From assembly GCA_965219445.1 (NCBI GenBank), contig CBDCNQ010000004.1, positions 32,001-96,000 of the forward strand: 64,000 nt of DNA. The letters run 5' to 3'. Position numbers and translations under genes: made by a program. Within the stretch, counting starts at the first letter, position 1. The number at the start of each line of letters is the position of its first letter. The stretch is from Longimicrobiales bacterium (GTDB taxonomy: Bacteria > Gemmatimonadota > Gemmatimonadetes > Longimicrobiales > Gaopeijiaceae). Below are positions 1 through 64,000 of the stretch, piece by piece. Below the pieces are notes generated by a model. It saw only the letters and a program-made list of their open reading frames with translations. It was not told the origin of the DNA and made no database searches.

Positions 1-40
1 CGAACCGAGAGGGCTTGCGTGCTCCATAGCACCTCACAAC

Positions 41-78
41 AAAAAAGGCCGGCATTCCCGTCTCGGGATCTGCCGGCC
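41..78 (-). terminator. Rho-independent terminator
   Basis: Minus strand GGCCGGCA-GATCCCG-AGA-CGGGAA-TGCCGGCC-TTTTTT; just upstream of a GAGGT RBS and ATG at 27. Confidence 0.75.
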
Positions 79-242
79 GCTGGGCCATTTCCATCGATGT
101 CTGTCCTAAAAAGTTACCCAACTCCGTGCAATAGGTTGCTGCAACGATTCCGGGGATCTGCGTCATTTATCCTGGCTCCTGCTCAGTGGCCCAACTGCGC
201 TCCGCTATCTTCTGGCGAGCAATCAGATCACCCAACACGGGA

Positions 243-575
243 TCAATGCCCGCTTTCATCCACGCCAGGTTCGATACCTGGGGGGTGTCTCCGATCGGCA
301 TGGCCACGTCGCTGTCCAGCGCTCGAAAGCGGCTGACACGGAACGGAGCCGGTCCAGACGGGCCGCTCGTCGGGCCATCCGGCGAGCCGGAAGGCGTAGG
401 ACCAACCGCCGATCCCGGCGAAGAAGTGGCACTGCGCGTAGCCTTCGAGCTCATCCGGCGCGACCTCCTCGATGCTCCGCTCGTCCACGTCGCCGGGCGC
501 GATCAGCCCCTCGGCGATCAGGTTCCGCAACCACTCGGCGGCATACGGCTCGATCTCGTTGTAGTAGGCTCTCAC
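243..575 (-). pseudogene. Phage C5-cytosine DNA methyltransferase, N-terminal fragment
   Basis: HFFAGIGG (motif I) and GSVPCQPLS (motif IV); family similarity stops after HADRRH and motifs VI-X are missing. Confidence 0.85.
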
Positions 576-581
576 GCCGCT

Positions 582-674
582 TCATGCCTCATCGCTCGCT
601 CGGGGTGTGGGTGACAGAACATCAGCATTGGCAAGGCCGATGTGTGCCGTCTTCTTCTTGGGTGCCTCGCTCAC
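582..674 (-). CDS. 30-aa phage ORF or gene remnant
   Basis: GTG start overlaps the upstream stop (GTGA). Confidence 0.3.
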   Translation of the reverse strand: MSEAPKKKTAHIGLANADVLSPTPRASDEA

Positions 675-889
675 GTCCCCCACGGGCCCTCCGTGTAGAA
701 ATGCTTGATCAACCACAGGAGCAGGATCATCAGCGGGATGCCCACGAAATAGGGCTGCGCCTTGATCAGGTACCAGATGTGCGAGGACAGGGTGTCGTTC
801 GCGCGTTCGTTGAACACGGCAACACCCTCGACGACGAGGAAGAAGGCGATCCACAGCGCCCAGAGCCAGGTGAAGGCGTTAACTGGCAT
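671..889 (-). CDS. Small phage membrane protein (2 TM)
   Basis: Trp-rich hydrophobic helices; EGxA...DTLS..IW...WLxxHF pattern shared with 4313-4699. Confidence 0.75.
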   Translation of the reverse strand: MPVNAFTWLWALWIAFFLVVEGVAVFNERANDTLSSHIWYLIKAQPYFVGIPLMILLLWLIKHFYTEGPWGT

Positions 890-1349
890 TAGAGGTCTCC
901 CAGCTCGGGCTACTGATTTCTTCTGGCTCACCGTGCCGCTCGACCAAGAAGCTTAGGTGATCGACGATCATCGAGTGGAACGGGTACTCCCGGCCTTGGT
1001 CGGTGTGCTCGTGGAAGCGCATCGAGTATCTCAAGAGCAGTCCGAGGCGCATCATTGTCTTGGCCGCGATAACCTGGTGGGCGAGCAGCCGGGTCCGGGT
1101 GATCAGGTCGTCTCCAGTCGGGGCGGGTGCCGTCTGCAGGTCCCGGATCACCGGATGATCTTTGAGATTTGCAGAGTACAGTCGTCCGGTGGTCGCACGC
1201 TCGCGCACGGCCTGGTATTGCCATCCGATGGCCGGCCACTCGAAGTCTTCGATGAACGCGAACGCCTCCTTGGCGAGCTTCCGATCGAAAAGCGCGAACC
1301 TCACGAGTTCGGTCGCGGCCTCTTCTGCGCTCTCCATCAGGTGGGCCAT
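879..1349 (-). CDS. Phage protein, possibly a stand-alone DnaB N-terminal-like domain
   Basis: GAGGAG RBS before ATG 1349; overlaps the helicase 3' end; helical, weakly DnaB_N-like. Confidence 0.7.
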   Translation of the reverse strand: MAHLMESAEEAATELVRFALFDRKLAKEAFAFIEDFEWPAIGWQYQAVRERATTGRLYSANLKDHPVIRDLQTAPAPTGDDLITRTRLLAHQVIAAKTMMRLGLLLRYSMRFHEHTDQGREYPFHSMIVDHLSFLVERHGEPEEISSPSWETSNAS

Positions 1350-2257
1350 CGTGACTCCTCGTCGGGCGCTGCCTGGCGGACGCCATGGTGGCGATAGTTG
1401 AATTCGAGAGGCACGTCGATTCCCTGACGGCCGTGGCGGTTCTTTGCGATCATGAGCCATGTGCGCCGCACGTGATCTTCATCCTCTTCCCGAGTGTGAT
1501 CGAGCAGCCATACGAAGTGTGCGGCCCGCTCCAGCGCGGGACAGGAGTCGAGTCCCTCAGCACGGGGCCGAACCTTAGGGAGAGCATTTCCGCGGTTCAG
1601 CTGGCTCGCCACGATGAGCAGCGACTTCGTGGCCTTGACGAACAGTTGCAGTTCTTTGACCGCATCTTGGAGCTCGGCGAACTTCCGGGCGTCGCTACTC
1701 GCTGAGAGGATTTGGAAGTAATCGAGGCAAAACACTCGTACGTCGTGAGTGGCATGGAGCTCGTACATCCATGCGAGAGCCGCCGCCGCATCTGGGATGT
1801 CGTCCGTGTGCTCGTTCGAGAAGAAGCGCCCGAGTGTGCCCGACTCTCGGCCAGAGCGGATGGCCTCGGCTGTGGCTGCCGCTTTGCTGGCGTCGTAGTG
1901 TCGGCCGGCCGTGATGAACCTCTGAGGGACCTGCGTGATGATCGAGTCGATTGAAGGCGACGCTTCTTCGGCGTCGATTTCGAGTGTGAGGAAGCCGACT
2001 GCGACGCCCTGCATCACGATGTCCGCAGCCAGGTTCCAGAGCACTCGCGTCTTGTTGGAGCCGGTCCTGCCACCGACCACCGCCAGGCGTCCCAGCGGGA
2101 TGTTGCCGGGCGTGATCGACGTCACGCTGTCGCCGAGGTCCGGGATGAAAGAGGCGCAGACATAATCACGGCCGTGGTGCCTGCCCTCGCCGGCGGCAAT
2201 CTTTCGCTTCTCCTGCCAAAATGGGGAGAGCAGGTCCAAGAATCCGAGTTCAGTCAT
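1337..2257 (-). CDS. DnaB-like (SF4) helicase, C-terminal ATPase domain only
   Basis: GGRTGSNKT (Walker A variant), LDYFQIL, ASQLNR, IAKNRHG; ATG 2257 overlaps the upstream stop. Confidence 0.85.
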   Translation of the reverse strand: MTELGFLDLLSPFWQEKRKIAAGEGRHHGRDYVCASFIPDLGDSVTSITPGNIPLGRLAVVGGRTGSNKTRVLWNLAADIVMQGVAVGFLTLEIDAEEASPSIDSIITQVPQRFITAGRHYDASKAAATAEAIRSGRESGTLGRFFSNEHTDDIPDAAAALAWMYELHATHDVRVFCLDYFQILSASSDARKFAELQDAVKELQLFVKATKSLLIVASQLNRGNALPKVRPRAEGLDSCPALERAAHFVWLLDHTREEDEDHVRRTWLMIAKNRHGRQGIDVPLEFNYRHHGVRQAAPDEESRWPT

Positions 2258-3033
2258 CGGCGGGCGTTCGCTCGCATCGCTTCCAGATGGGCGGTTTGGG
2301 ATGGGCTGTGAGGGAGCGTGTTGTTGGGGTTGGGTTGAGATGCTCTTGCACTGGCGGACCCACCGAACTCGGACGCCTTGCTCAGCCACAAGCGGAACGA
2401 CGCGTCCCAGTCGAGTTGAGTCCGGCCGTTCGCCTGGGCGTGCAATCGGAATCGTTCGGCCTCGCTCTCCACGTCGACTCCGAGCTCCGACGCCTTCGTG
2501 GCGTGCGTCTCAGACGGCCCCCAATCGTCTGGCAATCGCCTTTTTCTTTTGGCCCCCCGATAGGGGGGGTTTTCTTTAGCAGTAACAGCAGAAGCAGAAG
2601 CAGAAGAAGAAAGCGCGCGCGAGCTAGATTCTGCCACTGGCAAAACTGTGGCTGTGCCAGCTTTCTCTTTTGTTTTCGCGGATTCTGACGTGTCTCCATG
2701 TCGTGCCGCTGCGCCCTTTTTTCCGGCGTTTGACTTCTGTTTGTGATGTAAGTCTTGTTTCCGACGTTCCGCAGCAAGCCTCGGATGGATGAGCCGGGTA
2801 CCCTTTCGGTTCGGTTTGAAGCACGGTTTGATGGCCGGCCAGAGCTTCGCGAACCGTGCCTTGGAGATGCGGCACAGCTTCGCCAATTGCGCCATGTCAT
2901 TCGGAAGACCTGTGTGCAGCCACTCGTAGTCCATCAGTCTCCGGTATGCGCCTTGTGTTTCGAGTGACATCAGCTCGACGTTTTCGTCCGTCAGGAAGTC
3001 CTTCGGGTACCACTGGAACGAGGGTCGCTTCAT
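2254..3033 (-). CDS. Phage replication initiator, DUF1376/YdaU N-domain with DnaT-like C-domain
   Basis: PSFQWYPKDFLTD..MSLETQGAYRRLM; C-terminal LPDDW..FRLH..DWDASFRLWL. Confidence 0.85.
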   Translation of the reverse strand: MKRPSFQWYPKDFLTDENVELMSLETQGAYRRLMDYEWLHTGLPNDMAQLAKLCRISKARFAKLWPAIKPCFKPNRKGTRLIHPRLAAERRKQDLHHKQKSNAGKKGAAARHGDTSESAKTKEKAGTATVLPVAESSSRALSSSASASAVTAKENPPYRGAKRKRRLPDDWGPSETHATKASELGVDVESEAERFRLHAQANGRTQLDWDASFRLWLSKASEFGGSASARASQPNPNNTLPHSPSQTAHLEAMRANARR

Positions 3034-3110
3034 GGCCTCCCCCTCAGCGGCCCGTGGGATTGAAGGGTGTTTCGCTCGCCTTCGAGCCTGGCGTCTCGGT
3101 AGGTCTGCAT
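3030..3110 (-). CDS. 26-aa ORF coupled at both ends
   Basis: TGATG overlap upstream and ATGA overlap downstream. Confidence 0.35.
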   Translation of the reverse strand: MQTYRDARLEGERNTLQSHGPLRGRP

Positions 3111-3370
3111 CAGCCCCGGACTCCGCGGATCTTTACCATCCGGCTTGCTTTGCGCCGCCGCAGGGGCCCCTCCGGCTCCTGCCACTCGCCACTTTCCAGA
3201 AGATCCAGCGCCCGCCTGGCGATCGCCTCGAAATGCCTGGTACGGTGTCCGAGATCCCGCATCGCTTCTAGCCGCTCCATCAGCTCGCCATACGTCCCAT
3301 GCGGACAGCCCGTCAGGAGCCGCCGCGCTATACGCTCTAGCTCGCGTGGCACCAGAGGCTGATGGCTCAT
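3110..3370 (-). CDS. Hypothetical phage protein
   Basis: Abuts both neighbours in the operon. Confidence 0.6.
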   Translation of the reverse strand: MSHQPLVPRELERIARRLLTGCPHGTYGELMERLEAMRDLGHRTRHFEAIARRALDLLESGEWQEPEGPLRRRKASRMVKIRGVRG

Positions 3371-3880
3371 TCACTCGCTCCCCTTCGGCAGCAACCGTAG
3401 CGCACCGCTTCCGGGTTGCAGCGACATCCGACGTGCCACCAGCTCGGCCATCGTGACCACCTCGTCGGATTCATCGTCCCACACTTCCACGTTCGCCATG
3501 AACGCGCCCGCGATGTCGAACAGGCCCGTCTCCACGGCGAGCAGCGACTGCTCTACGAAGTCCCGCAGCTGACGCCACGCGATCCGGTAGGCCAGTTTCT
3601 GCTCGACCCAGGCCCGGTATTGCTCCTCGGTTCTTCTCATCTGGGGGGAGTAGGGCTTCTTCTCCCGGATGATCTCGGCCACTCTCTCCACTCGCGCCTC
3701 CAGGCGAACCGGCACCTCCCCGTGTTCGGTCTGGATCGCGAAGCGGACACCCCGCAGGCCGTGATTTCCCCACATCATCTCGAAGCGAGTTCCCCCATAC
3801 GCTCTGACGAGCTGCATGATCTCCGCCGCGCTCTGCTCGGGCTCGACCGTCGTGGACTCGTACTTGATCGCCTGGCTCAT
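3371..3880 (-). CDS. Conserved-looking phage hypothetical protein
   Basis: YESTTV..EI..L...AWRQLRDFV..L.AVETG pattern; operon position. Confidence 0.75.
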   Translation of the reverse strand: MSQAIKYESTTVEPEQSAAEIMQLVRAYGGTRFEMMWGNHGLRGVRFAIQTEHGEVPVRLEARVERVAEIIREKKPYSPQMRRTEEQYRAWVEQKLAYRIAWRQLRDFVEQSLLAVETGLFDIAGAFMANVEVWDDESDEVVTMAELVARRMSLQPGSGALRLLPKGSE

Positions 3881-3884
3881 GCGC

Positions 3885-4316
3885 TCACCCCACGAAGTAC
3901 CGGGCGCTCTTCGTGAGCAGGAACAGCTTCTCGTGCGCCGATGTTGGCCGGTCCCGCACGCTCTCCGGCATCGGGTTCGACTTGTGCCACACGATCTCGC
4001 TGCGCAGCCACCAGCCGTCCGCCTGGAGCGCCAAGGCGACGCGGGCGGGCATCATGAGGAGTTGCTTGGCCCGATAGGCATCCCCGTAGTTCAGCCACAG
4101 CATGCCGTCAGATCGCAGCACCCGGCGTACTTCGCGGAACACGCGCACCAGAGCATCGATGTGTTCCTGCAACGTCCGCTCCAGCCCGATAGCGCCCGCG
4201 ACCCCGTAGTCACGGAGGCCCCAGTACGGCGGGCTTGTCACGACGCAGTGGACGGACTCTTCCGGGAGGGTTCGCAGCCGCTCTAGGCAGTCGCCCACGA
4301 GGATCTGGACGCTCAC
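3885..4316 (-). pseudogene. N4/N6 DNA methyltransferase (beta class), N-terminal half
   Basis: GDCLERL, VVTSPPYWGLRDY, WHKSNPMPES..HE; the SAM-binding DPFxGxG half is absent. Confidence 0.85.
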
Positions 4317-4699
4317 CCGAACCTCCCCCGCGCCAGGAAGTGAGTGAGCAGCCACACGCACAGCCCGCCCACGAGGCACAACCGGGCCGCGTCGTGCCCC
4401 CACACGGTGACGGGGACGCCCCCGAAGCCGAGCAGACGGAACCCGATCCAGCCGACCCATCCGAGGATGAGCGTGACCCGTGCAGGCTGCCCGGAGAAAA
4501 ACACCCAAACCAGTTCGGACCAGGTGTCGCCCTTGGCCCCGCGCTTGATGGCCAGCCCTTCGCCGAGGGCGAACCATGCCAGCGCGACCGCCCAGAGCCA
4601 CCCGATGCCGAGCAGTTCAGCCGCCAGCGTTACGCCGATCCAGCCCGCCCATGCTGCCGCGTAGCGCACGCTGTATCCGGTCGTGGGCTTCTCGGTCAT
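4313..4699 (-). CDS. Phage multi-TM membrane protein
   Basis: About 4 hydrophobic segments; EGLA..DTWSELVW..WLLTHF. Confidence 0.75.
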   Translation of the reverse strand: MTEKPTTGYSVRYAAAWAGWIGVTLAAELLGIGWLWAVALAWFALGEGLAIKRGAKGDTWSELVWVFFSGQPARVTLILGWVGWIGFRLLGFGGVPVTVWGHDAARLCLVGGLCVWLLTHFLARGRFG

Positions 4700-4905
4700 G
4701 GCGCTTCTCCGACGTTTTCCGCCTTGGCGATGGCGGCACAGAGGTTGTCACGCACCCTCTGGGTTTCGTACAGGTGCCGCCGTTTGTACTCGGGATGGCC
4801 TTCGAGCTGCGCTCGGATCGACACGTCGACCTTAGCACGCCCAATCAGCGGAGGCTCGCCCGTTCTCATAGGCGGTACCATCCGATACTTCGGCGACTTG
4901 CTCAT
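4696..4905 (-). CDS. Hypothetical phage protein
   Basis: ATGA overlaps with neighbours. Confidence 0.55.
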   Translation of the reverse strand: MSKSPKYRMVPPMRTGEPPLIGRAKVDVSIRAQLEGHPEYKRRHLYETQRVRDNLCAAIAKAENVGEAP

Positions 4906-5051
4906 GCCGAACCTTGCGCCGAGGTGCGCTCGCCTGTGGGCTGCCTCATGCGCCCACCCCCCGCTGGCTCCTTAGCCACCAGGCGCCCGCGTCGTCGAAG
5001 ATCCGGTCTATGAGCTCGCGGAAGAGGTCCGGGGCGGACCTACGCCAATGT

Positions 5052-5196
5052 GGGGCGTTGTGAAAACCGTTGACAAAGGTACCTACTTTCGGGCGCGCTT
5101 CGGGCCTGGAACGACGGGGGTCGGGGGGTTCGGGCTCGCTGTGTTCGCCCGCCGTTATTGGCTTTTTCGGTCGTTTTGGGCTTTTCGGCTCGTAAC
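5052..5196. mobile_element. Possible IS terminal fragment at a junction
   Basis: Begins GGGGCGTTGTGAAAA, resembling IS1182/IS5-type ends; non-coding character; truncated genes on both sides. Confidence 0.35.
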
Positions 5197-6792
5197 TTCC
5201 AGTTCGGGGTCTTCTTCGAGAAGGATCTGGAGATCACCAACGGACCGCGTATGGACTTCGACGGTTGGGTACACTCGAACGGCAATATCTACCTGAACTC
5301 GGCGAACCAGTATTTCGGGGACTTGATCACCACGCCGAACGACGTGTATAAGGACCGTAAGGACGAGCATGACATCGACACCGGCATGTATATCGCCGAC
5401 GCGTCGGCCAACTACGTCCAGCTCGACTTCGACAGCCGTGACACCCCGGATCCCAACGCGTTCCGCACGAAGAGCGACGCCAGCTTCGACAACCGGCTCA
5501 AGACGAACGCCTATGGCGTCGATTCGCTGAGGGTGCCGCTGCCCGATGGCATGGACGCGATCGCGGTCATGCAGCCGCGACTCGGCGCTGATGGCGCGCT
5601 CGAGAAGCAAGCGAAGTTCTCCTGGAAGGCGGACTGGTACATCGAGGTGGACATGGGCGTCGTCAGCGAGAACAGCGTGATGACGTTCGGCCGGCTTCTC
5701 GCGTCTCTTCAGAGCTACATCGACGCCTATGAGCAGCAAGATGAGGAGGAGATCGCCGAAAAGTTAGGACAAGCCCTCTTGAAGGCCACCGACGCCTTCA
5801 ACAAGTACTTGATTCCGGACGCATCCGCTGCCGTCTCCGACCTGGACGGAGCCAAAGGCGAGGTCGACGCTGCTCAAGCTGAGGGACTGCCAGGACCGGA
5901 AGCGGCAGACCTGCGCTCCCAGATCAACCAGCTTAGAGCGGTAATCCTGTCGGGAGGCAACGCCAACGCCGGCGGCAACGGCAACGGCACCCTGTGCAGC
6001 GTCGGTATGACGCACACACGGTCCGCCGGATTGAATAGTCCGAGCACCGCCCAGTGTGGCGACATCTTCTCCTTCACCGCCGACAAGTGGTACGAAGGTC
6101 GCGAGCAGCGCTATGTCGACATCATCGACATCGACGTGGCCAGCCTGCACAACTGGACGGGGGGCAACGCCAACCGGGCGACATCGCTCATGTACGTCAC
6201 GATAACAAACACGAACGGTGCCATGGATCCGGCCGGTGATGGCATCTATCCCGTAGTCCGCCTCATCAACGCGAACAAGCTCCTCGGCCCCATGAGCTTC
6301 TCCACGAATCACCCGCTGTACACCCAGGGCAACTACAACACGGACCCCCTTTGGTATCCTTCGGCGCTCGTCGCGGACGCGATCACGTTTCTCTCGACGG
6401 TCTGGGACGACGCACAGCACCTCGACCCGGTGCAGATCCGGCCGGTAGCGGCGGACACGGACATATACGCGGCCATCATGGCCGGCCACTCCGAAACGCC
6501 GTGTGACCACGAGGTTGCTGGATGCGGCATCACGAGCCCGTACGGCGGCGGACTGGAGAACTTTCCCCGCTTCCTCGAGGATTGGAACCCGGAGATTCTA
6601 TTGTTCCGGGGCTCGCTCGTGTCGCTGTCCTTCGCGCAACAGGCGACCGGCCTATGGGGGAATGGTCCCTACTACAGGCCACCGGTCCGTGACTGGGAGT
6701 TCGACACGCGCTTCGACCAGCCCGAGAACATGCCGCCCGGAACGCCCGTGGTGGGTAATGTGATCCACACGGCCTTCCGGCCCGTCTTCTAG
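5197..6792 (+). CDS. PilX-like minor pilin, 5'-truncated
   Basis: FQFGVFFEKDLEI..GWVHSNGNIYL, YGGGLENFPRFLEDW, YYRPPVRDWEFD; no prepilin N-terminus; directly upstream of pilins. Confidence 0.75.
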   Translation, partial: FQFGVFFEKDLEITNGPRMDFDGWVHSNGNIYLNSANQYFGDLITTPNDVYKDRKDEHDIDTGMYIADASANYVQLDFDSRDTPDPNAFRTKSDASFDNRLKTNAYGVDSLRVPLPDGMDAIAVMQPRLGADGALEKQAKFSWKADWYIEVDMGVVSENSVMTFGRLLASLQSYIDAYEQQDEEEIAEKLGQALLKATDAFNKYLIPDASAAVSDLDGAKGEVDAAQAEGLPGPEAADLRSQINQLRAVILSGGNANAGGNGNGTLCSVGMTHTRSAGLNSPSTAQCGDIFSFTADKWYEGREQRYVDIIDIDVASLHNWTGGNANRATSLMYVTITNTNGAMDPAGDGIYPVVRLINANKLLGPMSFSTNHPLYTQGNYNTDPLWYPSALVADAITFLSTVWDDAQHLDPVQIRPVAADTDIYAAIMAGHSETPCDHEVAGCGITSPYGGGLENFPRFLEDWNPEILLFRGSLVSLSFAQQATGLWGNGPYYRPPVRDWEFDTRFDQPENMPPGTPVVGNVIHTAFRPVF

Positions 6793-6803
6793 AGGACCAC
6801 GGA

Positions 6804-7406
6804 ATGCTCCCGATAATGCACGGCAACGGCGTGCGGCCGCTCCGAGGCAAGGACGGCTTCACGGTCGTCGAGCTGGTCATCGTGATGTCCATACTGGTGA
6901 TCATGGTCGGAATCGTGGCACCGCGCCTGCAGGTAAGCGCTTCGCGCAGGGTCGAGGGCATGGCCCACCAAATGGCGGCCCACCTAGAGATGGCTCGGAG
7001 CAACGCTCTGGGTAAGCGCTTCATTACACAGATCGTCTTCGACGAGGGTGCCCGCACCTACACGGCATATGTGGACCACGACCGGGACGGCAACATCACG
7101 CAGCACGTCAGCAACGTGGAGGTGATTGCATTCCCGGAGTTCGGGGAGCGCGAGCTCGAGATGTTCGTCAATTTCGGTCAGGGAAACGCCTCGCCCGTTC
7201 CAGGCGACCCGTCGCTGGACGCAGTAACGCTCACGGACGCCACGCTCGACCTGAGCATTCAGGGTGTGCCCGAACCGTGGGGGACCATGGGAACCGTGTA
7301 TCTCGTCCACCGCGAAGACAAAGATGCGGTCATGGCGATCTCCATCGCGTCCTCGGGCTCCTTCAAGGTCTGGCGCTGGTCGCCGGGCGGAAATGAATGG
7401 CGATGA
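6804..7406 (+). CDS. FimT/GspH-like minor pilin
   Basis: G|FTVVELVIV; ARSNA motif. Confidence 0.85.
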   Translation: MLPIMHGNGVRPLRGKDGFTVVELVIVMSILVIMVGIVAPRLQVSASRRVEGMAHQMAAHLEMARSNALGKRFITQIVFDEGARTYTAYVDHDRDGNITQHVSNVEVIAFPEFGERELEMFVNFGQGNASPVPGDPSLDAVTLTDATLDLSIQGVPEPWGTMGTVYLVHREDKDAVMAISIASSGSFKVWRWSPGGNEWR

Positions 7407-7810
7407 GAAAGCAACAGAAACACGAGCTATCCGTCCAGCGGCATGACGCCGGCTACAGCCTGATATCGGTGATCGTGGCGATCGTCCTGCTCTCGGTCGG
7501 CATCCTGAGCCTCTCGCAGTTGCTCACGCAATCGGTGTCGATGCAAACGATCATCGGCAGCCGGACCACTGCGCTTGACGTAGCCCGCTCGTACATGGAG
7601 GAGGTGAGGGGCCTCGATCCTCTTCTGGTTGAAGCAGTGCCGGCGGTCAGGGTGAATGAAAGAGGGGAGGTGGACTCGAACGGGCTCTTCACACGCGAGC
7701 TCACCGTGTCAACGGTGACTCTTCACCTCATGGAGGCCACCGTGATCGTCACGGTGCCCCAATCCAACCCCATCAGGCTCGTGACCTGGATTTACGATGG
7801 AGTATACTAA
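7403..7810 (+). CDS. PilV-like minor pilin (no Glu5)
   Basis: G|YSLISVIVAIVLLSVGILSL. Confidence 0.8.
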   Translation: MRKQQKHELSVQRHDAGYSLISVIVAIVLLSVGILSLSQLLTQSVSMQTIIGSRTTALDVARSYMEEVRGLDPLLVEAVPAVRVNERGEVDSNGLFTRELTVSTVTLHLMEATVIVTVPQSNPIRLVTWIYDGVY

Positions 7811-7811
7811 G

Positions 7812-8741
7812 ATGGTGGCACGTGTCTCGACGAGGAGCGAGGGCTTCACGCTGATCGAATTGTTGATCTCGGTCGTACTTTCGGTCGTGGTCATGAGCGC
7901 CTCCCTCAGCTTCGCGCTCGCCGCATTCCGCGGCACGGAGGGGAACAAGCTCCGTGAGGAGGTCTACCGGAGCTCCCGATTCATCGGCATGAGCCTGGAG
8001 CGGGACTTCCAGACCACTGGCGTCGGTATCGCCAGCGAGATCCGATTCGGTAGTTTGAACGTGTACGGCGACACGGTCGTCATATTCCACGTACCGTGGA
8101 AGCCCACGAACGCGTACCCGTATGAGATCGACCCCCCGGGCGGCACAAACAATCCGCTCGATCCAGGGGGGACGTGTGGGTCTACGTGCATCGACCTGAA
8201 CAAGGGCCCCGGCAACACATTCGACCTGGTGCCCGGCGATATCGCCCGCCTGCAGATCAACGCCGAGCGGCGGCTGATCCTGGTCACCGATGTCCGGGAG
8301 ATGGGTAATAAGGTGCAGCTGACTTTCGCATCCGGCGCCACATTGCTCAATTCCCAAGCCGCGCTCTCGGGCGGGGTGCAGCTGGACCGCTTCAGCACCA
8401 TCGTGCAGAAGCTCCAGCCGATCATCTATTACGTCGAGAATGAGATCCTCTACCGCTCCGACCAGCTAGACCCGACCGGGGGCCTGATCGCATCACCCAT
8501 CGCGTACGGCGTGAAATCCTGGGAGGCGAAGATGATCTTCCTCGACTTGGACGAGGCGGACCAGGGCAACCCGTACGACGCCGACGCCACGAACGATTTC
8601 GACGACATCCTCGGCACGCGGATCACCGCGACATTAGGGACGAACCGTCCCGACATCCGCGTGGCCGGTGGTGAGATCTTCACGCGGACGTACGTGTGGA
8701 CGCTGTATCCGCGGAACCTCATGTATGAGAGGAACCGTTAG
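7812..8741 (+). CDS. PilW-like minor pilin
   Basis: G|FTLIELLIS; LERDFQTTG; C-terminal PRN. Confidence 0.85.
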   Translation: MVARVSTRSEGFTLIELLISVVLSVVVMSASLSFALAAFRGTEGNKLREEVYRSSRFIGMSLERDFQTTGVGIASEIRFGSLNVYGDTVVIFHVPWKPTNAYPYEIDPPGGTNNPLDPGGTCGSTCIDLNKGPGNTFDLVPGDIARLQINAERRLILVTDVREMGNKVQLTFASGATLLNSQAALSGGVQLDRFSTIVQKLQPIIYYVENEILYRSDQLDPTGGLIASPIAYGVKSWEAKMIFLDLDEADQGNPYDADATNDFDDILGTRITATLGTNRPDIRVAGGEIFTRTYVWTLYPRNLMYERNR

Positions 8742-8848
8742 CCCGGGCCACCTTGTCGGGAGCCCTGGGGAGGTCTATCGTCCGGCCACGTGATGACGAC
8801 GCGATCGGCGTCAACGGGGATCGCACGAGACCGCGGCAGGAAGTTGCA

Positions 8849-9241
8849 ATGACGACCGACAACACCTCCTTTTCCCGAAAATTGGCTGCCCGGGCGCCAC
8901 TGTTTGCCAGTGTGGCAGGGATGGTGATCTCATTGAGTAGCGTCTTCTTCTTCGTCGAGGACGACTTTCGCCGGATCCTGGGCGTAACCGCCGGGCTTTT
9001 CTGCCTTCTGCTCGCGGTCTGGTACGCAACCCATCCCTTCGTCAAGAATGAGCGCCGTTATACGGAGCTCAGGGGAGAAGTGGTCAAATTCGTCGGTCTC
9101 GCAAAGGAGCTGCACCACGCAGCCGTTCGAGGAGACGACGACGAGTTCGAGTCGATCAAGGACCGGGTGCCGGCCCAGGTCGAGACGGTCATCGATATGG
9201 CGCGACAATCAGAGCCGATCGGCCCTGCGGCTGGGGACTAG
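8849..9241 (+). CDS. 2-TM membrane protein with helical C-terminus
   Basis: Two TM helices, then RRYTELRGEV. Confidence 0.75.
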   Translation: MTTDNTSFSRKLAARAPLFASVAGMVISLSSVFFFVEDDFRRILGVTAGLFCLLLAVWYATHPFVKNERRYTELRGEVVKFVGLAKELHHAAVRGDDDEFESIKDRVPAQVETVIDMARQSEPIGPAAGD

Positions 9242-9298
9242 CTGTTGGGGTCGCCTTGTCCATGACGCAAGGCTCGCGCTCGCCTTGGGAGAGGTGCT

Positions 9299-10144
9299 TC
9301 AGCTGATCCGCAACCGAGCTGTAAGATACGCGAGTCGCGATGAGAGATCGGCCTGGGCGACGTCCCTCAGATCCGGCGACAGGGAAGCGAGCAGATCCGC
9401 CAGCGCCTCGGTAGCATAAGAGAAGCCCGTCCGAACCGGCTCGGGGTTGGTCCCCGTCACGACCCTCGCAATTCCCCGAAGCGTCATGTCGACCAAACGG
9501 CGATCGACGTAGGCGTTCTCGAATCGATTCTCATATTCGGCCACGAGATTCTGCATGGCCGACAGCCCGTGCGGCAGGTTGTCGGGCAACGAAGAGAAAT
9601 CGGTGATCCCCGGGACGATCGAGATTCGGAGGAGCCCGGTCTCGGAGGGCACGTAGAGGTCGAGAAACGGCGAGGCTCCGAGCTCGAGCGGGCCAGCACC
9701 TCCACTCGGTCGCCGGAACCCCCGTCCCCAGCTCGAAAGCTGTGTAGCGATCGAGCTGGCGGGCGCCCTCCCGTCCTGCTCCTCGACGCGCGGCCGGCCG
9801 AACACGGCGATGGCCGGCGCAGAGTAAGCCAGGGTCCATCCCCAATCGTCGCCATCGACCTGCAGCCCCTCGTCGGTGAAGGCGAACGACTCTGCCGGAC
9901 TCTGCGGAGGAACGTCGACGAGGTCACTCCCAGCAACGAGAACGGTCTCGAGACCGGCCGCGTCCAGGGCGGTTGCAGTGTCCAGGAGGCTGTCCTCGCC
10001 TTTTGCCGCAAACCAGATCTCGGGCAGGGCGTAATTGGTCTTCATCCCGACCTCGGCGGCCGTGAGACCGAAATGGGACGCCGCCTCGGCCGCGTCCACG
10101 TCACCATGAGGCGGGTTGGAGATGAGCAGTTGCCGAGCGTTCAC
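9299..10144 (-). CDS. Hypothetical protein
   Basis: 281-aa ORF 3 bp downstream of the response regulator. Confidence 0.75.
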   Translation of the reverse strand: MNARQLLISNPPHGDVDAAEAASHFGLTAAEVGMKTNYALPEIWFAAKGEDSLLDTATALDAAGLETVLVAGSDLVDVPPQSPAESFAFTDEGLQVDGDDWGWTLAYSAPAIAVFGRPRVEEQDGRAPASSIATQLSSWGRGFRRPSGGAGPLELGASPFLDLYVPSETGLLRISIVPGITDFSSLPDNLPHGLSAMQNLVAEYENRFENAYVDRRLVDMTLRGIARVVTGTNPEPVRTGFSYATEALADLLASLSPDLRDVAQADLSSRLAYLTARLRIS

Positions 10145-10147
10145 GCG

Positions 10148-10558
10148 CTAATTCCCAAAAAGGTCCTCTCCCGTTGGTCGCCTTGGCTGTGCTCGTGGCG
10201 TTGGCAGCCCCCCGAGGACCTCTTGGATCGTTTCGATGAGGTCTTCCGGCCTGACGGGCTTGACGAGCCCCGTAATCGCTCCGGACTGCTCTGCTGCATC
10301 GAGGTGTTGGGCCAGGCCGGATACAGCAATGATGGCGGCTTCGGGATCGTACGCGACAATGCGTCGGATGAGGCTCAGTCCGTCGACCTTGGGCATCCGA
10401 AGATCCGTGACGACCAACGCGATGTCGTTTTCCTTATACATCTGCATGGCAGCCTCTCCGTCGCCCGCGAAGAAGGGGGTGTGCCCGGCCTGCTCGATAA
10501 TCCTGCTCTGCAGGAGCCGGTCCATCTCTTCGTCATCGACTATCAATACGTTGGCCAT
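10148..10558 (-). CDS. Single-domain response regulator (CheY-like)
   Basis: VLIVDDE, TDLRMP, VSG, KP. Confidence 0.92.
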   Translation of the reverse strand: MANVLIVDDEEMDRLLQSRIIEQAGHTPFFAGDGEAAMQMYKENDIALVVTDLRMPKVDGLSLIRRIVAYDPEAAIIAVSGLAQHLDAAEQSGAITGLVKPVRPEDLIETIQEVLGGLPTPRAQPRRPTGEDLFGN

Positions 10559-10660
10559 GGCGTATGCAGGTCTGGGGGGGCACCTTCACATACCGGATGA
10601 TAATCGATCCATACAGCGTGACCGTCAGGGGCGCAAGCGCTACTCTCTCGGCCACTCGAG

Positions 10661-11113
10661 CTACCCGACTCTCTCCCGGTCCATCCGCTCCCGCGCCTGG
10701 AGCAAGTCCATCTCGGGCTCCACGGTGGGCCTACCCGCGGCCCGCCGGACGTCCGTGATGATCTCCCTGATCTCGTTCTCGATGTCGTCCATTTCACGTA
10801 TGGCCTCGTCTTGGTTCCGGAACCCGCGCTCCGCATCCACGGCGATCCAGTTGAGTCGCCGTACGTGCTCCAGGAGCAGCACCACCTGGGATCGAAGCTC
10901 GCGAAAGACCCGACCGCGAGTCGCCCAACGGGTGGGGCCGGCCTCCATCGCCGTGACTTCGAAGCGTATGCCGGCCCAGAGAATGATGGGAACGAGGAGC
11001 AAGCCGATAATCAGGCGTGGAGCCTGGTCGAGCGGGAAGTAGAGTACCAGGGCGTCTAACAAGACGCCCAAGACCAGAACGGTTAGATAGAAGGTTCGTG
11101 ACCAGGGTGACAT
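10661..11113 (-). CDS. 2-TM membrane protein, apparent paralogue of 8849-9241
   Basis: Two TM helices, then RVFRELRSQV. Confidence 0.75.
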   Translation of the reverse strand: MSPWSRTFYLTVLVLGVLLDALVLYFPLDQAPRLIIGLLLVPIILWAGIRFEVTAMEAGPTRWATRGRVFRELRSQVVLLLEHVRRLNWIAVDAERGFRNQDEAIREMDDIENEIREIITDVRRAAGRPTVEPEMDLLQARERMDRERVG

Positions 11114-11364
11114 AGGTTCTCCCTCATACGATTCTCGCGCTCACCGCGAGCATCAATTTCCCGTCCGACATCAGGGGGTCGTCGGTCCCCCGCCAAGGAG
11201 ACCCATTCGGCCCTCGTTGGCGAAGCAGGGAAACATATTTTTGCCGAACACCTAATTCACGATTCACCAGATCCCAAGCCGTGTCAAGAGATTTTTCGGG
11301 CCGGAACCAGCCGAGGCCCTGGGAAACATCTGGAGAAGATATCGGCCTTCCGCTCTGTGGTACT

Positions 11365-12525
11365 CTAGCTTTCCGAGATTGCCGACAGATCGACCCAACT
11401 CCGAGCTGCCAAAGGCCGGACCCGGGTGAGGCCCGAATTTTCGAGGATGGCGCGGCTGACGGCACACGTTGAAGTCGAGACCACGGATCCGCCTACGAGC
11501 GACTGAGTGTTCAAGTCGGCGTTGCTGGCCATGACGCCACCGTACACGCGGTTCCCCGAGCCCTGGGTCCCCAAGCTTCCCTGCACGATGACGATGCCGT
11601 AGAAGGCGAAGTTGCCCCGCAGATCGAGGTCTCCATCCACGAGCAGGACTCCCTGGCCCACGCCTCCGGACTGCACGTTGGCGTTGCCGGTGATGTGGAT
11701 GACGGGAAACCAATCCCAGCAGGCGGCTCCCGGGTTCTCGGGATTGCCCCAGTTGAGGGGGAATCCCGGGCCCGCAAGACAGTCACCGCCGGCCGTGCTG
11801 TCAGGCTCCAGGCTGCTGAGGCCCCCTCCGCTGAGGCGGATGTTCGCCATGGCGGTGAGCGCATCCCATTCCAGGTCGCCGAACTGGGTGAAGGTCGAGT
11901 CCGCGATGTAGGTGTCCTCCGCTACGGGCGGATCTCCCGTGAGTTCCGCAGCGCCCCCCTGTATCGTGACCTGGCTGGCGTCGTCCGTGAGGATCCCCGG
12001 CTTGTCGGCCCCTAGCGGGCCGCAGACGCCTCCCCAACCGATGGGCATTTCGTCTTCGCCGTGCACCTCCGCCGTCCCTTGGAGCCTCGTTGGTCCCCGA
12101 GTGGTCAGCGCCGCGGGCGGCGCGATGTCGGCGATCACCAAGCGGGTGGTCACGCCCACGCGACGTGAGGCCCCCGAAAGCATCGCGCCACCCCTGGTGA
12201 CCGTGCCGTCGACATCCACGAAGTACAGGAGGTCGGTCAGCTTGGTGATGCGGGCCGTCACCTGGCCGACGCCCGCGTAGTTCTGCGTAACGGTCGTATC
12301 ACCCCAGTTGGGCAGCGCTCCGAAGAGCTCGACGTCCCAGTTGTCCATGACGTCCACCAACCCCTGCTCGGTCAAATAGAAGGCCATGCCGGCGTGCTCG
12401 CTCGCTGTGCCGATCCGCCCCTCCTGGCGCGCCATGAAGAATCCTCCAGTGGTGATTACGCCGACGATCACAAGGGCGAAAACCGCCACGGGAAGTGCAA
12501 AGCCGCGCTGTTCTTTCTGTACCAT
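11365..12525 (-). CDS. PilX-like minor pilin
   Basis: G|FALPVAVF (no Glu5); AFYLTEQG; GQGVLLVDGDL beta-helix-like C-terminus. Confidence 0.85.
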   Translation of the reverse strand: MVQKEQRGFALPVAVFALVIVGVITTGGFFMARQEGRIGTASEHAGMAFYLTEQGLVDVMDNWDVELFGALPNWGDTTVTQNYAGVGQVTARITKLTDLLYFVDVDGTVTRGGAMLSGASRRVGVTTRLVIADIAPPAALTTRGPTRLQGTAEVHGEDEMPIGWGGVCGPLGADKPGILTDDASQVTIQGGAAELTGDPPVAEDTYIADSTFTQFGDLEWDALTAMANIRLSGGGLSSLEPDSTAGGDCLAGPGFPLNWGNPENPGAACWDWFPVIHITGNANVQSGGVGQGVLLVDGDLDLRGNFAFYGIVIVQGSLGTQGSGNRVYGGVMASNADLNTQSLVGGSVVSTSTCAVSRAILENSGLTRVRPLAARSWVDLSAISES

Positions 12526-12578
12526 CTCATCCTACCTCGATTGGACCGATCCAGGCCGTTCGCTGATTCCGTAGTTCG

Positions 12579-13379
12579 TTAATTCCGTAGATAGATCGCA
12601 GTTGAAAGGGAATCCGCCACCGGATATCCCTGCTGGTTCAGGACGCTGGCCTTGGACCGAAGGGTCACGTCGACGCGTGACACCGCCCTGGGGTTCGTCG
12701 TGACGTTTCCGATGGAGTCCACGTATGTGAACGAGACTCCATTCGGTGCGAGTGGCCCCACCAGGGGCTCCGTCCTCGCGCCTGACCTGCGGGCCAGATA
12801 GTTTTCCCCGTCCACCACGTACAATCCGTACGTGTAGATCTTGAACCCTCTGACCGGAGCGCCAATCCGCACCGTGTCGCTCGCCAGCGCCGCGGCCAAG
12901 GCCGGAACCGTAAGCAACTGGGCAGGATCTCCTCCCAAGCACGTCTGGGTCGTGTCGATGCCACCCACGGCCCCCGCAAGGATCGTGTCGTCACTCGCGA
13001 TGTCGGTATCGTTGTCGGCGAAGACCATGACGGAGTCTCCGTCCTCGAAAAAGCGACCGATCTTCTGCACGCGCACCGGGCTTCCCGTTGCGTTCGTCCC
13101 GCACACCAAGCCGAAAGCCCGCATGGCTCGGATCTCGATCCGATCGGATCCCAAAGTCAGGATGTCACCTTCGGCGCGGCTTATCTCTCGGAGCTCGGAA
13201 AAAAGGATGTCGAGCCCGGCACGAACGTTCTGCTGACCCTGAATCTGCGCCGTCTGGACCGTCAAGGCTCTCTGACTTGAAAGCAGGATCTGATAGGTGG
13301 CGCCGACCAACATTGCACCGACGACGGCCACGATCATCAGCTCAACGAGCGTGAACCCGCGTCTGTCCCCGGTCTTCAT
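12579..13379 (-). CDS. PilW-like minor pilin
   Basis: G|FTLVELMIV; SELRE; C-terminal LRN. Confidence 0.87.
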   Translation of the reverse strand: MKTGDRRGFTLVELMIVAVVGAMLVGATYQILLSSQRALTVQTAQIQGQQNVRAGLDILFSELREISRAEGDILTLGSDRIEIRAMRAFGLVCGTNATGSPVRVQKIGRFFEDGDSVMVFADNDTDIASDDTILAGAVGGIDTTQTCLGGDPAQLLTVPALAAALASDTVRIGAPVRGFKIYTYGLYVVDGENYLARRSGARTEPLVGPLAPNGVSFTYVDSIGNVTTNPRAVSRVDVTLRSKASVLNQQGYPVADSLSTAIYLRN

Positions 13380-13786
13380 GGCCTCAGCACCCTGTAGAGC
13401 ACCGTATCCGCGACGGCGTTCGATAGCATGGGACTCGACTGACTCTCGGATGCCGAGACCCGGCCCGGCCCCACCGCCACGATGCGGACCGCCTGGGTCT
13501 GCGGCGTGGTAACGGTCGGGGTCCAGGAGACCACCAACGGCCCGATCGTGTCCTGCCCCTCGCTGATCGAATCGTAGGGGGTCGCGCGGATGCGCTCCAT
13601 CACGCTTTGGATGGCTGCGACCCGCGCCGTAGTCACCTCAGCCAGCGTGAGCTGGCGGGTGATGAACAGTGTCGTCGTGGCGAGCCCCATTACACCGAAG
13701 GCGAGTACGAAAAGGGCCATGACCAGCTCGACCAGCGAGAAACCAGCGTCGGGGCGCATGCCACCTGCTTGGCGTCCGGACATCAT
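13376..13786 (-). CDS. PilV-like minor pilin
   Basis: G|FSLVELVMAL; MERIRATPY. Confidence 0.85.
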   Translation of the reverse strand: MMSGRQAGGMRPDAGFSLVELVMALFVLAFGVMGLATTTLFITRQLTLAEVTTARVAAIQSVMERIRATPYDSISEGQDTIGPLVVSWTPTVTTPQTQAVRIVAVGPGRVSASESQSSPMLSNAVADTVLYRVLRP

Positions 13787-14244
13787 TTGACCACCACCTG
13801 TCCGAGCGTAAGAACCCGAACCGAAGCCGTGTCCGACGCAAGCAGAAAGGAGACCGTCACGGGAGAATCGAAGTTGTTGCATCCTATATCGGCGAAGCCG
13901 CGAGCGTTCATACAGACGCTCACGTCCGCGTTGGTCGACGTGCGCATGTCCACGTTGAACTCATCCCCGAAATCAACGGTCTCGAGGACCTCGCCAGCCC
14001 GACTCAGCCATACGCTGTCATCGTCTGGATCGAGGTTCAGCTGAACGATTTGTCCGTACTCCACGGCATGTGCCCGGGCACGAGCGTGCATCGACATGAA
14101 GGTCTGTCGGGCTCCCTTGGTCGCGAAGCGCCCGGAAACGCCGTTGAAGCTCGTGATGGCGATGCTGGTGAGGACGGATCCCACCATGATGACCACCACG
14201 AGTTCAATGATTGAAAAGCCTGACCTTCTTGTATCCATTTCCAT
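13783..14244 (-). CDS. FimT/GspH-like minor pilin
   Basis: G|FSIIELVVV; ARARAHAV. Confidence 0.85.
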   Translation of the reverse strand: MEMDTRRSGFSIIELVVVIMVGSVLTSIAITSFNGVSGRFATKGARQTFMSMHARARAHAVEYGQIVQLNLDPDDDSVWLSRAGEVLETVDFGDEFNVDMRTSTNADVSVCMNARGFADIGCNNFDSPVTVSFLLASDTASVRVLTLGQVVVK

Positions 14245-14286
14245 TTCGTTCGTTAAGACGATGGGAGGAGCCACGTTGGACAATCC

Positions 14287-14301
14287 GCGAGATCCGTGCC
14301 A
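14287..14301 (-). promoter_or_regulatory. Sigma54 (-24/-12) promoter of pilin operon 2
   Basis: TGGCAC-GGATC-TCGC vs consensus TGGCAC-N5-TTGC, ~43 bp upstream of the ATG. Confidence 0.6.
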
Positions 14302-14352
14302 TGCGAGGATCCCAACAACCGCGGGCCCTCTTCCCTTATGCAGTCACTGATT

Positions 14353-14389
14353 CGGGTAAACTTTTCCCGGCACCGGGTAAAGAGTACCC
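14353..14389. promoter_or_regulatory. Tandem palindromic operator/enhancer sites
   Basis: GGGTAAACTTTTCCC and GGGTAAAGAGTACCC, 21 bp apart. Confidence 0.45.
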
Positions 14390-14614
14390 TGAAAAAAGGC
14401 GCTCAGAATGGGTAGAAAACGGGGTAGACGTGGGGGAGTTTTCGGCTAGGAAGGGCGCGGTGGCGTGGAGTCGCGATGCGGCCGGGAGGCCACGGCCATT
14501 AAGCTCAGCCTAGGGTGGGGACCACTCAGGAGCTCGAATGCCATGTAGCTTCCGTCCGGAGAGATCGCCGCATCCGTCAGGGCATCGGAGCGGCTAGATG
14601 TTGTACATTAAGCT

Positions 14615-16930
14615 TTGAGCAACCGTCACCCGGAGTTCACGCTGAACGCTTCCCAATACTGTAGCTTCCGCTACCGTGCCGCACCGCTCGCGACCGGTCT
14701 GCTGTTGGCTGTGACTGCGCTCCCAGCATCGGCACAGGTCAGTCCTGAGGAAGGGCACTCAAGGGGCGCGCTCAAGGAGCCCACAGCAGCAGCTTCCGCG
14801 ACCGAGACGAACCGTGAGCGGTACGAGCTCCCTGCCGTGCGGGTTGAGGAGGGCCCGGTCATCGACGGAGTCCTGGACGACCCGGCATGGGAACAAGCCG
14901 CCCTGATTGACGAGTTCGTCCAGCAGGAGCCCCTCGAGGGTGCCCCTGCCACGCAACGGACCGAGGTTCGCGTGCTCTTCGACGGGGCGAGCCTCTACGT
15001 GGGCGTCCTTGCTTTCGATTCCTCTCCGGAACGTGTCACCGCCACCGAGATGCGGCGGGACGGGCCCCAGATCATGAACGAGGACAGCTTCCAGATCATC
15101 CTCGACACCTTCATGGACTCCCGTTCCGCGTACATGTTCGTCGTGAGCCCGCTCGGGGCGATGCTGGACCAGCAGGTCATTCGGGAGGGCCAGGGGACGC
15201 AGCGTGGCACCTCGTCGAACATAAACCTGCAGTGGGACGGAGTCTGGGACGCGTCGGCGCGCAGGACCCCGGAGGGGTGGGCCGCCGAGGTTCGGATCCC
15301 GATGGTCACCCTCCGGTTCCCCGCCGCGTCCCCGCAGTCGTGGGGGATCAACTTCATGCGGAACATCCCTCACCTGAACGAGGTGTTGTTCTGGGCCCCG
15401 ATTCCACTCCCCTACGGAATCACCCGGGTGAGCCTCGCGGGCACGCTGAACGGACTCGAAGGCCTCAGCCGGGGGCGGGATCTGCGCATCAAGCCTTTCG
15501 TGGTGGCGGGAGGCGAGGCTGAGCGCAGCGAAGGGGTTTCGACCCGGTCGATCTCCCGCGATATGGGCCTCGATATCAAGTACGGGATCACCCCCAGCCT
15601 GAACCTCGATCTGACCCTCAACACGGATTTCGCGCAAGCAGAGGTAGACGACGAGCGAGTGAACTTGACGCGCTTCCCCCTCTTCTTCCCGGAGAAGCGG
15701 GACTTCTTCCTGGAAAACGCCGGCCAATTCAACGTCGGGACGACGGGCACAGGCCAACGGGCCGACCTCTTCTTCACCCGCCGGATCGGGATTGACGAGA
15801 GCGGTGGGCAGGTTCCGATCATCGCCGGGGCACGGATGACCGGGAAGGTGGGGCAGAACGACGTCGCGGTCATGGACATCCAGACCGACGACGCGTTCGG
15901 CCAACCCGGACAGAACTTCCTGGTGGCACGCTATAGCCGTGACATCCTGAGCCGTTCGAAGGTGGGGGGGATCGTGGTCAACCGGCAGGCTACGAGCGGT
16001 GGGGACTACAACCGCACCTACGCAGCAGACGCCGCGCTCGCGCTCGGTTCGAGTCTACGGATCAACGGGTTCCTGGCCCAGACCCAGACTCCGGCGATCT
16101 CTTCGGACGACCAAGCAGGTTATTTCCGGGCGCATTGGCTGAGCGATTCCTGGGATATCTATCTCGATCACGTTGACCTCGGGGACAACTTCAACCCGGA
16201 GGTGGGCTTCGTGCCCCGGGTCGGCGTCCGCTCGACCAAGTTCCTTTTCAATTGGACTCCTAGGCCCGATTTTGGGGGGATTCGGGTCATGGACGGACCG
16301 ATGTGGCAGCTGGTCTATACGACCGACCAGGCCGGACGGCTCGTATACCGACAGTTTCACCACATGATCCGGATCATATTCGAGAACAGCGCGCGCTTGG
16401 ACTTCGTCTACAACAGGAACTTCGAACGTCTGGACGAGCCGTTTTCTGTGCAGGGCATCTCCATCGCCCCTGGGAAATACTACTTCTACAACGCGAGAAT
16501 CGGCTTCAACAGCGATCCATCCCGACAGGTCAGCTACAGCGTCACCTACCGTCCCCAGGGCTTCTACGGCGGGAACCGGAAGGATCTTTCGCTGAATCTC
16601 GGATCCCGGATTACCTCCAAGTTCTCGACCGCAGTACAGTACACGCGAAACGACGTGGACCTCCCGGTTGGAGACTTCGTGACTCAGCTCGGCTCCCTCC
16701 GCGTCGACTACGCATTCTCTCCGACGCTCAGCCTCCGGACGCTGACGCAATACAACTCGTCAAGGGATCAGTGGAGCACGAGCGCGCGCTTCCGCTACAT
16801 CTATCGTCCTGGAAGCGACCTCTACATCGTCTACGATGAGGTACGCCGGGACATCAACGGCATTCCCCTCGCTCAGGAGTTCCGGGACCGCCGGCTCATC
16901 ATCAAGGCGACCTACCTCCTGACCATGTAG
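14615..16930 (+). CDS. CBM9-like + DUF5916 outer-membrane protein
   Basis: PVIDGVLDDPAW, WGINF, NTDFAQAEVD, RFPLFFPEKRDFFLEN, LFFTRRIG; start uncertain. Confidence 0.85.
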   Translation: MSNRHPEFTLNASQYCSFRYRAAPLATGLLLAVTALPASAQVSPEEGHSRGALKEPTAAASATETNRERYELPAVRVEEGPVIDGVLDDPAWEQAALIDEFVQQEPLEGAPATQRTEVRVLFDGASLYVGVLAFDSSPERVTATEMRRDGPQIMNEDSFQIILDTFMDSRSAYMFVVSPLGAMLDQQVIREGQGTQRGTSSNINLQWDGVWDASARRTPEGWAAEVRIPMVTLRFPAASPQSWGINFMRNIPHLNEVLFWAPIPLPYGITRVSLAGTLNGLEGLSRGRDLRIKPFVVAGGEAERSEGVSTRSISRDMGLDIKYGITPSLNLDLTLNTDFAQAEVDDERVNLTRFPLFFPEKRDFFLENAGQFNVGTTGTGQRADLFFTRRIGIDESGGQVPIIAGARMTGKVGQNDVAVMDIQTDDAFGQPGQNFLVARYSRDILSRSKVGGIVVNRQATSGGDYNRTYAADAALALGSSLRINGFLAQTQTPAISSDDQAGYFRAHWLSDSWDIYLDHVDLGDNFNPEVGFVPRVGVRSTKFLFNWTPRPDFGGIRVMDGPMWQLVYTTDQAGRLVYRQFHHMIRIIFENSARLDFVYNRNFERLDEPFSVQGISIAPGKYYFYNARIGFNSDPSRQVSYSVTYRPQGFYGGNRKDLSLNLGSRITSKFSTAVQYTRNDVDLPVGDFVTQLGSLRVDYAFSPTLSLRTLTQYNSSRDQWSTSARFRYIYRPGSDLYIVYDEVRRDINGIPLAQEFRDRRLIIKATYLLTM

Positions 16931-16999
16931 TCGGAAGCTAGCAACCCCCAAGGAGCCAATCGAGGGACCGGCACCCAGCGCAACATACTGCTTGTGTGT

Positions 17000-17464
17000 T
17001 CAGCGCGACTCGTAGATCGAGCTATTGCCTTCCCGGTCGAACGTCAGAACGTCATAGGGCATCGGCCGGGAGCCTTCCATCCCCGGTGGACCTACGATCA
17101 TGCCGGGCACGGTGATGCCCGCCCAGCCTGCATCCTCCTCCAAGAAGCGCATGAGCAGGTCCGCCGGAACGTGGCCCTCGACGATGTGGTCTCCGACCTG
17201 GGCCGTGTGACACCCTCTGAACTCGGGGGCGACTCCGTGCTCCTCCTGTATCGCCCAGACGTCATCGACCTCGTTGAGCGTTACTTCAAAACCGTTGTCT
17301 CGTAGGTGACCCACCCACCGGGCGCAGCATGCTCAGGTAGGGTTGTGGTACACCGTGACGGTCGGAAGCTGAGTCTGAGCAGGAGCGAACCCGATACCCG
17401 CGATCGCGACAAGGGCGAGCGCCGCAGCGCCAACTCCGAACTTCGTGGCCTTCCCGAAAGACAT
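17000..17464 (-). CDS. DUF411 metal-binding protein, predicted selenoprotein (UGA codon 44)
   Basis: Signal peptide, then VYHNPT-[TGA]-ACCARWVGHL..GCHTA..EGHVPA..VPGM; family motif is PTCGCC; GGAG RBS. Confidence 0.82.
17302..17318 (-). promoter_or_regulatory. Bacterial SECIS-like hairpin
   Basis: GUGGGUG-GGU-CACCUAC starting 14 nt after the UGA; G-led loop. Confidence 0.55.
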
Positions 17465-17621
17465 TTGGTATCTCCATCTGTAGGGACTAGGCGGGTGGTG
17501 GAAAGGTACGGCCAGGCACCCAGAGCCGCCATGTGTGTGTCACCGCCGGACCCCCATCCACCGTAAGGACCGGCTGCGCCAGTTTGGCGATCACCGGTTT
17601 CCGACCGTTGGCTGCAGGCCC

Positions 17622-18344
17622 TCAGTTCACCCCGTCCTGGGGATGCGCCTCGATCCATTCACGGGACAGCCTTTGGCCCTCGGCAATTTGCTCACGAGTC
17701 ATCAGCTGCTCAACGACATCCTTGTTCCCCCCCACAATATCATAGCCCTGGGCGGCGGAGAGATTGAACCACATATAGGCGAAGACTAGATCTTCCGGAA
17801 TACCTTTCCCCCGGCTATACATCGTTCCCAGGCTCCACTGGCCGAAAGCATCCCCCTGCTCAGCAGCGAGCCGATACCAGCGGACGGCTTCCGCGTCGTC
17901 CTCCGGGACGCTCCTACCTTCGTCGTACATCATCCCAAGTAGGCTCTGCATCTCAGCGACTCCCTGTTCGGCAGCTAGCCGAAACCAGCGAACGGCTTCC
18001 GTAGGGTCGGTGGTGACGCCCCACCCGTTGTAGTACATCTCTCCAAGCTTCGACTGGGCGAAAGCATCCCCCTGCTCACCAGCGAGCCGATACCAGCGCA
18101 CCGCTTCCGTATCGTCCTTCGGGACCCCACTGCCAGTGGCGTACCTCAATCCAAGCTTCGACTGGGCGTGAGCATGCCCCTGATCAGCGCAACGAATCAG
18201 ATCCTCGAACGGCGACGCGGAATCGACATTCGCGCAGGAAGGCAACTGAGCATCCTGCGCCGATCCGATGCCCAGGACGATGGAGAACGTGCCAACCACT
18301 GTGCCTATCAAGATGCCGAACGCGCCGTTACGACCCACCACCAT
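17622..18344 (-). CDS. Sel1-repeat protein
   Basis: Four LG.MY..G.GV..D..EAVRWYRLAAEQG-type repeats; N-terminal hydrophobic segment; start uncertain. Confidence 0.9.
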   Translation of the reverse strand: MVVGRNGAFGILIGTVVGTFSIVLGIGSAQDAQLPSCANVDSASPFEDLIRCADQGHAHAQSKLGLRYATGSGVPKDDTEAVRWYRLAGEQGDAFAQSKLGEMYYNGWGVTTDPTEAVRWFRLAAEQGVAEMQSLLGMMYDEGRSVPEDDAEAVRWYRLAAEQGDAFGQWSLGTMYSRGKGIPEDLVFAYMWFNLSAAQGYDIVGGNKDVVEQLMTREQIAEGQRLSREWIEAHPQDGVN

Positions 18345-18577
18345 TCCGAGTCCTGAAGAGAGAGTCCTCGCGCTACGTCTCGCATACATCCTAAGCGGGA
18401 CTCCGCCCCTTCGCGAGTCCGCGTCCGGACACCACACGTCGGGAACGGTGGGGCACCCTGTGAACGAGGAGACGGGCGCCTTTATGTCCAGTAAGAAGCG
18501 ACGCACCCGGCAACACGGTGGCAGGATCATCGCTCGGCCCCGTAGTGCCCCCGCAGCACAATAACCCTAGAGTCTTG

Positions 18578-19594
18578 CTATCGGCTCGGAGTTGGGAAAC
18601 GAGCAATCCTGTCGCCGCCGGCGACGCCACCGACCCATATCTCGGCCCCGACCTGAATGGCGACGGTGCCAAGTATCAGGAGGTCATTCGAAGGGTAGCG
18701 GACTATTTCACTGGCCGTGAGGCTCTGCAGAGAAACCTGCGCAACCCGCGACGTCACCCCGTCGCACTGCCTCTGCCTGATGCATTCCCCGATGGCCGCC
18801 CGCGTTGGCCCGACATGACCGGCGGCAAACAACGTCTCGCCTGGGCCCCATCGGACGTTGTCGATATGAAACCCGACCTCCACGGCGTCTGTCTGGACCG
18901 GTGTACGTCCACGTGACAAGCGGATCAACGACTGGCTTCCATAGCCACCGACATAAAACCACCGACCGTCTCGAGAGATCTCCAGTCCGTTCGGACCGAT
19001 GCCCTCGCTGCCGGGCACCCGGCTCCACTCAGCGTCTGTACTCCATTCCCATACATCGCCCGTTCGTGGACTCGTCGCCGCGAAGCCACCCTCCGGAAGA
19101 GCGACCACGGAATTCAGGGCAAGCGCCTCCGGTGCCACGGCGCATCCCACCCAATTCAGGGTGGGGACCGCCCCGCCCAGATCGAGCTCGAAGACTTCGA
19201 TCGCTTCCCGATCCCCGTGGCCAACGACATACAAAGTGTGGCGCCCGTTTTCCCCGGCGCGCAGGTAGAGGCCGTGTGGCCTGAACTGCCTCGACACGGG
19301 GCCCGGGCACGCGCCATAGGTCACGGTGTCGTGTCGAGGTCGTGACGTGATGGTGGGAAAGAGGATGGTCGACGTGTAGTCACGGGTGTCCGCCAGATAG
19401 AGGTGTCCTTCATCGACCATGCTGGAGACGATGACCCAGGGGGACTGGGGGACGGGTGCGAGATCTTCCGGGCTGACCGGTCCACACAGAAACTGGACGT
19501 CGCCATCCGGCTCGCAGTCTTGCGCGTGTGCTGCGGCGGCGACCAGCCACAACATGCCAATCATGAAGGTGCCGATGACCGTCGGTGTCTTCAT
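18578..19594 (-). CDS. Secreted SMP-30/paraoxonase-like beta-propeller
   Basis: SPEDL, PHG, PNGLEIS.DG, DNVRW; signal peptide. Confidence 0.8.
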   Translation of the reverse strand: MKTPTVIGTFMIGMLWLVAAAAHAQDCEPDGDVQFLCGPVSPEDLAPVPQSPWVIVSSMVDEGHLYLADTRDYTSTILFPTITSRPRHDTVTYGACPGPVSRQFRPHGLYLRAGENGRHTLYVVGHGDREAIEVFELDLGGAVPTLNWVGCAVAPEALALNSVVALPEGGFAATSPRTGDVWEWSTDAEWSRVPGSEGIGPNGLEISRDGRWFYVGGYGSQSLIRLSRGRTPVQTDAVEVGFHIDNVRWGPGETLFAAGHVGPTRAAIGECIRQRQCDGVTSRVAQVSLQSLTASEIVRYPSNDLLILGTVAIQVGAEIWVGGVAGGDRIARFPTPSR

Positions 19595-19745
19595 AGCATC
19601 ATCCTCCACCAAGTCCGGTAGTGTCCACCTCATTCTCTCCTGCCCCGGGCAGATCCGCAACTGAGCCGGAGGGCAACACTCGGCTTGCCTCTGACCGTGC
19701 GGGATGCGGGTAGGCAATATGAAAGGGCTGGCGCAAGAGTATGAT

Positions 19746-19930
19746 GAGGACCCGAGGCCAGCTTCGACGATGATCCTACTAATATTCGCCGATTAGGTGC
19801 GTGAGCACCCAGCGCGGCAGCAAGTCAGATACGTCTGGAGCTGGCTCATACTGAGGGGCCTGTGTTAGGCCCGGTTAGGGGCCATAACGGACATTGCCAC
19901 GAGCGTCCTCCTGTCGTGCCTCGGGTCCTC
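19746..19930 (-). ncRNA. Bridge/seek RNA of the IS110 element
   Basis: 13-bp closing IR; two internal-loop stems with segments matching the target flanks and the element end. Confidence 0.78.
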
Positions 19931-19941
19931 CGTTCTTCGTG

Positions 19942-21072
19942 TTATGCGGCCGCCTCGAGCGCGGTCGCCTGTTCGATCTCGAGATCACGCATCACGGCCC
20001 AGATGAAGCCGACGAGCTCACGGGCGGCCGCGACTGCGGCGACCTGCGATGTTTTCCGGTTCGCGATGCGATGGTAGAGCTTGTACAGCCTATGCTGGGC
20101 CTTCCAGGCATGAGCAATCACGCCGGGCGGTTGGCCCGCTTGTCGCTTCTTGAGTTGGGCGCCGACGGCAGGTCGGAGCCTGTAGTGCCAGGCGGCTTGA
20201 ACGAGCACGTGACGACACCGACTGTTGCCGGCCTTGGTGATGGCCCCCCTCCGGCTCTGGTTACCGGAGGAGTGCTCCCTGGGCACGAGCCCGAGATAGG
20301 CCATGAGCTGGCCAGGTCGCTCGAAGCGCCGCCAGTCCCCGACCTCTGAGATCAGGATCATCGCCGAGAGCGTGCTGAGCCCACGGAAGCAGGAGAGTCG
20401 CTGGACCGGGGTCCGATAGGCATCGGAGAACGCGATCTCTTCGATCTGACAATCGAGATCGTCACGGCGACTGACCTTGTAGTCCATGAGCGCCAGATAC
20501 TCGCCGTAGACCGCCCGATCCTCTGGTTCAAGCCGGCCCTGGCGCAAGAGCCGCTCCAGCCACGCTCGATGCTCTTTTCCCCAACGTCCTCCTCGGAAAA
20601 CGAAGCCACGACGACTCAGGAACTTCAGAACGTGATGACGCGAGCGCAGGATCTCACGCTGAAAAGTCTGACGACACCGAACGAGGTCTCTCACTCGCTC
20701 CTCAGCCGGCGAGGGGATGCGGATCGGCACGAGCTCACCGGCCCGGTACAGACGAGCGAGCATGATGGCATCCCTCCGATCGTGCTTGCGCTGCTCGCCC
20801 GGACGAATCGGGGTCATGGAAGGTGCGATGATCTCGCAGCCATACTCCCACTCGGTGAGCTCGCGGTACAGGACGTATCCAGCTCCGCTGGCCTCGTAGC
20901 ACGTGCGGATTTCACCGCGCCCGGCCCATCGATCGAAGAACCGCTTGAGTTTGCGCAGATCGTTGGGCAGCTTCTGCACAACGGATGGCTCCTTGCTTGC
21001 TCCCTCGAAGACCGCCACGGTGATCGTGTCCTGGTGTACATCCATTCCAACGTAGATCGGTGGCTTTGACAT
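19942..21072 (-). CDS. IS110 transposase/recombinase
   Basis: VGMDVH, CYEASG, KHDRRDA (DEDD); GLVPREHSSG. Confidence 0.96.
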   Translation of the reverse strand: MSKPPIYVGMDVHQDTITVAVFEGASKEPSVVQKLPNDLRKLKRFFDRWAGRGEIRTCYEASGAGYVLYRELTEWEYGCEIIAPSMTPIRPGEQRKHDRRDAIMLARLYRAGELVPIRIPSPAEERVRDLVRCRQTFQREILRSRHHVLKFLSRRGFVFRGGRWGKEHRAWLERLLRQGRLEPEDRAVYGEYLALMDYKVSRRDDLDCQIEEIAFSDAYRTPVQRLSCFRGLSTLSAMILISEVGDWRRFERPGQLMAYLGLVPREHSSGNQSRRGAITKAGNSRCRHVLVQAAWHYRLRPAVGAQLKKRQAGQPPGVIAHAWKAQHRLYKLYHRIANRKTSQVAAVAAARELVGFIWAVMRDLEIEQATALEAAA

Positions 21073-21319
21073 GGGCTGGCTCTCCTTTTCCGCTGCGACC
21101 CTCTGTGTCGCATGTGGCCCTGGTGTGTGAACCCAATCGGTCCGCACTGACCCACGGTAAGCCGATTAGGTCGAGCCAGCCCTTTCATGTCTACTAATAT
21201 GAGGGGGGCTACTCGATGGGATACGTTTGGCACCGTCTGCGATATCGTGCTGGACCCGGCGCTCCTTGCAGGAAACCCAGAGGAGGTTGTGGGGCTTCTT
21301 GAGGAAGGGTAAGCCAAAG

Positions 21320-21517
21320 ATGGACACAATAAAAATGACGGCGATCATCACCTGTCCCGCCTGCGGGACGAGGACTGAGGCTGAGATCTCGGAAGGGGCG
21401 TGCCAATACTTCTGGGACTGCCCGGCTTGCAAGACGGTTCTACGACCGAAGCCGAGGGATTGTTGCGTGTTCTGCTCCTACGCGGACCGCCGCTGCGCGA
21501 CCGCACCGCCGACCTAA
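21320..21517 (+). CDS. GDCCVxC-domain small Cys-rich protein
   Basis: ITCPACG..CQYFWDCPAC..DCCVFCSY. Confidence 0.85.
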   Translation: MDTIKMTAIITCPACGTRTEAEISEGACQYFWDCPACKTVLRPKPRDCCVFCSYADRRCATAPPT

Positions 21518-21640
21518 ACTGTACCACCACCCGCCTCACCGTCTCACTCCAGAACGGCATCGTCGGCTCCCCTGCTCTGTCCGTCTCGACCCCGAACTCC
21601 TCGTGCTCCCGCATCATGCGCAGACACGCATTATTACCGC

Positions 21641-22111
21641 TTAGCTGTATTCCCGCTTAGTTCCTTGGAAATTATCATAAATCGCCCGGTGACGAGCCAA
21701 GCCATACTCGTCCTCACGTCGTTCATACTCCCGGACCCAACTGATCAAGTCCTCGAGCATCTTGTCCTGTTCTTCGGGCGACGTGAATTTGTCGGGTTCC
21801 CACGGACGTTTCCGGCAATTTTCGACACAAGCTGCGACACCAGGGTTTAGAAATCTCAGTTCGGTGCAGTGTGGTAACGCTGCCTCCACGAGTTCGCCAT
21901 AGCATCCTTCAAGCATCCATTCCGAGTGGCCCGATATTAACTGCGCTAAATCGTCGATGCTTTCTTCCAGTGGCCTGCGAACCGCAACGTCTGACCACGC
22001 AATCGAGTCAAGACGCGAAAGTGGTAGATCGCACTCGCGTTGAAGTTCGCGAGCCATCGTCGTCTTACCCGCACCAGCGTTTCCGTAAATAATGATCCGA
22101 CGCTTGCTCAT
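21641..22111 (-). CDS. Adenylate/shikimate kinase-like P-loop protein (FlaR-like)
   Basis: GNAGAGKTT, LDSIAW, WMLEGCY; visibly lower GC. Confidence 0.85.
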   Translation of the reverse strand: MSKRRIIIYGNAGAGKTTMARELQRECDLPLSRLDSIAWSDVAVRRPLEESIDDLAQLISGHSEWMLEGCYGELVEAALPHCTELRFLNPGVAACVENCRKRPWEPDKFTSPEEQDKMLEDLISWVREYERREDEYGLARHRAIYDNFQGTKREYS

Positions 22112-22181
22112 GGCGATCTTATTGAATGCGTTCAAGCTAAGGATGGGACTGACGCGAGGCCGTTAGTTCTCCAGTTTGCCG

Positions 22182-22224
22182 ACGATCACCACGCCTTCCA
22201 CGAAGACGCGAAGCCAGCGGATCT
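22182..22224 (-). repeat. 43-bp dispersed repeat / gene-start remnant, copy 1
   Basis: 38/43 identical to 44331-44373; encodes IRWLRVFVEGVVIV. Confidence 0.75.
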
Positions 22225-22403
22225 TAAAGGCTTTGCAGTTATGTTCAGGCTTCTGCGCCCATTTGTAAATCGTTGTTTTTCTCTTCAGCAAGGCGGGATC
22301 CGTCAAGGTCCGTCTTGCAGACCTTCGAGCCCGTTTCGCGGGGCTTTTCGGCCCGACCTTCCCATGGATCTTCCCATCCACAGCGCGGTTACGGAAGACA
22401 AGG

Positions 22404-24446
22404 TCAATTCTGTCCTCCGGCCCACGCCACCCGGAACCCGAAGCCGTCGCTCACTAAGACCGGAAAGAAGTTGTTGCGAAACGAACCGCGCAGGGCGACC
22501 GCACTGCTTTCGAAATCACCACCCCGCAACACGCGCGACGAGCCTGATTGGGCGCCCGTCGGGTCCAGGGCATCCGAAGCTTCGTAAGGACCGTACCAGT
22601 CCCGCATCCACTCCCAGACGTTCCCCGCGAGGTCGTGCACGCCTTCGGGCGTCGCCCCGTCGGGCCGTGACATCACGGGAATCGACGCCGTCTCTCCGCA
22701 GCCATCGACCTGCGCCAGTTGGCACGTCGGTGCTCGCTCGCCCCACGGGTACGTCCGACCCGCTGCCCCACGTGCCGCGAACTCCCACTGCGCTTCTGTT
22801 GGAAGGCTCCCACCGCGAGAACCGGCATAGTCCATGGCTTGCTGCCAGCTGACGGCTACAACGGGGTAGCGCTCCTGTCCGCTCGGGAACTGATGCCCGG
22901 CGTCGAAGCGGCGATACTCCTCGTTCGTCACCTCGTGCTCCTGAATCCAGAAGCCCGACATCGTCACACGGTGTACGGGCCGCTCGTCGTCGGCTCCGTC
23001 GTCGTTCCCCATCTGGAACGTCCCGCGCTCGATCCGGATGGGTCGGTTCAGCGGGTCGTCGGCTCCCGGCGGTGGAGTCGGATTTTCGAGGGCGGTCACC
23101 GTCACACCCACTTCGCGCTCGATCGTCCCACCTGTACCGGTCGCTACGAGTTGGTAGGTCTGGTCGCCGGTAGGCGTGACGCGGCGAGAGCCGCTCGCCG
23201 CGACCGTTCCGATGCCGGGCTCCAGCCTCACGCTCGTCGCGTTCGTCGTCGACCAGGTGAGCGTGGTCGCGCCCCCGCGCTCAATCGTGTTGGGCTGAGC
23301 GGTCAGGCTCGCTATAGGCGGATCGGGGACCGGTGCAGCGACGCTGATTCGCACCGACTGACGCGTTTCCCCGCCAGGTCCCGAAGCCACGAGGGCGTAA
23401 TTGACCGTCACGCGTGGAGAGACGTTCGTGTCACCGCTCAACGCGACCGGACCGCCGGGCTCCAGTTCCACACGATCCGCATCTGACGTGTTCCACGTCA
23501 GCGTGACCTCGTCGCCCTGCGTGACCGTGGTTCTGTCCGCGCTGAACTCTTCGATTGTTGGTGCGTCCGGCTCGACTGCGACGGTAATCTGGATCGGGTC
23601 ACGGGCCTCGCTACCCGCCCCGTAGGCCACCAGCACGTACTCCGTGTCCTGTTCCGGCGATAAGGCGGTAGAGCCGCTAGCGGCCACAGTTCCCTCATCA
23701 GGGAGTAGGTGGACACTGTCGGCCAATGACGTGCTCCAGGTCAAAGTGACCTCATCGCCTAGGGTGATCGAGGTCGCGCTGGCACGAAAGAGGCTGATCT
23801 GCGGTTCGACGGCCGCCTCCACCGGGGTCGTCGGGTTACTCGGTGTTGGCCCCGGGCTTGGGGACGGCCTGATTGGCCAACCCACAACCAAGGCGATCAT
23901 GCCACCTCCCACGATGGACATGGGCTTGACCCAGGCTCGGCGCTCCGGCGCCGTACCGTCTCGCTCCAAAACGGCAGCGTCCCCACTCGATCCGTCTCCA
24001 GCTCGAACTCCTGGTGCTCGCGGTGCCGATCCTGAAGCCGCTCCGCTCTGGCACTCCGTGCTGGACTCAGCTATGGAGACATCGCCGTCGACTACCGCGC
24101 CCTCATACAGCATGAGTCGCGGCGCGTGGAGGTCGCCGTGAACCACCGCCGAAGCCTGGATTTCCAACCTTTCTCGCGCGTCGACCGATCCATGCACCTC
24201 GCCGTTGAGGACCACTTCTCGAGCCTCCACACCGCCCTCCACCCGGCCGCCCTTCGTCACGATTACTTGGTCGTCGGCCAATACCGCGCCGAGGACAGTG
24301 CCCGCCACGCTCACGACCGAGGCGCTGTGCACGCTGCCAAGCACTCGCATATTGGCGGCGATCACCGATATGTCGAGGGGTCGCTGGTCCTCTTCTTGCC
24401 CGCCGATGAGGCCTAGGTGGGGCCGCAAGTCGTTGGTTTTCGTCAT
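22404..24446 (-). CDS. Bactofilin - TM - 3x Ig-like - FGE/SUMF1 (CLec fold) fusion protein
   Basis: SVIAANMRVLG..GRVEGGVEAREVVLNGEVHG..LEIQASAVVHGDL; three VTLTW repeats; GTFQMG, HEVTNEEY, LPTEAQWEFAARG, DLAGNVWEW, RVLRGG, GFRV. Confidence 0.88.
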   Translation of the reverse strand: MTKTNDLRPHLGLIGGQEEDQRPLDISVIAANMRVLGSVHSASVVSVAGTVLGAVLADDQVIVTKGGRVEGGVEAREVVLNGEVHGSVDARERLEIQASAVVHGDLHAPRLMLYEGAVVDGDVSIAESSTECQSGAASGSAPRAPGVRAGDGSSGDAAVLERDGTAPERRAWVKPMSIVGGGMIALVVGWPIRPSPSPGPTPSNPTTPVEAAVEPQISLFRASATSITLGDEVTLTWSTSLADSVHLLPDEGTVAASGSTALSPEQDTEYVLVAYGAGSEARDPIQITVAVEPDAPTIEEFSADRTTVTQGDEVTLTWNTSDADRVELEPGGPVALSGDTNVSPRVTVNYALVASGPGGETRQSVRISVAAPVPDPPIASLTAQPNTIERGGATTLTWSTTNATSVRLEPGIGTVAASGSRRVTPTGDQTYQLVATGTGGTIEREVGVTVTALENPTPPPGADDPLNRPIRIERGTFQMGNDDGADDERPVHRVTMSGFWIQEHEVTNEEYRRFDAGHQFPSGQERYPVVAVSWQQAMDYAGSRGGSLPTEAQWEFAARGAAGRTYPWGERAPTCQLAQVDGCGETASIPVMSRPDGATPEGVHDLAGNVWEWMRDWYGPYEASDALDPTGAQSGSSRVLRGGDFESSAVALRGSFRNNFFPVLVSDGFGFRVAWAGGQN

Positions 24447-24812
24447 GTGTCCGTCCGCACTACCGTAGATGGCCCCCCCGGCACGCAGCCGGTAGGGACA
24501 GTTCACTGCGCCGACGACTTCGTCACCATCGACCGTACCACAAACATCTTTTCGCGGGTCGGGAGGTGCAAGCAAAATCCCCTCAACTGTCGGGCATTCC
24601 GAAACCGGTCATCGTGGTGAGAACCCAGCACGCGAGCTGCGCCTCGGTGGCTGGCAGAGACGTATCGGGGCACTCGCAGTGCCCGCTTGATCATCGGGCG
24701 GGGGCAAAGAATCCCTTGGTTGACGGGTCTGGACCGCCCCCTCAAATTACCCTGATCCGGCAATGGGCCTTCCTTTTTTCCTATCCTTACTCGGGCTTGA
24801 GAAGGTGACACC

Positions 24813-26753
24813 ATGAGCAAGAGACTTAGTATTGCCCTCAGCGCGGCCCTCTCGATGTCGCTGCTAATCGCTGCGGATTCGTTCGCTCAAGTCACGCGCA
24901 TCGACCTGCACGTGGTGGAGTCACCCGCCCTCGACGGAGAAAGCTTCGGCCAGGTCGGACAGTACGAGTTCCTAAGGGGCGTCGTTTACGGCGAGGCCGA
25001 CCCCGCCGACCCACGACACCGTGAGATCGTGAATCTCGAGAATGCCCCCCGAAATTCTCGTGGGCGGGTTGAGTACAGTACGACGGTCGAGATCTACCGA
25101 CCGATCGACATGAGCCGGTGGAATAGGGCGATCTACCACACGGTCCCGAACCGCGGCAGAGCTAGAGCGGGTGAAGCTGCACTGCTCGAGATGGGCTTTG
25201 CGCTGGTGGGAGTCGGCTGGCAAGGAGACCTGTCGCCCACAGAGACGAACATCGTTCCCTTCCTGCCGGTCGCCAGGCAAGCGGATGGCTCACCGATCGT
25301 GGGACGGGTACTGGAGGAGCGCATCTTCAACAATGCGGACCCGGTCTCTAACGGTCGACTGACGTACAAGGCCGCGTCGCTGGATCCGCGCGATGCCACC
25401 CTGACGGTCCGTCGGAGCCAGACGGCTCCCCGAAAGACCCCGGATGATCTGAGGTGGAGTTACGTCGACTCTGGCGAGATCCGCATAGAACGCCCCGCCG
25501 GATTCGACGGCGGTGCGATCTACGAGTTCATCTACAACGCAAAGGACCCGATCGTCATGGGACTCGGGTTCGTGGCGATGCGGGATGCGATCTCGTTTCT
25601 CCGGTACGATGCGACGGACACGTTCGGAAGCACGAACCCACTCTCGTTCGACGGCCTGGCGAGCACCGCGATCTCCCTTGGCGTCTCACAGAGCGGGCGA
25701 TACCTGAGGGATTTCCTCTATCAGGGATTCAACGAGGACGTATCGGGCCGAATCGTCTTCGACGGCATGCATCCAGACATCGCCGGATCACGAAAGACCC
25801 TCACGAACTACGCGTTCAGTCAGCCCGGTCGTATGCAGGCGCAGCACGAGGATCACCTCTACCCGGGAGACCAGTTCCCCTTCACCTACGCGAGGCTCAC
25901 GGATCCGATTAGCGGACGAACGGACGGTCTCCTGGAGAAGTGCTCAGCCTCCAACACCTGCCCGAAGATCATTCACACCGATAGTGAGACCGAGATCTGG
26001 CAGGCACGCTCCTCCCTCGTGGTCACAGACGGGCTTGGACGCGACATCGAACTACCGGAGAGCGTGAAAGTTTACCTCGTCGCCGGTACTCAGCACGGAG
26101 GCGGCCCGGGTGTTCACGTGGCCACGCCGAGCCGGAGAAGCTGCGAGAATTTGATCAATCCACTGGGCTACCGGCAGATACGGCTTGCGCTGACCGTGGC
26201 CCTCTACGAGTGGATCGTCGAGGGAGTCGATCCTCCGGCGAGCCGCTTTCCCAGCGTAGCGGACGGTGGGCTCGTGCCCGCTGCTGACAACGGCTTTCCC
26301 CACATCCCGGGCGTGTTCTTCTCCGGAGGCTACAACCCCCTTCGCCTGCACGATCACGAGGCTGTGCCGCCGAAGCAGGGCGACCCGTATATGGTTCTGG
26401 TAGGAAGCGTAGACCGCGACGGAAACATGATCGACGGCATCCGGCATCCGAACCTGTCCGTTCCGATCGGGACGCACACAGGCTGGAATCTATGGCGGGA
26501 GGACTTGGCGGAAGGGGCGCTGTGCCGCACGACCGGCTCGTTCATTCCCTTTGCCACTGATCGAGCGGAGCGCGAGGCCATGGGAGACCCCCGGCCCTCA
26601 CTCAAGGAGCGGTATCCGGGGCACGAAGAGTATGTGAGCGCGGTGTCCGAGGCGGCGGAGGCCCTGGTTCGCGATCGGCTCCTACTCCCGCGGGACGCGG
26701 AGGAGATCGTTAAGCTAGCCCGAGGGAGCGAGATCGGCAGGGTAGGACGATAA
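24813..26753 (+). CDS. Secreted alpha/beta-hydrolase-domain protein
   Basis: Signal peptide; VGWQGD, GVSQSGRYLRDF, CPKIIH, GTQHG. Confidence 0.82.
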   Translation: MSKRLSIALSAALSMSLLIAADSFAQVTRIDLHVVESPALDGESFGQVGQYEFLRGVVYGEADPADPRHREIVNLENAPRNSRGRVEYSTTVEIYRPIDMSRWNRAIYHTVPNRGRARAGEAALLEMGFALVGVGWQGDLSPTETNIVPFLPVARQADGSPIVGRVLEERIFNNADPVSNGRLTYKAASLDPRDATLTVRRSQTAPRKTPDDLRWSYVDSGEIRIERPAGFDGGAIYEFIYNAKDPIVMGLGFVAMRDAISFLRYDATDTFGSTNPLSFDGLASTAISLGVSQSGRYLRDFLYQGFNEDVSGRIVFDGMHPDIAGSRKTLTNYAFSQPGRMQAQHEDHLYPGDQFPFTYARLTDPISGRTDGLLEKCSASNTCPKIIHTDSETEIWQARSSLVVTDGLGRDIELPESVKVYLVAGTQHGGGPGVHVATPSRRSCENLINPLGYRQIRLALTVALYEWIVEGVDPPASRFPSVADGGLVPAADNGFPHIPGVFFSGGYNPLRLHDHEAVPPKQGDPYMVLVGSVDRDGNMIDGIRHPNLSVPIGTHTGWNLWREDLAEGALCRTTGSFIPFATDRAEREAMGDPRPSLKERYPGHEEYVSAVSEAAEALVRDRLLLPRDAEEIVKLARGSEIGRVGR

Positions 26754-26830
26754 GGGCCCTCTAAGCCACGAGGACGCAAACAGCGTCCCCGGGCCAAATT
26801 TCCGAAGATGTGGATAACTCCGGAAAGCCT

Positions 26831-26969
26831 AGAGGCGCCGCCCGGATGGAGCTGCGGTTGCCTTCGGCAATCCTCGCTCGTCTCGGCGGTCGGCGCTGAG
26901 CCCGTATTACGGAGGGCGTTCTTCGCGCCTCGGCTCGAACCGACGGTTCGAACCCGGGCGGCGGCACCA
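26831..26969. repeat. tRNA-Cys-linked repeat (split direct copy + inverted copy of the tRNA 3' end)
   Basis: 26831-26847 equals 26988-27004; 26944-26963 is a 19/20 inverted copy of 26993-27012. Confidence 0.8.
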
Positions 26970-26989
26970 TGAGGGACTCCATCCAAAAG

Positions 26990-27061
26990 AGGCGCCGCCC
27001 GGATTCGAACCGGGGAATAAAGGCTTTGCAGGCCTCTGCCTTACCGCTTGGCTACGGCGCC
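26990..27061 (-). tRNA. tRNA-Cys (GCA)
   Basis: GGCGCCG acceptor, CTGCAAA anticodon loop, GGTTCGAATCC; CCA not encoded. Confidence 0.96.
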
Positions 27062-27110
27062 AAGAAAAGAGGGGCTGCGCGTCGTGAGTGACGGGCTCAC
27101 CCCTCTTCAA

Positions 27111-27183
<73 letters not shown>

Positions 27184-27383
27184 AAGAAAAAAGGTGTCCC
27201 GGATCCCTACCCAAACCTACTTAAAACGTTTCCGAAACACCCTTCATTTGTGCGCTGGAACCTAGAATGGGCCCATGAAATGTCAAGTTCCCACGGCCTC
27301 TTTTCCCCATTATGTTCCCCCGCCACATCCCTCGTCCTGGCCTGGGGCGGAGGAACGCTATAGCCGAAGGGAATCATTATCGA

Positions 27384-28934
27384 ATGAAGGTGGTTTTCGC
27401 AGTTCTCGCCTCTATCATTATGCCGTTTGGCTTGGGGGCACAGGAGTTCTCGGAACCGCTCCTCCCGGCCGGACAACTCCGGCTCGAGGTCAATTCGGTC
27501 TTCCTGTTCGCGGATGAGCGTTTCGGCCGACGCATGGAGGGCGCATCACTCATCGAGGAGGACGAACCGCTCGGGTTCGACTTCGAGGACACCGCGGCAG
27601 GTGCCCGTCTGTTCCCTGCCCTCGAAGATCTGGAGGCGAACCTGATGACGGCTACGGGGGCGGCCGTCACACCGGTGGTGCTCGGCCAGACTCGGGCGGT
27701 TCTGACGAAGGACGCTGTCTGGCTTCCGATCCGGCTGGACCTGGGCGTATTCGACTGGCTGAGCGTTGGCGCTACGGTTCCGTTCTCGCGACGCCGCGCC
27801 GAGTTCGAGACGTCCATCCAAACTGACGGAGCCAACGTTGGCCTGACGCCCGGCACGGCGGGCGACTTCCTCGGGTCTGTGTCGGCGGCCAACGACGCCC
27901 TTTCGCTCATTAATACGACGTTGTGTACATCGGATCCCTCGAGTCCGGAGTGCTCCCAAGCGACCAGCCTTTTGGCTGAGGGCCAGAGCTTCCATGGAGC
28001 TCTGACAGACGGGGCGGCTCATGGCGTGTTCCCGCTCGAAGGCTCCGATACGGGGGGGGCGCTCCAGGACCGCGTGACCACGCTTGTGAATGCCTATCAG
28101 GCGGTCGGGGTCTCGTCCTTTCCGGCGTCGATCCCCTTGGCCACTGAAGTGTTGACCGAAGCGACATACTTGGACCTGGTGAGGAAGGCCCGGCCGGTCG
28201 GCGTCGAGGGCGATTCCCTCAAGACCTGGAGGAGCCCCTGGGAGATGGGCGATGTGGAGATTCATGCCCGCGCCCGTCTGTGGGGGATCGGCCAAGAGGC
28301 CAGTCCAGAGGGGTCGGAGCCCACCCTCAGCCTGGAGATCGGCGCGGGCGCGCTCTTTCGATTTGGCACGGGCCGGACGGACTCTCCGCGGAACTTTATC
28401 GACACGGGGAGCGGAGACGGTCAGTACGACATCGAGTTGAGCGTGTTCGGAGCGTTGAGCGTTGGAAGTCGCCTCGGCATCGTGGGAGACCTCGCGTATG
28501 GGCTCCAGCAACCCGTCCAGGTCCTCAAGCGGATCGCGGCTCCCGAGCGGATCTTCGCCCCTCTCATCCCGGCTGAGCAGGTGGTGCGTTGGAACCCCGG
28601 CGACTACACGCAGCTTCGTGTATCCCCGCGAGTGTACCTGACACAAGAGGTCGCCGTGGCGTTCGATCTCCGGTACTTCTCGAAGAAGGCGGATCGCTAC
28701 CGCTCGGTCGGCGCCGCGGTGGGACCCAGTGCCGGTTTACTCGACCTCGAGACCAAACAGCGGTTCCTCGGCGTCGGCGGTGGCCTCGTCTTCTCTACGG
28801 TGCAAAGCGGGCGAGGCCGACCGCTAGAAGCCCGATTCTTCTTTCAGCAGGCGGTGTCGGGAAGTGGAGGTCTGACCCCGAAAACCTGGCGTGTCGAGGT
28901 CGGGCTGCGCTTTTATCGAGGCCTTTGGCAGTAA
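27384..28934 (+). CDS. Hypothetical exported, probable outer-membrane beta-barrel protein
   Basis: Signal peptide; amphipathic strands; GDVE and GDGQ motifs. Confidence 0.7.
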   Translation: MKVVFAVLASIIMPFGLGAQEFSEPLLPAGQLRLEVNSVFLFADERFGRRMEGASLIEEDEPLGFDFEDTAAGARLFPALEDLEANLMTATGAAVTPVVLGQTRAVLTKDAVWLPIRLDLGVFDWLSVGATVPFSRRRAEFETSIQTDGANVGLTPGTAGDFLGSVSAANDALSLINTTLCTSDPSSPECSQATSLLAEGQSFHGALTDGAAHGVFPLEGSDTGGALQDRVTTLVNAYQAVGVSSFPASIPLATEVLTEATYLDLVRKARPVGVEGDSLKTWRSPWEMGDVEIHARARLWGIGQEASPEGSEPTLSLEIGAGALFRFGTGRTDSPRNFIDTGSGDGQYDIELSVFGALSVGSRLGIVGDLAYGLQQPVQVLKRIAAPERIFAPLIPAEQVVRWNPGDYTQLRVSPRVYLTQEVAVAFDLRYFSKKADRYRSVGAAVGPSAGLLDLETKQRFLGVGGGLVFSTVQSGRGRPLEARFFFQQAVSGSGGLTPKTWRVEVGLRFYRGLWQ

Positions 28935-28947
28935 GACTCGTCGGCAG

Positions 28948-30612
28948 CTAATCGTTGGCAGCGAGCAGCTCCTTGGCGTGGTCCTGCGAGGTCTCGGATT
29001 CGGGATCGCCCCCCAGCATTCGCGCGATCTCCCGCACACGGGCATCGCCCGAAAGTCCCTTTACGTCCGCAGCGGCGAGCCCTTCGCCGTCACTCTTCTC
29101 CACGAACAGATGACTGCGGGCTTGTGAGGCGAGTTGCGGAAGATGGGTCACGACGAACACCTGATGGTAACGGGCCACATCCTTCAGCTTGGCGCCAACC
29201 AACGTGGCAACCTGCCCCCCGATTCCGGCGTCGATTTCGTCGAAAACCAACGTCGGAACCTCATCGACCTGCGCCAGAATCGCCTTCAGGGTCAGCATGA
29301 CCCTCGACAACTCACCGCCGCTGGCCACTCGCGCGAGCCCGGAGGGCGGAAAGCCAGCATTGACCGAGACCAGGAACTCGACGGATTCGGCTCCATGGGA
29401 TCTCACCTCGGGAAGAGCGTCCATCTGGACCTTGAAGGTCGCGGCCGACAGGCCCAGGTCGGGCAGCAGCGCCTCGACCTCTTCCTCGAGGCGGGTCGCC
29501 GCCTTCCGCCTCTTCTTGCTGAGGCGGGCTGCAGCGGAAGCGAGGCTTTCTTGCATGCGTTCGACATCGGCGGTGAGGGCGTCCTCGTCCCAGCCTCCGT
29601 CCTCTAGCTCGCTCAGCTCCCCTCGGACCCGTTCCCTCGCCGCCACGACGTCCTCTGACGTGGGGCCGTACTTCCTCTTGAGCGAGTGAATCACGTCGAG
29701 CCGGGCACGAACCTCCTCGAGCCGCCCGGGATCATGAATGACGGTGCCCACGTAGTCGCTCAGCTCCCGACCGACCTCGGCGAGTGTGTGATACGCCTCC
29801 TCGAGCTCCTTGTGAGGTGCATCCAGCGACGAATCCCACTCCTTCAGCCGGGCAAGAGTCTGGGCCAGACCGGAAATTTTTTCGGTAATTGCACCCTCCG
29901 TGTCGTACAGCTCACCGTGGACCCTCGTGGCCTCACCGAGAAGCTCCTCGGAGTGCTCGAGGCGCCGACTCTCTTCCGTAAGCTCCTCCTCCTCTCCGGG
30001 CTGTACGTTCGCCTCATCGAGCTCACTCATTTGGAAGCGGAGGAATTCGACCCGACTCGCGAGTTCCTGGCGATGCTCCCGCAGCTCCTTCAACTGGGCT
30101 TCCAGCTTGGAAAGGTTTTGGAACTCCTCCGCCACCGCGGTCGCGTCGGACCCGGCTTCACCGAAGGCGTCCAAGATGCCGCGCTGCGTGTCCTTCCTCA
30201 GAAGCGTCTGATGTTCGTGCTGTCCGTGCAGATCTACTAGGGATCGTCCCAGATCTCCCACCGTGCGGGCCGTGGTCGGGGACTCATTGATCCAGGCGCG
30301 GTTCCTGCCCGCCGCCGCCACCTCTCGCCGAAGGATCAACAGGCCATCCTCGGCCTCGATTCCGAGTTCGCTCACCTGAGCCATGAGCTTCGGATGTCCC
30401 GACACGTCGAAGACCGCCTCGACCATGGCCCGCTCCGCGCCGGAACGCACCTTGTCGCTAGACGCGCGCTCGCCCAACAGAAGCGAGAGCGCGCCGACGA
30501 TGATCGACTTCCCCGCCCCGGTCTCCCCGGAGAGAGCACTCAACCCGGGTCCCAGCTCAAGGGTCAGATCATGGATGACTGCGTAGTCACGAATGCGGAG
30601 TTCAATGAGCAT
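28948..30612 (-). CDS. recN: DNA repair protein RecN
   Basis: SGETGAGKS, HGQHEHQ, ASGGELSR, FDEIDAGIGG. Confidence 0.97.
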   Translation of the reverse strand: MLIELRIRDYAVIHDLTLELGPGLSALSGETGAGKSIIVGALSLLLGERASSDKVRSGAERAMVEAVFDVSGHPKLMAQVSELGIEAEDGLLILRREVAAAGRNRAWINESPTTARTVGDLGRSLVDLHGQHEHQTLLRKDTQRGILDAFGEAGSDATAVAEEFQNLSKLEAQLKELREHRQELASRVEFLRFQMSELDEANVQPGEEEELTEESRRLEHSEELLGEATRVHGELYDTEGAITEKISGLAQTLARLKEWDSSLDAPHKELEEAYHTLAEVGRELSDYVGTVIHDPGRLEEVRARLDVIHSLKRKYGPTSEDVVAARERVRGELSELEDGGWDEDALTADVERMQESLASAAARLSKKRRKAATRLEEEVEALLPDLGLSAATFKVQMDALPEVRSHGAESVEFLVSVNAGFPPSGLARVASGGELSRVMLTLKAILAQVDEVPTLVFDEIDAGIGGQVATLVGAKLKDVARYHQVFVVTHLPQLASQARSHLFVEKSDGEGLAAADVKGLSGDARVREIARMLGGDPESETSQDHAKELLAAND

Positions 30613-30665
30613 GAATCAATTTACCGAGTGCAATGCGGGGATCCCACAAAAATCTGCGGGTCCCA

Positions 30666-31649
30666 CTAACCGGTGTGCCGTGCCGCCCAGTTGAGCTTGC
30701 GCCGGAGCGTTCCGAAAAAATTCTGCCCGGCAAACCGGACCAGCGGGATCTGGATTTCTGAACGTCCGATGTGGATCTCCGCACCCGTCTCGAAGTCGTT
30801 CGCGACCTGTCCGTCCGCCGTTACCACCAAATCCTTCGTCCGTTCGATCGGACTGATGGCGACCCGCTGTGTTCCCGGAATCACCAGGGGTCGCATGGCC
30901 AGGGTGTGTGGACAGATGGGCGTGACAATCAAGCAGTCGACCGACGGCACGACGATGGGTCCGCCCGCCGACAGCGAATAGGCCGTCGAGCCCGTGGGCG
31001 TGGCCACGATCAGTCCGTCCGCCGAGAAGCTGCCCATCTCCTGCCAGGCACCGTCCCCTTCGGCCCCGCCATTCGGTCCGTCTGCCCCGTTCGTTCGTGC
31101 CGCTCTCTCTTGGACCCGGAGGTCCAGCCGAGTCACACGAGCGCCCCCCCGCTTATGAATCACGAAGTCGTTCCACGCGAACATCGGCTCCCCTCGCGAC
31201 GCGTCGGGATGGACGATACGAGCCTCCAGCGTGTACCGACGATCGAGCACGTAGTCGCCGTTCAAGACCAACGCCAGGTGTTCCTCGAACTCCGCCTGCG
31301 GAAGGGCCGTGAGGAAACCGAGGTGCCCGAGATTCACACCGAGAACCGGGATGTCTCGTCCGGCGACTGACCGGCCCGCCCGCAGCAGCGTTCCGTCCCC
31401 GCCCAATGCGATCAGGAGATCGATCGGGTCGGCATCGAGATCCATGCCCTTGGCCCCTTCGGGTGCCAAGTCGGTGAGGCGTTCCTCGAAGGCGAGATCG
31501 ATCTGGTGGTTGCTGGCGAAGTGGACCAACCGATCGACGCAGCCGGGCACGTCATCGTTGTCCGGACGGCCCGCGACGCCGATACGTCTCAGACCGGCCC
31601 CTGTACCGACGCCGACGGCGCCTTCGGTCGGTGCGGCCCGCCCACTCAC
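30666..31649 (-). CDS. nadK: NAD kinase
   Basis: LGGDGT, ND, TPTGSTAYSLSAGG. Confidence 0.96.
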   Translation of the reverse strand: MSGRAAPTEGAVGVGTGAGLRRIGVAGRPDNDDVPGCVDRLVHFASNHQIDLAFEERLTDLAPEGAKGMDLDADPIDLLIALGGDGTLLRAGRSVAGRDIPVLGVNLGHLGFLTALPQAEFEEHLALVLNGDYVLDRRYTLEARIVHPDASRGEPMFAWNDFVIHKRGGARVTRLDLRVQERAARTNGADGPNGGAEGDGAWQEMGSFSADGLIVATPTGSTAYSLSAGGPIVVPSVDCLIVTPICPHTLAMRPLVIPGTQRVAISPIERTKDLVVTADGQVANDFETGAEIHIGRSEIQIPLVRFAGQNFFGTLRRKLNWAARHTG

Positions 31650-33595
31650 GCAGACTCCACCGCCGCCGACACCGCGTCTCCCAACATCCTGCGGGCCTCC
31701 GTGGCGATCCCTTCTGCGTCGAGCCCGAGATCGTGAAGGAGCTCGTCACGTCCGCCGTGCTCGACGAACTGGTCGGGGAGTCCCAGACACCGCACGTCGA
31801 TCGTATCCTCTGACGAGAGGGCCGATAGCTCCCGGACCATGTGGGCACCGAACCCGTTGATCACGGCGCCTTCCTCGATCGTGATCACGCGCCGATGTCG
31901 CTCGGCCACATCTCTGAGGACCTCGCGATCGTACGGTTTCAGGAAACGGCAGTTCACGACCTCCGCCTGAAAGCCGCGGGACGCCAGCGCCTCTGCGGCC
32001 TCGGAGGCAGCGCTCACCATCGTTCCTGTGGCGAGGAACGCGAGATCGGAGCCCCGCCGAAGGATCTCCCACGTCCCGTACTCAACGTCCGGGATCTCGC
32101 TCACGTGCGGGACGGCCTCGGGCACCGCGTCTCTCGGCCAGCGCACGGAGAACGGGCCGTCCTCGTGTCGAATCCCCAGCCGCACGAGCGCCATCATCTC
32201 GGCCCCGTCTTTGGGGGCGGTCACCGTCATACCCGGAACGAGCAGCATGTAGGAAATGTCGAACGACCCGTGGTGCGTGGGCCCATCGGGGCCCGCGAGT
32301 CCGGCCCGATCCATACAGAAAACAACCGGTAGTTCCTGGAGCGCGACATCGTGGATGATGCCGTCGAAGGCGCGCTGCAAAAACGTAGAGTAGATGCAGA
32401 CGACGGGCCGGACCCCTCCGACCGCCGCCATTCCGGCAGCCGCCGTGACGGCATGACCCTCGGCGATACCCACATCGAAGAACCGATCTGGGAAGGCTTC
32501 ACCGAAGATGTCGGTACTGGTCCCGTCCGGCATTCCCCCGGTGATCGCGACGATCCGGGAATCGAGTTCACCCAACTCTTTGAGTCCCTTGCCGAAAACC
32601 TTTTGGTACCGAGGCAGGCCACCACTCTCTTTCTTCGCCTCCCCACTGATCTTGTCGAATGGCGAGGCCGCGTGCCACTTGTACGCGTTCTGCTCAGCGA
32701 GGGAAAAGCCCTTGCCCTTCTGTGTGATCACGTGGACCAGAATCGGACCGTCCAGTCGGCGGACCCTGCCCAGGGTCTCGACCAGCGAGTCGAGATCGTG
32801 TCCGTCGACCGGACCGATGTACCGGAAGCCGAGCTCCTCGAAGAGCATCCCAGGGACGAAGAGGCCCTTCACGCTCTGGTCCGTGCGGCTCGCAACGCGC
32901 CTCACGATGCCTTTCGCGCCGCCCGGCCCCATTGAGAGCAAATCCTTCACCTCATCTCGAATCCGATTGTAGACCGGACTCGTCATCACGCCGGTCAAAT
33001 ACTTGTTCATTGCCCCAACGTTGGGCGCGATCGAATGGTCGTTATCGTTTAGGACGACGATGAGGTTCCGATCGGTGTGACCCGCGTTGTTGAGCGCCTC
33101 GTAGGCCAGGCCGCAGCCCATCGCCCCGTCTCCGATGACGGCCACGACACTGAAGTCGTCACCATTCAGGTCGCGGGCAATGACGGTGCCGAGCGCCGCT
33201 GAAATGGAAGTGGCCGCGTGGCCGGCCCCGAAGTGATCGTATTCGGACTCGTCACGCTGGAGGAATGGTGCCAACCCATCCTTCTTACGGATCGTCGGAA
33301 GTCGCTCGTTTCGGCCGGTAAGGATCTTGTGGATGTAGCCCTGGTGGCCGGTGTCCCAGATGAGCTTGTCCCGCGGCGTTTCGAACGTGTAATGGAGCGC
33401 CACGGTGAGTTCGGCAACTCCGAGGCTGGCTCCGAAGTGGCCCCCGACCTTGGAGATCACGTCGACGTGGCGTTCCCGGGCCTCCACGACCAGCTCGTGC
33501 AGCTCTTCCCGAGAGAGCCCTCGAACGTCTTCCGGTCCGTCTATTTGGTCCAAGATCGACACGGGTCGACTCCTAACTTCGGTATTGACCACCAT
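31646..33595 (-). CDS. dxs: 1-deoxy-D-xylulose-5-phosphate synthase
   Basis: GGHFGASLG, WDTGHQ, GDG..NDN, DRAG..DGPTHHG. Confidence 0.97.
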   Translation of the reverse strand: MVVNTEVRSRPVSILDQIDGPEDVRGLSREELHELVVEARERHVDVISKVGGHFGASLGVAELTVALHYTFETPRDKLIWDTGHQGYIHKILTGRNERLPTIRKKDGLAPFLQRDESEYDHFGAGHAATSISAALGTVIARDLNGDDFSVVAVIGDGAMGCGLAYEALNNAGHTDRNLIVVLNDNDHSIAPNVGAMNKYLTGVMTSPVYNRIRDEVKDLLSMGPGGAKGIVRRVASRTDQSVKGLFVPGMLFEELGFRYIGPVDGHDLDSLVETLGRVRRLDGPILVHVITQKGKGFSLAEQNAYKWHAASPFDKISGEAKKESGGLPRYQKVFGKGLKELGELDSRIVAITGGMPDGTSTDIFGEAFPDRFFDVGIAEGHAVTAAAGMAAVGGVRPVVCIYSTFLQRAFDGIIHDVALQELPVVFCMDRAGLAGPDGPTHHGSFDISYMLLVPGMTVTAPKDGAEMMALVRLGIRHEDGPFSVRWPRDAVPEAVPHVSEIPDVEYGTWEILRRGSDLAFLATGTMVSAASEAAEALASRGFQAEVVNCRFLKPYDREVLRDVAERHRRVITIEEGAVINGFGAHMVRELSALSSEDTIDVRCLGLPDQFVEHGGRDELLHDLGLDAEGIATEARRMLGDAVSAAVESA

Positions 33596-33647
33596 AACAT
33601 AGCCTGGAAGCGAACGTGCCCATACGCCCGACCCCATTCCATCTTCT

Positions 33648-34562
33648 CTACCTCTTACGCTCCACTACATAGGAGGCGAGCGCAATCAACGCCGGTGCGT
33701 CGAGCCGAGCGCCTCGAAGCGCCGTCACCGCCTCCTCTGCGTGTGCCCGGGCTCTGGCAATCGCCTCCTCCAGGCCATACAACCACACGTAGGTGCTCTT
33801 GTCGAGCAGGCCGTCGCTGGGGTGCTTTCCCAGATCGGCTGCAATCTGGGTCGCGTCCAGAATGTCATCGGTCACTTGAAATGCAAGTCCGATGCCGCGG
33901 CCGAAGCTCTCGAGCCCAGCGAGGGTCGCGTCAGTGGCACCGGCGGCGATGCCGCCGATCGCCAAGGAAGCGGTAAGCAACGCACCTGTCTTCATGCCGT
34001 GAAGACGATCGAGCGCCGTCGAGTCGAGACGCTTTCCCTCGCCCAACAGATCGAGCGCCTGGCCACCGACCATCCCGCCCGCGCCCGCAGCCCGATTCAA
34101 TTGGCTCACAATCCTCCGAGAAACCGCGTCGTCCGCACCCAGAGCGTTCGACGCGCGAAGAGCCCAGAGCGAGGCCGCCGGGACCAGCGCCAGCCCGGCT
34201 CGAGCCGTGGCTGCTTCTCCGAAGAGTGTGTGGGGGGTCGGCTGGCCTCTCCGAAGATCGGCGTCGTCCATGCACGGGAGGTCGTCGTGCATGAGGGAAT
34301 AGGCGTGAATCAACTCGGTCGCGGCGCCGAGGTCGTATGCCGCGGGCCCCATCGCCCCCCCGCATGCCCGGTACGCGACCACGCACAGGATCGGGCGAAG
34401 GCGTTTCCCCCCGCTGAGCACCGCGTGGCACGCAGGCCGGAACAGTTCATCGGGGAGCTCGTCACTCAACCAGTCACAGGCGCGTTCGAGTGCCCGCTCC
34501 ACCTCCGCCCTTTCGTCACGAAGAAGCCCTTCGAGGTCGAAGACGGAAGGCTCGGAGGTCAC
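33648..34562 (-). CDS. ispA: Polyprenyl (farnesyl) diphosphate synthase
   Basis: GGKRLRP, HDDLPCMD, GQALD, FQVTDDILD. Confidence 0.92.
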   Translation of the reverse strand: MTSEPSVFDLEGLLRDERAEVERALERACDWLSDELPDELFRPACHAVLSGGKRLRPILCVVAYRACGGAMGPAAYDLGAATELIHAYSLMHDDLPCMDDADLRRGQPTPHTLFGEAATARAGLALVPAASLWALRASNALGADDAVSRRIVSQLNRAAGAGGMVGGQALDLLGEGKRLDSTALDRLHGMKTGALLTASLAIGGIAAGATDATLAGLESFGRGIGLAFQVTDDILDATQIAADLGKHPSDGLLDKSTYVWLYGLEEAIARARAHAEEAVTALRGARLDAPALIALASYVVERKR

Positions 34563-34897
34563 TCCGGCTCTTCCTCCAGTGGCCTGATAACGGGACCCTC
34601 CTCTGGGCCCAGAAGCTCTTCCACCTTGAGTTCCGCGACACGGAGCGTCGCTTCGGCTCCGCGCACATGCTCGACGCCCTCCTCGAACAAGCCGAGGGCT
34701 TCTTCCATATCGAGGTCGGCGGCCTCGAGGGATCGCACGATCTCTTCGAGGCGTTTCAGCCGCTCCTCCAGGGATGGAGCATCATCGCCCCCGGCATCCC
34801 CCACAGCATCGCCTCCCACATCGAAAGCGTCGTTTCCTCCGGAATCGGTCATGTCATCCCCCAAGGCGTCATGCGCCTCATCCTTCTTGGTGGTCAC
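34559..34897 (-). CDS. xseB: Exodeoxyribonuclease VII small subunit
   Basis: LEEIVRSLE..EEALGLFEEG..AELKVEEL; acidic N-terminal extension. Confidence 0.92.
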   Translation of the reverse strand: MTTKKDEAHDALGDDMTDSGGNDAFDVGGDAVGDAGGDDAPSLEERLKRLEEIVRSLEAADLDMEEALGLFEEGVEHVRGAEATLRVAELKVEELLGPEEGPVIRPLEEEPE

Positions 34898-36090
34898 GGT
34901 CCATCCCGTACTTCACACGGCACGGACCCGTCCGAGACACGGAGCACGAACCGGTCGCCTTGTTCGAAGGCTGCGACGGTCCGAAGGATCCTCCCGTCCC
35001 CACCCTGAGGGAGGGCGTACCCGCGTCGAAGCGTCGCCAGTGGTGAAAGCACGTCCATCTTGCCGGCGACTTCGGATAGGCGGGCTCTCTTGAGCGTCGC
35101 CAGCCCTCGGACCGCCGACTCCATACGGTCTCCCGCCCGACCAAGCGCCTCGCGCCGCGGTCGCACCAAGCCCACACCGGATTGCCCGAGTTGACTCAGA
35201 CGCATCGCCAACACCTCCCGCCGGCGGAAGGCAATTGTTCGTAGGGCCCCGCTCATTCGAGTTCGGGTCACCCCCAGTGCATCGCTCAGTCCAGCGCCGT
35301 CCTTCACAGCGGTTTCCGCACCGGCAGACGGCGTGGGAGCCCTGACATCCGCAACCAAGTCGGAGATGGTCACGTCGACTTCATGCCCCACGGCCGAGAT
35401 GACGGGGACCGGGCAAGCGATGATCGCGCGGGCGACAACCTCTTCGTTGAACGCCCAAAGGTCCTCGAGCGATCCCCCACCCCGTCCGACGATCATCACG
35501 TCCACCAGGCCGCTGCCTCCCAAGGCCCGGATCGCTTCGGCGACCTCCTCGCCTGAGCCCTCGCCCTGCACGCGCGCGCCCCGCACGATCACACGCGTCC
35601 AGGGGGCTCGCCTGCGGACCACCGTCAGAATGTCGGCGAGCGCCGCACCCGCCAGCGACGTGACCACGCCGACGGTCCCGGGTAAGTGGGGCAGCGCGCG
35701 CTTCCGCTCGGGAGCGAACAGGCCCTCAGCCTCGAGCTTCGAACGAAGCCGCTCGAAGGCCTGACGCCAAAGTCCCTCGGCTCCCTCCGCCTCGAGGCGC
35801 CGCACTACGAGCTGATACTCTCCCCGGGCCTCGTACAAGGTGAGCCCGCCGAAGGCCCTCACGGTCGTGCCCTCCTCCGGATCGGCCGGAAGGCTCGCCG
35901 CTTCGGTCTTGAACATCGCGCAGCGGAGTTGGGCTTGCTCGTCCTTGAGGGTGAAGTAGCAGTGTCCCGAGCGGGCACGAGTCCAGTTGGCGACTTCGCC
36001 GCTGATCCAAAGGCTCTCGACCGTGTCCTCGAGCAGGGTCCGCACAGCTCGGTTGACCTGTGTGACGCTCCAGACACGAGGCTCGGTCAT
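34894..36090 (-). CDS. xseA: Exodeoxyribonuclease VII large subunit
   Basis: SGHCYFTLKD, RGGGSLEDLWAFNEE, GHE, TPS. Confidence 0.97.
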   Translation of the reverse strand: MTEPRVWSVTQVNRAVRTLLEDTVESLWISGEVANWTRARSGHCYFTLKDEQAQLRCAMFKTEAASLPADPEEGTTVRAFGGLTLYEARGEYQLVVRRLEAEGAEGLWRQAFERLRSKLEAEGLFAPERKRALPHLPGTVGVVTSLAGAALADILTVVRRRAPWTRVIVRGARVQGEGSGEEVAEAIRALGGSGLVDVMIVGRGGGSLEDLWAFNEEVVARAIIACPVPVISAVGHEVDVTISDLVADVRAPTPSAGAETAVKDGAGLSDALGVTRTRMSGALRTIAFRRREVLAMRLSQLGQSGVGLVRPRREALGRAGDRMESAVRGLATLKRARLSEVAGKMDVLSPLATLRRGYALPQGGDGRILRTVAAFEQGDRFVLRVSDGSVPCEVRDGP

Positions 36091-36120
36091 GCTGGTCCAG
36101 TGTTCAGCGTGATGATCACG

Positions 36121-37044
36121 CTAGCCCTCGACCGCCGCCGACCGGACCGCCGCGGACCGGACCGCCGCAGACCGGACCGCCGCCTCGACCGTATTGAAGA
36201 GCAACATGGCGATCGTCATCGGGCCGACCCCCCCGGGGACGGGACTGATCGCGGAAGCCACTTCCTTGACCTCGTCGTAGGCCACGTCACCCGTCAAGCG
36301 GTAGCCTCCCTCTCGTGTGTCGTCGTCCACTCTGTTCACACCGACGTCGATGACCACGGCACCGGACTTCACCATGTCACCCCGGATCAGGTCGGGCTGC
36401 CCGATGGCCACGATCAGGATGTCCGCCTCGCGGGTGACTGCACCGAGGTCGGGCGTGCGGCTGTGTGCCACGGTCACGGTCGCGTTCCCGCCCGGTGCCT
36501 TGCGGAGCAGAAGGGCTGCCATCGGCCGTCCGACGATGTTGGAGCGCCCAACCACGACCACGTGCTTGCCCGCAGGGTCGTTCCCACTGCGCTGCAGCAT
36601 CTGGATGACACCGGAGGGTGTGCAGGGCGCCGGCGCGTCGGGATCCCCGGTCGCAAGCCGGCCCATGTTGACCGGGTGGAAGCCGTCGACATCCTTCGCG
36701 GGATCCATGGCCAAGAGGACGCTGGATTCGTCGATCTGATCAGGAAGCGGAAGCTGGACCAGGACGCCGTGGATCTCGGGATCCGCGTTGAGGCCCGCCA
36801 CGACCCCCAGAAGCTCGTCTTCCGACGTGTCCTCCGGCAACGTGACCTGCCGAGAGTAGATCCCGGCCTCGGTCGCGGCCTTGTTCTTCGATCTGACGTA
36901 CACCTGGCTCGCCGGGTCTTCGCCTACGAGGACCACTGCGAGGCCGGGCGTGAGCCCGGACTCCTTCAGATCGGCGACCCGCTTCTTGACCTCTTCGCGG
37001 ATCGAGGCGGCCATGTCCTTCCCCGATATGACTTCAGCGGGCAT
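36121..37044 (-). CDS. folD: Methylene-THF dehydrogenase/cyclohydrolase
   Basis: KDVDGFHP, GRSNIVG, PVPGGVGP. Confidence 0.97.
   Translation of the reverse strand: MPAEVISGKDMAASIREEVKKRVADLKESGLTPGLAVVLVGEDPASQVYVRSKNKAATEAGIYSRQVTLPEDTSEDELLGVVAGLNADPEIHGVLVQLPLPDQIDESSVLLAMDPAKDVDGFHPVNMGRLATGDPDAPAPCTPSGVIQMLQRSGNDPAGKHVVVVGRSNIVGRPMAALLLRKAPGGNATVTVAHSRTPDLGAVTREADILIVAIGQPDLIRGDMVKSGAVVIDVGVNRVDDDTREGGYRLTGDVAYDEVKEVASAISPVPGGVGPMTIAMLLFNTVEAAVRSAAVRSAAVRSAAVEG
36131..36183. repeat. 15-bp tandem repeat at the folD 3' end
   Basis: Encodes AAVRS x3 + AAV. Confidence 0.85.
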
Positions 37045-37060
37045 TCAGATCCCTCCCCAC

Positions 37061-38632
37061 CTACCGAGCGAAATCGACGGCGCGGGTCTCACGAATCACC
37101 ACCACCTTGATCTGCCCCGGATATTGGAGCTCACTCTCGATGCGTCGAGCCACGACCTCGGAAATCTGAGCCATCTCCTGGTCCGTCACCTTCTCCGGCT
37201 CGACCATGACGCGGATCTCCCGACCGGCCTGAATGGCAAAGCAACGCTCGACCCCCGGGTGCTCCATCGCCAGCTCTTCGAGCTTTTCGAGCCGCTTGAC
37301 GTACCCCTCGAACATCTCTCGGCGCGCGCCCGGACGTGAGCCCGAGATCGCGTCCGCGGCCGTGACCAGGAAGGTCTCCGGGAAGTGGTGGGGCTCTTCG
37401 TCGTGATGGGCCTTGATGGCGTTGAGCACGATCTCGGTCTCCTTGTGCTTCTTGCAGAGGCGATAACCGAGCTCGACGTGCGTGCCCTCGTGCTCGTGCG
37501 TGAGTCCCTTGCCGACGTCGTGAAGCAGGCCAGCGCGTTTGGTTTGCTGGACGTCGAGACCCATCTCCGCGGCCATGCTCCCGGCCAACCGCGCCACTTC
37601 CTTGGCGTGCTGAAGCTGATTCTGGCCGTAGGAAGTCCGAAACTTCAATCGCCCCAGAGTCTTGACGATCTCTTGGTGCACGTTGTGGATACCGAGTTCG
37701 TACAGCACCTCCTCGGCCGCCTGGATCATGGTCTGCTCAACCTCCTGACGGCTCTTGTCGACCACCTCCTCGATGCGACCCGGATGGATACGGCCATCCT
37801 CGATCAGCCGTCCGAGTGCGATGCGGGCCACCTCTCGGCGTATCGGGCTGAACCCTGAGAGGACCACCGCCTCGGGGGTGTCGTCGATGATGACGTCGAT
37901 CCCGGTGGCTTGCTCGAAGGCGCGGATATTGCGACCCTCCCGGCCAATGATCCGGCCCTTCATTTCGTCCGACGGAAGCTGCACGACCGAAACGGTCATC
38001 TCGGCGGTCTGGTCGGCCGCCATGCGCTGGATGGCCAACCCGAGAATCTTCTTGGCCTCGCGGTCGGCCGTGCGTTGGGCTTCTTCCTTCACTTCTCGGA
38101 GCGTGTTGGCTGCTTCGGCCCGGGCTTCGTCCTGCAGCTCCTCCAGGAGCTCCTTCTTAGCGTCGGCTTGGGACACTCCCGAAACAGATTCGAGTCTCGC
38201 GCGAACCCGCTCCCGCTCCCGCTCCAGATCCAGAGTTTGGGTGGCGAGTTCCGCCGTGCCGGCCTCCAACTCCTTCGCTCGCTTCTCCTGCGCGGACTCC
38301 CGGTCGTTCAGATTGTCGAAGCGGCGGTCGAGGGCGGTCGAGCGCTCCGCAAACCGTTCCAGGGCCTTCTCGATTTCCTCGCGTTGCTTGGCTTCTTCCC
38401 TCTCCCAAGACTCTCGAAGCCGGATGACCTCCTCTTTGCCCTCGAGCACACGAGAGGTCCGGAGGTTGTCCGCCTCTTCCCCGGCACCGGCCAAGATCCT
38501 GGAGGCCTCATCCGCGGCGGCTGCTACAGCTTTTTTTTGACGCGATCGCTCCACCAAACCGCGTCCAACATATGCCACGGCTCCGAAGAGCAACGCCACA
38601 GCCACCGCCAGTCCATCAACCAGCGGATCCAT
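37061..38632 (-). CDS. rny: Ribonuclease Y
   Basis: N-terminal TM, coiled coil, KH (KGRIIGREGRNI), HD. Confidence 0.97.
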   Translation of the reverse strand: MDPLVDGLAVAVALLFGAVAYVGRGLVERSRQKKAVAAAADEASRILAGAGEEADNLRTSRVLEGKEEVIRLRESWEREEAKQREEIEKALERFAERSTALDRRFDNLNDRESAQEKRAKELEAGTAELATQTLDLERERERVRARLESVSGVSQADAKKELLEELQDEARAEAANTLREVKEEAQRTADREAKKILGLAIQRMAADQTAEMTVSVVQLPSDEMKGRIIGREGRNIRAFEQATGIDVIIDDTPEAVVLSGFSPIRREVARIALGRLIEDGRIHPGRIEEVVDKSRQEVEQTMIQAAEEVLYELGIHNVHQEIVKTLGRLKFRTSYGQNQLQHAKEVARLAGSMAAEMGLDVQQTKRAGLLHDVGKGLTHEHEGTHVELGYRLCKKHKETEIVLNAIKAHHDEEPHHFPETFLVTAADAISGSRPGARREMFEGYVKRLEKLEELAMEHPGVERCFAIQAGREIRVMVEPEKVTDQEMAQISEVVARRIESELQYPGQIKVVVIRETRAVDFAR

Positions 38633-38739
38633 TTATCGGCTCCAAAATCGGACACGAAGAACACGCATCCGAACGGTGAGCGTTCGTTGTACCGTGTGAC
38701 AATAGAATTTCGACTCCCGCGGACGCAAGGAGCGCCCGG

Positions 38740-39039
38740 TCAGTCGCCGGAAATCGTGTCCTCTAGGCGGGCCGCGAGCGCATTCACCCGCTCGGCGATC
38801 TGGGAGCCGCTCTGTTCCTGCGTATCCTGCGCCTGAAAAAGCTCATCCGTGATCGAAAGAGCAGCGAGGATGGCCACCTTGTGGCCTTCGAGGAGTCCGA
38901 CCTGCTTCTTGATTTCGTGGAACCGCCGATTCACATACTCGGCGCAGCGCGCCGTGTACTCCGGCTTGGCGCTCGAGCGAATCGTGTGCTCTTCGCCGGC
39001 GATCCTGACGGTCACCGACTCCCTTCCGTCGTCCGTCAC
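38740..39039 (-). CDS. zapA: Cell division protein ZapA
   Basis: VTVRIAGEE..AILAALSITDEL. Confidence 0.92.
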   Translation of the reverse strand: MTDDGRESVTVRIAGEEHTIRSSAKPEYTARCAEYVNRRFHEIKKQVGLLEGHKVAILAALSITDELFQAQDTQEQSGSQIAERVNALAARLEDTISGD

Positions 39040-39362
39040 GGCTTCTCCTCCATAAATTTGACTCGCGCCAAGAGTCGGTCCACGCCGGCGCGCCCCTCGT
39101 CGAGGCGGCTTCGAAGTTCGCGATTTTCCTCTTCGAGGCTGTGGAGCTTTTCGAGCATTTCACGTGGACCCTCCGCGCCGGAAGTCACCCCCTTGAGCAG
39201 CCCCTCCAGTGCCTCACTCTCCTGGTGCATCCGGACGACCTCACCCTCGAGCCGCTCGACCCGCTTCAGCGCAGCGTCCACAGCATTTTCCAGCCGTTCG
39301 ACGGCCTGGTCCGGTGACACACCATCCGAAGCGGTTTTCTTCCTAGAGCCGCTGCTCGACAC
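39036..39362 (-). CDS. ZapB-like coiled-coil protein
   Basis: Coiled coil between pheT and zapA. Confidence 0.75.
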   Translation of the reverse strand: MSSSGSRKKTASDGVSPDQAVERLENAVDAALKRVERLEGEVVRMHQESEALEGLLKGVTSGAEGPREMLEKLHSLEEENRELRSRLDEGRAGVDRLLARVKFMEEKP

Positions 39363-41784
39363 CCAGACCCTCCCGGAGACGATTCACGATTTTCTCCACC
39401 ACCCGATCCACTTCCTTGTCCGTCAACGTGCGATCCCACGCCTGCAGCCGAAGACGAAACGCCAACGAGCGATGTCCCTCATCCACGCCTTCTCCCCGGT
39501 AAAGGTCGAACACCGTAACCCGCTCCAGAAGCGCGTCGCCGACCTCCCACATTTCGTCAGACACGGCGGAAGTGGGGACATCATAGGGGACGAGCAGCGC
39601 CAGGTCACGATCCACGCCCGGGAACGGAGAGAGGGGCCGGTAGTGGGGCGTGGTCCCGGCCACCGGTTCAGCCGGAAGCGTCAGCTCCATGGCCCAAACC
39701 TCACCGGCCCAAGCGGGTGCGTCGACTAGCTCGGGCCTGAGCTGCCCCGCGGCTCCCGTCGGGGTGCCGTCTCCAGCCGTCAGGGCAACGGACGTCGAAG
39801 GCACAAAAAACTCCCTGGCCGAATCCACGGCGGAGTCCTCAGCAGCGGGCACCCTCACCGCCGGCTCGTCCCATCTCGACTCCTCGAGAACGGTCTCTGC
39901 GAGGGCCTTCATGCCCGAGAAGTCGACCGCCTCTCCGGATCCGGACCAGTGCTCGGGTTCCCTACGCCCGGTGATTACGAAAGCGACGTGGAGATCCTCC
40001 CGTGGCGGCTCCCCAGCACCGGCCGCGTGGAACACGGTACCGAGCTCGAACAGCCGCACGTCTCTCGCCCCTCGGGCGAAATTGTACTCGACGTTCCGAA
40101 CCAAACCGGGAATGAGATACGTTCGTAACCTACTCTCTTCCATGGAGATAGGATTGCTTATCTCCACTTCTCCTTCATGTTCTGGAGCAAACGCCGGATT
40201 GGTCGCTTCGAACAGCCCTCCGACCGAAAGTACGGTTCGGAGACGGTCTTCGAGTTGGAACAGCGGGTGGTCCTCGACGGTGGTTGGTCGGGCCGCGACG
40301 AGGTCCTCCGGAAAGCGGTCGTATCCGTGCGCCCGCGTGATCTCTTCGATCAGGTCGATCTCGCGTGTCACGTCGTAGCTGCGGAATCCGGGAACGATCA
40401 CGCTCAGGTCGCCGTCACCCCCTGCCTCTCCACCCCCGTTCTGGACCGTGAATCCGAGCGGCGTCAGCAGCGCCCCCAGTTCGGCGTCGTCGAACCGGAC
40501 GCCGAGCACCTGCTCGACCCTGGCCGGCCGAAGTGTTAGCACCGAGGCATTCCAGGGCCGCGGCAGAACCTCCATGATCGGACCATCGACTTCGCCGCCC
40601 GCTATGGCGAGGATGACCTCCAAGGCGCGCTCGACCGCGGGAAGGTGACCCTCCGGATCCACACCCCGCTCGAATCGGTAGCTGGCGTCCGTGGAGATCC
40701 CCAGCGCGCGGCAGGTGCGGCGGATCGACTTCGGCTCGAAGAGGGCACACTCCAGCAGAATGTCGGTGGTGTCGGACGTGACCGAGGAGTGCATGCCACC
40801 CATGATGCCCGCGATATCGTGCGGCACCGCCGTGTCGCCGATCAACAGCATCTCGCTATCGAACTTGTGCTCGAGGCCGTCGAGGGTCTGCATGGTCTCA
40901 CCCTCGGTGGCCCTCCGCACGATCAGGCTGGACCCCTCCAGCTCGCCCAAATCATAGGCGTGCATCGGGTTGCCCATCTCCAGCATGACGAAGTTCGTCG
41001 CGTCGACCACGTTGTTGATGGTTTGCTGGCCAACCGCCCGGAGCCGGGCAACCACCCACTGGGGCGAGGGTCCCACCTTCACGCCGCGAATGATCACGCC
41101 GAGGAACCGATAGCACTGTTCCGGCTCGTCGATGCGGATGGTCACACCCCCGTGGGACACCTCGCGCTCGCCGCTCTTCACCTCCAGGGCGAGCGGGCTC
41201 GCTCCGGGCACTGGCGCGAGAGCCACCCCGGCGACCCCTCCTGGAGCCACCTCCCTCGCAATCCCTACGTGCGAGAGCCAGTCACCCCGATTCGGGGTGA
41301 CCTCCACGTCCATCCGCACATCGTCGAGGCCGAGCGCTTCGATCAGTGATTGGCCCGCTGAGACCTCCCCGGACAAAAGCATGATGCCCGACGAATCCCG
41401 GCCCAACCCGAGCTCCTTCTCCGAACAGAGCATCCCGTTGGAGTACTCGCCTCGAATCTTGGCTCTCTTGAGCTCGAGTCCGCCAGGGAGCGTCGCGCCG
41501 ACGGGCGCGAACGGGTAAAAGCCCCCTGGGTCGACCACCGGAGCGCCACATACGACCTGGACCACCTCCTCGCCGTTGTCGACCTCGCACAACGACAGGC
41601 GATCCGCATTGGGATGGCCCCGCACGGTCTTCACCCTCCCAATGATCACTTCCTCGAGACCGGCGGACACCGGGGTGATCTTCTCGACAGGCGCCCCCAG
41701 AAGGGCGAGGCGTTCCGCCAGCTCGTCGGGGTTCTCGCTCAAACCCGGCGCGAGAGACTTGAGCCAGTCGTAGGAAATGTTCAC
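39343..41784 (-). CDS. pheT: Phenylalanine-tRNA ligase beta subunit
   Basis: HPNADRL, TPNRGD, RFERG, FDX-ACB C-terminus. Confidence 0.97.
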   Translation of the reverse strand: MNISYDWLKSLAPGLSENPDELAERLALLGAPVEKITPVSAGLEEVIIGRVKTVRGHPNADRLSLCEVDNGEEVVQVVCGAPVVDPGGFYPFAPVGATLPGGLELKRAKIRGEYSNGMLCSEKELGLGRDSSGIMLLSGEVSAGQSLIEALGLDDVRMDVEVTPNRGDWLSHVGIAREVAPGGVAGVALAPVPGASPLALEVKSGEREVSHGGVTIRIDEPEQCYRFLGVIIRGVKVGPSPQWVVARLRAVGQQTINNVVDATNFVMLEMGNPMHAYDLGELEGSSLIVRRATEGETMQTLDGLEHKFDSEMLLIGDTAVPHDIAGIMGGMHSSVTSDTTDILLECALFEPKSIRRTCRALGISTDASYRFERGVDPEGHLPAVERALEVILAIAGGEVDGPIMEVLPRPWNASVLTLRPARVEQVLGVRFDDAELGALLTPLGFTVQNGGGEAGGDGDLSVIVPGFRSYDVTREIDLIEEITRAHGYDRFPEDLVAARPTTVEDHPLFQLEDRLRTVLSVGGLFEATNPAFAPEHEGEVEISNPISMEESRLRTYLIPGLVRNVEYNFARGARDVRLFELGTVFHAAGAGEPPREDLHVAFVITGRREPEHWSGSGEAVDFSGMKALAETVLEESRWDEPAVRVPAAEDSAVDSAREFFVPSTSVALTAGDGTPTGAAGQLRPELVDAPAWAGEVWAMELTLPAEPVAGTTPHYRPLSPFPGVDRDLALLVPYDVPTSAVSDEMWEVGDALLERVTVFDLYRGEGVDEGHRSLAFRLRLQAWDRTLTDKEVDRVVEKIVNRLREGLGVEQRL

Positions 41785-42827
41785 GGAGCGCTTCCCGCTG
41801 TGAACTGCGAAAGGAAGCGGACGTCGTTTTGAAAGAAAATGCGGAGGTCGGGCACGCCGTACTTGAGCATGGCGATCCGAGCCGGGCCCATGCCGAAAGC
41901 GAAGCCCGTGTACCGCTCCGAGTCGTAGCCGACGTTATCCAGCACGTTCGGGTCCACCATGCCCGCGCCCATGATCTCGATCCAGTCGGACTCGACTCGG
42001 GTCCCGTCCTTCATGGTGATCATCCGCTTCACGTCGACTTCGGCGCTCGGTTCCGTGAACGGAAAGAACGAGGGCCGAAAGCGCACCTTCGTTCCCGGAC
42101 CCCAGAATCTGCGGGCGAACTCGGCCAGGGTGGCCTTGAAGTCGATGAAGGTGATCCCCTCGTCCACGACCAGCCCCTCGATCTGAGCGAACGCCGGCGT
42201 GTGAGTAGCGTCGTAGCTATCCCTCCGGTAGACCATGCCCGGCGCGAGGATGCGGATGGGCGGCTCGTGCTTTTCCATCGTACGCACCTGCACGGGCGAC
42301 GTGTGGCTCCGAAGCAGAAGCGAGTCCTTCAGATAGAGCGTGTCCTGCTCGTCCGCCGCGGGATGGTCGAGCGGGGTGTTCAATGCCAGGAAGTTGTACC
42401 ACTCGGTGTCCGCCTCCGGGCCACGGGCGCGCACGAATCCCATGGACTTGAAGATGCTCCAGATATCGTCGATGACCCGGTTGACCGGATGGACGCCCCC
42501 CTTCCAGCGGTGCCGCGCGGGAAGCGTCAGATCCTCGGCCCATGCGCCGGCCTGTCCTCCGGAGGGGGCCACCTCGGCTTCTCGAGCCCTCAGAGCCTCT
42601 TGAAGCACCTCCTTGATCCGATTCGCTTCGGCGCCTACGGGCGGTCGCTCATCCGCGGAAAGTTCGCCGAGACCTCTGAGGATGCCGGAGATTCGGCCTT
42701 CCTTGCGGCCGAGAAAGGAAATCCGCAGCGCCTCGAGCGTCTCACCCTCGGGAGCGGCCCGAATCGCGGACAGCGCCTCGGTCTCCAGCTCTTGGAGTGT
42801 TTGGATCAGGGAGTTCTGGTGGCTCAT
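41781..42827 (-). CDS. pheS: Phenylalanine-tRNA ligase alpha subunit
   Basis: HTSPVQ, FPFTEPS, GFAFG. Confidence 0.97.
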   Translation of the reverse strand: MSHQNSLIQTLQELETEALSAIRAAPEGETLEALRISFLGRKEGRISGILRGLGELSADERPPVGAEANRIKEVLQEALRAREAEVAPSGGQAGAWAEDLTLPARHRWKGGVHPVNRVIDDIWSIFKSMGFVRARGPEADTEWYNFLALNTPLDHPAADEQDTLYLKDSLLLRSHTSPVQVRTMEKHEPPIRILAPGMVYRRDSYDATHTPAFAQIEGLVVDEGITFIDFKATLAEFARRFWGPGTKVRFRPSFFPFTEPSAEVDVKRMITMKDGTRVESDWIEIMGAGMVDPNVLDNVGYDSERYTGFAFGMGPARIAMLKYGVPDLRIFFQNDVRFLSQFTAGSAP

Positions 42828-42849
42828 GGACCCCGGTAGACGCCGAGCG

Positions 42850-43212
42850 TTAGCCGACCCCGAGCCCCTCTTTAGCCCGGTCCGCCAACGCGCTGAAGGC
42901 CTCCGGACTATGGACCGCCAAGTCGGCCAAGGCCTTACGGTCCAGCTCCACGCCGGCCTGCTTGAGGCCATTCATGAATTTGGAGTAGGACAACTCGTTC
43001 TCTCTGGCCGCGGCGTTGATCCGCGTGATCCACAGGCGACGGAAGGTGCGCTTCTTTTTCTTCCGGTCCCGATAGGCGTGTTCCCAACCCTTCTCAACGG
43101 CGTCCTTCGCCGTCCGATAGAGATTCTTACGGCCGCCGAAATACCCCTTGGCCGCCTTGAGAATCTTCTTCTTCCGCTTGTTACGAGCGGGCGATGACGT
43201 TGTTCTCGGCAT
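42850..43212 (-). CDS. rplT: 50S ribosomal protein L20
   Basis: [14 protein letters not shown]. Confidence 0.98.
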
Positions 43213-43230
43213 CGAGGTATCTCCTTTCGC

Positions 43231-43428
43231 CTACGACCCTGGGAGGAGTCGCTTCATGCGCCCCATGTCCGCCGGACTCACCAGCGTCGCCGAGCGCAAA
43301 CGGCGCTTTCGCTTCGTGGATTTCTTGGTGAGGATGTGGCTCTTGTACGCCCGCATCCTCTTGATTTTCCCCTTACCGGTCCTGCGCAGACGCTTCGCCG
43401 CGCCCCGGTTGGTTTTCATCTTCGGCAT
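43231..43428 (-). CDS. rpmI: 50S ribosomal protein L35
   Basis: MPKMKT..AAKR..HILTKK. Confidence 0.98.
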
Positions 43429-43467
43429 ATCTAGTACTCCTGGGCCCCGTAGGGCCCTTGGCTACGT

Positions 43468-43980
43468 CTACTTTATCGGCGCGAGAACCATCGACATCAC
43501 CCGGCCTTCGAAGCTCGGGCGGGATTCGACTATGCCCACTTCCTTGAGATCCTCCGTGACCCGGAGGAGCACGTCCCGTCCCAACTCGGGGTGCGTCACC
43601 TGCCTTCCCCGAAACATCATGGTCAACTTGACCTTGTTTCCCTCTTCCAGGAATTTACGGGCGTGGCGGGTCTTGAAGTCGTAATCGTGCTCCTCGATCC
43701 CGGGGCGAAACTTCACCTCTTTGACCTGAACGTGGTGTTGCTTCTTCTTCGCCTCCCGAGCTGCCCGCTGCGCCTCGTACTTGAACTTCCCGTAGTCCAT
43801 GAGCTTGACGACGGGCGGACGAGCTTCAGGGGCCACCTCTACGAGATCCAGCCCCCGGTCGTCGGCTAGGTCGCGGGCCTCTTCGATCGAGACGATACCG
43901 ACCTGCCCACCCTCGTCGTCGATCAGACGAACCGGGCTGATCCGTATCTGCTCATTTATGCGAATCCTTTCCGTGCTAAT
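43468..43980 (-). CDS. infC: Translation initiation factor IF-3 (ATT start)
   Basis: GGAGAGG RBS, then ATT AGC ACG..RINEQIR; MDYGKFKY. Confidence 0.95.
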   Translation of the reverse strand: MSTERIRINEQIRISPVRLIDDEGGQVGIVSIEEARDLADDRGLDLVEVAPEARPPVVKLMDYGKFKYEAQRAAREAKKKQHHVQVKEVKFRPGIEEHDYDFKTRHARKFLEEGNKVKLTMMFRGRQVTHPELGRDVLLRVTEDLKEVGIVESRPSFEGRVMSMVLAPIK

Positions 43981-44040
43981 ATTCCTCTCCTTTTACGAGT
44001 TGCACCAAACGCTACCTCCTGACTTCTGGCATCTATTCAC

Positions 44041-44212
44041 AAAAAAACCCGGATCTCTCCGGGTCACGAGGGCATGGAAGCCGCAGTCGATGCCTACAGG
44101 CCTCCGTGTCCTGGACCCGGCGGTTTCCAACGTCGGCGTGGAACCGAAAGGTGGAGCCGTGTTTGTGTCGGCTCGCTTCCGTCTTGTCTGGCCCCATACT
44201 CCGGGGTCTAGG
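44041..44212 (-). promoter_or_regulatory. Structured infC leader with terminator (L20-leader-like)
   Basis: Several stems ending in ACCCGGA-GAGA-TCCGGGT plus a T run; TTGACG at 44241-44236. Confidence 0.55.
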
Positions 44213-44330
44213 AAAATCGGCGGGATGCGAGCTTCCGTCAAGATATTGACTGCGTCCAGTTGAGGACTCTTCGGTCCGTAGGCGCGTGGGGGCTCCTTCC
44301 TACGGCGCGGACCGTTGAGGCATCGAGCCA

Positions 44331-44373
44331 ACGATCACCACGCCTTCCGCGAAGACGCGAAGTAGGGGGATCT
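44331..44373 (-). repeat. 43-bp dispersed repeat / gene-start remnant, copy 2
   Basis: Encodes IPLLRVFAEGVVIV; in frame with a TTG overlapping the kinase stop. Confidence 0.75.
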
Positions 44374-44379
44374 GAGCCT

Positions 44380-47028
44380 TCAATTGGGCACCAGGCGTTT
44401 CAGCTCCTCGAAGAAGTTGAGGACCAGGACGTATCGGCTCTCCCCTTCTACTCCCAGAGGAGGGCCACCAATGGCCAGGATGCGCTGGTCGTTGGGTGCG
44501 AGGTCCCATTCAGGGTGCGCTAACGCTCCGTTATACCCCCGCCAATCGAAGAGTTCTTCCCGTGACTCCACTGTGAATGCGGGGTCCGTTCGGAACGAGG
44601 CCACGGTCAAGGACCGGGGATTCGCTGCCAGGTAGAAGATCTCCTGCCCACCGTGTGCCCACACGGGATTGCGTCCACCGTCCGTGGAGATCTGTTGTCG
44701 CCCGCCGGGGCCGGGGAAGGGCCGGACGTAGATCTCGGGTTGGCCGGATTCGTCGGACACATACGCCAGCCAGCGTCCGTCCGGTGACAGCGATGGATTC
44801 AGCTCTGTGGCTGGAGTCTCCAAGATCACGGTAGCCGCGCTATCCAAGTCGGGAGCCGCTTGCCATAGGTCCAGGTTATCGTTCGCGAGGAAACTACCCC
44901 GACGGTACACGAGCCGTCTCCCGTCGGGGGTCCAGCTGCCCTCGGTTGAGGCAACGTCCGGATCAGCGAATAGGAGTCGCGTTTCACCGCTCAAATCCGC
45001 CGGGCGAGCGTAGAGCACAGAGAAGCCATAATCACGATCGGAGGAGAAACCGACTTCCCTGCCGTCCGGACTCCAGAAGGGGTAGCGATTGAAGGCTCCT
45101 TCAAACGTGCGCCGGGAGAACGTCTGCTGATCGAGATCGTAGACCCAAATGTCCTGGTTGCCGTCTCCGGGACTGTTGTACTCGAGCGCGATCTTCCTCC
45201 CGTCGGGAGAAACGGCCGGGGCTCCGAACGTCCCCGACAGCGCGGGGTCCAGAGCCTCCTCCGGCCCATCTCGGCTCAGCCATACCGGGGCACGCGACCC
45301 TGCCGTGGACCCACCCTCGGCATATAGCAGCGTTCCGTCAGCTGCGAGATGCATGTCCGCCGTCGGCCCCGTCGTACGCACGCCTTCGAAGAGCGGAATC
45401 GCGCTGCCGCTCAACTCGAGCGCATCGAGGTCGAAGGGCAAGGCAAAGAGCGCCCCGTCCTCACGGACATAGACCACGTGGCCCGTCGGCGTGTACCAAG
45501 CCCTTACGACCTCCTCCAGGATCACCTCGGAGGACAGGTCCCGCAGATCCACGACGTGAAGCGCATTGTCGGTCGTGACCACGAGCGCACCCCGAGCGTC
45601 GGGAAGGCCGTGTACCCAAAAAACCCTGAGATTCGGCTCGAAGACCACGAGGGGCTCCCCTCCGTCTTCGGGAATCTGCACGATCGTGATCGGGTTCACT
45701 GGCTCGTAGAGGATCGTCCCATCGTCGAGCCAAGTCAGGCCGACGCGGAGGGGGGCCGATTCCACATCCTCCGCCAGTCTCACCGGAGAGCCCCCCACCA
45801 GGGGCCGCTTGAAGACCTCCGAGCCTACGGCATAAGCGATCCACTGGCCGTCAGGAGAGTAGACGGGATTCCGCCCGCCTTCGGTTCCCGGGATCGGCGT
45901 GATCTCGGTCGAGTTCCGCATCTTGAGAGCCAATTGATCATCGACCGGAAGAATCATGCTCGATCCGTCGGGGGCGAGCGCCGCATACTCCCCGAACCTT
46001 GGTCCATCCAGGCCGGCCCAGCCTTCTGCGCTCAAGACCTGGCGCGAGACCGGCTCGGGTGGCTCGGGCCGGAGGAGCGACCAGCCGAAGCCGAGCCCGA
46101 ACAAACCAGCGAGAACGGCGAAGCCGACCGTAAGCCGCTTCCACGGCCCCACGGCCGCCGTGACTTCTGCCACGGCCACTTCCCCGTGCCGGAATCCCGG
46201 ATCCTCCAGCGCCCTCGCGAACTCCTGGACCGAGCCGAACCGGTCCGCCGGTAGCTTCTCGATCGCACGACGGATGGCTGCGTCCACGTTCGACGGGACC
46301 TGGGAACGATGCTCCCGCGCCGATACCGGCTTGCCCGCGATGATCTTGCCGAGCACAGCCTGGGTGGTCGTGCCGGGATAGGGCGGCTCACCCACGAGCA
46401 TCTCGTAGAGCACCGAGCCGAGTGCGTACGTGTCGGTCGATGATCCTACCGGCTGATCTCCGGTCGCCTGCTCGGGGCTCATGTAGTAGGGCGTGCCCAA
46501 GCTGAGGCCGGTCTCCGTGAGTCGGTCGCCTCCGCCGGCACCCACAGCCAGGGCGATTCCGAAGTCCGAGACCATGGGCTCCCCGTCGTGGATCAGGATA
46601 TTGGCGGGCTTGATGTCGCGATGGATGACCTTGTGGCGATGGGCGTAGTCGAGCGCGTTGGCCACGGCTGTAGCAATACCAACAGCCTCGTCCACGGGAA
46701 GCTGCTTCTCGCGTTTGATCCTATCCTGAAGGGTCTCGCCTTCCAGGTAGGGCATGACGTAGAAAAGGAAGCCGTCCGCCTCGCCGGAATCGTGGAGCGG
46801 CAGGATGTGCGGATGCGTGAGGTTGGCCGTGGTTTCGATCTCGGCCAAGAAACGCTCGGCACCGACCACGGCAGCGAGTTCCGGCTTCAGAACTTTGAGC
46901 GCCACCTTGCGGTTGTGCTTGAGGTCGTCGGCCAGGTAGACCGTGGCCATGCCGCCCTCACCGAGTTCACGCTCGATGGCGTAGCGGCCTTCGAGAGCCG
47001 CGTTGAGGCGGGAGACGGCATCGGACAT
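44380..47028 (-). CDS. Ser/Thr protein kinase with TM and TolB/PD40-like propellers
   Basis: LGEGGMATV, VALK, HRDIKPAN, DFG, MSPEQ; repeated SPDG. Confidence 0.95.
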   Translation of the reverse strand: MSDAVSRLNAALEGRYAIERELGEGGMATVYLADDLKHNRKVALKVLKPELAAVVGAERFLAEIETTANLTHPHILPLHDSGEADGFLFYVMPYLEGETLQDRIKREKQLPVDEAVGIATAVANALDYAHRHKVIHRDIKPANILIHDGEPMVSDFGIALAVGAGGGDRLTETGLSLGTPYYMSPEQATGDQPVGSSTDTYALGSVLYEMLVGEPPYPGTTTQAVLGKIIAGKPVSAREHRSQVPSNVDAAIRRAIEKLPADRFGSVQEFARALEDPGFRHGEVAVAEVTAAVGPWKRLTVGFAVLAGLFGLGFGWSLLRPEPPEPVSRQVLSAEGWAGLDGPRFGEYAALAPDGSSMILPVDDQLALKMRNSTEITPIPGTEGGRNPVYSPDGQWIAYAVGSEVFKRPLVGGSPVRLAEDVESAPLRVGLTWLDDGTILYEPVNPITIVQIPEDGGEPLVVFEPNLRVFWVHGLPDARGALVVTTDNALHVVDLRDLSSEVILEEVVRAWYTPTGHVVYVREDGALFALPFDLDALELSGSAIPLFEGVRTTGPTADMHLAADGTLLYAEGGSTAGSRAPVWLSRDGPEEALDPALSGTFGAPAVSPDGRKIALEYNSPGDGNQDIWVYDLDQQTFSRRTFEGAFNRYPFWSPDGREVGFSSDRDYGFSVLYARPADLSGETRLLFADPDVASTEGSWTPDGRRLVYRRGSFLANDNLDLWQAAPDLDSAATVILETPATELNPSLSPDGRWLAYVSDESGQPEIYVRPFPGPGGRQQISTDGGRNPVWAHGGQEIFYLAANPRSLTVASFRTDPAFTVESREELFDWRGYNGALAHPEWDLAPNDQRILAIGGPPLGVEGESRYVLVLNFFEELKRLVPN

Positions 47029-47150
47029 GGCGGTCAATATGCGTCCAATCTGTGCAAAGCTGCAAGGATCTGGAAGACTGGAAGCCTTTCTGGAATCTCT
47101 AGGGGAGGGTAGTTTCGCCACCCTGTCTCCAACCACCGGAGGTGAATTCT

Positions 47151-47663
47151 ATGACTCGAATCATTGAGGCCCTTCTCAGCGACTATGAGCGAGGAGCGAT
47201 CAACCGAAGAGAGTTGGTGAAGGCTCTTGCCTTGGGAGTTCTTCCGGCTGGGCTGGCGAGCCGCCCGGGAGTGTCTCGACGGCGGCCTGAGAGCCCCCAG
47301 CAGGCGGGAGTGCTGCGGGGAATCAACATAAATCACGTCAACCTGCAGAACTCCGACCTCGACAGGTCGGTCGACTTCTACCGAGAGCTCTTCAGCCTGC
47401 CCCCGAAGAGGGAGGTGCCCGGGCGCCCCTACGCGCTGGATCTCGCGGACGGGTTATCCTTTCTGAGTGTCCCTCAACGCGAGCCGAGCGGGGACATCGA
47501 TCACTTCTGCGTGGGGGTGGAGGACTTCGAGCCCGATCGCGTAGCGGCCGCAATACGCGAGGCCGGGCTGGACAACGATCTCCGTGTCGGCAGTGACAAC
47601 GTGTCCGTGCGCGACCCGGAGGGGATAAGGGTCCAGATCTCGTGGCCGGATTGGGATGGATAG
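47151..47663 (+). CDS. VOC/glyoxalase family protein with Tat-like signal
   Basis: NRRELVKAL; INHVNL..SVDFY; IDHFC; DPEG. Confidence 0.88.
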   Translation: MTRIIEALLSDYERGAINRRELVKALALGVLPAGLASRPGVSRRRPESPQQAGVLRGININHVNLQNSDLDRSVDFYRELFSLPPKREVPGRPYALDLADGLSFLSVPQREPSGDIDHFCVGVEDFEPDRVAAAIREAGLDNDLRVGSDNVSVRDPEGIRVQISWPDWDG

Positions 47664-47705
47664 CAGGACGAATGGTGGCCTAGCAAGCGAAAGGACGTTC
47701 GGAGT

Positions 47706-49631
47706 TCAGTCCAGCGCGCGGATCTCGATCTCGCCCTTCACCTGCTCGACAAACTCGGCGCGGTCGACTACCTCCTGCTTCTTCCCGGCGCCGCGCCTGC
47801 GGACGGCCACCGTGCCGGCCTCCGCCTCGCGCTCCCCGATGACCGCCATGTAGGGGACCTTGTGCATCTCGGCGTCGCGGATGCGGTAGGAGAGCGTTTC
47901 CCGGTCGGCCAGAACGGCACGGACGCCGGCGGCTTTGAGCTGGTCCACGAAGTCCGAGGCCGAATCCTGGAAGTGCTCCGAGATGGGAAGCACTCGGACC
48001 TGCTCCGGGGCGAGCCAGATGGGGAACGCCCCCGCATAGTGCTCGACGAGCCCACCCACGAACCGCTCCATCGAGCCCACCAGCACGCGGTGGAGCATGA
48101 CGGGGCGATGGCGCTCGTTGTCCTCGCCCACGTACTCCAGCTCGAAGCGATCCGGCAGGTTGAAGTCGAGCTGAACCGTCGGGCCCTGCCACTCCCGTCC
48201 GATCGCGTCGATGAGCTTGAAGTCCAGTTTGGGCCCGTAGAACGCGCCCCCGCCCTCGTCGTACTCGAACTCTGTGCCCCGTGACTGCAGCGTATCGGCG
48301 AGCGTTTGGACGGCCGAGTCCCACTGCTCGTCGGTGCCCAGCGCCTTCTCCTCCGGCTTGGTCGCCAACGCAATCGAGTAGGGATAGCCGAAGGTGCTCA
48401 GAATCTCGTCGACCAGATCCAGCAGGCGCTCGATCTCATCGGGGACCTGATCGGGGGTGCAGAAGACGTGGGCGTCGTCCTGGGTGAAGCCGCGCACGCG
48501 GAGCATTCCGTGGAGCACGCCGCTCCGCTCGTATCGGTAACAGGTGCCGAACTCCGCCATCCGGATCGGCAGGTCGCGGTAGGAGCGCTGCTGAGACTCG
48601 TAGATGGCGATGTGCCCGGGACAGTTCATAGGCTTCGGGCGGTACGCGCCACCCTCCATTTCGAAAGCGCCGAACATCCCCTCCTTGAAGTTCTCGAGGT
48701 GCCCGGAGATCTCGAAAATGCGCTCGCTCATGACGTGTGGCGTATACACCAGATCGTAACCGTGCCGGAGGATCAGTTCCTGCTCGAATTGCTCGATCTC
48801 GCTCCGAATGATCGCGCCCTTGGGGTGCCAGAGGATCAGGCCCGGGCCGACGCGGGCGTCGGTCGAGAAGAGGTCGAGCTCACGCCCCAAGACACGGTGG
48901 TCCCGCTTCTTGGCCTCCTCTAGACGCTCCAGGTGCTCGGTGAGATGCGCCTTCTTGAAGAAGGCAGTCCCGTAGATGCGTTGCAGCATCTGGCGCTTCT
49001 CGTCGCCTCGCCAATACGCTCCCGCCCCCGAAAGGAGCTTGAAGTGCTTGAGGCTGCCCGTCGACGGGACGTGCGGGCCCCGGCACAGGTCGAGGAACGG
49101 TCCGTCCTGATAGACCGTGATGATCTCGTCCTCCGAAAATTCTTCCAGGCGCTCCAGTTTCAGGGGATCGTCGGCGAAGAGCTCACGGGCCTCTTCCACG
49201 CTCACGACGCGCCGCTCGAACCCGTAATCCGCCTTCACGACCTCCGCCATCTTGGCCTCGAAAGTTTCGAGGTCAGCAGGCGTAAACGGTTCTAGTACAT
49301 CGAAATCGTAATAGAACCCATCGTCGATTGCGGGTCCGAATCCGATGCCGGCACCCGGTCGGAGCTCCCGCACGGCCGTCGCGAGGACATGCGCGGCGGA
49401 GTGCCGCAGAACGGCCAGAGCGTCGTCATCACGCTCGGTCAGAATGCGGACGGTGGCATCCCCGGAGAGAAGAGTGCCCAGGTCGACCGTCTCGCCGTTG
49501 ATCTGCCCTGCGACCGCAGCCTTGGCCAGGCCGGGACCGATCGCAGCAGCGACATCGCCGATTGAAGATTCGGGCGGGACTTCGAGGACCGTCCCGTCCG
49601 GGAGGGTCACGTTGATCATGGGGGCGGACAT
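47706..49631 (-). CDS. thrS: Threonine-tRNA ligase
   Basis: TGS domain, HSAAH, DLCRGPH, KPMNCP, RVRGFTQDD. Confidence 0.98.
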   Translation of the reverse strand: MSAPMINVTLPDGTVLEVPPESSIGDVAAAIGPGLAKAAVAGQINGETVDLGTLLSGDATVRILTERDDDALAVLRHSAAHVLATAVRELRPGAGIGFGPAIDDGFYYDFDVLEPFTPADLETFEAKMAEVVKADYGFERRVVSVEEARELFADDPLKLERLEEFSEDEIITVYQDGPFLDLCRGPHVPSTGSLKHFKLLSGAGAYWRGDEKRQMLQRIYGTAFFKKAHLTEHLERLEEAKKRDHRVLGRELDLFSTDARVGPGLILWHPKGAIIRSEIEQFEQELILRHGYDLVYTPHVMSERIFEISGHLENFKEGMFGAFEMEGGAYRPKPMNCPGHIAIYESQQRSYRDLPIRMAEFGTCYRYERSGVLHGMLRVRGFTQDDAHVFCTPDQVPDEIERLLDLVDEILSTFGYPYSIALATKPEEKALGTDEQWDSAVQTLADTLQSRGTEFEYDEGGGAFYGPKLDFKLIDAIGREWQGPTVQLDFNLPDRFELEYVGEDNERHRPVMLHRVLVGSMERFVGGLVEHYAGAFPIWLAPEQVRVLPISEHFQDSASDFVDQLKAAGVRAVLADRETLSYRIRDAEMHKVPYMAVIGEREAEAGTVAVRRRGAGKKQEVVDRAEFVEQVKGEIEIRALD

Positions 49632-49935
49632 CGCAGACCTTCCTCGGCGTCCGGAAGGAAGAGCGCCGGTCCCCTCCCCTACGGTAGGACGAGATCGGCT
49701 CGAACGGGGGGAAGCTACCGGTTCAGTCGCGGGGGATAAAGGGCATGAAGCTCATCGAGCCGTAGGTAGTCGCCGCGCTGGGTCAGCGAAACGCAGCAGC
49801 TGCGGCGAGTTCCGCGGAAACTGTGGTCGAGACCCATGGATCGAGCGCCTCATGAGCCGCTGCCTCGATCGCCCATGGGATGTCGCGATCCCGCTTCCAC
49901 TTGGGCGCTCCACTCCAGCCCGATGGGATCCATCT

Positions 49936-50098
49936 TCAGGGCAGAAGCCGTTTGACCGCGCGCCGTGTGTAGAAGAGCCCGACGCCGGTTCCCACTGCGC
50001 TCACAATGAACGCGGTGAAGAAGGAAACCTGCGCGCCGGAGCGCCCAGCCGATCCATCCACCTACCGACATCCCGAAAAGATTGAGGAACCCCTTCAT
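49936..50098 (-). pseudogene. Small 2-TM protein with a +1 frameshift
   Basis: Removing one C near 50039 gives MKGFLNLFGMSVGGWIGWALGAQVSFFTAFIVSAVGTGVGLFYTRRAVKRLLP. Confidence 0.65.
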
Positions 50099-50266
50099 GA
50101 AGTCCGGCTCCGAGGTGTCTCGCGGTCGTTACTATTGCTCATTGGCTTCGGCGTCAGTGACGATCGACTGACCCCTTCGACTCCCCTACACCCCCACGCC
50201 CACGCGCCCTCACGCTCACGCGTTCACCAGCTTATACGCCCACCAGCTCACACGCCCACTAGCCCA

Positions 50267-50359
50267 CGCCCCGAGGCCCCTGCCCCCTCACGTTGACGGG
50301 CCGCGGCGAAGCCGTGGAGCGAAGCGTCGGCGGAGTGAGGGCGCAGGGGCCTCGGGGCG
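50267..50359. repeat. 25-bp inverted repeat (REP/MITE-like) downstream of groEL
   Basis: 50267-50291 vs 50335-50359, 24/25 match. Confidence 0.75.
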
Positions 50360-50402
50360 CCAGGAAGGTCCATCGCGCCTCAAAAAAGGGCTGTCCGGCT
50401 TC

Positions 50403-52037
<1,635 letters not shown>

Positions 52038-52096
52038 CTATTTACTCCTGTGTATGATGCTTGAGAATTCTGTTGTCTTCATTCGAACGCGGCGGA

Positions 52097-52402
52097 TTAG
52101 CCGAGAACGGCCAGGATGTCCGACTCGCGCAGGATGAGGTAGTCCTCGCCCTCTACAGTGACTTCCGTTCCACTGTACTTGCCGTAGAGAACCGTCTGGC
52201 CGACCTCGACGTCGGGCTCGATTCTCACGCCCTCCTCGGAGAGCTTGCCCGCCCCCACGGCGACGATCGTGCCGGACTGGGGCTTTTCCTTGGCCGTGTC
52301 CGGGATGTACAGGCCTCCACGCATTTGCTCCTCTTCTTCGAGGGGCGACACCACCACGCGATCCGCCAACGGCTTGACGTTGACCGCAGTCTTATTAGCC
52401 AT
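52097..52402 (-). CDS. groS: Co-chaperonin GroES
   Basis: [21 protein letters not shown]. Confidence 0.99.
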
Positions 52403-52451
52403 CCGTAACGCCTCCTACTAATTAGTTGATATTATTGGCTTTAGGAGATTA

Positions 52452-52478
52452 CCAGCACTCTACCTCCATGAGTGCTAG
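52452..52478 (-). promoter_or_regulatory. CIRCE (HrcA operator)
   Basis: CTAGCACTC-N9-GAGTGCTGG upstream of groES. Confidence 0.92.
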
Positions 52479-52484
52479 CGCCCT

Positions 52485-52512
52485 AAAGTAGTCATCTGCC
52501 CACGCATGTCAA
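52485..52512 (-). promoter_or_regulatory. Sigma70 promoter of groESL
   Basis: TTGACA-16 bp-TACTTT immediately upstream of CIRCE. Confidence 0.75.
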
Positions 52513-52533
52513 CGGGAGTGTGACCGCGGATTT

Positions 52534-53310
52534 CTACCCGCGAATCGTCCTCCCCGCCAGGGCGAGGCCGAAGAGCGTGAGGAAGGGTTCGATGTGGTCG
52601 ACGGTCTCGGCGTGGGGGCCCACGATCGTGGCGTATCCGCCCGTCGCGACCACATAGACGTCTTCCCGCTCCCACTCCTTCAGGATCCGCCGAACGATCC
52701 CATCCACGGCATCGACCGCCGAGAAGAATACGCCGCTTTGGATGCATGCCTCAGTGCGTCGACCGATCACGCTCTCAGGCGGTGTCAGCTCGACCCGAGG
52801 GAGTTTGGCGGTCTTCCTACCGAGCCATTCGAGCCCGGACTGAAGACCCTGGGCGATCACACCGCCGACGAAGACGCCATCGGCGGTGATGCAGTCGAAC
52901 GTGGTGGCGGTCCCGAGGTCGACGGCGATCGTGTCCCGTCCATACATCTCCTTGGCCGCGAGCGTGTTTACGATGCGGTCGGCACCGACAGTGAGCGGCT
53001 CATCGACGTCCAGCTGAATCGGCAACGGGCTCCGCGCGTCTACCACGATGGGCGACTCTCCCACCATCTGCTCGAGTGTATCTGCGAGGATTCGCGTCGT
53101 AGAGGGCACGACCGAACCTAGGACGGCCATCGTCAGGTCGTCGGGGGAAATTCCGCCGGAGCTCAGTAGTGAGCGCAGCAGGAGCCCGTATTCATCGGAC
53201 GTGCGGGGAATCGGCGTGCTCAACCGCCAGTTGGCGCGCAGATCCAGTGTTCCGGGATCCACGACACCGAGCACGGTCTCGCTGTTTCCCACATCGATGA
53301 CGAACTCCAT
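52534..53310 (-). CDS. coaX: Type III pantothenate kinase
   Basis: IDVGNS, VGADR, VDLGTATT, ATGG. Confidence 0.95.
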   Translation of the reverse strand: MEFVIDVGNSETVLGVVDPGTLDLRANWRLSTPIPRTSDEYGLLLRSLLSSGGISPDDLTMAVLGSVVPSTTRILADTLEQMVGESPIVVDARSPLPIQLDVDEPLTVGADRIVNTLAAKEMYGRDTIAVDLGTATTFDCITADGVFVGGVIAQGLQSGLEWLGRKTAKLPRVELTPPESVIGRRTEACIQSGVFFSAVDAVDGIVRRILKEWEREDVYVVATGGYATIVGPHAETVDHIEPFLTLFGLALAGRTIRG

Positions 53311-53351
53311 GTCACGCTCCTCCACGCCGATTCATTTTTCCTAGACTCGGT

Positions 53352-54203
53352 TCACTTGGACCCCGGTCCCGTACCTCTCCCGGTCTCGACCGCCGTCACA
53401 CCCCCCGCTCGAATCTCCTCGACTCGGTCCCCGACCTCGACCAAGAGCGCCCCGTCCGCCCCGATGCCGATGGCCTTCCCTGCGATCCCCAACTCGGTTT
53501 GCACCGTTCGGCCCGTCAAGGTATCGCGCTCTCGGACCTCCCGCCTCAACGGCTCGTCGAGCAGGGCCAGGGGTGGATCCACTAGGGAACGCGCGGATGA
53601 CAGGAGCTCACCGGCGACCCTCGATCGACTCACGCCCCTGCACCCGGCCATGTCCATCGACGCTGCACGTTCCTTCAAGTCGGGACTGAAGTCCTCGATC
53701 CCCTGCCGAAGGTTGAGACCGACCCCGACAACGACCACTCCGGTCCCCGCACCTTCGCAAAGGATTCCGCCGAGTTTTCGGCCCTCAACCTCGATGTCGT
53801 TCGGCCATTTGATCCCTGGCCGTAGCGACGGACAGAGCCGCTCAAGGGCGCGGCTGGCGGCCAAGCCCACGAGGATCGGGATGAGCGTCGGGGAAACGTC
53901 CGACTCACCCCGCACGAGAAAGGAGATCCACAGGCCCATCCCCCCCGGGGACTCCCAGCGCTTTCCGCCACGTCCCTTCCCCGCGGTCTGGGAGTCGGCG
54001 GTCACCACCGTGAAGTGGGCGGCGCCAGCCTCCGCCAGAGCGCGCAGACGATCGTTGGTGGAGGGAAGCTCCTCGTAGGCCTCAACGTGCGGAACGCCCC
54101 AGCGGCGCGCCCACTCCTCGACCGGTTTGCCCTCCCAGCGTTCGAGGGCGCCAGGAACTCTGGGACCTCCGGGCGCGGTGATCCCCCGCACGGGCCGAGT
54201 CAC
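53352..54203 (-). CDS. birA: Biotin-protein ligase (no HTH)
   Basis: STND, QTAGKGR, KWPND, KLGGILCE. Confidence 0.92.
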   Translation of the reverse strand: MTRPVRGITAPGGPRVPGALERWEGKPVEEWARRWGVPHVEAYEELPSTNDRLRALAEAGAAHFTVVTADSQTAGKGRGGKRWESPGGMGLWISFLVRGESDVSPTLIPILVGLAASRALERLCPSLRPGIKWPNDIEVEGRKLGGILCEGAGTGVVVVGVGLNLRQGIEDFSPDLKERAASMDMAGCRGVSRSRVAGELLSSARSLVDPPLALLDEPLRREVRERDTLTGRTVQTELGIAGKAIGIGADGALLVEVGDRVEEIRAGGVTAVETGRGTGPGSK

Positions 54204-54204
54204 T

Positions 54205-54993
54205 TTACCCGACCGTGACAAGGTAGATGAGGAAGGCAGTCCCAAGGGCCCAGCAGTAAATGGCAAAGCGGTGGAAGGTCTTGCGCAGCAACAGAGCCAC
54301 GAAGGCCTTGATCGCCAATACTCCAGTGACGGCAGCCACGATGGAGCCCGAGGCCAGAGCCGTGCCCGAGAGGGTCAGCCCCTGCGATGCGAGCTCCGGA
54401 ACCTGGAACACTGCAGCCCCCGCGATCGCCGGGATTGCCATGAGGAAGGAAAATGCGGCGGCCTCTTCGGCGGCTATCCCGAGCCACAGCGCCATCGCCA
54501 CTGTCGTCCCCGAACGGGAGATGCCGGGCACCAGAGCGAACGCCTGGGCGAGGCCAATCAAGAGGGCCATGGCCCAGGTTGGTGACTTCCAGACCTCCCG
54601 CCCGAGCACCCGGCGCGTGCTCCACAGGATCGCGCCGGTCACGAAGAAGGCGGTCGCCGGAACGAACGGACTCTCGAACAACCCCTCGATTGCGTCCCCG
54701 AAAAAAACGCCGACGATCCCCGCAGGAAGCGTTGCGAGGGCGAGCAGCCCGACGTAACGCCAAGCTTTTCCGTCTCGCCGAAGCGTACCGTACAACAAGT
54801 CGACGAGACGGCCCCGATACATCACGAGCACGGAAATCAGCGTGGCCACATGTACGGCGACCTCGAACTGCACGCCCCGAATTTCCAAGCCGAGCAGCGT
54901 CTGGCCGACCACCAGGTGCCCGGAGCTCGAAATCGGTAGGAATTCGGTCGCTCCCTGGAGAGCCCCGAGGAGGACCGCTTCCCAAACGCTCAC
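54205..54993 (-). CDS. uppP: Undecaprenyl-diphosphatase
   Basis: TEFLPISSSGH, PGISRSG. Confidence 0.96.
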   Translation of the reverse strand: MSVWEAVLLGALQGATEFLPISSSGHLVVGQTLLGLEIRGVQFEVAVHVATLISVLVMYRGRLVDLLYGTLRRDGKAWRYVGLLALATLPAGIVGVFFGDAIEGLFESPFVPATAFFVTGAILWSTRRVLGREVWKSPTWAMALLIGLAQAFALVPGISRSGTTVAMALWLGIAAEEAAAFSFLMAIPAIAGAAVFQVPELASQGLTLSGTALASGSIVAAVTGVLAIKAFVALLLRKTFHRFAIYCWALGTAFLIYLVTVG

Positions 54994-56141
54994 CCGCGCG
55001 AGTCCAGTTTGAGCCGGTGCGTTTCGATGACGCGCCGGCAGTATTCCTCGTACACGGGCACCACGCGCTCCGCCGAAAAACGCTCGACGGCCACAGCACG
55101 GCCTGCCTCACTAAACGCCTTCCACCGGTCCGGGTCACTCAGGAGCTCCATGGCCCCAGCCGTCATGCCGTCCACGTCACCGGGCTCGAGGAGGTATCCG
55201 GCTTCGGCGTGTGGCACGACTTCGGGCAAGCCGCCCACGTTCGACGCCACGACCGGCGCGCCGGAGGCCATCGCTTCCAGTGCGGCGAGGCCGAAGGATT
55301 CGGACTCGCTCGGCAACAGAAACAGGTCGGCGCACGGCAGGAGCTCCTCTACCGCGCCGTGCTTGCCCAGGAAGGACACACGCTCCTCCACGCCGAGGGC
55401 CTGCGCCGCCTCGATGGCACGAGGCCGCTCGGGTCCATCGCCGATCATGATCAAGCGGGCAGGCATCCGTTCGGCCACGCCGGCAAACACCTTCACCACG
55501 TCCCAAACGCGTTTCACGGGCCGGAAGTTCGAGACGTGCATGATGATTTTCTCCCCCGGCTCGGCGAGCGTATCACGGCGGCAGGGCTCTTTGCCGGGCT
55601 CATATACGTCCGTGTCGAGAAAGTTCGGGATCACCTCGATGGCATCCGCCGCCACACCGAAGTCACGGACGGTCTCGTCCTTGAGGAAGTGAGACACGCT
55701 GGTGATCCCCTCCGACCGGAGGATCGAAAAACGAGTGATCGCCTGGAAAGACGGGTGGATCCCCACCAACGTGATGTCCGTGCCGTGAAGGGTGGTCACT
55801 ACCGGTGGCCCCTCGATACCGAGCATCTGTTGAGCGATCCAGGCCGACGTGGCGTGGGGAATCGCGTAATGAACGTGGATCAGGTCCAGGTCGTAGGTGA
55901 GCGCGGCGTCGTGCAGCGCGACCGCGAGAGCCAACGTGTACGGAGGATGCTCAAAAAGGGGATACTGCTCCATCTCCACTTCGTGGAAAAACACCCGCTC
56001 GTGAAAATGTCCCAGGCGGAAGGGCTGGGCGTAGGACACGAAGTGGACCTCGTGGCCCCGCTCAGCGAGCTCTATACCCAGCGCCGTGGCCACGGCACCG
56101 GAGCCACCGTACGTCGGATAACACGTCACCCCGATTTTCAT
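54990..56141 (-). CDS. bshA: N-acetylglucosaminyl-L-malate synthase
   Basis: CYPTYGGSG, HVHYAIPH, TLHGTDITLVG, SNFRPVKR. Confidence 0.93.
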   Translation of the reverse strand: MKIGVTCYPTYGGSGAVATALGIELAERGHEVHFVSYAQPFRLGHFHERVFFHEVEMEQYPLFEHPPYTLALAVALHDAALTYDLDLIHVHYAIPHATSAWIAQQMLGIEGPPVVTTLHGTDITLVGIHPSFQAITRFSILRSEGITSVSHFLKDETVRDFGVAADAIEVIPNFLDTDVYEPGKEPCRRDTLAEPGEKIIMHVSNFRPVKRVWDVVKVFAGVAERMPARLIMIGDGPERPRAIEAAQALGVEERVSFLGKHGAVEELLPCADLFLLPSESESFGLAALEAMASGAPVVASNVGGLPEVVPHAEAGYLLEPGDVDGMTAGAMELLSDPDRWKAFSEAGRAVAVERFSAERVVPVYEEYCRRVIETHRLKLDSRG

Positions 56142-56213
56142 GCGATCATTCACCCTTCCCGTCGTGATCCGTCTATCGCTCAGGCCGTGATTCGTCTATC
56201 GGTCAGGCCGTGA

Positions 56214-57155
56214 CTAGTCCATTGCACGTGCTCTGGTCTGCCAGGCCGCCACCACCCCGGCCACCTGCGTGTCCAAGGTTTGGGAAGTATCGACGTGCAT
56301 CGTGTCTTCCGGTAGTTGGTGCCGGAACCATGTGAGCTGCCGGCGCGCGTACTGTCTCGTTTGAGACCGCATCCGGTCGAGGGCCTCCTCCAGCGTCATG
56401 TCCCCGCAGAGGTGAGCGGTGACTTCCCGGTAACCCGTGCCACTCATCCCCGGATCGTCGGGCCCATACCCCTTCTCCAGCAAGCCCCTCACCTCATCGA
56501 CCAGCCCGTCGACCACCATCCGGGCTACCCGCGCGTCGATGCGCCGGTCCAGCTCCTCGCGGTCCCTGTCGAGTACGACGATCAGCCCGCTGAGGGACTC
56601 GTCGTCGGGCGTGCCCTTTGAGTGCCACCACGAGAGTGGGCGACCCGTGAGAAGCGCCACCTCGATGGTCCGGCCGAGACGCTGGGGACCTCCCTCACGG
56701 GCGAGATCCGTACGGTCGGAGTCCAGCGCCCCGACCCAGCGCTCCAATTCGGTCCTGGACCGCGTGGCCATGAAGCCGCGAAGAGCGTCCAGACGCGCCG
56801 CATCGATGTCCGGTTGCTCGAAGATCGGATCCGTCAGGGACCGCAGAAACAGACCCGTGCCCCCGACCAAGAGAGGAACGCGCCCTCGCTCGGAGATCTC
56901 TTGGATCCAGCGGCGGGCATCCCGGCCGAACTGCCCGGCGCTATAGAACTCGTCGGGGTCGCGGAGATCGAGGCCGTGGTGGGGCACTCGGTCTCGGTGT
57001 GCCGTCGAAACCTTGTCCGTGCCGATGTCCATCCCCCGGTAGATCTGTCGGGAGTCCATGCAAATGATTTCGCCGTCCAGAGCCTCCGCGACCGCGATCG
57101 AGAGCTGCGTCTTCCCGGAGGTCGTCGGCCCCGTGATCGCCAGGAAGTCTCTCAC
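56214..57155 (-). CDS. miaA: tRNA dimethylallyltransferase
   Basis: GPTTSGKT, DSRQIY, GGTGL, YARRQLTW. Confidence 0.96.
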   Translation of the reverse strand: MRDFLAITGPTTSGKTQLSIAVAEALDGEIICMDSRQIYRGMDIGTDKVSTAHRDRVPHHGLDLRDPDEFYSAGQFGRDARRWIQEISERGRVPLLVGGTGLFLRSLTDPIFEQPDIDAARLDALRGFMATRSRTELERWVGALDSDRTDLAREGGPQRLGRTIEVALLTGRPLSWWHSKGTPDDESLSGLIVVLDRDREELDRRIDARVARMVVDGLVDEVRGLLEKGYGPDDPGMSGTGYREVTAHLCGDMTLEEALDRMRSQTRQYARRQLTWFRHQLPEDTMHVDTSQTLDTQVAGVVAAWQTRARAMD

Positions 57156-58867
57156 CGCCCGAATTTCCTCTCCAGCTCGCTCTTGCTCAGGCGGACGATG
57201 GTCGGGCGGCCATGCACGTCGTGGTATGGCAGCTCGGTGGCGAAAAGCTGGTCGCACAGGTCCTGCATCTCACCCTCACTCAACGCCTGGCCGGCCTTGA
57301 TCGCCCCCTTGCAGGCGAAAGTCATGGCAATCTTCTCGTGCTGATTCTTGGCGGAGCGGGTGAGATCCGATCCCTCGACCAGGTCGTCGATCATCTCGCG
57401 GAGGCATCGCTCCGGATCGAAGTAGGGATGTGGATCAGGAACGGCTTGGACGATGATCGTGTTGCCGCCGAAGCCCTCGATCTCAAAGCCCACGCGGTTG
57501 AGGATGCCGCTCAGGGCCTCCACCTGCTCGTACTCGCCCTTGGAGAGGCGAATGGTGAGCGGGAAGAGGAGCCTTTGGCCGGTCTGCCCGCTCTCCTCGA
57601 AGGCGCGGCTCAGGCGTTCGAACAGGATTCGCTCATGGGCCGAGTGCTGGTCGATGATGATCAGACCCTCGCGCGTCTCCGCTAGGACATAGGTGTTCAG
57701 GACCTGCCAGAGGCGGGGCCGCTCCTCGACCACAGGGATAGGCTCGACAGCCGCGTCCGCAGAAAGAAACAGGGCGGTCTGCCTCTCCGCGTCGGACTTG
57801 TCGGCGCGTGGAGGACTCGGCTCACGGACCACGAGCCGGGGCGACTCCAGCTGTGTGTCCAAGGTGGCCGCACTCGCCTCCGACGTGAGAGCCGCCCGAA
57901 CCGCTTCCTCGACCAAGGACTCCACCGCCGCGGCGTCCCGAAAACGCACCTCGGCTTTGGCGGGATGCACGTTCATGTCCACGGTGCCGGTTGGCATGTG
58001 CAGGTAGAGGAACGCCCACGGCCGGACCCTCTCCGGAATCGTAGTGCGATACCCGCGATCCACGGCCGCGAGCAGTGGACGGCTGCGAAACGGTCTCCCA
58101 TTCACAAAGAGGTGAGCCCGCCGAAATCCGCTCTTGGCCGCATCTGGCCGTTGGATCAGACCACGTACCTGGATGCCGTCGGGGGCGGTGGAGAGAGCGA
58201 TCAGCGTGTTGGCCGCTTCCCTCCCCCAGAGTGTCGCTACGCGCGCCGTCAAATCCGCAGCCGGAGGCAGCTCGAGCAGGATCCGTCCGCCGGAAGTGAG
58301 GCCAAAGCCGACCGACGCGTTCGCAAGAGAGAGAACGCTCACGACGTCACTCACGGCGCGAGCCTCCGCCCCGACCGCCTTCAAGAACTTCGACCGGGCA
58401 GGTGCGTTGAAGAACACATTGGAAACCTCGACGGTCGTGCCCCGCCTTCGAGAAACGTCATCCACGCCCGTGATCGTCCCACCCTTGACGCGAACCCGGG
58501 TGCCCAGCGGGTCTGACGCTCCCCTCGTCTCGAGCGTCATGCGCGACACCGCGGCGATGGAGGGGAGCGCTTCTCCCCGAAAGCCGAAGGTCCCCACCGA
58601 TTGCAGGTCCGTGGCAGCGCGGATCTTGCTGGTGGCATGCCTGTCAAGAGAGAGAAGCGAGTCCTCCCGGCCCATGCCGACCCCATTATCGGTCACGCGG
58701 ATGCGTCCCTTTCCACCGCGCTCGATGTCGATGTCGATGCGCGTCGCCCCGGCGTCCAGGGCGTTCTCGATCAGTTCCTTTACGACAGACGCGGGCCGCT
58801 CCACTACCTCGCCGGCGGCGATCTGGTTTGCCACCAGATCCGGAAGGACCTCAATCGTGCGCGGCAT
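57152..58867 (-). CDS. mutL: DNA mismatch repair endonuclease MutL
   Basis: IAAGEVVERP, GFRGEAL, DQHSAHER. Confidence 0.97.
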   Translation of the reverse strand: MPRTIEVLPDLVANQIAAGEVVERPASVVKELIENALDAGATRIDIDIERGGKGRIRVTDNGVGMGREDSLLSLDRHATSKIRAATDLQSVGTFGFRGEALPSIAAVSRMTLETRGASDPLGTRVRVKGGTITGVDDVSRRRGTTVEVSNVFFNAPARSKFLKAVGAEARAVSDVVSVLSLANASVGFGLTSGGRILLELPPAADLTARVATLWGREAANTLIALSTAPDGIQVRGLIQRPDAAKSGFRRAHLFVNGRPFRSRPLLAAVDRGYRTTIPERVRPWAFLYLHMPTGTVDMNVHPAKAEVRFRDAAAVESLVEEAVRAALTSEASAATLDTQLESPRLVVREPSPPRADKSDAERQTALFLSADAAVEPIPVVEERPRLWQVLNTYVLAETREGLIIIDQHSAHERILFERLSRAFEESGQTGQRLLFPLTIRLSKGEYEQVEALSGILNRVGFEIEGFGGNTIIVQAVPDPHPYFDPERCLREMIDDLVEGSDLTRSAKNQHEKIAMTFACKGAIKAGQALSEGEMQDLCDQLFATELPYHDVHGRPTIVRLSKSELERKFGR

Positions 58868-58869
58868 AT

Positions 58870-59634
58870 TCAAGACCGGAGTGCGTAAAAACGTTCGGCG
58901 TTCTCCGCCGTGGCTTCGGCAACAGCTCCAACATCCTCGCTCCGGATGTCGGCCAGCGCCGCCACCACATGCGTAACGAAGGCTGGCTCATTCCGCTTTC
59001 CCCGACGCGGAACCGGCGCCAGGTATGGCGCGTCCGTCTCGGCCAGCAAGCGGTCGCCCGGGACGGCCCGGACGGTGTCCTGACCGTCGAACTTGGAGAA
59101 TGTAATGATCCCCGCAAACGACACGTAGCAACCCTCCTCCAGCCCCACCTCCAACAGCTCCATGCTTCCCGTATAGCAGTGGAGCACCTTGCGAACCGAT
59201 GCAGGAGCGTTCCGGAGAACCGCAATCGTATCGTCTTCCGCTTCCCGCGTGTGAATCACGACCGGAAGATCGAGGTCGGCAGCGGCCTCCAGTTGTGCCT
59301 CGAACCATCGCCTCTGGAGTGGGCGAGGTGAGTGATCATGGAAGTAGTCCAGGCCGGTCTCGCCGATGGCGACGACTTCCGCGTGCGTGGCGGCGAGCTC
59401 CTGGACGGCCGCGAGGTCGCCGTCCCCGGCTTCAGAGACTTCGTGCGGATGGATGCCCGCCGTCGACCAGAGCGCCGGGTGACCCCCCGCCAGGTCCGCC
59501 GCGGCCCTGGCATCCCCGAGATTCGAAGCAACCGTGACTATCCGGGTGACGCCCGCATCCAGAGCCGCGTCGAGAACGGCCGCCCGATCTTCATCGAAGC
59601 GGCCGTCCGTGAGATGGCAGTGACTGTCGAACAC
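58870..59634 (-). CDS. tatD: TatD family DNase
   Basis: DSHCH, GIHPH, GETGLD, ETDAPY. Confidence 0.93.
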   Translation of the reverse strand: MFDSHCHLTDGRFDEDRAAVLDAALDAGVTRIVTVASNLGDARAAADLAGGHPALWSTAGIHPHEVSEAGDGDLAAVQELAATHAEVVAIGETGLDYFHDHSPRPLQRRWFEAQLEAAADLDLPVVIHTREAEDDTIAVLRNAPASVRKVLHCYTGSMELLEVGLEEGCYVSFAGIITFSKFDGQDTVRAVPGDRLLAETDAPYLAPVPRRGKRNEPAFVTHVVAALADIRSEDVGAVAEATAENAERFYALRS

Positions 59635-59642
59635 CGGCCGAG

Positions 59643-60602
59643 CTAAACGGTCGCCGGAGCCCCGCGCTTCTTGCGCCGCTCGCGGCCCGCAGAACCATCG
59701 CCGAACCGCTTCTGGATCTCCAGCAGGGCCGGCGAAGCCACGAAAATGGAAGAATATGTCCCGATCGTGACGCCCAGCATCAACACCATAGTGAAGTCGC
59801 GGATCACTGCGCCTCCCACGGCCAGCAGAGCCCCCAGGACCGCGAGCGTCGTCCCGGACGTGAGCACCGTCCGCGGAAGTGTCTCGTTGATCGAGCGGTT
59901 CACAAGTTCCATCGGGTCCTGCCGCCTGCCGCCCTTGGCGTTGAGATTCTCTCGCACGCGATCGAATACGACGATGGTGTCGTTGAGTGAATACCCGACG
60001 ATCGTCAGGATGGCCGCTACCGTGGGCAACGCGATCTCGACCCTGAATAACGCCAGGAAGCCGAGTGTGATCAGAATGTCGTGCACCGTCGCGATCACGG
60101 CAGCCATGCCGAAGCGAAGCTCGAATCTCATCGCGATGTAAATCAAGGTCAGGGCAAAGGAGAACAAAATGGCCAGGGCCGCGTTCCGCTCCAGCTCGGC
60201 TCCGATCTTCGGTCCCACTGTCTCGGTCCGCACGATGGTGAAAACGTCACTCCCGAACGCGGTCGCGAGTTGACCCTCGAAGCTCGCCCTTATCGTCTCC
60301 ACGCTCTCCGTCCCGAGCGGTGCGCGGATCGTAAACTCGTTCTCCTCTCCGAAGCGCGTGATGGGGGGCGCCTGCGAGCCACCGAGAGCCGTCCTCAGCT
60401 CCGCGGCCGTGGTGGGCTGGTGGAATTCCACCTGAATCAGCGAGCCGCCCGTGAAGTCCACCCCGTAGTTCTGCCAACTTCCGAGGCTGACCAGGTTGGA
60501 GATCACCGCCCCGAACCCGACGAGAATCAGCATAGAGGAAAACCCGTATGCCCACCGGCGCTTTTCGATGAAGGTGAACTCGGCTTTGTCGAACAGTCTC
60601 AT
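59643..60602 (-). CDS. secF: Protein translocase SecF
   Basis: GVDFTGG, GYSLNDTIVVFDRVRE. Confidence 0.97.
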   Translation of the reverse strand: MRLFDKAEFTFIEKRRWAYGFSSMLILVGFGAVISNLVSLGSWQNYGVDFTGGSLIQVEFHQPTTAAELRTALGGSQAPPITRFGEENEFTIRAPLGTESVETIRASFEGQLATAFGSDVFTIVRTETVGPKIGAELERNAALAILFSFALTLIYIAMRFELRFGMAAVIATVHDILITLGFLALFRVEIALPTVAAILTIVGYSLNDTIVVFDRVRENLNAKGGRRQDPMELVNRSINETLPRTVLTSGTTLAVLGALLAVGGAVIRDFTMVLMLGVTIGTYSSIFVASPALLEIQKRFGDGSAGRERRKKRGAPATV

Positions 60603-60612
60603 GGAATCCGTC

Positions 60613-62250
60613 TCAGATGCTGATCGGGTCTGATGCCTTCTTCCCCGACAGGTAGATGAGGAAGAGGGTTCGGGTCACGTACAGGGCCGAGAAGAACGAG
60701 GCCACGATCCCGATCGAAAGGGTTACCGCGAAGCCCTTCACGGGGCCCGTCCCAAACTGGAAGAGAATGAGCGCGGTGATGAGCGTCGTAATATTCGCGT
60801 CGACGATCGCGGACAACGCGTTCGCGAAACCCTCGTCCACCGCTGTCCGGGTAGCCCGTCCAAGATTCAACTCTTCACGGATCCGCTCGAAGATGAGTAC
60901 GTTCGCGTCCACGGCCATGCCGACAGACAGAATCAGACCTGCCATCCCCGGAAGCGTCAGCGTGAAGCCGAACCCCGCAAGAAGACCCAAGACCAAGGTG
61001 GCGTACACGCCCAGCGCCAATATGGCCAAGACCCCCGCCATGTGGTAGTAGAGAGCCATGATCAGGACCACGAAGACCATTCCGATGATGCCGGCGACCT
61101 GGCCCCGGTCAATGGAGTCTTGCCCGAGCGACGGTCCCACCGTCCGCTCCTCCATGATTTCCAGACGGGCGGGCAACGCACCCGCCCTGAGCACCAACGC
61201 GAGGTCGCCCGCCTCGACCATGTCGGCATTACCCATGTTTATGACGCCGGCGGCACCGATGCGATCTTGGACCACCGGCGCGCTCACGATCTCATCGTCG
61301 AGCACGATCGCGATGTAATCGCCGATATGCTGTGTGGTGAAGTTCGAAAAGCGCCGGCCTCCTGCCCTATTGAACTGGAAGGCCACCTGGGGCTGGTTGA
61401 ACTGCGGATCCCGCTGTGCTGTGGCCGTCTCCAGCATCTCTCCGGTCACGAACGGATCTTCTTCCGTGATCATTAGGCGGCGGTAGGTTCTCTGCCCGAG
61501 CCCGATCGGGACCACTTCCCAGTGGAGGGACGTATTCCTCGGAAGGGCTCGCTGCACTTCGGGCAACGCGAGGAATAGCTCGGCCACCTCAACGTCCTCG
61601 GTCCCTACCAGATAAGCGCCCTCGATGTCTCCCGAAGCAAGGAGCGACGTCAAGGGCCTGAGATTAACCGACTGATCCTCTTCTGGGGGTGCCTCTTCCA
61701 CCCCAGTGCTGTCCGCCTGGATGGAGTCCGTCGGAGTGGACTCAGCGCCCTGGCCGCCGAAAATGAGGTCCTGAATGTCCTGATTTGCGCCTTCCTCATC
61801 TCGACCGAGCGCCCGAATAGAGTCGACGCCCAACGCACCGACAATCTGGCGGTCGATCCGGGCAAGCGCAGACTCGAGCTCCGTGACCGGAAGCACGAGC
61901 TTGAACTCGAGGAACGCGGACTGCTGAATGAGGTCCTTCGCCCGACTCTCGTCGTCGAGTCCGATGCCCGGTAGCTCTACGATGATACGGTCGGATCCTA
62001 CCTTCTGGACGAGCGGCTCCTCAACGCCGAACTCGTCGATGCGGGTACGCAGGATGCGCTCGGCCCGATCGATGGCGTCGGCACGGGCCTCGGAGGTCAT
62101 CGTGCCCTCGGGATCGGCCACCTCGAGGACGAGGTGCATGCCACCCTGGAGATCCAGGCCGAGCTTGATCTCGTTGGCGACCAGATATCCTATGCTGGCC
62201 CCGACCAACGCGAGAATGACGATGATCCGGCCTCGTAGGGATGTGAACAT
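60613..62250 (-). CDS. secD: Protein translocase SecD
   Basis: LGLDLQGG, VGPSLG, GMAVDANVLIFERIREE. Confidence 0.97.
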   Translation of the reverse strand: MFTSLRGRIIVILALVGASIGYLVANEIKLGLDLQGGMHLVLEVADPEGTMTSEARADAIDRAERILRTRIDEFGVEEPLVQKVGSDRIIVELPGIGLDDESRAKDLIQQSAFLEFKLVLPVTELESALARIDRQIVGALGVDSIRALGRDEEGANQDIQDLIFGGQGAESTPTDSIQADSTGVEEAPPEEDQSVNLRPLTSLLASGDIEGAYLVGTEDVEVAELFLALPEVQRALPRNTSLHWEVVPIGLGQRTYRRLMITEEDPFVTGEMLETATAQRDPQFNQPQVAFQFNRAGGRRFSNFTTQHIGDYIAIVLDDEIVSAPVVQDRIGAAGVINMGNADMVEAGDLALVLRAGALPARLEIMEERTVGPSLGQDSIDRGQVAGIIGMVFVVLIMALYYHMAGVLAILALGVYATLVLGLLAGFGFTLTLPGMAGLILSVGMAVDANVLIFERIREELNLGRATRTAVDEGFANALSAIVDANITTLITALILFQFGTGPVKGFAVTLSIGIVASFFSALYVTRTLFLIYLSGKKASDPISI

Positions 62251-62415
62251 CAGAGCGATCCGTCTCCGGTTATGGCCGTCTCAAAGCCCAGTAACCTCGC
62301 AGGGGCGGGGCACGCCTGTCAATCTACCGTTCCTGGCCTCGGAAGGTTCGGCACATGGGCTGTTACGCGGGCTGAGGAGGGGCGCGGAAGGGTGATTTCC
62401 GGATCCCGGAAAACC

Positions 62416-64000
62416 CTACATCACCGCACGGCGGAGGACGGCTCTGACCCTCGCGAGGTACCGCTTGGAATCTGCGGTCTTCTCGAGAAAGTCGTCTGCG
62501 CCGGCTTCGAGAAGCTCCGCTTCCACCTCGTCCCCTCCGAAGGCGGTGCTGATCAGCACCGGGATGGCCGCCGTGTCCTTCGACCCCCGAATGCGATCGA
62601 GCACTTTGCGGCCGTCCATACCGGGCATCTTCAGATCCAAGATCACCAGGCTGAAGCTCGGGTCGGCTTTGAGCCTCTCTACGGCCTCGTACCCGTCCTT
62701 GGCCAGCGACACCTCGTAGCCCGCCGTCTCGAGTATCTTCGCCGCCATGAGCCGGGCTTCCTCATCGTCCTCGACCACGAGGATCCGGCTCGGGCCGCTG
62801 TCCACTTCCGGTTCGTCTTCCGCCTTTAGCTCCCCGAGCGCCCTCTCGACCTCAACCAGCGTAGTCTTGCCTTGGGTTACCCACTCGAGCGCCACCTGAT
62901 GGATCGGGCGCATCCCGCCCTGGATCGCGATACGTTGGAGCGTCTGCCAACCCTTACGAGCTTCCACCGCGGTCTGGAAGCGTGGCCCGGCAAGCATGAC
63001 TTCGTTCACCGGGATGCGGCCCTTGTAACCGGTGAACCCACACTCACCGCAGCCCACGGCCCGAACCACCGGCTCGACCTCATGCTGGTCGGTCAGTCGC
63101 TGCTCTTCGGGCGTCAAATTGCCTTGTACTGGTTCGGCGCAGGCTGCACAAACCCGCCGCAAGAGACGTTGAGCGATCGCGCCCCTCAAGGTCGAGGCGA
63201 TCGTGCCGAACGGCAGGCCAATGGTGGCCATCCGCCCAACGGCGCTCACCGCGTCGTTCGCGTGTACGGTGGCAAGCACCAGGTGGCCTGTCATCGCGGC
63301 GTGCGACGCCGTTTCGGCGGTCTCCTGGTCCCGAATTTCTCCGACCAGGATGACATCGGGGTCCTGCCTGAGGATGGCCCGAAGAGCGGCGCCAAAAGTG
63401 ACCCCCTGCTTCGTTTCCACCTGGGTTTGTGTGATTTTCGGCAGTTCGTACTCGATCGGATCCTCAACCGTCATGATGTTGACCTTACCGTCGGCCATCT
63501 CGCGTAACGCGCCGTAGAGGGTCGTCGTCTTTCCCGACCCGGTGGGGCCCGTCACCAGAACAATGCCTTCCCTCTGCTTGAGGAGCTGCCGTAAGCGGTC
63601 CAGCTCGTGGGGCGGCAGCGACAGATCGTCGAGGGTCTCCTGAGCGTTGGAGTCCAGAATACGGATGACGCACTTCTCATCGGACCTGCCTGCCGGGATC
63701 GTCGATACGCGCAGATCGTAGGATAGATTCTGGATTCTGACATGCGCCTTTCCGTCTTGGGGGCGAAGCCGGTCCGCGATATCGAGTTGGGCCAGGATCT
63801 TGATCCGCGAAATCACGCGGTTCATCGCCGCCATCGGGAGGTCCATGTGCTTTCTGAGGACCCCGTCGACCCGGTAGCGAATCACGCCGACCCGGCGGCC
63901 GGGCTCCACGTGGATGTCAGAAGCTGACTGAGCGATGGCGTCGCGAATGATGAGATTCGTGAGCTTCACAACCGGGGTCGCAGCAGCGTCTTCGGAAGAG
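62416..64000 (-). CDS. PilB/GspE-family ATPase with C-terminal receiver domain (5' end outside window)
   Basis: ASDIH, GPTGSGKTT, LRQDPD, CxxC..CxxC; REC motifs LVVEDD, LDLKMP, EK. Confidence 0.92.
   Translation of the reverse strand, partial: SSEDAAATPVVKLTNLIIRDAIAQSASDIHVEPGRRVGVIRYRVDGVLRKHMDLPMAAMNRVISRIKILAQLDIADRLRPQDGKAHVRIQNLSYDLRVSTIPAGRSDEKCVIRILDSNAQETLDDLSLPPHELDRLRQLLKQREGIVLVTGPTGSGKTTTLYGALREMADGKVNIMTVEDPIEYELPKITQTQVETKQGVTFGAALRAILRQDPDVILVGEIRDQETAETASHAAMTGHLVLATVHANDAVSAVGRMATIGLPFGTIASTLRGAIAQRLLRRVCAACAEPVQGNLTPEEQRLTDQHEVEPVVRAVGCGECGFTGYKGRIPVNEVMLAGPRFQTAVEARKGWQTLQRIAIQGGMRPIHQVALEWVTQGKTTLVEVERALGELKAEDEPEVDSGPSRILVVEDDEEARLMAAKILETAGYEVSLAKDGYEAVERLKADPSFSLVILDLKMPGMDGRKVLDRIRGSKDTAAIPVLISTAFGGDEVEAELLEAGADDFLEKTADSKRYLARVRAVLRRAVM

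Follow-up and report, generated by a model that had tools for sequence, protein, structure and literature searches.

Bridge RNAs, or seekRNAs, were described in 2024 and are under development as programmable DNA-insertion tools. Within the IS110 family, the IS1111 group is defined, in the descriptions we draw on, by subterminal inverted repeats and a long non-coding end downstream of the gene (PMC11187229; PMC11208160), and Durrant et al. report predicted bridge RNAs in the right end of 93.0% of the elements of this group (PMC11208160). A promoter at the circle junction is described in one of these accounts (PMC11208160), and a promoter at the joined ends is proposed in the other (PMC11187229). 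For IS621, the catalytic residues are given as D11, E60, D102, D105, and S241 (PMC11208158). In addition, IS621 is reported to insert at sites of which one arm matches a donor arm of the bridge RNA, in work that combined cell-free reactions with a re-analysis of editing data (Xie et al., bioRxiv 10.64898/2026.08.31.748434).

The window analysed here, by which we mean the whole stretch of 64,000 nucleotides, comes from a Longimicrobiales bacterium and carries on its minus strand a single intact mobile element of the IS110 family. The element measures 1480 bp between its canonical ends, which hold family-wide and were placed through homology to more than 90 complete relatives (Table 1). Its copy number in its own genome is one, with one DNA match and one match of the RNA model described below. 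About 123 nt of non-coding DNA are found upstream of the gene (21195 to 21073), as against 226 nt downstream of it (19941 to 19716). We assign the element to the IS1111 group because its inverted repeats are subterminal and the RNA, with the long non-coding end, lies downstream of the gene; the 14-bp repeats fall within the 7–17 bp expected for this group. The downstream region is very probably the right-end non-coding part of an intact IS1111-group element, containing a predicted two-loop bridge RNA (seekRNA) that guides the DEDD/Tnp recombinase.

Table 1. Features of the element, its predicted RNA, and its junctions. Positions are those of the window; the sequences are read on the strand indicated.
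Feature	Positions	Strand	Remarks
Insertion sequence	19716..21195	-	Begins A-GTAGAC ahead of the left inverted repeat; finishes ...CCCTTTCATATT
Recombinase gene	19942..21072	-	376 aa; intact ORF; N-terminal DEDD/RuvC-like domain and C-terminal Tnp domain with the GLVPxEHSSG motif
Left subterminal inverted repeat ATGAAAGGGCTGGC	21175..21188	-	14 nt, located 6 nt in from the canonical left end; complementarity to 19719-19732 is 100%
Right subterminal inverted repeat GCCAGCCCTTTCAT	19719..19732	-	Followed by a 3-nt terminal extension, ATT
TTGCGC box	19731..19736	-	Occupies the place of the relatives' TTGACA
Structured non-coding region, predicted bridge RNA/seekRNA	19746..19930	-	185 nt; 12 nt past the stop codon; outer stem enclosing two domains with one internal loop each
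Closing stem, 5' arm GAGGACCCGAGGC	19918..19930	-	13 nt
Closing stem, 3' arm GCCTCGGGTCCTC	19746..19758	-	13 nt; 100% complementary to the 5' arm
Loop 1, 5' side GUGGCAAUGU	19891..19900	-	Putative guide for the right target half; predicted pairing with the top strand of C-A-TTGCC
Loop 1, 3' side GCCCCUCAGUAU	19848..19859	-	Putative guide for the left target half CCCCTC-A, then GUA, the element's first left-end bases (handshake-like)
Loop 2, 5' side GACUUGC	19820..19826	-	Predicted guide for the left-end half of the donor
Loop 2, 3' side AAUAUUAGUA	19777..19786	-	Putative donor guide: last 5 nt of the right end, A, and the first left-end base(s) (circle junction)
TCATATT, left flank	21196..21202	-	Equals the last 7 nt of the element; its ATATT part is the 5-nt excess over the guide-predicted junction
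ATTGCC, right target half for the 5' guide	19713..19718	-	ATT doubles as the element end; 3 nt short of CATATT-A-TTGCC

The recombinase contains the Pfam domains PF01548 (DEDD_Tnp_IS110, N-terminal; 1.7e-12) and PF02371 (Transposase_20, C-terminal; 1.7e-19), and it passes the NCBI model NF033542, 'IS110 family RNA-guided transposase', with 229 bits at a cut-off of 140 and with residues 7-363 covered. Residues D11, E60, D98, D101, and S268/S269, the last two within GLVPREHSSG, which has the form G-x-x-P-x-x-x-x-S-G, are invariant across 11 aligned relatives, and by analogy with IS621 these residues would have the catalytic roles. Similarity to solved structures is weak and limited to the C-terminal part (ISCro4, 6.4e-06; IS621, 3.1e-05), where the SG stretch aligns with that of the ISCro4 transposase.

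The 226-nt stretch downstream of the gene folds with -88 kcal/mol and a z score of -3.48, a value equalled by none of 200 shuffles. The 13-bp closing stem noted in a preliminary description of this DNA is present and also forms the outermost helix of the minimum-free-energy structure; inside it, the internal loop of each domain is closed by a hairpin. For a comparison with relatives, loci were collected by means of the recombinase, 60 from genomes and 80 from metagenomes, mostly of Gemmatimonadota, and in many of them the non-coding region downstream of the gene could be aligned. RNAalifold predicts 39 pairs from 23 of these sequences, 19 of them with compensatory changes. The covariance model R1, built from this alignment, gives 92 matches in 100 sources, 39 in 42, and, in an additional 30 loci of the same order, 29, so that about 150 related loci have this structure immediately after the recombinase gene; in the sets of 100 and 42 sources, every match lies there on the strand of the gene. 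In the window, the model has its sole match at 19746..19930 with 154.4 bits, within the score range of the relatives.

The fold is further supported by the pattern of substitutions in 86 distinct sequences, where 94.7% of the cells are paired, compared with 81.0% in shuffled alignments and at most 44.8% in controls with slid partners. Both sides have changed in 26 of the 39 pairs, and none of 500 shuffles reaches any of these measures. Furthermore, frequent G-U pairs, which would be C-A on the opposite strand, show that the fold fits a transcript of the sense of the gene: U-G is seen at pair 184/276 in 70 sequences and G-U at pair 194/267 in 49. Rfam yields no match at E up to 1 in 19000-22000, and at the gathering score it yields only two tRNAs over the whole window. 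An 11-mer, ACCTAATCGGC, common to the left end and to the RNA, was considered as an extra guide and rejected, since its two copies have the same sense and reversed order and are both conserved motifs in the relatives.

In the window copy, both flank matches recorded in the preliminary description are recovered. GGCAAT at 19898..19893 has the reverse complement ATTGCC, which stands directly after ...CCCTTTCAT at the right end, and CCCCTCA at 19858..19852 recurs, with its sense unchanged, in the left flank CCCCCCTCATATT (21208..21196). Such matches of 6 and 7 nt in a single element are short, as would be expected if the structure were a mere 3' untranslated stabiliser, a terminator, or a protein-binding end, with loop and flank agreeing by chance. 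The relatives make this reading very improbable. They were anchored on their inverted repeats, which gives a common register with an A at position 0. At the right end, the family reads ...CAT-AT(C/T), then A (position 0), then the right flank; on the left, the flank is followed by A(0), six element bases (GAAAAT, GAAGTT, GAAGAT and so on), and the left repeat.

In this register, the reverse complement of the 5' side of loop 1 matches the right flank at positions -1 to +6 across the relatives. Over 104 unique events, the mean agreement of this segment with the cognate right flank is 6.13 of 8, compared with 3.28 for non-cognate flanks, and none of 5000 permutations is as high. The cognate identity at positions +1 to +6 is 0.91, 0.93, 0.89, 0.86, 0.77, and 0.56, the non-cognate values ranging from 0.51 to 0.24. 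The same segment also reads position -1 of the left flank, with T/T in 70 events and C/C in 3. The 3' side of loop 1 agrees with the left flank read in the same sense, from about -4 to 0. Here, 88 unique events give 3.20 of 6 for cognate and 2.42 for non-cognate pairs, again with 0 of 5000 permutations as high, and the identity at -1 to -4 is 0.90, 0.84, 0.52, and 0.43, against non-cognate values of 0.70-0.31; covariation of this guide with the left flank is confined to about four positions. The loop segments and the flanks thus covary across relatives, and their matches are beyond chance. Guide and flank changing together in this way is hard to explain for a stabiliser or terminator, and the same logic is reported as experimentally shown for members of the IS1111 group and of IS110 (PMC11187229; PMC11208160).

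The 3' side of loop 1 does not stop at the flank; it extends into the first three bases of the element (GAA/GAA in 61 events, GAC/GAC in 5, and GTA/GTA in the window), and since it runs into the left-end bases, its full match is only with the recombinant left junction. The segments of loop 2, on the other hand, follow the ends of the element. On its 3' side, the trinucleotide that precedes the A, of which there are five types (a sixth, ACG, is found in loci L180 and L186), is identical to the final 3 nt of the right end in all of 113 relatives, which again argues against an untranslated stabiliser. On its 5' side, the reverse complement matches the first 4-5 left-end bases of the relatives and changes with them, as in CGAAGT/AGAAGTT and AGAATT/AGAAAAT; in the window copy, the corresponding pairing with the left end is weak, at 3 of 7 bases. 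Because the segments of loop 1 track the flanks and those of loop 2 track the ends, we regard loop 1 as target-binding and loop 2 as donor-binding. The loop 2 word ATATTAGTAG (19785..19776) is indeed identical to 21200..21191, as the preliminary description stated; it is not merely the 'element end', as proposed there, and corresponds to a donor guide conserved family-wide that spells the circle junction. It appears contiguous in the left junction of the window only because that junction is off-register.

A few loci depart from this scheme. The register is shifted by one base in L002 and L004 (together with L005 and L006, which have the same guides), L135, and L140, and the 5' guide fits poorly in L041 (1/8), L111 (3/8), and L112 (4/8). 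In the canonical register, the 5' guide of the window copy agrees at 2 of 8 positions; its match ATTGCC sits 3 nt nearer to the element. Occurrence of the same guides at unrelated sites, a possibility raised in the preliminary description, was not observed: L049, which has the 3' guide of the window, also has a similar left flank, and the 5' guide of each relative fits its own right flank. The folding and the covariation of guides with flanks across relatives, proposed there as a check, were both found.

The register also allows the crossover to be placed. Nearly all elements have A at position 0 of both junctions. At position -1, the base agrees with the target in the left junction and with the donor in the right one, and at position +1 it is the other way round, with no mixed pattern. 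From this opposite behaviour at the two junctions, donor and target would need to share a single A only, and sequence comparison suggests a crossover of at most this A, together with the adjacent pyrimidine read by both target guides. A dinucleotide core as in IS621 was considered for this clade and rejected on the same grounds, because a mismatched core would give the mixed pattern that is not seen. Likewise, the 7-bp core implied by the empty site reconstructed in the preliminary description does not agree with the family.

By analogy with ISEc11 and IS621, the region would be transcribed as a two-loop bridge RNA that binds the recombinase; loop 1 would pair with both strands of the target and loop 2 with the joined ends of the excised circle, and strand exchange would occur at the single shared A. 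By the same analogy, gene and RNA would share one transcript, started at a promoter that arises at the circle junction. A box of TTGAC followed by A, G, T, or C is present at the right end in 91 of 94 relatives, in 77 of them 22 nt from the end, and the left-end hexamer of the relatives (GAAAAT or GAAGTT) is located 17 nt beyond the TTGAC-type box. This TTGACA-like box and the 17-nt spacing fit a joined-end promoter for the family. In the window copy, TTGCGC is likely the -35 half of a promoter that is completed only once the ends join. A simple promoter and terminator scan of the minus strand near the RNA region returned nothing.

The guides of the window copy can be read in the register of the family. 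GCCCCUC-A-GUA-U gives the left arm CCCCTC, the A, and the left-end bases GTA, and the reverse complement of GUGGCAAUGU is AC-A-TTGCC-AC. Taken together, the two guides call for CCCCTC-A-TTGCC, from which the junctions CCCCTC-A-GTAGAC and CATATT-A-TTGCC are expected; the uninterrupted cognate site, without a duplication of AT, is CCCCCCTCATTGCC. The junctions present in the window are CCCCCCTC-ATATT-A-GTAGAC, where CCCCCCTC occupies 21208..21201, and CATATT-GCC. Compared with the prediction, they have 5 nt more on the left and 3 nt less on the right, and TCATATT is found at both of them (21202..21196 and 19722..19716). The empty site in the preliminary description (CCCCCC-TCATATT-GCCTA on the minus strand) consequently holds two bases, AT, more than the guides specify, and it is right for this lineage only if AT was duplicated before the insertion.

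To follow this mismatch, which was recorded before the contigs were examined, public contigs of eight runs from two studies were aligned to the locus. Runs X2 and X3, from one sample of one study, have AAT behind 19715 (+ strand), at a depth of 19.7/24.1 in X2 and 12.6/12.6 in X3, in contigs that otherwise agree with the window. A single contig of run X2 is without the 5 nt at 21195 (depth 15/51.5), and in contigs of X3 and X5 the alignment ends at 21195 with five letters unaligned. The junctions of the allele in X2 and X3 are exactly those predicted by the guides, CCCCCCTC-A-GTAGAC on the left and the added AAT on the right. This canonical allele is known from contigs of one sample only (X2, X3, X5), and runs X1, X6, X7, and X8, from the other study, show the window form without any difference. 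The presence of guide-predicted junctions in independent contigs is also difficult to reconcile with chance matches in an untranslated stabiliser. The two alleles occupy the same locus; one SNP (21144) and one 1-nt indel (19877) separate their element copies, and one SNP (19563) their flanks.

Neither a circle junction nor a contig joining across the element, as an uninterrupted site would give, was present in the contigs of the eight runs, which drop rare forms such as the circle. One contig of X7, with 85% likeness, joins 19791 to 21106. This joint was set aside, since it is probably a deletion derivative of another organism.

The total length of the window allele exceeds that of the canonical allele by 2 nt. 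On account of this difference, the idea that mere excision and re-insertion turned either allele into the other was rejected. A single crossover that joins the canonical circle junction (...CCCTT-TCATATT-A-GTAGAC...) to a site CCCCCC-TCATATT-GCC, which is the cognate site with AT duplicated, would give exactly the window allele. We therefore lean, by a little, towards a separate insertion as its origin, in which a hypothetical AT-duplicated empty site, CCCCCCTCATATTGCC, would have received the element through a crossover within the 7 nt, TCATATT, common to this site and to the right end of the element. Such a site would have the wrong spacing for both arms of loop 1, but its left arm would be identical to the donor left arm.

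Alternatively, the window allele could derive from a canonical insertion through later changes at both junctions, with loss of ATT by slippage in ATTATT on the right, and gain of ATATT on the left via re-insertion of a circle beside the resident copy, giving a tandem dimer, and its subsequent resolution. The element and its guides would then be the same as in the reading preferred above, and the history of the junctions alone would differ. The locus is the same in both studies and shows few differences (the SNPs 21144 and 19563 and the indel 19877), as one ancestral insertion would give, and the predicted right junction CAT-ATT-ATT-GCC contains a slippage-prone tandem ATT. We nevertheless consider this history unlikely: it requires at least three unusual events, it offers no reason why their sum should mimic one clean crossover with a site that differs from the cognate one by a tandem AT, and conservative recombination alone is insufficient for the 2-nt difference in total length.

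If the window allele is a separate insertion, one chromosomal site would have received this element in two natural populations and in different registers, once as a full-match product of the target loop and once with the crossover set by the donor-like left arm TCATATT. We put this forward tentatively, as a possible reading of the pair of alleles that we hold at less than even weight. A possible second case is locus L063, of the same subfamily, the left flank of which resembles its own right end (CATATC); among 86 left junctions compared with the element's own right end, one matches at 5/5 positions and two match at 4/5, which supports the idea weakly. If true, this would be the first natural record of a donor-arm ('half-match') insertion, and it would concern the IS1111 group, whose strand-exchange geometry would involve a single shared A and not a dinucleotide core.

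The off-register junctions bear as well on whether this copy can still move. It could be a bridge-RNA element by descent that has become stranded, and several features would fit such a state: besides its junctions, it is the single copy in the genome, it has TTGCGC where relatives have TTGACA, its left-end guide pairs at 3/7 bases, and truncated or internally deleted relatives exist (L049/L169, L058). We judge this quite unlikely, since the ORF has its full length and keeps all invariant residues, with 154 bits the RNA region falls among the scores of the relatives, and a crossover inside the 7-bp repeats would still free the canonical circle. Contigs with at least 97% likeness reach, inside the element, about 2-3 times the depth of the flanks in runs X3 and X5, which hints at further copies in that sample, contig depth being a poor measure. 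In the genome itself, the cognate 12-mer CCCCTCATTGCC has no other exact copy, which fits the single copy of the element; with one mismatch, it occurs 27 times, compared with 14 for the control. Taken together, the protein family, the compensatory structure, the covariation of guides with flanks and ends in more than 100 elements, and the allele with predicted junctions support the view, already put forward in the preliminary description, that this is an intact RNA-guided recombinase system with self-consistent guides.

The preliminary description also suggested looking for an empty allele in relatives. None was found with the left flank in 41 genomes or with the right flank in the 5 genomes of the genus. 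The flanking genes are present in G006 (93-95%) and in G005 (left flank 82%, right flank 69%); the intergenic stretch that adjoins the element is not conserved in relatives, and in G006 the two flanks are located on separate contigs.

For the genome itself, the element is ordinary, being one site-specific insertion sequence in a divergent intergenic region. The system is predicted to be of an already known kind, an IS1111-type bridge RNA or seekRNA that has no Rfam model, in Gemmatimonadota and neighbouring lineages, where it was previously undescribed. The clade has a clear two-loop architecture and supplies about 150 natural triplets of guide, target, and donor from these lineages. It also provides a per-position map of the bases that are read, about 7 in the right arm and about 4-5 in the left arm, in addition to 3 handshake-like ones. 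The single base common to donor and target at the crossover helps to work out how the IS1111 group compares with IS621. The pair of alleles at one locus is a natural test case for off-register or half-match recombination; the two registers are a curiosity.

Among the systems described so far, the present element resembles the IS1111-family seekRNA elements ISEc11, ISPa11, ISKpn4, and ISPst6 (Siddiquee et al. 2024, PMC11187229), with which it shares, as far as their description allows a comparison, the DEDD/Tnp transposase, the subterminal inverted repeats, and the long non-coding region downstream of the gene. The order of the matches also corresponds to that described for the IS1111 seekRNAs, with the match to the top strand on the 5' side, the match to the bottom strand on the 3' side, and an overlap of the two in the target. 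As in the elements of that account, close relatives are naturally re-directed through replaced guide stretches, and a promoter is proposed at the joined ends. In contrast to these elements, the present one resides in Gemmatimonadota, mostly in metagenome-assembled genomes, and its transposase has 376 aa, as against a length of 330-350 aa given there for IS1111-family transposases. Siddiquee et al. do not settle what the second (donor) domain does; in the present clade, this domain covaries with the ends of the element.

The element can also be compared with IS621 (Durrant et al. 2024, PMC11208160; Hiraizumi et al. 2024, PMC11208158). In both cases, one RNA has target- and donor-binding internal loops that each read both strands, and the catalytic D, E, D, D, and S reported for IS621 have counterparts at like positions in the present recombinase. 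A circular intermediate with a junction promoter, as reported for IS621 (PMC11208160), is likewise expected here. Protein similarity is weak (E 3.1e-05, C-terminal part only), and the RNA of IS621 is described as lying upstream of the gene, with the order of the strand matches reversed. Donor and target of IS621 have a CT core, whereas those of the present clade have one shared A. Both systems show a handshake, that is, guide bases that match the partner DNA only after exchange (PMC11208158); these bases extend the right guides in IS621, whereas the handshake-like bases found here extend the guide for the left target into the left end of the element. Finally, the left flank in the window, where the left end is immediately preceded by a copy of the 7 terminal nt of the element's right end, is reminiscent of the half-match insertions reported for IS621 (10.64898/2026.08.31.748434). 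Unlike in IS621, where this behaviour is described from cell-free reactions and editing data, it is suggested here by one natural allele and by L063 as a possible second case.

The insertion element is flanked by two diverging open reading frames of the window, encoding a small Cys-rich protein and a protein of about 340 residues, respectively. The recombinase gene is directed towards the latter.

Coordinates of features at the element, elsewhere in the window and in related loci
Feature	Position	Strand	Remark
Small Cys-rich protein gene	21227-21517	+	contains ...RDCCVFCSY...
Gene for protein of ~340 aa	18578-19717	-	signal-peptide-like start MKTPTVIGTFMIGMLWLVAAAAHA
11-mer, left-end copy	21161-21171	-	ACCTAATCGGC
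11-mer, RNA-region copy	19788-19798	-	ACCTAATCGGC
Recurrent ~100-nt stretch	21523-21623		
Open reading frame	21348-21617	-	start overlapped by recurrent stretch
tRNA gene	26990-27061	-	one of two
tRNA gene	27111-27183	-	one of two
Deleted derivative	L049:1354-1994		same record as L169
First RNA-region copy at L018	L018:180-345		
Second RNA-region copy at L018	L018:2646-2836		

Elsewhere in the window, the stretch of about 100 nucleotides recurs five times in the same genome and is also found in relatives of the genus, with 78-89% identity. It folds no better than shuffled sequences on either strand.

An 11-mer is present twice in the element, once at the left (gene-upstream) end and once in the structured RNA region. 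The 5' untranslated region contains a hairpin, CCTAATCGG/CCGATTGGG, of which the left-end copy makes up one arm. In the relatives, motifs akin to the 11-mer are kept at both locations.

Contigs from two public sequencing runs, X1 and X5, match the RNA region up to a loose end at window position 19745 and then run on into a different right end (...GCACTTTCATATT). The same samples therefore contain a second, related element, similar to that of locus L063.

Among the relatives, the related locus L049 carries a non-autonomous derivative that arose from a close relative by internal deletion and retains both ends (left and right), the last ~90 recombinase codons and an intact RNA region. Its 3' target guide, on the 3' side of loop 1, is identical to that of the window. 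At another related locus, L018, which is 4.1 kb long, the RNA region occurs twice, so this locus holds two adjoining elements.

Most Gemmatimonadaceae relatives are inserted at ...CCT-A-ACG, followed in their right flanks by 5-12 bases and then by a TTCTGCTGC-like sequence (for example, at loci L014, L016, L023, L026, and L121). Judging from these flanks, the usual target of the Gemmatimonadaceae relatives looks like a repeated host sequence.
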